IMG/VR virus record: IMGVR_UViG_3300037851_000865
Location: 1-29,231 of that record
Strand: one strand, 5' to 3'
From: a virus
DNA: 29,231 nucleotides
Part shown: piece after piece, positions 1-29,231 of the stretch
How positions within the stretch are numbered: position 1 is the stretch's first letter
Layout: each line of letters opens with the position of its first letter
Made by a program: the position numbers and the translations under genes
Notes under the pieces: generated by a model
What the model was told of the DNA's origin: nothing
Seen by the model: only the letters and a program-made list of their open reading frames with translations
Database searches by the model: none

Positions 1-1375
1 GGCAAAGTTCGAAATTGTCGCTAACCCAACTACTGCTACAGTCGTACGCATAGATAGCGCCAACAACTTGACGGGCACTAATGCCGGCTTCCAGGTGCGC
101 AACGCTGCTGGTGTTCCTCAGATTACGCTGAACTACAACGAGGCCCTGAGTACCAGAGATATAACCGCTGCTGGGGCGTTTGGCATCAACCCGTCAGGGG
201 ACCTTCGTCTAGGTGGTCTCAACTCGGGTAACCCGACACTTATCATCCCGCAGCTTGCATCCGCTCCTGACGGGATGACTTTTCCCGCACAGGACGGCGC
301 TACCGGACAGGTGCTTACGACTAACGGGGCTGGTGCCCTTTCTTGGCAAACGCCTACTGGAGGCGGTTACGCGTCTGTTCAGGATGAGGGCATCGCACTC
401 ACAGCTCGCCCCACCATCAACTTCATTGGCGTGGGTGTGGTCGCCACAGATGATGCAGGCAACAACCGCACGAACGTTACCATCTCGTCCTCTCTAGCCA
501 GCACAGGTTTCACCTACGCAATCTCCACAGAAGCTGAGCTCATTGCAGCCGCTGCCAGCTTCGCAGCAAACGTTATTACGCTGCAGGCCGCTAGTTATCT
601 CATCGTCTCGTCCTTCACGTTGTCGGTAAACAACAGGATAGTAATGCCTGCCGGTTGTCGCTTAGTGGCCGGCGGAGGCCTGTATGGGAAGACCATAACA
701 GGCAACTCTGCTGTGGCGCTGGTGTCTATGACGGGTGCGGGTGTTGTTGCGACAGAGAACATCATACTAAACCAGACCGGTGCAGGGTTCACACTTGCTC
801 TGTCCAACACGGCCGGTCAAGCAATCGTTCATGACGTCACGCTAATCAACTCATCAGCAACCGCACAGCTGTCAAACGCAGGAGAAAAGCTGTTTAGGTT
901 CTGTCGTTTTCAGGCAGGTTCTGACGGCATCATCACGAACGGCGCCACAGCTATCAGCAACCTCATCATGCGCTTCTGTGCTTACGATGCGGCCACGACG
1001 ATGCTGAACGTGGCAGTAGGTACGACCGTATCTAGGCTACGCTTCGAGTCGCAGCAGTGCGAGGTATCTCTTGGCAGCGCCGCTATCAACAACGCAGGCA
1101 CCATCACGTACCTCGAGTGCCAGAACAACACGTTGTGGAGTGGCGGTAACGTATTCAACAACACCGGCACTATCACGGGAGGACGTATCAGCAACAACAC
1201 GCTGATAGCAGGTAATGAGTTCTCCTGTTTTAGCGGTATCACCCGCCATGTTCCGGGTGCAGGCCCTGTCGCATCTGCTGTTGTGCTGCGCAACAACTTG
1301 TGGAGAAACGTGGCCGGCACGTCGTTCAAGCTTCTCAATGAGAGCCCGATTCAGACCAACACGCCTCCCGCATAA
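1..1375 (+). CDS. Tail fibre/tailspike-like protein, 5'-truncated by the window
   Basis: The frame is open from position 2 (AKFEIVANPT...), so the TTG at 68 is probably not the true start. It contains fibre-type motifs FPAQDGATGQVLTTNGAGALSW and VQDEG...TINFIG...ATDD...RTNVTI, and an Asn/Gly/Thr-rich C-terminus with beta-helix-like periodicity (INNAGTIT / FNNTGTIT / ISNNTLI). Confidence 0.7.
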   Translation, partial: AKFEIVANPTTATVVRIDSANNLTGTNAGFQVRNAAGVPQITLNYNEALSTRDITAAGAFGINPSGDLRLGGLNSGNPTLIIPQLASAPDGMTFPAQDGATGQVLTTNGAGALSWQTPTGGGYASVQDEGIALTARPTINFIGVGVVATDDAGNNRTNVTISSSLASTGFTYAISTEAELIAAAASFAANVITLQAASYLIVSSFTLSVNNRIVMPAGCRLVAGGGLYGKTITGNSAVALVSMTGAGVVATENIILNQTGAGFTLALSNTAGQAIVHDVTLINSSATAQLSNAGEKLFRFCRFQAGSDGIITNGATAISNLIMRFCAYDAATTMLNVAVGTTVSRLRFESQQCEVSLGSAAINNAGTITYLECQNNTLWSGGNVFNNTGTITGGRISNNTLIAGNEFSCFSGITRHVPGAGPVASAVVLRNNLWRNVAGTSFKLLNESPIQTNTPPA

Positions 1376-1387
1376 GGTAAACACCCC

Positions 1388-2014
1388 ATGACACTCGTTA
1401 CGTACCAGATTCCACTGTCCTCTTTCGTCGCTCTTGGTAGCGCTATTGTTAACACTTTTGTTTTGAAGCAGCAGCTCGTCAGCTCCTCGCTGAGTGTAGA
1501 CGTGCCTTCGGTAGAGCTTGCAGCCTCCGTTGTTCGCGTGACATTTGACGGCCCGCCCACGGACGCAGACGATGTAAGCATAAACACAGTTGTCGCAGCG
1601 CACACTGGAGGCTCCTTCGCAGCAGACTTCTTGCGTGCAGAGGCAAACGGCCAGCAGAACACTACAGCTAACGACACGCCTATTGACCTCGTTACGCTCA
1701 ACAGTGGTCAGTTGCGTGCAGGCACGTATCACATTGAGTGGTATTGTGAGCACGAACTCAGCGCTGCGGCTGGCGGTGTTTCGTCTAAAGTACAGGTGCG
1801 CGTGAACCGCTCAAACGGCGGATGGGCTGTGCGTGCAACAGATGCTCAAGCAAGCGCTGACTGGAGCGCGTTCTCAGGCAAGATGTACTTCGAGAACATC
1901 ATGGATGGGGAAACGTTGAACGTCTCTTTGCAGCTCATGCGCTCTACCGCAGGTACGTCCGAAATCGCGTCGGGCCAGCGTGCGCGTGTGTTCATCACAC
2001 GTTCGCCTGATTGA
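1388..2014 (+). CDS. Hypothetical virion protein with a predicted beta-sandwich C-terminal domain
   Basis: 208 aa, SD-like AAGG upstream, located among tail genes; alternating beta-strand pattern (LRAGTYHIEWY, LNVSLQL). Confidence 0.5.
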   Translation: MTLVTYQIPLSSFVALGSAIVNTFVLKQQLVSSSLSVDVPSVELAASVVRVTFDGPPTDADDVSINTVVAAHTGGSFAADFLRAEANGQQNTTANDTPIDLVTLNSGQLRAGTYHIEWYCEHELSAAAGGVSSKVQVRVNRSNGGWAVRATDAQASADWSAFSGKMYFENIMDGETLNVSLQLMRSTAGTSEIASGQRARVFITRSPD

Positions 2015-2019
2015 GTTTT

Positions 2020-2058
2020 GTAGGGGGTCGTGTCAGTACGGCCCCTTTACTGTTCTTT
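2020..2058 (+). terminator. Putative intrinsic terminator hairpin
   Basis: AGGGGGTCGT-gtcagt-ACGGCCCCTT stem (two G-U pairs) followed by TGTTCTTT, just after the stop at 2014. Confidence 0.55.
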
Positions 2059-2066
2059 GCTATCTT
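2058..2066 (+). promoter_or_regulatory. Candidate extended -10 promoter
   Basis: TGcTATCTT (TGnTAnnnT) sits after the terminator and before a gene with no SD. Confidence 0.35.
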
Positions 2067-2079
2067 GTAGAACGCAAAC

Positions 2080-5000
2080 ATGTCTGGCGGATACGGCAAT
2101 AATCCATGGGGCGGCGCCTGGGGCGGTTCTGGGGAGGATGCGGGCAATGAGCTCGAGCACATCCCAACCAGCGCCTTGTGGACTCAGTTTGACCTGACAG
2201 GTGTTCGGCAGTCGAACGACATGGACCGTGTCCGCGACTTCGTCGAGGCGACCGGATACGGCAATGTAGACCAGTTCTTCGTCAACAGCTTCAACCTGGC
2301 GTCGGGCGGTTCCTTCAGTGCGACGACGGCGTTACTCGACATAGCCGTTCCTGTACTAGAGAACTACACCGTCGAGTACCGCATGGCAGCCAATCAGCTG
2401 CCAGACGACTTCAGCGACCCCGTCAACCGACACATGGTTCTGGCGGTCAACAACGCCGCCGGCGCCTGTACCACCCTTCTGCTCTCCCAGGGCGGCATCG
2501 CGTACACGGGCGCGATTAGCTACGACCTAAACAACCAGAATCAAATCAGCTTCGACCATATCCTGAATCCTGGTGGGGTCACTGTCGCGGAGAAGAGCCT
2601 TATCTTCCTTCCTGGAAGCGACGAGTGGTTTGACGAAGGACAGGAAATCTACGTCCGAGTCGTCGTCGACTGGGAGAATCAGCTGGTCTACCTGTTCGTT
2701 ACGCCAGCGAACGAGATTACTCCGGGACAGGCTGGTGCAGATAGCATTGGGCACGTTCTCCGGGCTCTTCTGCCTGTCATCCCTGCGTCGACGGCGGTGT
2801 TCCCTCCCATCGACCGCATTGCTGTCAGCGTGAAGGGCACGCTAGCCGACGAGTCGAACCTTGAGCTCTTTCACTACAACTTGAGCTCGCGGCTACTCAT
2901 CCCTGACCTACCGCCGCGGGCGCTCACGGGCCCTGACCAGGCGTCCAGACTTTGCAGCATCATTCAGCTGGACGGGTCCGGCAGCTTCGACCCAGAGGGA
3001 AACGTACTCACGTACGATTGGCGTCTCATAGACGGACCAGAGACCAGCATGTTCGTGGGGGTCGGCAATGACGGCCAGACCGCTCCCGAGGCTATTCCTA
3101 CCGGCTTTACAGACCAGTTCTTCAGCGCAGAGCTTGGGACGCTACACAACCTGGAACCTGTCCAGCCGAAGGATGTTCTTCTGGTAGGCGGCATTGCCTA
3201 CACCATTGTTTCGGTGAAGCCGCCGTTAGCCCCTGGTACCTTCTACGTGCTCGTAGAGCGCGCGCAGATACCGGACAACTTGTCGCTCGCAGGCTTTAAG
3301 CTTCTACGACAGTCGGGCATCACAGACCCGACTACAGCTAAGCCGACGTTCTACCCAGACGTGGCAGGTTTCTTCGTCTTTGACCTTCGCGTGTTCGACG
3401 GTGTTCAGTGGAGCACACCCAACGGCCTGGAGCGCGCCGTCACGGTAGTTAACGTTCTGGAGTCCCCTCTTCCTAGAGGCTGTACGCCGGACCTGAGCTT
3501 CATCTTCGACTACCTGTCTGACTTCTGGCGTCTGGTCGAAGACAGCGAGAAGATGCACGTCTTCTGGGGCGCCTTGGCTCAGACAGCCGCTACGGAGCTC
3601 TACACTCTCTGGCAGCACGACTACTCAAAGAGCGTGCGCGATATTCAGCGCGTGTTCGCACGTCGCTGGCTGCACTACGACCTTGTTCTCGGAGAACCTT
3701 TGCCTGAGGTTACGAAGGTCTTCCCTGTGTGGAGCGGCGTTACTTCTACGCCCTTCTCTGTTCTAGCGGTGAACAACCAGCGCCTCGGCATAAGCACTCC
3801 CGTGCTTGAGTCTCCCGAGGTCATCACGTTTACGGGACTGGACCCTGCCAACCCGTACGATTTCGCGCGAGGTCTTACAGGCGCCCTGCAGGGTATCGAT
3901 AAGTCATTTTCCGCAAAGGTGGTTGAGCTGCCTTCTTCCCAGAAGCAGATTCAGCTTACGGCTAGCATCCCGTTCACAATCACTAACGACACTACCATCC
4001 TGTTCGCAGCAGGAAGCACAAACGGTGCTGTAGAAGGCTCTGGTGAGACCACTACCGCCCGTGCATTCAAGGTGGACCGGTCTCTGCAGGGTCTGAATCT
4101 TTCGGAGGCGTTCTTAGTTATCGGAGATAGCACGTACGTCATTGACCGCGTCATCGATGTGTCAGGCGACGCGTACCCCTATCAGCGTGTCGTAGTTCGT
4201 AGCGACATTCAGGAGACAGCAGGCCCGCAGGACTTCGTCATCACAGGCTGGGTAAGCTCAGAGCTACTCAACTTCTACAACGGCTTGGTTACGAGGGGTG
4301 ACCACGTCGACTTCGAGGTACTGGACAGCCGCGACGATGTGTCCGACGTAGAGCAGGTTCAGCTGCTTGTCTCCACTACCGCTTACGGCGCGTCTCCTAC
4401 ATTCCCACGAAGGCTGCCTGTGGACTTTGGTCCTTTGGGCGTCTATCTCATGGACAGTAACGTCACGGTACGTTTGGCGCGTGTCCTTCGAAGGGGGCGC
4501 CTACCTGTTGATGACCTGATTGTGGATATCCCTGTCCTTCAGGAGAACGTTGTCATCACCGACGATGAGGCGTCTCTGCGCAGGAACCTGGACTTCTTCA
4601 TCGAACCGTTCCGCGGCTACAACTCTGTTCGTTTTGTCTCTGGGCAAGGCGGCGGCCCAGACGTGTTTGAAGGCGCGCGTCCTCCCTTTCGCCTTTGGGC
4701 GGAGTACACGTACGTCAACAACAACCCGACTATCGAGGCAAACTTCGGAGAGCTCGCAGGGTTCTCCTTGGTGCAGGTAGCGCAGCTGCCGACCAGCGTT
4801 GATTACTTGGCGGCCGTTTCCGGTTTGATGTACGCGTACACCAACGGACCTACGCTACGTAACCTGCGTATCGGTACACAGATTCTAATAGGGCTGCCGT
4901 ACGCAGAGGAGGACGGCACCATTGAAGAACTGCGTCGAGACCTTCTGAGTACAGAGGGCAGAATCCTCGTACGAGACAAGAGCTCCACAGAAATCGTACG

Positions 5001-6120
5001 CTCTTACACATACCCTAAGGTGTTAGAGCTGGAGGTCAATCCAGACACTGGCGAGCGCTACAAGGTAGGAGACTCGGTCACGAGATTCAGCCCGCTTGTG
5101 GAAGGCGCAGGCGTAGTCGATTACATCAAAGACCCGACGTGGTTCCAAGGAATCCTTAACCAGGGTGTCTTCCTAGAGGTTCAGAAGTTCCACACGTTTG
5201 CTGTCCGCGTAGACGGGCGAGCTTTCAGCCTCGCGTCGCTGGGTTTCGTGCGCGACTTCATCCTCAAAATCAAGCCTACTTACACTCTTCCGAAGTTCAT
5301 CGTTACGTTGGCTGCCTCTAATCTGGACGGCGACGAGATATCGGTGAACGACACAGTCAGTATGCGCGGCGCGCTGACTCTTGATGACGGTGTCTGCCGC
5401 GAGCTGCTCGGCGCTTCGTACGTGTTCGACCAGGCATGGCCTGGTGGCGGGCAGGCGTGGGCCGGAGACACAGGCAACAACCACAATAGTTCTTGGAGAA
5501 ATAAGTTCGACCAAGACAGTGACCCAAACACAGTTCCTGTGTACCCCCTCCCAGAGAATCCCGTTCTTTGGGGCTACGACAAGGGCGCGCTTCTGTGCCC
5601 TGCGGACGATGTAGCTGCTTATCTTTGCGACAACTTCCCTGCACCTTTCACACCCCAGTACGACAGTGTCTTCAGCTTCGACTCGGGCGTGTTTGAGTCT
5701 TTTGAGGGCACGACTGCGGGTCCTGTCAACGTTTTGGCTGGTGCTGTTGGAACAGTGCTTACACTCACGGATAACACGGTCGACAACATTGGCGCGCTGC
5801 ATCGCTTGAACGTATCTCTTCTTGGCGCCAATCTAGGCGCCACGAACGCCTACGAAATGGTGGTCTCGGTCAATGCTGTGCCTCAGGCTGTGTTGCCTTT
5901 TGTGGCGTCCGGTGTGAACCAAGAGTTGTTGTTTTCTGGCCTGGCCATCCCGGTGACGGCAGCAGACGTCGTGCAGGTAAGCATCAGAACGCAGTCACTA
6001 GCTGCTTCCGGCTCAAGCTGGGTGCGCGTGCTCGTGGTGCTATCCAGCGAGGTTACGTGGACGTTTGACGATACCCTTTCAGCCGGCACCTACTGTGGTA
6101 TCAAGGAGCTGACGGGATGA
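2080..6120 (+). CDS. Large baseplate-wedge-like structural protein with a PKD/Ig-like domain
   Basis: 1346 aa. PKD/K319L-type motif IQLDGSGSFDPEGNVLTYDW...PTFYPDVAGFFVFDLRVFDG. The segments LMYAYTNGPTLRNLRIG..ILIGLP and FILKIKPTYT resemble wedge-protein motifs (the KPAH-type motif of P2 gpI/Mu gp48-like proteins). Confidence 0.6.
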   Translation: MSGGYGNNPWGGAWGGSGEDAGNELEHIPTSALWTQFDLTGVRQSNDMDRVRDFVEATGYGNVDQFFVNSFNLASGGSFSATTALLDIAVPVLENYTVEYRMAANQLPDDFSDPVNRHMVLAVNNAAGACTTLLLSQGGIAYTGAISYDLNNQNQISFDHILNPGGVTVAEKSLIFLPGSDEWFDEGQEIYVRVVVDWENQLVYLFVTPANEITPGQAGADSIGHVLRALLPVIPASTAVFPPIDRIAVSVKGTLADESNLELFHYNLSSRLLIPDLPPRALTGPDQASRLCSIIQLDGSGSFDPEGNVLTYDWRLIDGPETSMFVGVGNDGQTAPEAIPTGFTDQFFSAELGTLHNLEPVQPKDVLLVGGIAYTIVSVKPPLAPGTFYVLVERAQIPDNLSLAGFKLLRQSGITDPTTAKPTFYPDVAGFFVFDLRVFDGVQWSTPNGLERAVTVVNVLESPLPRGCTPDLSFIFDYLSDFWRLVEDSEKMHVFWGALAQTAATELYTLWQHDYSKSVRDIQRVFARRWLHYDLVLGEPLPEVTKVFPVWSGVTSTPFSVLAVNNQRLGISTPVLESPEVITFTGLDPANPYDFARGLTGALQGIDKSFSAKVVELPSSQKQIQLTASIPFTITNDTTILFAAGSTNGAVEGSGETTTARAFKVDRSLQGLNLSEAFLVIGDSTYVIDRVIDVSGDAYPYQRVVVRSDIQETAGPQDFVITGWVSSELLNFYNGLVTRGDHVDFEVLDSRDDVSDVEQVQLLVSTTAYGASPTFPRRLPVDFGPLGVYLMDSNVTVRLARVLRRGRLPVDDLIVDIPVLQENVVITDDEASLRRNLDFFIEPFRGYNSVRFVSGQGGGPDVFEGARPPFRLWAEYTYVNNNPTIEANFGELAGFSLVQVAQLPTSVDYLAAVSGLMYAYTNGPTLRNLRIGTQILIGLPYAEEDGTIEELRRDLLSTEGRILVRDKSSTEIVRSYTYPKVLELEVNPDTGERYKVGDSVTRFSPLVEGAGVVDYIKDPTWFQGILNQGVFLEVQKFHTFAVRVDGRAFSLASLGFVRDFILKIKPTYTLPKFIVTLAASNLDGDEISVNDTVSMRGALTLDDGVCRELLGASYVFDQAWPGGGQAWAGDTGNNHNSSWRNKFDQDSDPNTVPVYPLPENPVLWGYDKGALLCPADDVAAYLCDNFPAPFTPQYDSVFSFDSGVFESFEGTTAGPVNVLAGAVGTVLTLTDNTVDNIGALHRLNVSLLGANLGATNAYEMVVSVNAVPQAVLPFVASGVNQELLFSGLAIPVTAADVVQVSIRTQSLAASGSSWVRVLVVLSSEVTWTFDDTLSAGTYCGIKELTG

Positions 6121-6791
6121 CTGCTTCCAACGTACACATCAAGCATTGGCGCGCCGGCAGGCTCATTCAGGAGATTCACGAGCACAACGTGCTGGCCTAC
6201 TACGGTCGGCAAATGCTGGCTGACATCATCGGGGAGAACCCGCCCAATGCAGCCCCTACGCCTGTCAGGGATGAGCGGGTTAAGTACCTTGGTCTCGGTG
6301 TGGGTGGGCGGTACCGGAACGCCTTAGCTACACAGTCGCCTTTGGTTGACAGCTACCCGCCAGGCTCTGCAGAACACAGAGTGCTGCAGGACAACCTGTT
6401 CATCGGGTACACGAGCGGCAATCAGTACAACCAAAATACTCCTTACGACCCGCTTCTGGCGACACTCGAGCTCCCCGTCAGGGTAACGGGCTCGGAGGAC
6501 GCATACCCAGGCCAGCCCTTGGATACGTGGCTGGTGGGCGCTCCCAATCTGTACTGCACGCATCTCAGCTCTCAGGAGCTGACTGTACATGCTAAGGTAG
6601 ATGCCTCTGCGGGGGACTACGTGTATGGGTCGTTTACGTCCGTGCCCATCACAGAGGCTGGTCTGTTTACGAATACAAGCTCCCCTACAGGGGACCCCTA
6701 CCAGCAGCTGCTCGCCTACGTGGGCTTTGATACACTACTACTTACCCCCACCAGTACTGTAGAATTTGTCTGGCGAGTGCGCTTCGCCTAA
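6117..6791 (+). CDS. Baseplate/tail-fibre attachment-like protein (paralog 1)
   Basis: Pattern HN.L..YGR..LA...YLGLGVG...ITEAGLF...FD....VEFVWRVRF is typical of fibre N-terminal/collar-type domains; ATGA overlap with the upstream gene. Confidence 0.6.
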   Translation: MTASNVHIKHWRAGRLIQEIHEHNVLAYYGRQMLADIIGENPPNAAPTPVRDERVKYLGLGVGGRYRNALATQSPLVDSYPPGSAEHRVLQDNLFIGYTSGNQYNQNTPYDPLLATLELPVRVTGSEDAYPGQPLDTWLVGAPNLYCTHLSSQELTVHAKVDASAGDYVYGSFTSVPITEAGLFTNTSSPTGDPYQQLLAYVGFDTLLLTPTSTVEFVWRVRFA

Positions 6792-6799
6792 GAGGGAAC

Positions 6800-7435
6800 A
6801 TGAAAGTCGGCACAAGGTTCACAGAAGACATCGAAGTGAAGAGCAATCTCTTCCTGACGGTGCGGGAGCGCGGAAAGATTGTGGCCAGAAGGGAGGGTCA
6901 CAACATCTTTCTGGACTACGGGCGTGAGTGGCTTTCTGGGCTGATTGCGTACTCTAGTTTCTCGCCCGACACCTTTGAGGACAGCCGGCGCGTCAGGTAC
7001 TTTGGCTTCGGCATCGGAGGCACGCGTCAGGTGGCTCCGGCGTTTGCCGACAGTCCTCCTCTGTCAGACTATGGCCCTGTCGGAGGGTTTACGCAGACGG
7101 ATACGAACCCTACGTTGCTTCGCCTGGAGCGACCTGTTCGGTTGTCCGGCAGTTCTGGTCCAGGCACACAGCCTGGTGACCGCTGGGTTGGGCAGGTGCA
7201 GGCGCCCCCGATTCACGACACGCCCACATCTACAACGTTCAGGCGGCTCATCACCCTCGACGAGATTAGCTACGCACCGTACGTGAGTGTGCCTCTCTCG
7301 GAGATTGGTATGTTCCTCAGCGACTCCAACACCAACTTCCCTTTCAACAACATCGTGGCGTACGACACCTTCGATACGCTCAGCAAGACAACAGCCTTTG
7401 AACTCGAGGTCTCTTGGACCCTTCGATTTGGATGA
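6800..7435 (+). CDS. Baseplate/tail-fibre attachment-like protein (paralog 2)
   Basis: Same motif series (HNIFLDYGR..L, YFGFGIGG, LSEIGMF, FDTLSKT..LEVSWTLRF); SD GAGGG upstream. Confidence 0.6.
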   Translation: MKVGTRFTEDIEVKSNLFLTVRERGKIVARREGHNIFLDYGREWLSGLIAYSSFSPDTFEDSRRVRYFGFGIGGTRQVAPAFADSPPLSDYGPVGGFTQTDTNPTLLRLERPVRLSGSSGPGTQPGDRWVGQVQAPPIHDTPTSTTFRRLITLDEISYAPYVSVPLSEIGMFLSDSNTNFPFNNIVAYDTFDTLSKTTAFELEVSWTLRFG

Positions 7436-7441
7436 CGCGCC

Positions 7442-9514
7442 ATGGGTAAATTCCACCGCTACGCACAGCCCAGTTATTTCCTGTTCCCAGGTGAGTCCTT
7501 CCCAGCGCTGCCTGGGGGTACGGGTACTGTAGGGACAAATACGTATGACTACGTGAACGTGGTCAGCGCGGGCGTTGGTGCTGGCGATGGCAGCGCCAAC
7601 ACGGACGTTCAAAAGGCTTCTGGCCCCAACCAGTTCACTTACTTTGTCGCGTTCGGTGAGGACGCTACAAGCCTCAATGCGAATCGCGGCTTCAAGGCAG
7701 CCTTCGAAAGCCTGGACGTGTTGGACGATGTGGTTCGCACAAGTCTGCCAAAACTAGCGACTGTCTCCGGCGCAAGTCCCTCCGCGAACGGCATTCAGAT
7801 TGTCGGGGATGTTTGGTGTGGCAGCAGCGCGCTCACGCCTGCGGACAGTCTTGTAGGGGCTTCTGACAGTCAAGAGCGCCCCCTCTACAACGGCATCAAC
7901 CTGGTCGCTATAACGGATATCGACAACGGTACTCCTGGGAACAGCGTAATAGGCACCGGCTGGGTGACAAATCCGACCGTGCGTTTCTCGCTCCCCGTAG
8001 TCTCCAGCTACGTTCTGTATTACGGCGCTCGTACTTCTCTAGGACGTCTCGCTGAGTCTGAGCCGGGAGCATGGTGGACGCAGGACATCGAAGCGCTGAA
8101 CCAAGGGCACAGAAACAGCGGTATCTTCCAGCATGGTCTGGACGAGCTGTATCGCCGCTCAAGCGCGCCCACGACGCCGAATCCGCCACTCAACACGCCT
8201 GGTTCTGGTGCGTTCATCGTACGTGACGGTCCATCGGTTCGTCTTCAGCTGCCTACGCAGAACTGGGGGACTGCTCCATATCCGGACAAGTTTCTCGCTG
8301 GCTATGCGGTTTCGTACCCTGCATACAATGTGGCTTCTTCGTTCGCGACCAACAATGGTGGCGACACGGGCCTTTTGGCTCTTGCTGGGTACAGGTCGTC
8401 TTCGGATGCAGCGGAGCTGAGTGCTGCTGGGCCCTTGCGTGCCGCTGTAGCTACGCAGATTCCCCGCAACGTGAACAACGCAAACTGGGGCGGCTCCTCT
8501 GCGTATACCCGTATCCCAGCTGCCGCTGCTGCAACGCTTAATGTCGGCGGTTCGGACTCTGCGCGCGTGACGCTTACCGCACCCTCCTTCTTCCGAGCAG
8601 GAAGCTCCTCTGCGGTTTACTCAGGCATAGATGTTCTTGAGGTGGACTTCGGCGGAGGGGACGTTAGGAGTTACTTAATAGAGCTTGACTTCACCCTGCC
8701 CGGTAACGAGGCGCGCCTGCGCTCCCTGGCAGGAGGTGTTGTCTCCTTTACCGCAAACACAGCGGTCACGGTTACGTGGCACTCAGTAATGCTGTCTGTA
8801 GGCGGCACACGAGACTACGCGCTGACCTTCGCGCAGCCGAAGGGGGTATCTGCTAACCGCACTGCGGGAAATCAACCGCTAGGCGGTTTTAGGTTTATCT
8901 CCGACACAAGGACCGCAGACTACGACCCGACAACCTCGAAGCCTGTGATGGTGTTCGATGCGTACTTCTACGAAAATACGCAGGTGGGCGCAGTGCGCAC
9001 GATGGAGATGTACGCAAGCGGGTCGATTCTGTCGCAGTTCAACACGCAGGGATACGAGAGCTCTTTTACGGCTGGCGGCTGGGGACGTGTGCATCACACG
9101 TTCACGCATCGAACCGCTTTTAGCAGCACCCCTACGGGTACCACATTCTTCATCAGCCCCGACGGAGAGGCTGCTGCGCCTGGTACGGTTGGTATGGGTT
9201 TTGGTGCGCTTTCCATCGGCTGTACTGGCGCAGGCCTCAGCGCGTATGTTCTGAATTTCACCTCGTACGCAGGCTCGGTGCCCGGCACTGTCTGTGAGCT
9301 GTACATCGAGAACTACGGCGACGGTGTTGATGGCTTGGACATCACCATCAACTGGGACTCGAACTTTATTTTTAGCGATGCGGCTGACGGGCAGTTTGGT
9401 ACCGCCAACCTTACCAAAGGGGCGGTCATACATATTCGGCTGACCTCTATGCTTACCATTAGCAGTAACGGGCCGAAGTGGTTTGTTGAGCGTCTTGCGA
9501 CGTATTACCTGTGA
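7442..9514 (+). CDS. Putative tail fibre/virion protein
   Basis: 690 aa, Gly/Ser/Thr/Ala-rich. N-terminal FGEDATSLNANRGFKAAFESLD helix; the C-terminal domain (VLNF...G.V.ELYIEN...ITINW..NFIF...KW) resembles phage fibre-tip beta-sandwiches. Confidence 0.6.
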   Translation: MGKFHRYAQPSYFLFPGESFPALPGGTGTVGTNTYDYVNVVSAGVGAGDGSANTDVQKASGPNQFTYFVAFGEDATSLNANRGFKAAFESLDVLDDVVRTSLPKLATVSGASPSANGIQIVGDVWCGSSALTPADSLVGASDSQERPLYNGINLVAITDIDNGTPGNSVIGTGWVTNPTVRFSLPVVSSYVLYYGARTSLGRLAESEPGAWWTQDIEALNQGHRNSGIFQHGLDELYRRSSAPTTPNPPLNTPGSGAFIVRDGPSVRLQLPTQNWGTAPYPDKFLAGYAVSYPAYNVASSFATNNGGDTGLLALAGYRSSSDAAELSAAGPLRAAVATQIPRNVNNANWGGSSAYTRIPAAAAATLNVGGSDSARVTLTAPSFFRAGSSSAVYSGIDVLEVDFGGGDVRSYLIELDFTLPGNEARLRSLAGGVVSFTANTAVTVTWHSVMLSVGGTRDYALTFAQPKGVSANRTAGNQPLGGFRFISDTRTADYDPTTSKPVMVFDAYFYENTQVGAVRTMEMYASGSILSQFNTQGYESSFTAGGWGRVHHTFTHRTAFSSTPTGTTFFISPDGEAAAPGTVGMGFGALSIGCTGAGLSAYVLNFTSYAGSVPGTVCELYIENYGDGVDGLDITINWDSNFIFSDAADGQFGTANLTKGAVIHIRLTSMLTISSNGPKWFVERLATYYL

Positions 9515-9522
9515 GGATGTAA

Positions 9523-11094
9523 ATGCGACAAGAATTCGTTAACGCAGGCCGTCTTGCCCACCCTGTCCGCGAGTACATCGTGAACAACAGTGTGATGAAT
9601 GGCACCATCACAGTAGAAGCTCCGTACCCAACCCATATCCGCCTCAAAGTAGATGCCGCGGGTACGAGGTCCGGCAAGGTTATTCTGGACTTCGAGGATG
9701 CGCCGGAGGACGGAGAGCTTCTGTATGTGACTGTTGAGCAGCCTCCTGACCTTCCGGGCAACAACCATGCTCTCTGTCGTGTGGAGATAAACATCGCTGG
9801 TACGCTGAACAACCCAGGCGCCTTCTACGTGGCCAACTCGGGAGGTATGGACCCTGACCCGCATGCCAGCATGGTGACCACCTTCCAGCTGATGTACCAC
9901 GCGAGCGGTCACTACTGGGTGAAGCTTTCTGAGGGCGTTACACCAATCGGACCTGTCAGCTACGTGTACGATTGGACTGAGAGGTACTTTCAGGAGCCGC
10001 AGAAGACAGATGCCCTTCTAGGTCCCTGGAGACCTGTCCGCTCTGAGTACGACAGCGAAAACGGTCCCGCTACTGCCGTGACCAACCCTGTGTACATCGA
10101 GAGGACTTCTGGCCCTCTCGCCGGCGGGGCTTGCTGCTGGGTGTCGCAGGATACTGGAACCAACCAAGGCATCCTCTACTTCATGCTCGCTAGCGGCGTG
10201 TTTACGAAGGTGCCGTTTGGGGTAATCTCGCCTCCCAAGACCCTCGCGGTTCGAGAGAACGCCGCATCCGACACAATCATTCAGTTCAAGCTAGGCACCG
10301 TTGGAGGTAGTACCTATTCTCTCATCGTCACCGTCGACAACACCGGTCAGGCGAGCGTTACGACATTGGCCAACACAGCGCTTCCGGCAGGCGAGGGCGG
10401 GGTGCTCTACAAGGACAAGTACGACGACGCCTTCTACTGGTATAGTGCTGGTGATGTGTACCGGCAGTCTGGTGGTCTAGGTGGAGCTCCTGCGTCCATC
10501 CACACGACGGCTGGCACGACTGGCTACTTGGCTAGGAGCTCTACTGGCCGTTTGGGCTTAACTCACGCCAACGGCGGAAACGTCTACTTCAACCGCTCGT
10601 TGCAGGGTCTAGGTGTTGCAGTCACGGCCTTTGGGGCAGACGTGTTGGTGGCGGGCGGTGGGATAAGTGTTTACCGCATAGCGTTTGACCGTGTTCGGAA
10701 CCGTTGGTTGATACTGCTCTCTAACGGAAAGCTCATGGCCTACGAGGACGACACCATGGGTGCTTGGACGGAGATTGCGGACCTAAACAACGTCGGCGGC
10801 ATCAATATGCTTTCTTTTGGTCCGCCAGATTACTTCGGGTACGTAGGCAACCTTCTCGTGTGGCTCGACAGCAGCGCTAACGGAAGCTTCTGTGCCTACA
10901 GTGTTAACGGCGGCACCAGCTGGAAGCTGTGGCACTCAATTGGCAGCATAGGCTCCTTCCCTGTTTTCGTTCAAGGCTTTTGCTACCTAGGCGGGTATCT
11001 GGTTGCTTCTGCTATTTCCTCCGCCAACGAGCCCAAGATGCTTGTGAGCGCCGACCGCGTAAACCGTTGGGGACCTTTCGACCAACAGCGTTGA
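9523..11094 (+). CDS. Putative receptor-binding/virion protein with a beta-propeller
   Basis: 523 aa, SD GAGG. Asp-box/BNR-like YSVNGGTSW and repeated four-strand blade-like segments (IAFDRVRNRWLILLSNGKLMAY). Confidence 0.55.
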   Translation: MRQEFVNAGRLAHPVREYIVNNSVMNGTITVEAPYPTHIRLKVDAAGTRSGKVILDFEDAPEDGELLYVTVEQPPDLPGNNHALCRVEINIAGTLNNPGAFYVANSGGMDPDPHASMVTTFQLMYHASGHYWVKLSEGVTPIGPVSYVYDWTERYFQEPQKTDALLGPWRPVRSEYDSENGPATAVTNPVYIERTSGPLAGGACCWVSQDTGTNQGILYFMLASGVFTKVPFGVISPPKTLAVRENAASDTIIQFKLGTVGGSTYSLIVTVDNTGQASVTTLANTALPAGEGGVLYKDKYDDAFYWYSAGDVYRQSGGLGGAPASIHTTAGTTGYLARSSTGRLGLTHANGGNVYFNRSLQGLGVAVTAFGADVLVAGGGISVYRIAFDRVRNRWLILLSNGKLMAYEDDTMGAWTEIADLNNVGGINMLSFGPPDYFGYVGNLLVWLDSSANGSFCAYSVNGGTSWKLWHSIGSIGSFPVFVQGFCYLGGYLVASAISSANEPKMLVSADRVNRWGPFDQQR

Positions 11095-11109
11095 TAAAAC
11101 AGGAGACGC

Positions 11110-11598
11110 ATGGAAAACCTTCAAGACCTAACATCCCTCATTCTTCGTCCAGGTACATTCGCGATTTCGGTTGCGGTGGTCATCCTGACGTTCTTTGCCA
11201 AGCGCATTGTGGAGCTTGCTCTTCCTCAGTGGAAGGCGACCACGGTGCTGACGGACACGCCCAGCCCCGACCCAAAAGAGCTACTGAAGGCTCATACGTA
11301 CAAGAGCCGTCCCGCCATGTGGTGGAACGAAGTCATCTTGTATGCGATTCCCGTTACATTCGGCGCGCTCATTGGTCTCATGCGCTCCGAGTTCCTACAT
11401 GGTCCCGCTAACGCTGAGCTAGGTGCGCGTATCATGTGGAGCGCCGGCGTAGGCTGGTTCTCGAGCTTCTTCTACACAATCCTTCGTAGAGTGCTGCTTC
11501 AGAAGACCGGCGTCGACATCAAGCCCGGCGGGGCTTCTATCGCTCCCGTGATTCCTTCTGTCGTCGAGGACAACGTGTCTACGCCAGGGGATAGCTGA
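11110..11598 (+). CDS. Holin-like membrane protein
   Basis: SD AGGAG; 2-3 hydrophobic segments (FAISVAVVILTFFA; VILYAIPVTFGALIGLM; IMWSAGVGWFSSFFY); first gene after the tail genes. Confidence 0.5.
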   Translation: MENLQDLTSLILRPGTFAISVAVVILTFFAKRIVELALPQWKATTVLTDTPSPDPKELLKAHTYKSRPAMWWNEVILYAIPVTFGALIGLMRSEFLHGPANAELGARIMWSAGVGWFSSFFYTILRRVLLQKTGVDIKPGGASIAPVIPSVVEDNVSTPGDS

Positions 11599-11972
11599 TG
11601 CCCTTCTGGTTGTGGCTCAAAGGCACGGCATGGCCGTGGCTCAAGAAGCACTGGAGATGGGTCATCCTGTTTCCAGCGATGCTCGTTGTGTGGTTGCTCG
11701 GTCGGCGGTCGGGTTCAGTCACCGTCATTGACTCTCGTAAGGAGAGCAGCGAGGCAGCAGAGCTCAAGGCCAAGCTCGAGGCTCAGGCCGCGGAGGCCAA
11801 AGAGGAGGCCAAGCAGGAGGCTCGTGCCAAGTCCATGCAGCTCCTTCAAGACCACGAGAAGGCCGTGAACGAGCTGAGCGCTGAGCAGCAAGGAAAAATG
11901 CAGGAGCTACTGGACGAGCCGGAAAAGCTCAACAGCTTCTTGCTCGACGTTGGGAAGGGCATGCGCAAATGA
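11598..11972 (+). CDS. i-spanin-like protein (N-terminal TM plus coiled coil)
   Basis: TM WVILFPAMLVVWLLG followed by an E/K/A/Q-rich helical region; TGATG coupling with the upstream gene. Confidence 0.5.
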   Translation: MPFWLWLKGTAWPWLKKHWRWVILFPAMLVVWLLGRRSGSVTVIDSRKESSEAAELKAKLEAQAAEAKEEAKQEARAKSMQLLQDHEKAVNELSAEQQGKMQELLDEPEKLNSFLLDVGKGMRK

Positions 11973-12496
11973 ACGTGTACGACAAAGTGCTGCTTGAGAC
12001 TCGTCTTGAGTTTCCGCAGTTCAAGATTGAGAAGAAGTCCGAGAGCCGCTTCATGCGGTTCTTGGCCTTTCTGCTTTTCTTCAACAAAGCGTTCATGGTG
12101 CATTTCGTCACCACGATTGGCAACACAATGTGGGTGCCTGCGGTTTGGGAATTGTGGACACCAGACCTGCAAGCATCAGTTCTCCGCCACGAGCGCGTGC
12201 ACCTGCAGCAGCAGAAGCGGTACGGTATGTTGCGCTACTCGCTGATGTATCTGCTGTGGCCGTTCCCTATCCTGTGGGCTGCAGGCAGGACCAAGCTTGA
12301 GATGGAGGCCTACGAGGAGAGCCTTCGGTCATACGCCGAGTACTACGGCGTGGCTATCCTCACCTCAGAGGCTCTTCGTGAGGGCATAATTGCCCACTTC
12401 ACCACCGGTCAGTATGGGTGGATGTGCATCAACAAGAAGAAGGTAGAAGCTTGGTACGACGGCTTCGCCCGCAGCATGTTGGAGGAGAGTGCCTGA
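11969..12496 (+). CDS. HExxH zincin-like metallopeptidase (DUF4157-like)
   Basis: VTTIGNTMW strand, LRHERVHLQQ motif, downstream LEMEAY providing a likely third ligand; two hydrophobic segments. Confidence 0.65.
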   Translation: MNVYDKVLLETRLEFPQFKIEKKSESRFMRFLAFLLFFNKAFMVHFVTTIGNTMWVPAVWELWTPDLQASVLRHERVHLQQQKRYGMLRYSLMYLLWPFPILWAAGRTKLEMEAYEESLRSYAEYYGVAILTSEALREGIIAHFTTGQYGWMCINKKKVEAWYDGFARSMLEESA

Positions 12497-12499
12497 TTC

Positions 12500-12508
12500 T
12501 GGTACTCT
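12500..12508 (+). promoter_or_regulatory. Candidate extended -10 promoter giving a leaderless mRNA
   Basis: TGgTACTCT; standard spacing places +1 on the A of the ATG at 12515. Confidence 0.4.
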
Positions 12509-12514
12509 ACTGCC

Positions 12515-12997
12515 ATGCCTGCCAGAGGAGTCTACAAGGGCCAGCCTGCTGACCCAGATACCGTGAAGTTCACCACGGAGTTTCAGGGTATCCCGGTTCG
12601 GGTAGACCGTCCCCGCGGCTTCATCATGCTGGGTGTGGACTCGAAGGGCAGGAAGTGGGCTCGTCGATACAAGTACGACTACGGCTACATCCCCAAGACG
12701 CTTGGCGGAGACAATGATGGGCTCGATGTGTTCATCGGTCCGAACAAGAAGGCTGAGCAGGTCTACTGGGTCAACCAGCGTAAAGAAGACGGCTCCTTCG
12801 ACGAGTACAAGGTCTTCATGGGTTTCGACAATCGCGACGAGGCCGCAGCCGCGTACCGAGCACACATTCCAAAGAAGCTCATGGGAGGAATGATGACACT
12901 ACGTGTCAACATGATGAAGGCCATGCTTGGGCAGAACCCCGAGGAGGTCATGAAGACGGCCATGGCTCGTGCGCTCATGAAGGAGCTTTTCGTATGA
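12515..12997 (+). CDS. Inorganic pyrophosphatase-like protein (InPase domain of phage/plasmid polyvalent proteins)
   Basis: G..V.V..P.G..R/M.G.D..G.KW...YDYGYIPKT.G.DNDGLDVFIG....VY.VNQ...G.FDEYKVFMGF....EA..AY; DxDxxD matches the family I PPase metal-binding motif. Confidence 0.8.
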   Translation: MPARGVYKGQPADPDTVKFTTEFQGIPVRVDRPRGFIMLGVDSKGRKWARRYKYDYGYIPKTLGGDNDGLDVFIGPNKKAEQVYWVNQRKEDGSFDEYKVFMGFDNRDEAAAAYRAHIPKKLMGGMMTLRVNMMKAMLGQNPEEVMKTAMARALMKELFV

Positions 12998-13515
12998 GCT
13001 GGCGTGCCTTCGTGGCAGCAATGCTCCTGCCTTGTGTTGCAGCCGCGGAAGGGCCTGTACCGCCGCAGTACCTTCTGCCGCTACCTGAGCTAAAGCTGCA
13101 GACCATCCCGCCGGGCGAGGACCAGATTGTCCCGCTGCGGAAGGGTGACCCGGCCCCTTTCGCCGGGCAGTTGTTCTCGCAGGAGACGGCTCTTCGCTGG
13201 GGCAACTGGATGCAGCAGTACCAGACACAAACGCCTCTCCTGCTGCAGACCTACAGCCAGGTCTGTACTACTGAGATTGGGTACCGAGACAAGGTCCTCA
13301 AAATTAGCGACGAGACTTCTGCCAAGATTCAAGCGGACCAGATGGCGCGCATTCGTAGTCTCGAGGAGCAGAACGCAAAGCTGCAGGGCGAGCTCACGAA
13401 AGGCCCTCCCTTCTTTCAGTCCCGCACGTTCGGCATCATGCTTGGCGTCGTCAGTATGGTGGGCGTCACTGCCTTGAGCATCTGGGCCATTGAAGCCACC
13501 TCGAAGGCGAACTGA
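12994..13515 (+). CDS. Exported coiled-coil protein with C-terminal TM; possible spanin component
   Basis: Signal peptide MSWRAFVAAMLLPCVAAA, KGDPAPFAGQLF motif, coiled coil (RIRSLEEQNAKLQGEL), C-terminal TM FGIMLGVVSMVGVTALSIWAI. Confidence 0.45.
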   Translation: MSWRAFVAAMLLPCVAAAEGPVPPQYLLPLPELKLQTIPPGEDQIVPLRKGDPAPFAGQLFSQETALRWGNWMQQYQTQTPLLLQTYSQVCTTEIGYRDKVLKISDETSAKIQADQMARIRSLEEQNAKLQGELTKGPPFFQSRTFGIMLGVVSMVGVTALSIWAIEATSKAN

Positions 13516-13519
13516 GGCT

Positions 13520-13548
13520 AAAAGAAAGGAGGCCGAAGCCTCCTCTCC
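13520..13548 (-). terminator. Rho-independent terminator between the convergent blocks
   Basis: Minus strand AGGAGGC-TTCG-GCCTCCT-TTCTTTT (cUUCGg tetraloop plus U tract); possibly bidirectional. Confidence 0.85.
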
Positions 13549-13552
13549 CCGC

Positions 13553-13987
13553 CTACAGGCGAGATAGCTTCTCAACAAAGTCGCGAAGCTCTTCCGGTGA
13601 CTTGCGCATTGCTGCACGCAGCGCTGCGCCCATCACGTATTGAGCCTGGTCGTTGACCTGCTTCTTCGAAAGACCCTCACTCAGCTTCTGCTGAAGATAG
13701 CCGTCACGCGACAGAGCAAAGTATTGCTCGAGCGTGAGCACGGGGTAGTGCATCGGCAAGGTGGACCATCCGATGTATCCGCACTTGGTGCAGACCCAGC
13801 ACTTCGAGCCTTCACGGCTTTCGTGCTCGACCTGCCCATCGCACATCTGATGGCCCTCCGCACTCCAGAGGGGGTCATCGACTGAGTTTGGGTATCCCAC
13901 CCGCTGCCGCCAGGGTTCCCTGGCAACAACGGCGTCTAGCGGCTCCGTGAACAGCATGAATTTCTCCTTGTGGTTCTCGGTGCCCAT
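13553..13987 (-). CDS. Hypothetical zinc-ribbon protein
   Basis: HQMC...WVCTKCG followed by a helical C-terminus. Confidence 0.55.
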   Translation of the reverse strand: MGTENHKEKFMLFTEPLDAVVAREPWRQRVGYPNSVDDPLWSAEGHQMCDGQVEHESREGSKCWVCTKCGYIGWSTLPMHYPVLTLEQYFALSRDGYLQQKLSEGLSKKQVNDQAQYVMGAALRAAMRKSPEELRDFVEKLSRL

Positions 13988-13996
13988 GCCGCTAGC

Positions 13997-14143
13997 TCAG
14001 GACTCCACGATGTATGAAAACTCCGTGAACTCCGCGAGTGTTGTGCCGTATGGAAGCCCAGCTTGCTGAGCCTCCATTGGCGTGCTGATTTCAACCACCT
14101 GGCTGGCGTCGGGCAACGTAGCTCCCGGCCAGATGGGACTCAT
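13997..14143 (-). CDS. Small hypothetical protein (48 aa, not in the ORF track)
   Basis: The ATG overlaps the upstream stop (TAATG) and the ORF fills the gap: MSPIWPGATLPDASQVVEISTPMEAQQAGLPYGTTLAEFTEFSYIVES. Confidence 0.5.
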   Translation of the reverse strand: MSPIWPGATLPDASQVVEISTPMEAQQAGLPYGTTLAEFTEFSYIVES

Positions 14144-15213
14144 TATTTTCCCGAGGCGTCGCCCAGTGCCGCGAGGAACTGCTGGACGGCGTTGTCATCG
14201 TACATCCTCGCCATGGCGGCCAAGTCCTTGGGCTCGAGGCCCTGAGAACCTGCCATGGCGAACAGCGTCTTCAGGATGACCTTCTGCAGCGTTACCACCG
14301 AGCGGATGTCTGCATTCCCTGCGTCGACGCCTTTTCCGATGGTCTGGATGCCGGACAGGACGGCTGCCAGCAGCGCAGCCGAGTCTCCAGTATTGCCTGG
14401 GTCGGAGGCCGTTTGCGGCTGGCGCTTCGGAGGCTGCTGCTGGGCCGGAGGACCCTGGGGCGGCGGACCTTGTGGAGGCATACCGGCGGGCATACCCATC
14501 GGAGGACCCTGAGGGGGTGCCATGTGCGGAGCGCCTGCAGGCGGACCCATGGGTGGGCCTTGCGGAGGAGCCATGGGAGGAGCTCCCATAGGCGGCCCCT
14601 GCGGAGGTCCTTGCGGCGGCATTTGCGGTGCACCCATGGGAGGCGGTGCCATGGGGGGCCCTCCGGCGGGAGGTCCCATAGGCATCTGCTGCTGCTGCTG
14701 CTGGTAGTTCTGGGGCTGCTGCATTGGCGGCCCCATGGGAGGAGCCATCTGCGGCGCACCAGCAGGAGGGGCCATGGGGGGCGCCATGGGAGGGGCCTGA
14801 GGCGGCTGCTGGTACTGGTGTTGCTGGGGTGCCTGAGGGTAGCCCTGCGGCGCCTGAGGGTAGCTTGGCTGCTGGTACTGCGGTTGCTGAGGAGGCTGCA
14901 TCTGGGGTGGAGGTGCTTGGGGAGGCATGCCTGCTGCGGGCATCATGGCCTGCTGTTGCTGAGGAGGCATGGGCTGTTGGTACTGCGGCTGCTGAGCTTG
15001 CTCGGGAGCTCCGCCGTTCTGGGCGTCGTGGCGTGTGAGTCCCTGGAGGACCTCGTTTGCCATCTGGTCGATGGACATTGACATGAACGCCTGCTGGTAG
15101 TGGTCGTCGAGCAGCAGGTTGAGTTGGGAGGCCAGACGGACAAGCTGTCCGCGTGTGAGTTGAGAAAGAGCCGCTACGTCGCGTGGTACCGTGCTGATGG
15201 TTACACCGTTCAT
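14143..15213 (-). CDS. Pro/Gln/Met-rich low-complexity protein with helical N- and C-terminal domains
   Basis: 356 aa; N-terminal LSQLTRGQLVRLASQLNL (HeH/Rho-N-like), a central uncharged P/Q/M/G/A region of about 200 aa, and a helical C-terminus; ATGA coupling. Confidence 0.75.
   Translation of the reverse strand: MNGVTISTVPRDVAALSQLTRGQLVRLASQLNLLLDDHYQQAFMSMSIDQMANEVLQGLTRHDAQNGGAPEQAQQPQYQQPMPPQQQQAMMPAAGMPPQAPPPQMQPPQQPQYQQPSYPQAPQGYPQAPQQHQYQQPPQAPPMAPPMAPPAGAPQMAPPMGPPMQQPQNYQQQQQQMPMGPPAGGPPMAPPPMGAPQMPPQGPPQGPPMGAPPMAPPQGPPMGPPAGAPHMAPPQGPPMGMPAGMPPQGPPPQGPPAQQQPPKRQPQTASDPGNTGDSAALLAAVLSGIQTIGKGVDAGNADIRSVVTLQKVILKTLFAMAGSQGLEPKDLAAMARMYDDNAVQQFLAALGDASGK
14430..15000 (-). repeat. 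Degenerate coding repeats (GPPMG / APPQ / MAPP / QQP units)
   Basis: Recurrent CCCATGG/GGAGG units in the DNA encode repeated GPPMGAPPMAPPQ-type peptides. Confidence 0.7.
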
Positions 15214-15629
15214 TTGCTAATTCCTTGGGGCAAGTACAGTCGAATTTTGTCTTCGTTCTTTTGGTTCTTGACGATGCACGTCAAAACTTGAGCATCCAAA
15301 CAACCGAAGCACGGATGAGGGTCCCTTGTACTTTCGTTTGTCGTATGCAGGTTCTGTGCAGGGCACTTCAGCTGCGCCTTCAATTGCGTCCAGTAATCGA
15401 GTAGGAAGCCGATGATGCCGTGCCTCCACTTGTCTACTGGATGAGTTGCCTCTGTCATGGGTGGAGGGTCATACTCGCCAGACAAGTACCCAATCAAGTA
15501 CTGACGAGAGGTTGCGGGGTGCACGCTGATGCCCGCCCGCACGCAGAGTTGGTAGAGCTCCGTCCTATTCATCCTCCACAATGGAGAGGAGTGTGTCGAG
15601 ATAGTTGGTGATTGCGTTGTTTGACTCAT
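15210..15629 (-). CDS. Hypothetical protein with HeH/Rho-N-like N-terminus and a Cys cluster
   Basis: LWRMNRTELYQLCVRAGI...SRQYLI; C-terminal CP...PCFGC...C. Confidence 0.55.
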   Translation of the reverse strand: MSQTTQSPTISTHSSPLWRMNRTELYQLCVRAGISVHPATSRQYLIGYLSGEYDPPPMTEATHPVDKWRHGIIGFLLDYWTQLKAQLKCPAQNLHTTNESTRDPHPCFGCLDAQVLTCIVKNQKNEDKIRLYLPQGISK

Positions 15630-16038
15630 CGTTCAAATTCCAGAGCCATAGGTGCGTGGAATCCTCCTTTCCCACGCTCTTACGAGCTATCACCGTCCAG
15701 TGATGGCTGTCATCTACTGCGGTAGCTTCCGCCAAAGCATCTTCAAGAAGCTTGACGCGGTTGCTTACGTCAAACTTCTTATACCGATTCTCGGTAGAAG
15801 TTGGATAGCCCTTGTTGAGAAGAAGGGACTCATCTGCAAATGTCATGTGCGCGAAGAGCATCCAAGGAACGTTGGTTTTCAGCTGCCGAAGCTCGTTGGG
15901 GTAAGTACGCGTCAGATGTGTCTTTGTCTCTGCCTTGTACTTCTTTCCGGCGGCACTCAGTGCCCGCCCTCCGCCTTTGGTTCTGACGTACAGATGATTG
16001 ACGGAAAGCGGGACGCTGGGGATATGCAGGTGAATCAT
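15565..16038 (-). CDS. rusA: RusA-family Holliday junction resolvase
   Basis: P.SVNHLY N-terminal motif; DVSNRVKLLEDAL...DDS matches the RusA D.DN..K...DAL.....DD motif. Confidence 0.8.
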   Translation of the reverse strand: MIHLHIPSVPLSVNHLYVRTKGGGRALSAAGKKYKAETKTHLTRTYPNELRQLKTNVPWMLFAHMTFADESLLLNKGYPTSTENRYKKFDVSNRVKLLEDALAEATAVDDSHHWTVIARKSVGKEDSTHLWLWNLNDESNNAITNYLDTLLSIVEDE

Positions 16039-16619
16039 CAGAAGCGCGGAGGCGCCCCTCCAGGAACACTACCGCCCACATTGGTTTGACGGTTAGTTTC
16101 TTCTATGTTCTGGCCGCGTACGGTGATTGCGCGCGACACCATGCTGATGTTGCCTGCAAAGCGCCGAATCTCGGTGTCGTAGAAGTCGAGGAATTGGGTA
16201 AGACGCTGCTCGTTAACGCCAAGGTCCTGGTAGCGTGGGTTAGTCCGCGCAGCATCAGCCACCTCATCCTTGCTGATGACCTTCTTCTTGTTGCCTTCGC
16301 GCAAACGCTTCTTTGTGTGCACTTCAATAGCAGATAGCTCATTCTTAACCTGAGTGAGCATCATCTTGTAGTAGTTGCAGCGTTGCTCTGCAAAGTCCTT
16401 CCACGCCTTGTTCTTGGCGAACTCTCGGGTGAGAATGCGAGAGTCGTGAGAGGTCAACGTGTCGAGGTCCAGGTACTCAGGGTACCCAAAAGGTGGCTCT
16501 CCCAATGACTTGAATCCTTCCCGGGCCACCTGCGCAAGCACTTCGTTGTAGGTGTCCCACTGTTGGTGCACTGATGCCTGTTCGGTAGCCGACAGGCCGA
16601 GGTCGTCAGGTATCTCCAT
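16038..16619 (-). CDS. Coiled-coil protein, possibly a UvsY-like recombination mediator
   Basis: Likely start MEIPDD at 16619 (TAATG coupling) rather than 16712; all-helical, with ISKDEVADAARTNPRY; lies in the RecA cluster. The function is inferred from context. Confidence 0.45.
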   Translation of the reverse strand: MEIPDDLGLSATEQASVHQQWDTYNEVLAQVAREGFKSLGEPPFGYPEYLDLDTLTSHDSRILTREFAKNKAWKDFAEQRCNYYKMMLTQVKNELSAIEVHTKKRLREGNKKKVISKDEVADAARTNPRYQDLGVNEQRLTQFLDFYDTEIRRFAGNISMVSRAITVRGQNIEETNRQTNVGGSVPGGAPPRF

Positions 16620-17515
16620 TACATATCCTTTGGGTGAACAGGTAGGCCGTAGCCCCTGTTCGGTTTGAGGTAGTTCGGCTGACACGTCCAGCCCCACGGA
16701 CACCAACCACAAGGCATGCCTTCAGAGCGAGGAGGCAGCTTGTTGTCTCGCGCCATCTCGAACGCCTCGACGATGCGCGGTTCGAGACTGTTGACCCACA
16801 TGTGGTAGTTGTACTTGGACAAGAACGGAGCCTCACTACTTGTGTAGCTCTGGTTGTTCTTATTGTAGTAGAGCACCCACATCAGCGGGATGCCGAGCAT
16901 CGTCATGTAGAAGCAGGTCTGCTCCTTGTGCTCCTTCTTCGGTTCCTTCAGCTTGGCGTACTCGTCGGTAGACGCCGTCTTGATTTCCAGCCCTACACGC
17001 AAGAATGGAATCCATGCGAGCTGACCCTCCGCGTTGTAGCCTGCCTGCCAGAACACGAAGGAACCGTCACACGAACTGTCCGCCTCGTACTTAGCAGCAA
17101 GCCCTCCAAGACTGGCATTGATTTTCACCTCGTCTTGGAAGGTCAAGCACACCTGTGTTTGAGTGCTGTTGTACCAGGCACACATGAGGTGGAACTCGTG
17201 CTGGATTACGGCATGCACCATCGTACCGATATCGAAACGGCGCTGCATACCAATGTCCTTTTCGTGTGACTGAATGCGCCGAGGTGTGCCCATAAGCGAG
17301 TACACCATCTTGCGTTTGCACCCTGAGAGCTCGGATGCGTGGATGCCCGGTTTTCGGTCGCGCTCACCGCGGAACTCGACCGTGATGGACATGTTACCGT
17401 CGTGCTGTCGTTTCCAGGCATCCCAGATTTTGCTGAGACTCTGGGCGTATTCGATGTACGTTCTGCAGTCAGCTTCTGATACTGAGTCGAGCTCAGCGAG
17501 TGTTGTCAACGGCAT
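16619..17515 (-). CDS. Cas4/RecB-like PD-(D/E)xK exonuclease with a probable Fe-S cluster
   Basis: HASELSGCKRK, GTMVH, CDG, LEIKT, QTCFY (QxxxY) and C-terminal CGWCPWGWTC. Confidence 0.85.
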   Translation of the reverse strand: MPLTTLAELDSVSEADCRTYIEYAQSLSKIWDAWKRQHDGNMSITVEFRGERDRKPGIHASELSGCKRKMVYSLMGTPRRIQSHEKDIGMQRRFDIGTMVHAVIQHEFHLMCAWYNSTQTQVCLTFQDEVKINASLGGLAAKYEADSSCDGSFVFWQAGYNAEGQLAWIPFLRVGLEIKTASTDEYAKLKEPKKEHKEQTCFYMTMLGIPLMWVLYYNKNNQSYTSSEAPFLSKYNYHMWVNSLEPRIVEAFEMARDNKLPPRSEGMPCGWCPWGWTCQPNYLKPNRGYGLPVHPKDM

Positions 17516-18011
17516 TCACTAACCTCTCGAACTCTTTGCTTGGGATGAGTACCCAAGAGTCTTTGGTTTTACCTGTGCTCTTGTCTTGAAAGTCGACGTT
17601 GAACACCGGTGATTGGCTGTAGGTGCACTCGCTGCGAAGCTTATTCAGGTCGTCAAGTGTCACTCTGTACGAAGACGTAGTAGTGAACTTGTTTTCCATC
17701 CTCCAGCGGTCAGTGCTTCCGTCTGACTTATGCCCGACAAAGGCACCACTTCCCACGTGCGCTCGGCCGCCGATTGCTTCAATACGCTTACGCTCTTGTT
17801 TGCTAGACCGGGTGCGTACTGTCTTGGCAGAGAGCTTTTGGGCAGAACCCTCCGGCGCCTTGACGCTGACGATGTGTTCTCGTCCGAAGAAGCTATCCCA
17901 AGTGATTGGGAGGGTAGTACCACTCTGCCCATCCGTATGGACAGTCAGAGTGGCGTACGTCCCGTTCTCGTTGGTGAAGACTTCCGGTACGACAGTTACC
18001 GAAAGATGCAC
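17493..18011 (-). CDS. Hjc-like PD-(D/E)xK nuclease (putative Holliday junction resolvase)
   Basis: QER...GGR...GSGA....KSD......ENKFT pattern of phage Hjc-type resolvases. Confidence 0.65.
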   Translation of the reverse strand: MHLSVTVVPEVFTNENGTYATLTVHTDGQSGTTLPITWDSFFGREHIVSVKAPEGSAQKLSAKTVRTRSSKQERKRIEAIGGRAHVGSGAFVGHKSDGSTDRWRMENKFTTTSSYRVTLDDLNKLRSECTYSQSPVFNVDFQDKSTGKTKDSWVLIPSKEFERLVNAVDNTR

Positions 18012-19354
18012 TGCTTCCCCGCGGCTGCCAGAATCTCTCGACGAACAGCCAAGTCGAACCCGGTGTCCTCTTCCATACCCAGCTTGAAGGCTTTCATGTT
18101 AGGCATTGTGTAGTCCTCTAGCACCCGCCGGGTGTCTGGCTGAACCAACGCAATACGGTTGTTCTGGAGCTTCTGGATGACGCCTCTGTTCAACCCAGAG
18201 TCGATGGCTGTCTGTACGAGGTCTACGCCTGTAGGAATGTCGTACGAGAAGTTCACTTCTCCAGAGATGTTGTCGTGTGTGCCTGCTTTGCCCTTCTCGG
18301 TCACCCATTTCACAACCTTGCCGGTTGCAACCTTGCCAACACCGGCCACATCCTTCTTAATGACGCTGCCGTTGCTGATGATGAGGTCCACCAGCTTGTA
18401 GTGCTTGGTAGAGCGTGCGCCTGAGACGGTGAAGTCGGGCAGGTACTTGGCGATGTGCGAAGGCGCCTCCGCCTTCTTCATGTTTTGCCGAACCTGCTGA
18501 GTCATAAGCAACGTAGTCTCGTTGACACCGTTCAGTCCAGTCGTCATCGGGATGTACTGCTTGTAGAAGCGGCCCATCATAGTCGCATGGGCAGCCATCT
18601 TCTCGTGTTCGTCCAGTTCCTTGCCAGCGTCTGCCACAGGCTGAAGGCCCTGGATGGAGTCGATGGCGATGATGGAGCAAGCCTTGGTGCCGGCGAAGTC
18701 GCGGGTGATTTTGAGAATCTCTTCCCCCGTCTCACCTCGAATGATGCGTAGGTCACCAATTTGGTACTTGTAGGCAGCAATTTCTTGGTCGGTAAATTGC
18801 TCCAAACCCCGTTGCTCGCGCCACTGGTTCCAGCTGAAAAGCATGTCGTCGGGAACAGACACGCGCATACCGCACCGAATGGCCTGGTCGAAGGCAAAGC
18901 CCCCTTCAGTCGGAGCGATAGCCATGATGCAGTCGTGTCCGTAGATTTTCTGCTGCATGGCCATCGTGAGGTACAGCAGCCAGGATTTGCCTGCATTGTC
19001 GGGGCCTGAAACGAAACACATGCCTCCCGCAGGCCAGCCACCACCAAGGTCGATATCGAGCTCCATGATGCCTGTGGGACGGCGCTTGATGTACGCGTTC
19101 GGTGCATCATTCGCACGCACCACCGCGTAGTGGCCGTCCTTGTTGTACTGATTCGCCACAGCGTCGAGCATGCGTACACGCTCGAGATGGGCGGAGTTAC
19201 TGCCCGGCGGCGGGGGAGGGCTGATGGCTTTTGCGGCCGCTGGCGCCTCCCCTCCCGACACAGGTGCTGTTGGTGCTAGCTTCACGTCAGGCTTTGCGAC
19301 TGACTTCGAAGCCGTCTTCTTTACTGTTTTCTTCGCTGTTTTCTTTGCTGCCAT
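17996..19354 (-). CDS. recA: RecA/UvsX-like recombinase
   Basis: PTGIMELDIDLGGGWP.G, Walker A GPDNAGKS, Walker B IIAIDSI, Q(V)R, SG....HY, K(G)K.G. Confidence 0.9.
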   Translation of the reverse strand: MAAKKTAKKTVKKTASKSVAKPDVKLAPTAPVSGGEAPAAAKAISPPPPPGSNSAHLERVRMLDAVANQYNKDGHYAVVRANDAPNAYIKRRPTGIMELDIDLGGGWPAGGMCFVSGPDNAGKSWLLYLTMAMQQKIYGHDCIMAIAPTEGGFAFDQAIRCGMRVSVPDDMLFSWNQWREQRGLEQFTDQEIAAYKYQIGDLRIIRGETGEEILKITRDFAGTKACSIIAIDSIQGLQPVADAGKELDEHEKMAAHATMMGRFYKQYIPMTTGLNGVNETTLLMTQQVRQNMKKAEAPSHIAKYLPDFTVSGARSTKHYKLVDLIISNGSVIKKDVAGVGKVATGKVVKWVTEKGKAGTHDNISGEVNFSYDIPTGVDLVQTAIDSGLNRGVIQKLQNNRIALVQPDTRRVLEDYTMPNMKAFKLGMEEDTGFDLAVRREILAAAGKQCIFR

Positions 19355-19357
19355 TTG

Positions 19358-19531
19358 CTAGCCCTCGAAGGGCTCGCTTCCGTGCACAGGGCAAAGAAGG
19401 GTACTCCCGTGACGCTCGGGAGCTCGTCCACAGATAGGACAACCCTTGTTTGCCTTCTTCTCGAGTTGCTCGGAAGTGAGCCCTGCCGTCTCGTCGACGG
19501 CGTACTTGTCCATGCCTTCGTCGTTGTTCAT
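19358..19531 (-). CDS. Small zinc-finger protein (57 aa)
   Basis: SD AAGGAG before the ATG at 19531; CPICG...CPVHG. Confidence 0.7.
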   Translation of the reverse strand: MNNDEGMDKYAVDETAGLTSEQLEKKANKGCPICGRAPERHGSTLLCPVHGSEPFEG

Positions 19532-19562
19532 TTTGTACTCCTTCGGTTTGGTGCCTAGAAGT

Positions 19563-19571
19563 ACTGTACCA
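19563..19571 (-). promoter_or_regulatory. Candidate extended -10 promoter for the recombination genes
   Basis: TGgTACAGT immediately after the polymerase stop codon. Confidence 0.4.
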
Positions 19572-19572
19572 G

Positions 19573-21585
19573 CTACTTGGCTTCTCCCCAAGAAGCACCA
19601 GGTCCGCCGTCTACATCCAAGAATACAGCCAAATCTTCCGTGAATGGGTGCCGCATGAGCTCAGGAATTTCACTAAGCATTACGTCCACGTGCTCGGTAG
19701 GGCACTCGAAGATAAGCTCATCGTGTACCTGTAGAAGCATTCGGCAGCCGTAGTGCTCTTCGAACCCGCACTGGTCGTACATGATTTGCGCCATCTTCAC
19801 GACATCAGCTGCGCTGCCCTGGATGGGCGTATTCATTGCTTTACGCTCACCCGCGCTGCGCTCCTTACGTCGGTCCGAGAGAATCTCAGGGATGTTTCGC
19901 CGACGGCCAAGGACCGTGAACGCGTAGCCGGTCGTGCGCGCCTCATTGACCGCCTCTTCGGTGAAGCGCTTGATGGCCGGATACACGCGTAAGAACTGTT
20001 CGATTTTGGCCTCTGCCTCTTCGACAGTAATGCCCAGAGTACCCGCCAGCTTGGCGGCACCCATGCCGTAGACCAGGCCGAAGCCGATTGTCTTTGCGGC
20101 ATTACGAGCAAGGAGACAGGACTTCTGGTGAGCGGTGAGCTCCTGACCTGCTTCTTTCGCTTTCTTGGCAGCAACGATATCGTCATAGGCGAGACCGAAT
20201 ACAATTTCGGCGTTACCCATGTGGATGTCTTTGCCTGAGTGAATCATGTCAATCATGCTCTGCTCGAGAGAGGCAGCAGCAAGAAGACGCATCTCCAGCT
20301 GGCTGTAGTCAAAACACAGCAGCGTGTAGCCCGGCGCTGGTATAAACGCCTTGCGAAGAGCCCAATGGTCGTTCTCTGGGCGCGGGATGTTCTGCAGATT
20401 CGGTCCTGCACTAGAGAGGCGGCCTGTCCGCGCAACGTCCTGATTGAACCGTGTATGAATGCGGTCATCTGGGTCGAGCAGCTCGTGGAGACCGTTGATG
20501 TACGTACCCAACAGCTTCTTGTACTCACGATGCTCGAGGATGAGCTTGCAAGCCTCGTCACCCTTGTCTGCGTACGTTTGTAGGAAGGAAGCATCCACAC
20601 TTGCTGTGCGTGTGCCTGTTTTACCTCCTTTTGTAAACTTCGTAGGAGCCAGCTTTCGTTCGTCGATAAGCCACTCTTTAAGAAGCTGTGTGCTGTTTAC
20701 GTTAAAGGGGCGACCTCGTAACTTAGCTATGCGGCCCCCCAGAGCCGCAATATGGTTCTCTGCCTCTGGCTTCGCGAGCTCAAGGCGCTCACGGTTTACA
20801 CGTATGCCGTAACGCTCCATTTTCCAGAGACACTTCGTGTATGGCACTTCGACCTTACTGAACAGGTCCCACAGCGTCTCGATGTACGGAGGCTTGTTTC
20901 GGAAAAGAGAGTGCGTCGGAGCGTTCTCTAGTTGGTACTTCAGCTGGTTGTACACAAGCAGGGTGCCCCAGGCATCGTTACCGGCGTATTCCACTAGACG
21001 GTCGAAGTCGTGTACTTCTGCTTTCTGTATAAGCTCCTCCGCCGACTGGGTCTTTCCAATTTTTCCGAACTGGTCTTCAAAGTCACCCCATGTCCAACCT
21101 CCTATGTGTTGGCACATGTACTTGAGGCCGTGCGGCCTTTCTTCGTAGAGAAGAGCGTGCATCACCGATGTGTCTACGAGCTTCCCTCGGATTGTTGCGT
21201 CAATCCACGGCGAGTACTTTTGTGTGTTAGCCAGGATGTGCGCGTCGTACTTGGCATTGCAGAGAATCCAGTACTTGTACGGGTCCTTCAGAAGCTCCTG
21301 GAACCAGTGCAGCATGCATGCGTGTAGTGTGGCTCGTCGACCTCCCCAAGCGATTGAGAAGTAGAGAGGACGGTCTTTCCAGACGGTCAGACCTGTGGTC
21401 TCAGTGTCGATTGCGATATGTTTTGTTTCACGCAGCTCATTCATGAGTGCTGTGAACATGTCGGTTTGACGACTGCTCATTGTGTCGAACGGGCGAGCAG
21501 CCGCTAGCGCCCTGTTAGCAATAATAGCTGCCTGCGACGGGCCATAGTACTCCGTCACAGGAACGTCGATGTTCCATCCAGTCAT
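19573..21585 (-). CDS. polA: Family A DNA polymerase with a 3'-5' exonuclease domain
   Basis: ExoI IDTETTG, ExoII NAKYD, ExoIII YAGND; TGRLSS..PNLQNIP; motif A DYSQLEMR; motif B RNAAKTIGFGLVYG (Phe at the 762-equivalent); motif C VHDEL. Start placed at ATG 21585 because the longer start lies inside a terminator hairpin. Confidence 0.95.
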   Translation of the reverse strand: MTGWNIDVPVTEYYGPSQAAIIANRALAAARPFDTMSSRQTDMFTALMNELRETKHIAIDTETTGLTVWKDRPLYFSIAWGGRRATLHACMLHWFQELLKDPYKYWILCNAKYDAHILANTQKYSPWIDATIRGKLVDTSVMHALLYEERPHGLKYMCQHIGGWTWGDFEDQFGKIGKTQSAEELIQKAEVHDFDRLVEYAGNDAWGTLLVYNQLKYQLENAPTHSLFRNKPPYIETLWDLFSKVEVPYTKCLWKMERYGIRVNRERLELAKPEAENHIAALGGRIAKLRGRPFNVNSTQLLKEWLIDERKLAPTKFTKGGKTGTRTASVDASFLQTYADKGDEACKLILEHREYKKLLGTYINGLHELLDPDDRIHTRFNQDVARTGRLSSAGPNLQNIPRPENDHWALRKAFIPAPGYTLLCFDYSQLEMRLLAAASLEQSMIDMIHSGKDIHMGNAEIVFGLAYDDIVAAKKAKEAGQELTAHQKSCLLARNAAKTIGFGLVYGMGAAKLAGTLGITVEEAEAKIEQFLRVYPAIKRFTEEAVNEARTTGYAFTVLGRRRNIPEILSDRRKERSAGERKAMNTPIQGSAADVVKMAQIMYDQCGFEEHYGCRMLLQVHDELIFECPTEHVDVMLSEIPELMRHPFTEDLAVFLDVDGGPGASWGEAK

Positions 21586-21589
21586 AGGC

Positions 21590-21619
21590 AAAAAAGGCCC
21601 GCCCCTTTCGGGGCGGACC
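21590..21619 (-). terminator. Rho-independent terminator between the SSB and polymerase genes
   Basis: Minus strand CCGCCCC-GAAA-GGGGCGG-GCC-TTTTTT. Confidence 0.8.
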
Positions 21620-21626
21620 ACTCCTC

Positions 21627-22943
21627 TCAGAATCCGTTATTCTGGTTTCCGCCCTGATGTTGCGCGAGGCCCTGATTCATAGAATGAGGGTCCACGTACT
21701 GAGGCTGCGGAGCCATTGGTCCGGTCGGCGGCGCTGGGGGAGCTCCCCACTGCGGATTGGGCTGCTGATAGCCGCCCTGCTGGTGCGGGGCCGGAGGCTG
21801 TTGATAGCCGCCCTGCTGTCCCTGCGGCGCTCCGAGACCATAGGCCACACGCTGCTTGTCAATAGGCGTGGGGGCAAAAATCTTCGGAAGGTCGAGGGGC
21901 TTGGGGGTCACCGCGCTCTGCGTCTGGAACCGAATAGGCGTGACGTAGAACTGAGTGATGACGAGCTTCGTCTGCTTGCTGTCGCCACTCTTCTCCTTGA
22001 ACCCGTAGAGGTCCGCGTCGAAGATGGTGGCGCGCTTGCCGTTTGCACAAGCGTTGCACTGTACTTCTTCATGTGGGTACCCGTGATAGCCGCAGTGCGG
22101 GCAGTGGTGTGCGTTCTTGGTGAGCGCCTCCTGCTGGTCCGGCGTCATCGAAGTGTTGTATGGGTCGAGCAGGAGCTGACGACACTGAGGGTTCCCGCAG
22201 TACCAGCCTCGCGACTGGACATGTCCTTGGCCGCAGGAGCCGCAGCTGTTGCCGATGATGATGCTCTGGTTCACCAAAGTGGTGCGCCAGCTATTGTTGA
22301 CACCCCACGGCTGCACGCGCCCTTCAGTCCAGTTGCGCCCATGGTACTTGGGGTCCTGCACGTTGAATGCCTTCTCCCAGTGCATCCATGGACTGCCGTC
22401 CTTCTTCGTGCGTACCCTGCCCTGGTCGTCCACGTCAGGCATCTCAAAGAAGTAGCCGTAGTCCAGGACGTTGAAGGCGAACTTGTCATTCATGGACATG
22501 CTGCGCGGGTGCTTCCCGTCGCCGCCTGCTGCCTTGTCGGCCTGTCGGGCCTGGTATTCCTGCCAGAACAGCTCGCAGCCCTCGCAGGGTTCACGCTTCT
22601 CGCGGTCCATGCGCATCGGGCCTCCGGAGCAGATACCGCCGCGGAAGGTTTTACCAACGCTACGTCCATGCTCGGTGTACATGAAGTAGGGGAAGGTGTC
22701 CTGGAACAGCTGTCCTTCGACCATGTACTGCTGCGTGTAGTCTCCCCTGATGAGACGAAAGCGCGTCGGGTGCGAGGCGTACTCGCTGATTTCGAAGTTG
22801 CCGCGCCAGTATGCTGGCCCGCCTCCTCCGCCACCGCCACCGCCGTGCGCCTTCTTGCTGGAGGTGTTGGCTTGTTGGGCGAAATTGCCTTGTCCGAAGG
22901 AAGGGATACTGTTGAGGTGATTGGGGTCTTTTCCGAATGCCAT
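21627..22943 (-). CDS. Putative single-stranded DNA-binding protein (gp32-like) with extra zinc ribbons and a P/Q-rich tail
   Basis: SD GGAG before the ATG at 22943; lies between primase and polymerase; RFRLI, H...C...PCEGCE and KFAFNVLD resemble gp32-type SSBs; four further CxxC-type pairs. Confidence 0.6.
   Translation of the reverse strand: MAFGKDPNHLNSIPSFGQGNFAQQANTSSKKAHGGGGGGGGGPAYWRGNFEISEYASHPTRFRLIRGDYTQQYMVEGQLFQDTFPYFMYTEHGRSVGKTFRGGICSGGPMRMDREKREPCEGCELFWQEYQARQADKAAGGDGKHPRSMSMNDKFAFNVLDYGYFFEMPDVDDQGRVRTKKDGSPWMHWEKAFNVQDPKYHGRNWTEGRVQPWGVNNSWRTTLVNQSIIIGNSCGSCGQGHVQSRGWYCGNPQCRQLLLDPYNTSMTPDQQEALTKNAHHCPHCGYHGYPHEEVQCNACANGKRATIFDADLYGFKEKSGDSKQTKLVITQFYVTPIRFQTQSAVTPKPLDLPKIFAPTPIDKQRVAYGLGAPQGQQGGYQQPPAPHQQGGYQQPNPQWGAPPAPPTGPMAPQPQYVDPHSMNQGLAQHQGGNQNNGF
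21760..21818 (-). repeat. 23-bp direct repeat (one mismatch) encoding QQGGYQQP twice
   Basis: GGCTG(C/T)TGATAGCCGCCCTGCTG at 21760-21782 and 21796-21818. Confidence 0.8.
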
Positions 22944-22968
22944 TTGTATTGCTCTCCTACTCGTGCTC

Positions 22969-23979
22969 TCACACTCGCTGATAGCTCCGCCATACATGAA
23001 AAAGCGGAGCATTTGTCATTTGCTGTACGAACTCGTCTTGCTCAAGACTGTCAGGCTGTGCCTCTACTCGATTACTCAAGCGCTCTGGATACTCGACAAT
23101 GTACGTAGAGGTGTTGAGCCGCTCAGCTGCGTCAAGCATGCCTTTGCGTCCAGCACCGTTATTGTCCAAGAATAGATACACCCTGGTGTTCAAGGCTTCA
23201 AGCATCCATTGATGCTCCCATGACAGGTAACTTCCTAGCAGAGCGACCACGTTCTTATACCCGCACTGCCAGGCCCACATGGCTGCCTTGAATCCCTCGA
23301 CCACCAGTATGTAGTTTTCTCGAGGGTCACCGGTTGTCAGCAGCATCTCTGGATACAAGTTGTGCATGTTGTACAAGACCGTGCGCTTCTTCCACCCCTT
23401 TCTGGCGGGCATGTGCCACGCCAAGTACTCATCCTCGTACACCTTGTAGCGAGGCGACTGGTCGTCATAGACGGCTCTACCGCTGACGGCGACAAGGTCT
23501 CCCTTGATGTCGCGGATTGGAAACGTGATTCGTTTCCACCAGCCGTCCCACCCAACGTTAAAGTGCTTGAGAGTCTCCTCCGCGTACTTCGGGAACATGT
23601 AGCCCACGTCGTGCTGGAAAAGACCCAACACCTGCTCATCAATTGGTGGACCGGTGAAGATAGAGTCGGGCTGCACCTGGCGCTCGCCAGGCGGAATATT
23701 CTTTCCGGCTTCGTCAATGAGTAGCCCGTAGTGAAGCTTGATTGTGTTTGCGTCGAGTCCTAGTTCTTGAAGGAATCTACGCAGCGTACCTTTCTCGTGA
23801 CACTGGTGGCAAAAATACACGCCCTTCGTGAGGGACATCGAGAACGAAGGGTTCTTCTCTTCTGTGCCATCCGCCTTTCGGTGGAAAGGACAGATGGCCA
23901 TGATGTTCTCGTTGCCCGAACGACGAACCTTGTTCAGGTATTGTTTTGCCAGCCCGAATATTTCGTTCGAGATATCCAT
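22969..23979 (-). CDS. dnaG: DnaG-type DNA primase
   Basis: CHC2 zinc finger (CPFH...PSFS...FCHQC), RITFPI, SGR, Toprim VVEGF...LDNNGAG...PD. Confidence 0.92.
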   Translation of the reverse strand: MDISNEIFGLAKQYLNKVRRSGNENIMAICPFHRKADGTEEKNPSFSMSLTKGVYFCHQCHEKGTLRRFLQELGLDANTIKLHYGLLIDEAGKNIPPGERQVQPDSIFTGPPIDEQVLGLFQHDVGYMFPKYAEETLKHFNVGWDGWWKRITFPIRDIKGDLVAVSGRAVYDDQSPRYKVYEDEYLAWHMPARKGWKKRTVLYNMHNLYPEMLLTTGDPRENYILVVEGFKAAMWAWQCGYKNVVALLGSYLSWEHQWMLEALNTRVYLFLDNNGAGRKGMLDAAERLNTSTYIVEYPERLSNRVEAQPDSLEQDEFVQQMTNAPLFHVWRSYQRV

Positions 23980-23981
23980 TG

Positions 23982-25406
23982 CTATGGTGCTCGTGGCGGA
24001 ACGAACTGCGCGGCGATTGCTGCTGCTCCTGGATTAGGTCCTCTCAGCGCTCCCGTAGGGTCTACAGGGTCTGTGTTTTGGTGTTTATTTCTTGCTGTCG
24101 ACGCCTTCTTGACGTTCTTGGGGTCACCAGCATCTGCTTGTGCCGCGCTCAACAGCTCATCCATTGAGATAGGGCCTGCGTAACCGAAGTTGGTGGCAGG
24201 AATACCGTGGATACGGAAACCCTCCAGATTGAACTCTCGAGAGCCGCCAATCATCAACGCCAGCGTAGGCACGTGCTTCTCATTGATAACGCGCATCGCC
24301 AGAGTAGCGTCCTGGCCGATTGCGTCCGAGAAGGCAATTTCATCCAGGTTGGCTTCCTTGTTTGTTGCCGCGGCTCGGTTTGCCTGTAGCGTGCAGATGA
24401 CAGGCACGCGTGTCTCCAGAATGGTTTGTCGCAGGTCGCGGCTGATGTTCTGCACACGTGCGTGGTCTTTCTGGCGAGGACCACCGCGAGCGTCAGACAT
24501 TAGGTACATACCGTCGATGAAGCAGATATCTGGTTTGTGCTCTTCAATCTTGCTTCGAAGCCACGATACAGTATCGCCTCTTTCTCCTGCGTCTTTGCCG
24601 GACAAGCACACCATAGACTGCACCGAACGCATCATTTTGACGTACTGCTTGACCTGGTAGAGGGCCTGACGTTCCATCTCAGTCAACTTGCCCTTACGGA
24701 ACTCGCTGTATCGCACACCTGCCAGAATACCGAAGACGCGCATGTAGACGTTGTCTGCTGTCATCTCTTTGGTATAGATGAGGATGCGCTTACCTTGTTC
24801 GAAGGTCCACGCAACATAGTACGCGAGTACCCAGCTCTTCATGGACTTAGGTCTGCCGTAGATAACGATGTAGTCGTCCGGCTGAATGCCGCCGGATTCC
24901 TCCTGCAGAGGGTGCCAGGGATGAGGGCAGACAGACAGATTGTACCCGGCAGCCACCATCTCGTAGTTGTGCATGATGGTGTCTGCCGCCTCATCGGCGA
25001 AGCGGTCCAGCTGCTTGCCGCCGACAAGCCTTTGCAGGTATCCGGTTTGCGTAGCGAGGTAGCCGATTGCTTGCTTGGCGTCTGTTTCCAGAAGCTGCGC
25101 GAAGCGCGTGAGAAGTTGTCGTCCTTCGCTCCTGCATCGATTCTGCCTGACCTCGTGGCACAAAGACTCGACTGTCATGGCCGGGTCATCCACAAGCTGG
25201 AACGTGGGGTACATCTGACGGAGTGCGTACTCTCCGATGATGGCGCCCTGCGTCTCGGGCATGTTGAAGTAGGTTAGCAGGTGATTGAATAGCGTGCGCC
25301 CTTCGGATGTTTGAAAGTCGTCAGGCGTGATGCCCCACTGCAGAGCGGAGTTGATGTTTCCTGTTCGAATGATTCTCGAGATGAGTTGATGGTCCCAGCT
25401 TGACGT
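23982..25406 (-). CDS. dnaB: DnaB-like (SF4) replicative helicase; probable start at ACG 25406 (first ATG at 25262)
   Basis: Walker A GRPKSMKS, KEM, Walker B FIDGMYLM, ISRDL, Q(A)NR, SDAIGQDA. The frame stays open upstream of 25262 as far as an in-frame TAG at 25428-25430; AGGAGG precedes the ACG. Confidence 0.85.
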   Translation of the reverse strand, partial: TSSWDHQLISRIIRTGNINSALQWGITPDDFQTSEGRTLFNHLLTYFNMPETQGAIIGEYALRQMYPTFQLVDDPAMTVESLCHEVRQNRCRSEGRQLLTRFAQLLETDAKQAIGYLATQTGYLQRLVGGKQLDRFADEAADTIMHNYEMVAAGYNLSVCPHPWHPLQEESGGIQPDDYIVIYGRPKSMKSWVLAYYVAWTFEQGKRILIYTKEMTADNVYMRVFGILAGVRYSEFRKGKLTEMERQALYQVKQYVKMMRSVQSMVCLSGKDAGERGDTVSWLRSKIEEHKPDICFIDGMYLMSDARGGPRQKDHARVQNISRDLRQTILETRVPVICTLQANRAAATNKEANLDEIAFSDAIGQDATLAMRVINEKHVPTLALMIGGSREFNLEGFRIHGIPATNFGYAGPISMDELLSAAQADAGDPKNVKKASTARNKHQNTDPVDPTGALRGPNPGAAAIAAQFVPPRAP

Positions 25407-25407
25407 A

Positions 25408-25968
25408 TTAGTACCCTCCTTTCCGGGCTACCTTCTGTAGTTCTTTTACAGTCGGGTTTCCCTGGGTTGCGGTCATATAGCGTGCTTCCAGTTCCGGAAA
25501 GTTGAGTACGTACTGCCCTTTTTCCCAAAAGCGCACAGCAAACAGGTCATAGGCCTGTGCTGCCTTACGTTCGTCTGCAAGGGTTGTAATGTACGTCTGT
25601 ACTCCGTTTATGCGTATGAGTGCCTTCCACTTTTTGGTAGCAGGCCACCACTGCACCCCCTTGTAGTCAGAGGTTGCTTTTCCTACCTTGCGGCGATGCC
25701 TGTTGCTCGTGACAACATCTACGATACGTAGGTTTTCCCTTCGATTATCGAGCCCGTTATGGTTGATGTGGTCCACGATTGTGCCAGGAGCAGCTTGCAG
25801 GATAAATCGATGCATTCGCACGTGTTTGCGCGTGCCTTCGGTACGTATATGCGTCACGGCGTACGTCACCCCGTGTTTGACGTGTACCGACCACGTGTGC
25901 TCGGCAACGCGGTCTACGTCTTGCTCACTTAGCAGCACTGTGTAGTTGCCTATTTGATATGAGCTCAT
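25408..25968 (-). CDS. HNH homing endonuclease with C-terminal AP2 DNA-binding domain
   Basis: MHRFIL...VDHINHNGLDNRRENLR, then S.YKGV.W....KKWKA.I...AA.AYD......NFP. Confidence 0.92.
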   Translation of the reverse strand: MSSYQIGNYTVLLSEQDVDRVAEHTWSVHVKHGVTYAVTHIRTEGTRKHVRMHRFILQAAPGTIVDHINHNGLDNRRENLRIVDVVTSNRHRRKVGKATSDYKGVQWWPATKKWKALIRINGVQTYITTLADERKAAQAYDLFAVRFWEKGQYVLNFPELEARYMTATQGNPTVKELQKVARKGGY

Positions 25969-25992
25969 AGTTATGCTTTCAGTCCAGCTTGC

Positions 25993-26043
25993 TTATCCCC
26001 TTAACCCGTCGGGACTGACCACCCTCCTCTTGAGGAGGTTCAT
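25993..26043 (-). other. 16-codon uORF (MNLLKRRVVSPDGLRG*) in frame with the HNH gene, inside a hairpin-rich leader
   Basis: ATG at 26043, ends GGA-TAA; eight sense codons then lead in frame to the HNH ATG. No SD, so translation is unproven. Confidence 0.3.
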
Positions 26044-26047
26044 GGTC

Positions 26048-26087
26048 AAACAAAAACGCCCACCCCCAACATGTTGGGGACAGGCGC
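26048..26087 (-). terminator. Rho-independent terminator upstream of the HNH/helicase genes
   Basis: CGCCTGT-CCCCAAC-AT-GTTGGGG-GTGGGCG followed by TTTTTGTTT; perfect 16-bp palindrome at 26064-26079. Confidence 0.7.
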
Positions 26088-26111
26088 TCCGGGTGTACCA
26101 AGATGCGGGGC

Positions 26112-26459
26112 TCAGACGGATGGAACGTCTTCGGCGGTACCGAGAAACTCCCCAATACCTCCTGATGGAATGCGCAGTCCTCGTGTGTCCTCTGACGATG
26201 CATCGGGTGTCATGACACTATCTGACTCGAAGTGCGCTCGAGCCACGTCTTCTTCCACAGCTTCGAAGAGCGCACGCATAGCTCGGTTGGTTTTCTCGGA
26301 CCACTGCACGGCCGTAGCATCCACCCAGCCGTGCGTTTGACCTGTTCGAGAGTTGGTGAGGGCTGCGAGCACCTCAATCTTAGGCAGCTCACGAAGACGG
26401 TCGATGCTGAACTTCGCGAGCGATACCTGGTCTGCTTTTAGTCTACCCTGGACGGCCAT
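26112..26459 (-). CDS. Hypothetical protein
   Basis: 115 aa, SD-like AGGTG, fits the operon packing. Confidence 0.55.
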   Translation of the reverse strand: MAVQGRLKADQVSLAKFSIDRLRELPKIEVLAALTNSRTGQTHGWVDATAVQWSEKTNRAMRALFEAVEEDVARAHFESDSVMTPDASSEDTRGLRIPSGGIGEFLGTAEDVPSV

Positions 26460-26766
26460 GTTTCACCTGCAGCGGCGGGGCCTCGATGAAGCTAGCCGCG
26501 TCGTTTACGAGTTCCACAGCTTTCCAGAAGCTTGCTTCACCCGCAAGGTTGATGGCTGCTTCTGTCTGAGGACACTCAACCGTGACGGTGACACTTACTT
26601 TGAGGGAGCCGTAATCGTGGGAGGTGCCCGCGGTCACAGATACCTTAGACGTGGCGTATCCGGCAGCTCTAGCCTGTGCAACTTGCGCGGAGAGCGGGGA
26701 GAAAGGCTCTGACCCTACTTGGTCGGACTTCCACCCGTAGCGCTCCAACGTGACGCTCCAATCCAT
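26443..26766 (-). CDS. Hypothetical protein
   Basis: 107 aa, TAATG coupling; beta-hairpin KVSVT...DYGSLKVSVTVTVEC followed by a helix. Confidence 0.55.
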   Translation of the reverse strand: MDWSVTLERYGWKSDQVGSEPFSPLSAQVAQARAAGYATSKVSVTAGTSHDYGSLKVSVTVTVECPQTEAAINLAGEASFWKAVELVNDAASFIEAPPLQVKHGRPG

Positions 26767-27188
26767 TAGAGCGTCACCTTTTCTGGCGTCTTGTATTTAG
26801 GTGTTGTCTTACGCACCTCGTCAGCAACTTCCTTTGGGATGTTACCGGCCGCGATGTTCATGTCGACGCGCTTCTTGTCCAAAGAGCGTACCTTCTGGAG
26901 CTCCTCCTGCCCTCCGAGCGCCAGGAACTTATCCCGGCCCATCATCTCGTAGAGCGCATTCGCGTCGTACTTGGTCTGCGTTTGGTACGCGTCGAATGGG
27001 CCGCAGGATACCTGCCGAGCTCGTACTACCTGTTCAGCAGCCGACAGCTTGTCGTTGTACTCTCGGACGATTTCCTCAAGTCCTTCGAAGACAGGCGCGT
27101 GCTGCGCCTTGTAGTTGTCGAGCTCCTGCTTCACGCGAAGGAACTCGGCAACTTCGGGAATTTCGTTGGGGTCAATCTTATCGGGCAT
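26766..27188 (-). CDS. Hypothetical coiled-coil protein
   Basis: Likely start MPDKIDP (ATG 27188, AGGA upstream); helical N-half and a short beta/basic C-half. Confidence 0.55.
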   Translation of the reverse strand: MPDKIDPNEIPEVAEFLRVKQELDNYKAQHAPVFEGLEEIVREYNDKLSAAEQVVRARQVSCGPFDAYQTQTKYDANALYEMMGRDKFLALGGQEELQKVRSLDKKRVDMNIAAGNIPKEVADEVRKTTPKYKTPEKVTL

Positions 27189-27975
27189 TGGTGATTCCTG
27201 GGATTTCTTCAACGATGCGGTTGTAGAGGTTTCGGATAAGGGTGAAGGTGCTGACAAACGACTCGACAGGGCTGCCTGGTCGCATGTCTTGTGCGTTCGA
27301 GTTTACGAACGTTGGGTGAAGGCTGATGACGCACAGATAGTTGACAGTGTTCTGCTCGATAGGAGCAACCACCTGGCCTTTTGTGATACGTACCCAGCGC
27401 TTCTTCTTGTCCGTCAACTTGGGCACAAATCCAGCACCTGGGATGCTGATGCTGTGTGTCGTACCATTTTCCGCCTGCACAGATACGGACCTGCGGAGTA
27501 GTGCTTCTGCCGCCACACCCCCAAGCGCGACGATGAGGACAGGGTCCACCATGTAGATTTCTTCCTCGAGGCGTGTTCGGCAGGCGCCCAGCTGCGTGGC
27601 ATTGGGAGCTTGGTCGATGACGTAAGGAGAACCGTCGCGGTTGATGGAAGGTTGCCCCTCCGCATTGAAGTGTTGAGCACAGCCACGGCAGGATACGCAG
27701 TTGGTGAAGTAAACCTCGTTGCTGAGTCCCAACTTGTCCAGTGTTGTGTGGAGAATGTCCTGCGAGCTTCTGCTCATGAAAGGACGTCCTGCTTCTTGGT
27801 CTTCCTTGGTTGGGGCATCCCCGACAATCATAATCTTGCCAGGAACGCCTTCACCAAAGACAAATGCGCTTTTCGTAGCCTGTCGGTACTGACCGAGGTT
27901 GCAGGCAGTGCAGTGTTCCCATTCCGCTCGAAGGACTGGGAGAGTCTTGTTAATGTCCGGGCCTGACAAGTCCAC
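27178..27975 (-). CDS. Family-4 uracil-DNA glycosylase-like protein
   Basis: CTACNL, VFGEG, IVGDAP..ED..GRPF, YFTN.V.C, C..RLEEEI..VDP.LIVALG..AA, LHP. Confidence 0.85.
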   Translation of the reverse strand: MDLSGPDINKTLPVLRAEWEHCTACNLGQYRQATKSAFVFGEGVPGKIMIVGDAPTKEDQEAGRPFMSRSSQDILHTTLDKLGLSNEVYFTNCVSCRGCAQHFNAEGQPSINRDGSPYVIDQAPNATQLGACRTRLEEEIYMVDPVLIVALGGVAAEALLRRSVSVQAENGTTHSISIPGAGFVPKLTDKKKRWVRITKGQVVAPIEQNTVNYLCVISLHPTFVNSNAQDMRPGSPVESFVSTFTLIRNLYNRIVEEIPGITNAR

Positions 27976-28354
27976 CTCCGCTTGTGGGCACGATGAGCCC
28001 TGCTTCTTGCGCTCTCAACTGCTGAAGATGTTCCTGCGTCCTTGCGACCTGCGCCATGTAGGTCTCGCGGTCATCTGCGTGTAGCTTCGATAGATAGATG
28101 ACACTGGCGACGTTGTAGTGCTTCATCTTCACCGGATGAAGACAGTTGTCCACCGGGAAGGCGGACGTTGTTCGTCGGAGCATGACGCGGCCGTCTGGTG
28201 TAGGAGTCGGGATGTTCTCCGTCTTGACCTCGTAGGTCTCGTTTGTGACCAGCTCATTCCCATCGTCCTTGTCGATGTGGCCTAAGTAGCGCATGCCGGA
28301 GCTTGATTCGATTATTGCCCAAAGGCTGTTTTCAGGTCGGGTGCTTTCTGCCAT
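27950..28354 (-). CDS. Hypothetical protein (beta-rich, possibly Sm/SH3-like)
   Basis: SD GAGGA; WAIIESSSGMRYLGHI strand pattern and a C-terminal helix ending AGLIVP. Confidence 0.55.
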   Translation of the reverse strand: MAESTRPENSLWAIIESSSGMRYLGHIDKDDGNELVTNETYEVKTENIPTPTPDGRVMLRRTTSAFPVDNCLHPVKMKHYNVASVIYLSKLHADDRETYMAQVARTQEHLQQLRAQEAGLIVPTSGGGLVRPGH

Positions 28355-29231
28355 GATGTCCTCGCGGGATTGTTAACACTTTCAAAATCGAAGGGGCCTC
28401 CCTCATCGACAGGCCAGTTGCGGAGATGCTTCTCCAAGTTTTTGCACATACCGTGGCACGGTCCGACATCGTCGCGGTAGAACACAACGATGCACTTCTT
28501 CTTGCCAGGCTTGGGTCGTCCAGTGATACGCCCCATCAGCTGTTGAAGACCGCCTTTATTGGAGAACGGCGAGGAGACCAGGATGGTATCCAGGTGCGGG
28601 GCATCGAGCCCTTCTTTGCCGTACTTCATGATGGCGAACGTCACCATTCTGGTTCGTACGAACTCTTGACGTTTGCTGGCGGGAACGCCGTAGACCATGA
28701 AGCCCGCGGTGCTCTTCGCCTCAACGAGTGCGTCGATGAACTCACGCCTACGTTTTTCGTGCAGACGAAGCAGCTTCTTGTATACCTCGTACTTCTTCCA
28801 GTTAGTCTCGAGCTCTATGAGTTTCTGAGAGTTTCTGGTGTTTGTTGCTGGTTGCGTTTTTGGGTCGTTTGCAAGCTTCATGCATTTATGTTTCTGACGC
28901 TCCAGCTCCTTTTCCAGCTTCTGCCCGTCGATGTCTGAGAGCTCGAGCGGGTCCTCTTTTTCGCCAATCTCTGCTGGTAGAGGAAACGGAATGTCGGTGA
29001 TGAGCTTTGCATTGGACCCGTAGGTCCATACCGCCATGAGGTTCACCACCTCGTCCACGCTGTTTCCGACGACCAAAACGCGTCGGCCGGTACTGACTGC
29101 ATCCACCGCATCCTGGATGATGCGGAACAGACGAGGCTTCCATCGCCCGAAGTAACGAAATACTTTGGAGGCGTGGAGCTCTTTGTTCTTGTCTAAGACG
29201 TCACAGCTCGGGTCGGTGAGGTCTAGCGACA
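28312..29231 (-). CDS. Superfamily 2 helicase, C-terminal part (5' end beyond the window)
   Basis: Frame open to the window edge; RRVLVV, motif V KEGLDAPHLDT, motif VI QLMGRITGR. Confidence 0.85.
   Translation of the reverse strand, partial: SLDLTDPSCDVLDKNKELHASKVFRYFGRWKPRLFRIIQDAVDAVSTGRRVLVVGNSVDEVVNLMAVWTYGSNAKLITDIPFPLPAEIGEKEDPLELSDIDGQKLEKELERQKHKCMKLANDPKTQPATNTRNSQKLIELETNWKKYEVYKKLLRLHEKRRREFIDALVEAKSTAGFMVYGVPASKRQEFVRTRMVTFAIMKYGKEGLDAPHLDTILVSSPFSNKGGLQQLMGRITGRPKPGKKKCIVVFYRDDVGPCHGMCKNLEKHLRNWPVDEGGPFDFESVNNPARTSWQKAPDLKTAFGQ

Follow-up and report, generated by a model that had tools for sequence, protein, structure and literature searches.

The locus examined here poses a simple question: where does translation of a replicative helicase begin when its reading frame offers no ATG, GTG or TTG until well inside the protein? 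It lies in the window, that is, the whole stretch of 29,231 nucleotides analysed (IMG/VR virus record IMGVR_UViG_3300037851_000865, positions 1 to 29,231), and involves the following features:

23982..25406, minus strand: coding sequence of a DnaB-type replicative helicase as proposed, 474 codons from ACG to the TAG at 23984-23982
25404..25406, minus strand: ACG, the proposed initiation codon, in the Met-1 column of the family and identical in the independent contig L001
25428..25430, minus strand: in-frame TAG closing the helicase frame upstream
25260..25262, minus strand: first ATG (MPET), the gene caller's start, coding an internal Met that hardly varies within the family
25263..25403, minus strand: conserved N-terminal coding stretch of 47 codons from the ACG to the first ATG, corresponding to helices 1-3 of the N-terminal domain
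25414..25422, minus strand: Shine-Dalgarno (SD) sequence AAAGGAGGG, with its core AGGAGG at 25420-25415, 8 nt 5' of the ACG

Read on the minus strand, the helicase frame runs from the TAG through CCC GGA AAG GAG GGT ACT AAT to the ACG and on to TCA AGC TGG, and contains no ATG, GTG or TTG from the TAG at 25430-25428 down to the ATG at 25262-25260, so that the ACG and 47 codons (144 nt) precede the first ATG. This reading agrees with the initial annotation, which had described a frame open for 48 codons 5' of its first ATG and free of ATG, GTG and TTG after the TAG, with AGGAGG 8 nt ahead of the ACG and the ACG itself one base past the stop of an HNH gene (TAA at 25410-25408, a 1-nt gap). The final codons of the HNH ORF contain the SD, and the duplex of AAAGGAGGG with the anti-SD has an energy of -12.1 kcal/mol.

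A lost ATG was among the outcomes to be checked, but a second JGI assembly (L001), which differs from the window at 1 of 1,823 nt, also reads ACG and, as it comes from another sample, rules out an assembly artefact. Loose start codons throughout the genome were likewise rejected: among 192 tiled ORFs the helicase is the sole clear case, the other candidates without a start being chance open frames or a mis-framed deaminase, and in the whole 175.8 kb genome only the helicase has a long uncovered extension without a start codon. The phage genome carries four tRNAs (Ile-aat, Glu-ctc, Gln-ctg and Thr-tgt) and a tmRNA; a phage initiator tRNA with an altered anticodon was discarded, the four tRNAs having a paired 1:72 end and lacking the three anticodon-stem G-C pairs.

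The stretch ahead of the first ATG had been taken as probably coding and reminiscent of the DnaB N-terminal domain, a view upheld by homologue alignment, substitution pattern and structural modelling. Hundreds of homologues, 455-475 aa long, have N-termini that align with the extension residue by residue; they begin M-x-[ST]-W, in keeping with the M-x-S-W start looked for, and carry the extension rather than starting at MPET without it. In comparison with the closest relative (L002), the extension shows pS of 0.67 and pN of 0.12 (dN/dS ~0.08), equal to the downstream codons; the 47 codons after the ACG are thus under purifying selection. In an AF2 model, the extension forms three helices (model residues 11-22, 25-30 and 41-55; pLDDT 87-93), the 7 residues upstream of the ACG score pLDDT <50, and the helices over residues 11-135 (pLDDT ~85-93) make up the helical N-terminal domain 5' of the linker helix.

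The product is a DnaB-type replicative helicase, combining a RecA-like C-terminal domain with a helical N-terminal one. Pfam DnaB_C (PF03796) is matched with E = 1.1e-20 (74.5 bits against a cut-off of 27), and Foldseek aligns ~455 columns of the model with full-length E. coli DnaB, V. cholerae DnaB and T4 gp41 (E 1e-20 to 1e-15). The two-domain architecture and the order of genes, helicase then DnaG-type primase, are shared with DnaB and gp41; sequence identity, by contrast, is only 13-19%, and the Pfam model of the DnaB N-terminal domain finds no match in the helicase. Megablast of the region against 50,697 GenBank phages gave no match, and tblastn for helicase relatives returned only matches below 28% identity. 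The helicase family belongs to uncultured phages of ~145-200 kb.

These data bear directly on whether the helicase is 5'-truncated, working or decaying as a 426-aa protein from the ATG at 25262. That codon is the first canonical start, its Met is nearly invariant in the family, and a 426-aa form is present in databases; however, the 47 codons upstream of it have the low dN/dS and the three confident helices described above, and inspection of the sequence 5' of this ATG revealed nothing SD-like. The MPET Met is also kept by relatives whose start clearly lies 55 codons further upstream, and is therefore a structural residue. Truncation is accordingly regarded as highly improbable.

The position of the ACG is informative in itself, as ~80% of 105 distinct relatives have their Met-1 precisely in this column. 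At 102 distinct loci, the Met-1 column is occupied by the canonical codons ATG (79), TTG (6) and GTG (2), and otherwise by ATC (5), ATA (2), ATT (2), CTG (2), ACG (3) and TCG (1), while four more loci looked up beyond these read ATC, ATC, ATA and ATG; roughly one in six loci of this phage helicase family thus uses ATC, ATA, ATT, CTG or ACG. Seventeen relatives have ATC, ATA, ATT, CTG, ACG or TCG at the start, usually behind a stronger SD, and a canonical in-frame alternative is missing in 13 of them. The sequence AAAGGAGGGTA also precedes ATC or ATA in L003, L010, L011, L075 and L140. Within a 38-member subclade, SD duplex energies average -9.3 kcal/mol at non-canonical starts versus -6.0 kcal/mol at ATG (Mann-Whitney p = 0.001, phylogeny being ignored), with no such effect in the sister pair L083/L084. 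The tree requires at least 6-8 start-codon changes, and ATC and ATA persist over branches of 0.2-0.5 substitutions per site. Database calls for the non-canonical loci examined make the helicase 20-55 residues short or begin it from an upstream TTG.

One base away from AUG, at the Met-1 position and with its SD 8 nt upstream, inside the 5-10 nt range, the ACG has the properties of a putative near-cognate start, presumably decoded as fMet by the initiator tRNA. Initiation at ACG, as originally proposed, thereby gains comparative support, both from the Met-1 position of the homologues and from the other near-cognate codons found there behind the same SD. The closest relative, L002, complicates this picture: 79% identical and also bearing the HNH gene, it has TCG as start codon and a degraded SD. 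As TCG is not a near-cognate start, either the L002 contig is wrong or decaying, or this sub-lineage relies on a mechanism other than simple near-cognate initiation.

The TCG of L002 also indicates that the aligned codon need not be the start, and several other near-cognate codons lie in frame in the window, so initiation might fall on the AAG at 25421-25419 or on an in-frame ATC or ATT a few codons past the ACG. Only the ACG, however, has an SD at 8 nt, the AAG being within the SD and the downstream ATC and ATT lacking one; moreover, homologues begin precisely at the ACG column, followed by the conserved residues W-[DE]-x-Q-L. A start at one of these other codons is consequently very unlikely.

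Directly upstream of the ACG, two further elements need to be considered:

25408..25968, minus strand: free-standing HNH(-AP2) homing-endonuclease-like gene, 186 codons, with its TAA at 25410-25408 in the SD-start spacer
25992..26021, minus strand: conserved upstream element TGGTCA-N18-GATAAG, the HNH ATG standing 23 nt past it

Pfam HNH_3 is detected in the HNH ORF at 25.3 bits, just over its cut-off of 24.8, and AP2 at 18 bits, under its cut-off of 33.3, whereas both the HNH and AP2 families are on record for the homologue in L139. The gene is single-copy in the phage genome and 55% identical to the L002 copy, in which the DHINHNGLDNRR motif is kept. It occurs 5' of the helicase in the window, L002, L083 and L139 only, being missing upstream of the helicase in L084, the sister of L083, and also in L003, L138, L140 and L141. 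Such sporadic presence, together with an HNH motif and a DNA-binding module, marks it as a predicted free-standing homing endonuclease gene.

All four loci with the HNH gene upstream have a non-canonical helicase start (p ~5e-4, or ~4e-3 if counted as three independent insertions). In the sister pair L083/L084, the HNH ATG occupies the position of the ancestral helicase SD and ATG, and the L083 helicase follows at ...AGAGGG TAG CCCC ATC, its ATC coming after a stop and a ribosome site brought in by the cassette. Identity between the two helicases is 70-82% across the initial 360 nt and ~80-93% beyond, a gradient suggestive of co-conversion of flanking markers, although faster evolution of the N-terminal domain may equally account for it. 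In all HNH-bearing loci the HNH ATG lies 23-27 nt past the ATAAG motif, within the range of the helicase ATG in loci without the gene; for L139 the ATG counted is the second in the ORF, 12 nt past the called start, which itself lies 11 nt past the motif. Relative to TGGTCA-N18-GATAAG, relatives lacking the HNH gene thus have their helicase ATG where the HNH ATG stands. A sigma-70 promoter scan of 25200-26200 made no call, and a promoter role for this element can therefore only be conjectured.

Traces of the gene extend further than the gene itself. In eight loci, the stop of an HNH ORF or of a remnant mini-ORF falls 1 or 4 nt before the helicase start, the mini-ORFs left after HNH loss spanning 7-32 codons; that of L104 ends KKVG*, and the HNH of L002 ends AKKVGY*. 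Relatives without the gene thus retain such mini-ORFs as scars.

Taken together, the evidence makes it likely that initiation at the ACG is real, with help from the ribosome site and from ribosomes that terminate on the HNH gene and reinitiate. A free-standing HNH-AP2 homing endonuclease gene would have inserted at the original start of the helicase and would now use its former 5' leader and ATG position, leaving the helicase with a non-ATG start and with a ribosome site that forms part of the HNH 3' end. The initiator tRNA would read the ACG at 25406-25404 as a near-cognate start, with the strong SD AAAGGAGGG, 8 nt upstream, positioning the ribosome, and ribosomes ending the HNH ORF 1 nt upstream would probably restart there. 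The homology of the ACG to Met-1, the selection on the extension, the association with the HNH gene and the scars in relatives are observed, whereas we infer that ribosomes actually start on the ACG, that reinitiation adds to this, and that the phage tolerates or profits from a low output.

A nearby upstream stop and an SD inside the upstream ORF form the layout predicted for termination-reinitiation, and the coupling to the HNH gene that had been suggested gains comparative support from the eight loci in which such a stop precedes the start by 1 or 4 nt. These same observations, beginning with the HNH TAA 1 nt before the ACG and the upstream ORFs or mini-ORFs of 7-32 codons, could be taken to mean that the helicase is made solely by reinitiation after the HNH gene, with the codon nearly irrelevant and independent initiation at ACG negligible; L002, where TCG and a weak SD precede an extension that is nevertheless under purifying selection, points the same way. 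Seven loci (L010, L011, L075, L019, L033, L100 and L035), however, have no upstream ORF ending nearby and use ATC, ATA, ATT or ACG with the strongest SDs. In the window, the HNH leader has no good SD, so that coupling may deliver few ribosomes. Bacterial reinitiation is, in addition, expected to need a codon compatible with the initiator tRNA, which TCG is not. Exclusive dependence on reinitiation is therefore judged unlikely, and initiation at the ACG with a contribution from reinitiation is preferred.

In all HNH-bearing loci and scars, the helicase is read in the +1 frame with respect to the HNH gene, and an SD-like sequence lies just 5' of the stop, superficially resembling prfB, whose +1 frameshift has an SD just upstream of the stop codon. 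If ribosomes were programmed to shift by +1 where the HNH ORF ends, an HNH-helicase fusion would result. At the site UAC UAA U, however, the P-site UAC (tRNA-Tyr) cannot re-pair at +1 ACU, and 1 nt separates the SD from the P-site codon, against 3 nt in prfB, so that both P-site re-pairing and SD spacing depart from the prfB arrangement. Other loci differ at the shift site (GGG TAG, GGG TGA) or have no upstream ORF, and the search for near-length homologues found the N-terminal fusion in none of them; the chance that a frameshift operates here is very slim. A ribosome hop from UAC to UAC across the stop was also rejected, as it lands in the HNH frame and not in that of the helicase.

Homing endonuclease genes are frequent in group I introns, and AGGAGGGT and CAAGCTGG are repeated at both flanks of the HNH gene, which could accordingly sit in an intron-like or bypass element with an ATG exon; alternatively, C-to-U editing, as in plant plastids, could turn ACG into AUG. 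Yet a search of 25000-26600 with Rfam gave no match at E <= 1, no upstream exon bearing a start turned up, L002 does not share the flanking repeats, and relatives without the HNH gene have their near-cognate codon in this very position with no insert to be removed, while C-to-U editing could not fix ATC, ATA, ATT or CTG. Either process is barely conceivable at this locus. Long-range pairing of the flanking repeats and a hairpin sequestering the SD were tried as well and discarded, neither being conserved in L002. The analysis thus lent no support to an intron, a frameshift, a modified initiator tRNA, an error of assembly or loose start codons across the genome, and the recoding step raised by the initial annotation as a third option is unsupported, given a geometry unlike that of prfB, the lack of an Rfam intron and the use of ATC in loci without an upstream ORF.

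How much protein such a start could deliver may be gauged from E. coli, where AUA, AUC, AUU and CUG initiate at 1-2% of AUG, ACG falls in a third group of 57 other codons at 0.1-1% of AUG, being about ten-fold weaker than AUC, AUA and AUU, and the product from such codons bears an N-terminal Met (bioRxiv 10.1101/063800). The non-canonical codons of the helicase family belong mostly to the AUA, AUC, AUU and CUG group. By these E. coli figures, the strength of ACG would be very low for an essential gene. The helicase may be throttled by its start codon, as had been proposed, the expected outcome being low output of helicase and, via coupling, of primase.

The two confirmed natural non-canonical starts of E. 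coli, the AUU codons of infC (IF3) and pcnB (bioRxiv 10.1101/063800), resemble the present case in combining a near-cognate start of an important gene with a functional ribosome-binding site and low, probably IF3-sensitive initiation. The helicase ACG differs in changing the middle base, which places it in a weaker class than AUU, and in belonging to a phage gene whose codon varies among relatives (ATC, ATA, ATT, CTG, ACG) instead of being fixed; its start is, moreover, linked to a mobile endonuclease gene, with no autoregulatory logic known. A second parallel is provided by the free-standing mob/seg homing endonuclease genes of T-even phages, such as mobE between nrdA and nrdB (PMC2988022). 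As there, the HNH ORF is wedged among conserved essential genes, is sporadic in close relatives and shows a stop/start codon arrangement suggestive of translational coupling (PMC2988022). In T4, however, the endonuclease is the downstream coupled partner, whereas here the predicted endonuclease is upstream, on the helicase start site, and the downstream position falls to the essential helicase, whose start codon is downgraded. Searches of the literature on homing endonucleases and near-cognate starts, and on phage AUC/ACG starts, found this layout nowhere described.

Natural non-NTG starts are treated as near-curiosities in bacteria and are ignored by gene callers. An essential replication gene starting with ACG, and likewise a phage helicase family with so many non-canonical starts, would make extreme down-tuning of translation open to test in a concrete instance. 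A homing endonuclease on the start site of its host gene suggests how near-cognate codons arise and spread, and the combination of a strong SD, a stop within the spacer and a near-cognate codon provides a search signature for more cases; phage annotation pipelines should permit near-cognate starts 3' of HNH genes. Whether selection, and not drift, has made the weakened start codon part of the homing-endonuclease cassette is a more speculative matter, which we consider possible though doubtful. In one version, a non-ATG start would be the only 'synonymous' change of ATG within the endonuclease target, making the carrier immune to cleavage. In another, the weak start would make helicase and primase depend on ribosomes translating the endonuclease ORF; phages whose selfish gene had suffered a nonsense mutation or a deletion would then pay a cost, a kind of 'translational addiction'. 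If either version were true, mobile endonucleases would be a general and unrecognised source of near-cognate starts in phage essential genes, the start codon persisting as a scar once the endonuclease is lost.

Two neighbouring elements bound the region:

22969..23979, minus strand: DnaG-type primase (Pfam Zn_ribbon_DnaG, Toprim and DNAG_N)
26052..26079, minus strand: terminator-like hairpin CCCCAACATGTTGGGG followed by a T run

The primase ATG is 2 nt past the helicase TAG and has no evident SD, so that the primase is probably coupled translationally to the helicase. On the other side, the hairpin closes the upstream gene block and is conserved in L002, and hairpins similar to CCCCAACATGTTGGGG occur in L138 and L140.

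The junction between the free-standing HNH(-AP2) homing-endonuclease-like gene (HNH gene; 25408..25968, minus strand) and the helicase gene directly downstream reads, on the minus strand, GCC CGG AAA GGA GGG TAC TAA in the HNH frame, followed by a single T and by ACG TCA AGC TGG GAC CAT... Read in the helicase frame, the codons CCC GGA AAG GAG GGT ACT AAT separate the upstream stop from ACG, with no ATG, GTG or TTG between that stop and the ATG at 25262-25260. The elements of the junction are as follows.

Elements at the helicase start in the window
25430-25428, minus strand: TAG, in-frame upstream stop of the helicase frame (sequence reading)
25420-25415, minus strand: AGGAGG, core of the Shine-Dalgarno sequence (SD), 8 nt upstream of the ACG
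25410-25408, minus strand: TAA, stop of the HNH gene, 1 nt upstream of the ACG
25406-25404, minus strand: ACG, proposed start codon of the helicase

Re-reading of the minus strand bore out every sequence statement of the initial annotation on this start. The same ACG is present in L001, an independent JGI contig from another sample that matches the window at all but 1 of 1823 nt; the codon is therefore not an artefact. The absence of a canonical start from the helicase frame upstream of the first ATG, with ACG placed behind an SD, is confirmed.

The called helicase protein has 426 aa, whereas a protein-collection search with the extended frame retrieved hundreds of DnaB_C proteins, mostly of 455-475 aa. 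Their N-termini, mostly M-[AST]-[TSN]-W-[ED]-x-Q-L, align without gaps to the extension, with their initial Met placed precisely at the ACG codon. In the comparison with L002, the closest relative (79% identical), pS was 0.67 and pN 0.12 over the 47 codons 3' of the ACG, matching the next 62 helicase codons (0.65 and 0.15); four further relatives gave similar values for the extension. In an AlphaFold2 model built from 34 sequences, the residues encoded by 25403-25263 form three helices (pLDDT 87-93), the seven residues upstream of the ACG fall below pLDDT 50, and the match of the complete model to structures of full-length DnaB and T4 gp41 spans ~455 columns. The extension is genuinely protein-coding, with the ACG in the homologous start position. 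A protein started at the first canonical ATG (MPET) would, on this model, lack the first three helices of the N-terminal domain; such a truncated helicase is contradicted by both the selection on the extension and the fold.

Start codons were compared across 141 fetched loci, each anchored with an N-terminal-domain HMM, among which 102 distinct sequences were counted.

Codon at the Met-1 position in 102 distinct helicase loci
ATG: 79
TTG: 6
GTG: 2
ATC: 5
ATA: 2
ATT: 2
CTG: 2
ACG: 3 (window, L001 and L035, the last on an unrelated branch)
TCG: 1

A canonical in-frame alternative is wholly absent in 13 of 17 non-canonical loci, and four database-short helicase proteins that were looked up have ATC, ATC, ATA and one overlooked ATG at this position. 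On the maximum-likelihood tree, the non-canonical state requires at least 6-8 changes and is kept through clades 0.2-0.5 substitutions per site apart; the clade of the window is entirely non-canonical (ATC in L003, TCG in L002, ACG in L001 and the window; support 99-100). Within a 38-member subclade, mean anti-SD duplex energy was -9.3 kcal/mol for non-canonical starts versus -6.0 for ATG starts (Mann-Whitney p = 0.001, uncorrected for phylogeny), and the motif AAAGGAGGGTA recurs 5' of ATC and ATA starts. In E. coli, four codons initiate at 1-2% of AUG, and ACG belongs to a third group of 57 other codons, at 0.1-1%; an ACG-initiated protein still carries an N-terminal Met (bioRxiv 10.1101/063800). 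The non-canonical codons of the helicase family are mainly those four.

Only four distinct loci (window, L002, L083 and L139) have an HNH homologue immediately 5' of the helicase, and in all four the helicase start is non-canonical. The clearest case is the sister pair L083, which has the HNH gene, and L084, which lacks it. Across their upstream DNA, compared in 60-nt segments, identity is 63-85% except in one segment just ahead of the start, where it rises to 98%; the similarity reaches ...GATAAGAGCACCCCAAGGAGG-N12-ATG. This ATG opens the helicase (M-S-A-W-D-H-Q) in L084 and the HNH ORF in L083, where the helicase follows the HNH gene at ...AAAGAGGG TAG CCCC ATC GCT GCG TGG. The distance from a conserved ATAAG motif to the HNH ATG is 23-27 nt in all four loci (for L139, to the ORF's second ATG, which follows the called start by 12 nt), within the ATAAG-to-helicase-ATG range of relatives lacking the HNH gene. 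This comparison, together with the shared spacing, indicates that the endonuclease gene occupies the former start site of the helicase; the HNH ORF reads through the present helicase SD and stops in the spacer. An intron or bypass element was rejected: Rfam gave no match, the repeats flanking the HNH gene are not conserved in L002, and the start position is unchanged in relatives without it.

Some of those relatives carry short upstream ORFs starting near the old helicase start site. L104 has an SD-ATG and a 7-codon ORF (440-486) ending in KKVG*, 4 nt before the helicase ATA (the HNH C-terminus of L002 is AKKVGY*), while 19 codons in L003 (2465-2527) and an open frame of 32 codons beginning with GTG in L140 (1380-1452) both end in KKGG*, 4 nt before ATC and ATA, respectively. 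These resemble what in-frame deletions within the HNH gene would leave behind, with the stop-start junction retained. The upstream ORF is lost entirely in L010, L011 and L075, whose SDs are the strongest.

In the window, the initiator tRNA would read ACG as the helicase start, the SD 8 nt upstream would position the 30S subunit there, and ribosomes ending at the HNH TAA could restart while still on the mRNA. We consider this combination of ACG initiation, SD and reinitiation probable, confidence being held at that level by L002, which, besides the HNH gene, has TCG as its start-position codon and a weakened SD (AAAGTGGGA). With two bases different from AUG, TCG is not near-cognate, yet the L002 extension is under selection; the codon may reflect a mistake in the one metagenome contig concerned, decay of the allele or a sub-lineage using another route. 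The TCG leaves some weight on helicase synthesis by pure termination-reinitiation, on a start at another near-cognate codon and on a prfB-like +1 frameshift, against which stand the inability of UAC to re-pair as ACU, an SD spacing wrong for the prfB type and the absence of the upstream ORF from several relatives. Of the initial proposals, ACG initiation and coupling to the HNH gene were supported, whereas a recoding step was not, given this frameshift geometry, the lack of an Rfam intron and the relatives without an upstream ORF. Separately, in L002 an out-of-frame ATC lies directly 3' of the HNH stop (TAA ATC GGC TAG, 2353-2368).

Helicase output is probably low, given that ACG initiates poorly and that the leader of the window's HNH gene has no good SD; low output may be useful (as a throttle, or through IF3 sensitivity) or merely tolerated. 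Only 2 nt separate the helicase stop TAG from the primase ATG, which is preceded by no SD-like sequence (window 23977-23984, minus strand), so primase output would track helicase output through probable translational coupling.

The phage genome is a single contig (C1) of 175,761 bp with 56.9% G+C. Greedy tiling of 192 ORFs, a crude procedure that put a dCMP-deaminase-like gene in the wrong frame, gave no evidence of loose start-codon usage genome-wide: a long start-less extension not otherwise covered occurred in the helicase gene alone. That deaminase-like N-terminus (..FMGMAELIAQWSKDPSTKVGCVVV; C1 ~128219-128311, minus strand) differs in frame from the longest ORF there. Nor was there evidence of an altered initiator tRNA: the phage's four tRNAs (C1 135375-135567 and 157802-158074) are all ordinary elongator types, none initiator-like. 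The Ile-aat and Glu-ctc tRNAs have odd anticodon stems, and a phage-encoded tmRNA (tag ANDNASAVLALAS) lies at C1:156918-157293, outside the window.

Individually, the components are known, including AUU starts in infC and pcnB (bioRxiv 10.1101/063800) and free-standing HNH and GIY-YIG endonuclease genes with translational coupling at their junctions (PMC2988022). We could not find in the searchable literature a description of their combination, in which an endonuclease gene takes the start site of an essential gene, the latter being left with a near-cognate start codon preceded by a strong SD, a state that outlasts endonuclease loss as a scar.

Upstream, TGGTCA-N18-GATAAG (window 25992-26021, minus strand) is conserved at a distance of 23-37 nt from the first ORF in the helicase operon, with a matching position in about half of related loci; in 48 of 102 loci, ATAAG is present no more than 70 nt upstream. 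A sigma-70 scan did not call the element, which may serve the phage's own polymerase or sigma factor as a promoter. The hairpin AACCTCCTCAAGAGGAGGGT (26021-26040, minus strand), located 5' of the HNH gene, sequesters an SD-like AGGAGG; the homologous L002 flank lacks it, which makes a role as a conserved regulator unlikely. Another helicase-family member, P0057 (823 aa), contains an intein with LAGLIDADG and intein-splicing Pfam matches, and the 876-codon helicase ORF of L049, ~400 codons longer than the others, possibly does too; different mobile elements may therefore have targeted the helicase gene repeatedly.

What the first reader, a model, noticed from the sequence alone, without database searches (positions are those of the whole stretch)
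25395..26048. HNH element with structured, mutually complementary flanks at the helicase 5' end: possible new intron-like or bypass element
Seen on the minus strand: (i) AGGAGGGT occurs on both sides of the HNH (26021-26028 and 25413-25420); (ii) CAAGCTGG occurs on both sides (25984-25991 and 25395-25402), read as A-S-W and S-S-W; (iii) the 5' flank CAGTC-ccgac-GGGTT (26003-26017) can pair with AACCC-GACTG (25449-25458) in the HNH tail, which would loop out the ORF; (iv) the HNH tail beyond the AP2 domain has small hairpins (GG-GAAA-CC, CTGTA..TACAG). Removing 26013-25405 as RNA would join AGGAGGG-tggtca-GT to G-TCA-AGC-TGG, giving a well-spaced SD plus GTG start in the helicase frame. I could not find group I or group II core motifs. 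Inference: either an undescribed RNA element that repairs helicase expression, or just scars of the insertion.
Basis: partly seen in the sequence, partly recalled or inferred. Interest (0 to 1): 0.8.

Follow-up and report, generated by a model that had tools for sequence, protein, structure and literature searches.

The report
Homing endonuclease gene at helicase start
A selfish HNH homing-endonuclease gene sits exactly at the start of a phage's replicative helicase gene and has taken over its promoter and start codon; the helicase is most likely restarted from a rare ACG codon just behind the endonuclease's stop codon, with no sign of an intron or ribosome-bypass element.

Summary
All four sequence features are at the stated coordinates, but none behaves like an RNA element. 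The two shared 8-mers are borderline versus shuffles (p about 0.045). The 5+5 pairing is chance-level (p about 0.19), absent from the predicted fold, and lost in the only close HNH-bearing relative (L084). Rfam finds no intron or other family.

Comparison with about 125 related phage loci explains the region. The 5' flank is ancestral: a terminator plus a phage-specific promoter box (GGGATAAGC, a motif recurring genome-wide). The HNH-AP2 gene starts at the ATG that is the helicase start in endonuclease-free relatives. Its 3' end carries a strong Shine-Dalgarno, its own TAA stop, and one base later an ACG. That ACG aligns with the initiator Met of full-length helicase homologues.

Fourteen related lineages have ATC, ATA, ATT, ACG or CTG at this position. 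Several retain remnants of a deleted endonuclease as a short upstream ORF.

Best reading: a free-standing homing endonuclease cassette with a built-in translational restart site. It is a new variant of a known kind, of moderate interest. One relative (L084, TCG at that position) remains unexplained. No RNA data could be obtained.

The parts
26112..26459 (-). Upstream gene (115 aa, no family), conserved in synteny in front of the helicase in relatives
   Evidence: ORF list. No Pfam or PHROG hit. Same gene order in L003, L004, L005, L084 and L165-L171.
26047..26086 (-). Intrinsic terminator of the upstream gene (GC hairpin with palindromic core, then a T-run)
   Evidence: Sequence read. Equivalent hairpin plus T-run in L003, L005 and L084. 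The simple scan missed it because of its rule for spacing between stem and T-run.
26016..26048 (-). Local hairpin (TGACCA...TGGTCA enclosing CCTCCT/AGGAGG).
   Evidence: Folds. TTGACC and TGGTCAG are shared with endonuclease-free L003 and L002, so the hairpin is not produced by the insertion.
25991..26019 (-).
   Evidence: GG[GC]ATAAG[ACG] occurs 15 times in the 175.8-kb genome, 12 of them on the reverse (-) strand, against 2 for the reversed control. Consensus is GCAA-N16-GGSATAAGAA, mostly 17-50 nt before an SD plus ATG. The same box lies 20-40 nt before the helicase start in dozens of relatives.
25408..25968 (-). Free-standing HNH-AP2 homing endonuclease gene (186 aa). Its ATG 25968-25966 occupies the ancestral helicase start position, 22 nt after the promoter box.
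   Evidence: Pfam HNH_3 scores 25.3 bits against a cutoff of 24.8; AP2 is sub-threshold. PHROG 99 'HNH endonuclease' at 5e-26. 55% identical homologue at the same site in L084 and a 38-40% homologue in L168. In the alignment (A3) the ATG column equals the helicase ATG of L003/L002.
25415..25420 (-).
   Evidence: It lies 8 nt before the ACG. It is homologous, without gaps, to the SD of HNH-free alleles L004, L005, L166, L129 and L016 (alignment A4). Duplex energy with the anti-SD is -12.1 kcal/mol.
25408..25410 (-). TAA stop of the HNH ORF, one base before the helicase restart codon
   Evidence: The same TAA-N-codon layout is in L084. A stop lies 4 nt before the restart codon in L168, L004, L005, L129, L166 and L169-L171.
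25404..25406 (-). ACG, the proposed near-cognate initiation codon of the helicase
   Evidence: It aligns with the initiator Met of about 460-aa homologues. The ACG junction is reproduced in an independent metagenome contig carrying a nearby SNP (L172). Fourteen related lineages have ATC/ATA/ATT/ACG/CTG here.
23982..25406 (-). DnaB-like replicative helicase, 474 codons if started at the ACG (automatic calls start at ATG 25262 and give 426 aa)
   Evidence: Pfam DnaB_C 1.1e-20. PHROG 19 match begins at residue 6 of the long form. Distant phage helicases align from residue 4-14. Codons upstream of 25262 differ from L084 mostly synonymously.
22969..23979 (-). DnaG-type primase immediately downstream (context)
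   Evidence: Pfam Zn_ribbon_DnaG, Toprim and DNAG_N.

Best explanation
The element is a free-standing HNH-AP2 homing endonuclease gene (HEG). It was inserted at the very start of the phage's DnaB-like helicase gene, at or within its first three codons.

The HEG has taken over three things from the helicase: its transcription signals (terminator-proximal region and a phage-specific GGGATAAGC promoter box), its short leader, and its original ATG.

The 3' end of the cassette carries a translational restart module. The module is a strong Shine-Dalgarno inside the last HEG codons, the HEG stop codon, and immediately afterwards a near-cognate start codon followed by helicase codons 2-3. In this window the start codon is ACG at 25406-25404.

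Full-length helicase is therefore made by SD-driven initiation at the ACG. Ribosomes terminating one base upstream probably help (termination-reinitiation).

Shown here: the insertion site, its homology to endonuclease-free and endonuclease-deleted alleles, the recurrent near-cognate codon, and coding constraint on the helicase N-terminus. Inferred: actual initiation at the ACG, the contribution of coupling, and endonuclease activity and homing.

They are not an RNA structure that removes the HEG.
For: (1) Presence/absence polymorphism at one site.
- The gene order (UDG, three small genes, helicase, primase, PolA) is conserved.
- L003 and L002 have promoter box, about 20 nt, then the helicase ATG.
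- The window, L084 and L168 have an HNH-AP2 ORF starting at that same ATG column (alignment A3).

(2) The 3' junction is conserved.
- It aligns without gaps from the SD to the helicase in HNH-bearing alleles (window, L084, L168) and HNH-free alleles (L004, L005, L166, L129, L016) (A4).
- L169 carries a 25-codon upstream ORF that is an in-frame internal deletion of an L168-type HNH. Its first 15 residues and last 10 residues match, and it ends 4 nt before an ATC restart codon.
- L004 is similar.

(3) The codon aligned to the initiator Met of full-length homologues.
- It is ATG in 92 and GTG/TTG in 19 non-identical loci.
- It is ATC, ATA, ATT, ACG or CTG in 14 lineages, and a non-start codon only in L084.
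- Such consistent one-base neighbours of ATG are not expected if the codon were not used for initiation.

(4) The 47 helicase codons upstream of ATG 25262 are conserved in protein, and many of their differences from L084 are synonymous (first 60 codons: 21 synonymous against 13 non-synonymous codon differences). Family models also cover them.

(5) The ACG junction recurs in an independent assembly (L172), so it is not an assembly error.

(6) A second, unrelated HNH gene (L144/L145) also sits on the helicase leader, SD and ATG, and is followed by SD, TAG, 2 nt, then ATC.

(7) HEG and near-cognate states are patchy on the helicase tree. At least 9 changes are needed on 94 rows, and canonical L003 is nested next to window+L084. 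This fits a mobile element that is gained and lost.

(8) No Rfam family, and no fold or covariation support for an RNA element.
Against: ACG is a very poor initiator in the model bacteria studied (established knowledge, not tested here), and the host is unknown.

In L084, the closest relative, the aligned codon is TCG and the SD is degraded, although the N-terminal codons look intact. So either that allele is defective or the N-terminus can be reached in some other way.

Only about half of the HNH-free near-cognate alleles keep an upstream ORF ending next to the restart codon. Termination coupling is therefore not required in general.

Near-cognate alleles do not have significantly stronger SDs than ATG alleles (p = 0.18).
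Confidence: 0.72

Rival explanations
1. Intron-like RNA element. The HNH-containing segment would be excised from the transcript, through pairing of its flanks, creating an SD plus GTG or ATG start for the helicase.
For: The helicase lacks a canonical start. Complementary 5+5 segments and two repeated 8-mers exist at the stated coordinates. Joining the HNH ATG directly to helicase codon 2 would recreate the family's N-terminus in the window, L084 and L004.
Against: - No group I or II or any other Rfam match, even at E up to 10 or in five homologous loci.
- The ORF fills 561 of the roughly 563 nt between the ATG and the ACG, leaving no room for a ribozyme core.
- HNH-free alleles carry inserts of only 40-90 nt with the same junction.
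- The exon-intron boundaries that would be required do not fit the group I rules (U before the 5' splice site, G at the intron end) or group II termini. This is read from the sequence plus established rules.
- The pairing is at chance level, absent from the folds and not conserved in L084.
- The 5' partner lies in a promoter spacer.
- L005 has no upstream ATG to splice from.
Confidence: 0.03
2. Recoding: either ribosomes translating the HNH ORF shift +1 at its end to give an HNH-helicase fusion, or ribosomes hop from an upstream take-off codon in the manner of T4 gene 60.
For: The helicase frame is +1 relative to the upstream ORF in the window, L084, L168, L004, L005, L129, L166 and L169-L171. 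An SD sits directly before the stop, as in prfB. L084 has no usable start codon at the aligned position.
Against: - The P-site codon TAC cannot re-pair in the +1 frame. There is no shared slippery site across loci (GGG-TGA, GGG-TAG, TAC-TAA).
- In the L144/L114/L031 group the frame relation is different, with the stop 2 nt before the start.
- HNH-free alleles L166, L016 and L123 have no upstream ORF to shift from.
- A hop would have to span about 570 nt, against about 50 nt in gene 60 (bioRxiv 10.1101/2022.08.31.505936). The small ORF at 26043-25993 that could supply a take-off codon is not present in L084.
- The near-cognate pattern at one exact codon is explained by initiation, not by recoding.
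Confidence: 0.05
3. The helicase is made only from ATG 25262, as an N-terminally truncated 426-aa protein. The upstream 47 codons would be an untranslated relic of the HNH insertion.
For: Automatic gene calls use this ATG in the window and in L084. L084 has TCG and a degraded SD at the upstream site.
Against: The upstream codons are conserved as protein, with mostly synonymous change between the window and L084. They match helicase family models from about residue 6. Fourteen lineages keep a one-base neighbour of ATG with an SD at the exact Met position, which would not be maintained in untranslated sequence. No SD precedes ATG 25262 (sequence).
Confidence: 0.12
4. The repeated CAAGCTGG next to the promoter box is an operator that mimics the endonuclease's homing site, so that the HNH-AP2 protein represses its own transcription, as I-TevI does in T4.
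For: Copy 1 (25991-25984) directly abuts the promoter box. Copy 2 is the helicase start region, which is the expected homing site. The match extends to about 12 of 18 positions with one gap. An exact 8-mer shared between two windows of about 25 nt each is expected at roughly 1%. A precedent is described in PMC2988022.
Against: L084 shows only about 9 of 16 similarity at the same places, and L168 is no better than its HNH-free relative L002. The window's leader is also homologous to that of HNH-free L003. Over the whole flanks the repeat count is only borderline.
Confidence: 0.08

Closest known systems
Free-standing HNH homing endonucleases of T4-like phages (MobE between nrdA and nrdB; the Mob/Seg genes)
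   Same: A stand-alone HNH gene wedged beside or inside an essential DNA-metabolism gene. It is present or absent among close relatives, is co-transcribed with its neighbours, and has stop and start codons juxtaposed so that translation of neighbours is linked (PMC2988022).
   Different: In T4 the endonuclease is usually the downstream, weakly translated partner, coupled to the host gene. Here the endonuclease is upstream, has captured the host gene's own promoter, leader and ATG, and the essential helicase is the coupled partner starting at a non-AUG codon. The enzyme also has an HNH_3 plus AP2 architecture rather than the Mob type.
MobA element with the gene 60 bypass cassette, and mobE inside nrdA of phage Aeh1 ('genes in pieces')
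   Same: A mobile endonuclease cassette that lands inside a replication or nucleotide-metabolism gene and brings its own device to preserve host gene function. The endonuclease is progressively lost while the device is retained (bioRxiv 10.1101/2022.08.31.505936). This parallels the HNH-deleted alleles L169, L004 and L170.
   Different: There is no 50-nt coding gap, no matched take-off and landing codons, and no split protein with added tails. The device here is only SD, stop and a near-cognate start, and the helicase remains one polypeptide.
Near-cognate initiation codons in bacteria (AUU of infC and pcnB; table 11 alternative starts)
   Same: A one-base neighbour of AUG preceded by a good SD is used to start an important protein. 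AUC, AUA, AUU and CUG seen in relatives are accepted table 11 starts.
   Different: ACG is not among the table 11 start codons. Here the codon class recurs in one gene across many phage lineages and is tied to a mobile element. Regulation by IF3 is not known for this case.
Group I intron-encoded HNH/GIY-YIG endonucleases (I-HmuI, I-TevI)
   Same: An endonuclease ORF interrupting a phage DNA-metabolism gene near a conserved site.
   Different: No ribozyme core, no splice-site features, and the ORF is in a different frame and fills the whole insert.

Membership tests
Free-standing HNH (HNH_3 + AP2) homing endonuclease gene | HNH catalytic domain | tested here: met
   Pfam PF13392 scores 25.3 bits against a cutoff of 24.8, covering residues 61-83 with the DH..N..N motif. 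PHROG 99 at 5e-26.
Free-standing HNH (HNH_3 + AP2) homing endonuclease gene | AP2-type DNA-binding domain after the nuclease | tested here: inconclusive
   PF00847 scores 18 bits, below the 33.3 cutoff. Most homologues at 35-44% identity carry PF00847 plus PF13392, and L168's copy is annotated with both.
Free-standing HNH (HNH_3 + AP2) homing endonuclease gene | Presence/absence polymorphism at a fixed site between otherwise syntenic genomes | tested here: met
   Window, L084 and L168 compared with L003, L002, L165 and L167. Patchy distribution on the tree.
Free-standing HNH (HNH_3 + AP2) homing endonuclease gene | Not embedded in an intron or intein | tested here: met
   No Rfam hit. The ORF has its own start and stop and is out of frame with the helicase.
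Free-standing HNH (HNH_3 + AP2) homing endonuclease gene | Site-specific cleavage of the endonuclease-free allele, and homing | not testable with these tools
   Needs a cleavage assay and mixed infection.
Self-splicing group I / group II intron | Conserved ribozyme core (P3-P9, or domains I-VI) | tested here: not met
   cmscan at E up to 10 on 24900-26500 gave only three chance-level miRNA/editing hits. Nothing at gathering score in the window or in five related loci.
Self-splicing group I / group II intron | Conserved pairing of intron flanks supported by covariation | tested here: not met
   The pairing is chance-level and absent from the fold. One arm is missing in L084.
T4 gene 60-type translational bypass | Matched take-off and landing codons around a short (about 50 nt) gap, with a stop after take-off, a take-off stem-loop and a nascent-peptide signal | tested here: not met
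   The gap would be about 570 nt. The candidate upstream mini-ORF (26043-25993) is not conserved in L084. Features as listed in bioRxiv 10.1101/2022.08.31.505936.
prfB-type programmed +1 frameshift | P-site codon able to re-pair in the +1 frame, followed by a stop, with an SD about 3 nt upstream; conserved among homologues | tested here: not met
   TAC-TAA (window, L084), GGG-TGA and GGG-TAG (others). There is no common shift site. The frame relation differs in the L144 group.
Translational coupling / termination-reinitiation | Upstream stop within a few nt of the downstream start, with an SD in the upstream ORF's end | tested here: met
   TAA 25410-25408, ACG 25406-25404 and AGGAGG 25420-25415. 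The same layout occurs in 10 related loci.
Translational coupling / termination-reinitiation | Downstream translation depends on upstream translation | not testable with these tools
   Needs reporter constructs. Some HNH-free alleles lack the upstream ORF, so dependence is not general.

The most novel reading that the evidence does not exclude
The SD, stop and near-cognate start unit is a portable restart module that travels with HNH endonuclease cassettes aimed at the helicase start codon.

Changing ATG to ACG, ATC, ATA, ATT or CTG would do two jobs at once. It keeps the essential helicase translatable, and it removes the endonuclease's own recognition sequence (which spans the ATG) from the invaded allele. 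That would make both invaded and 'scar' alleles immune to re-cleavage.

This would explain three observations: two unrelated HNH genes give the same outcome, the codon is always one base away from ATG, and scars keep the odd codon after the endonuclease is lost.
Probability: 0.2. Interest if true: 0.65.

Novelty: new variant of a known kind. Interest (0 to 1): 0.45.

Why it matters
The case shows how a selfish endonuclease can land on the first codons of an essential replication gene without killing the phage. It borrows the gene's promoter and start codon, and pays the gene back with a minimal restart signal.

It also provides a natural series within one gene family: intact gene, invaded gene, and gene carrying a deletion scar.

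It predicts that a replicative helicase is routinely initiated at ACG, AUC, AUA, AUU or CUG in a whole group of large environmental phages that carry their own RNA polymerase. That matters for gene annotation, because automatic callers truncate these helicases by about 48 residues. It also supplies testable material on non-AUG initiation and on how homing endonucleases avoid cutting their own host genome.

Tried and rejected
- **Nucleotide search of GenBank phages** with 23900-26500 found nothing. Only distant protein matches were found.
- **Sigma-70 promoter scan** found none in 25200-26500. The TTGACC hexamer after the terminator has no acceptable -10 in the window.
- **Conserved RNA hairpins in the leader.** I first read the conserved TGGTCAG...GATAAG spacing as RNA hairpins. 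The genome-wide motif analysis showed it is a bipartite promoter-like motif instead, so I dropped that idea and built no covariance model.
- **Stronger SDs compensating for near-cognate starts.** Not supported (p = 0.18).
- **Frameshift, hop, intron and sequencing-error readings** were considered and rejected, as set out under the rival explanations. The ACG recurs in an independent contig.
- **Other copies of this HNH.** The homologue search found only one close relative (L084); all others are at or below 44% identity. Junction statistics for this particular HNH lineage therefore rest on three loci.
- **Operator-mimic reading of the CAAGCTGG repeat** is kept only as a low-probability rival.
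Full report
**Anatomy (minus strand)**

The window belongs to a 175.8-kb, roughly 94% complete IMG/VR phage record. Reading 26459 down to 22969 gives, in order:
- a 115-aa gene of unknown function (26459-26112);
- a GC-rich terminator hairpin with a T-run (about 26086-26047);
- a TTGACC hexamer (26049-26044) and a local hairpin (26048-26016);
- the box GGGATAAGC (25999-25991);
- 22 nt later, an ATG that opens a 186-aa HNH_3/AP2 ORF (25968-25408);
- the ORF's TAA stop (25410-25408), one base, then ACG (25406-25404);
- a DnaB_C helicase frame running to 23982, directly followed by a DnaG-type primase.

The helicase frame opens only seven codons before the ACG, after TAG 25430-25428. It has no ATG, GTG or TTG until 25262.

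**Check of the observation**

Against dinucleotide-preserving shuffles, two shared 8-mers between the flanks are borderline (4.5% of shuffles). A 5+5 bipartite pairing between the 5' flank and the HNH tail is ordinary (19% of shuffles).

RNAfold of 26048-25395 does not use the proposed long-range pairing. The 5' flank folds on itself, and only a weak contact between the two self-complementary AGCU cores appears in the MFE, not in the centroid. The junction regions of the window, L084, L168 and L004 fold no better than shuffled sequence. Rfam gives nothing meaningful at E up to 10 for 24900-26500. It also gives nothing at gathering score for the whole window or for five homologous loci.

**Relatives**

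Protein searches found hundreds of helicase homologues of about 455-470 aa. Their first residues (Met, Ala/Ser, Thr/Ser, Trp, Asp/Glu...) align to the window's ACG-TCA-AGC-TGG-GAC. I collected about 160 loci from viral and metagenome contigs plus individual contigs. All share the same synteny: UDG, three small genes, helicase, primase, PolA.

They fall into three states:
- **Endonuclease-free.** L003, L002, L165, L167 and most others have the promoter box, about 20-30 nt, then the helicase ATG.
- **Endonuclease-bearing.**
  - L084 is the closest relative (helicase 78-79% identical). It has a 55% identical HNH at the same place.
  - L168 has a 38-40% identical HNH_3+AP2 gene there.
  - In alignment A3 the HNH ATG of these three loci falls in the same invariant column as the helicase ATG of L003/L002.
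  - The HNH proteins even begin with the same residues 2-3 as their own helicase: Ser-Ser, Ala-Ser and Ala-Thr in the three loci. In L168 this holds at nucleotide level for 7 of 9 bases.
  - The insertion point is therefore at or within the first three helicase codons.
- **Scars.**
  - L169 has, between the same leader ATG and the same SD-stop junction, a 25-codon ORF. Its first 15 residues match the N-terminus, and its last 10 residues the C-terminus, of the L168-type HNH. It is an in-frame internal deletion.
  - L004 (19 codons) and L170 are similar.
  - L005, L166, L129, L171 and L016 keep only the junction.
  - From the SD to the helicase body the junction aligns without a gap in eight loci (A4).

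**The helicase start**

An HMM of the helicase N-terminus was used to locate the Met position in every locus (refined).
- Among about 125 non-identical loci the codon is ATG in 92 and GTG or TTG in 19.
- It is ATC in L004, L005, L114, L144/145, L168 and L169; ATA in L016/L035/L113, L129 and L170; ATT in L123; ACG in the window and in L031/146; and CTG in L166 and L171.
- Only L084 has a codon (TCG) that is not one base away from ATG.
- Each near-cognate codon is preceded at 5-10 nt by an SD, very strong in the window, L004, L166 and L168 (-12 kcal/mol).
- Most also have a stop codon of another frame 1-4 nt upstream.

The 47 codons between the ACG and ATG 25262 are under coding constraint. The window and L084 differ there mostly by synonymous changes. 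Helicase family models and distant phage helicases cover this segment. The ACG junction is reproduced in an independently assembled contig from another sample that carries a nearby SNP (L172).

I conclude that 25406-25404 is the helicase initiation codon, and that automatic calls starting at 25262 truncate the protein.

**The 5' flank**

The motif GG[GC]ATAAG[ACG] occurs 15 times in the genome, 12 on the reverse (-) strand, which carries the helicase cluster. The reversed control occurs 2 times. The sites share a GCAA element 16 nt upstream, and most lie 17-50 nt before an SD plus ATG. The same box precedes the helicase start in dozens of relatives. A phage-specific promoter is therefore the natural reading.

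- The CAGTC-ccgac-GGGTT segment is the promoter spacer. It would not be part of an RNA started there.
- AGGAGGGT copy 1 lies in a hairpin region that endonuclease-free L003 also has, including AGGAGG.
- AGGAGGGT copy 2 is the restart SD.
- CAAGCTGG copy 2 is helicase codons 2-4.
- The hairpins in the HNH tail lie in sequence that is conserved with L084 as protein, not as RNA.

**Mechanism**

The best-supported model is a free-standing homing endonuclease cassette that captured the helicase's transcription and translation start. It restores helicase synthesis through SD-driven initiation at a near-cognate codon placed directly after its own stop.

Ribosomes finishing the HNH ORF are released one base before the ACG, on top of the SD. 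Reinitiation is therefore likely to contribute. Because some scar alleles have no upstream ORF, coupling cannot be essential.

A second, unrelated HNH gene (L144/145) shows the same logic. It sits on the helicase leader, SD and ATG position of its clade and is followed by SD, TAG, 2 nt, then ATC. On a helicase tree the invaded and near-cognate states need at least nine changes, and canonical L003 is the nearest neighbour of window+L084. That pattern fits repeated gain and loss.

**Comparison with known systems**

Free-standing HNH/GIY endonucleases of T4-like phages are often translationally linked to neighbours. There the endonuclease is usually the weakly translated downstream partner (PMC2988022). 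The MobA element brings the gene 60 bypass cassette and, like mobE in Aeh1 nrdA, preserves the invaded gene. In that system the endonuclease is progressively lost while the device stays (bioRxiv 10.1101/2022.08.31.505936).

The present case has the same logic with a simpler device and an unusual site, the start codon itself. I found no description of this arrangement in the searches made, but those searches were narrow. I rate it a new variant of a known kind.

**Unexplained**

L084 has TCG and a weakened SD at the restart site, although its helicase N-terminal codons look intact. It may be a recently damaged allele, or it may point to a route into the helicase frame that I have not recognised.

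The match between HNH residues 2-3 and helicase residues 2-3 in all three loci is suggestive only (three loci, small residue alphabet). It could reflect how the junctions are rebuilt at each homing event.

Why the restart codon is never ATG is open. Self-immunity against the endonuclease is an attractive but untested idea.

Noticed in passing
whole genome G000; window copy at 25991-25999 (-); also 17726-17734 (-) in the window: A bipartite motif, GCAA-N16-GG(G/C)ATAAGAA, recurs about 15 times, almost always on the reverse (-) strand that carries the helicase cluster and shortly before an SD plus ATG. It is probably the promoter class read by the phage's own RNA polymerase/sigma. The same box precedes the helicase in many related phages.
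   Followed up: partly
L084:2850-2870: The closest relative with the homologous HNH has TCG, not a near-cognate codon, at the helicase restart position. Its SD is degraded. An ATC lies one base out of frame, right after the HNH stop. How its helicase N-terminus is translated is unexplained.
   Followed up: partly
window 25960-25968 vs 25398-25406; L084:2286-2294 vs 2857-2865; L168:1254-1262 vs about 1741-1749: In all three HNH-AP2-bearing loci the endonuclease begins with the same residues 2-3 as its own helicase (Ser-Ser, Ala-Ser, Ala-Thr). This looks like a short duplication of the helicase start that co-varies between the two copies.
   Followed up: partly
L169:1400-1490; L004:2961-3024: Short upstream ORFs of 25 and 19 codons are in-frame internal deletions of the HNH gene. 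They keep its start, its last codons and its stop next to the helicase restart codon.
   Followed up: yes
L144:1504-1986 (and L145): A different HNH endonuclease (160 aa, no similarity to the AP2 type) occupies the same position in another helicase clade. It uses the helicase leader, SD and ATG and is followed by SD, TAG, 2 nt, then ATC.
   Followed up: partly
P0055; L047, L049, L064, L076, L077, L158; L005 PolA gene: Other mobile elements occur in the same replication module of relatives. Examples are an 823-aa helicase with intein domains, helicase matches interrupted near residue 180, and a 1436-aa PolA with faint Hint/intein and weak HNH Pfam hits. HNH-AP2 copies also lie downstream of the helicase in L014 and L124.
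   Followed up: no
window 25262-25406 and protein P0001/P0121: Public gene calls truncate both genes. The helicase is called from ATG 25262 (426 aa instead of 474). The HNH is called as 135 or 176 aa instead of 186 aa, although the N-terminal 51 residues are conserved with L084.
   Followed up: yes
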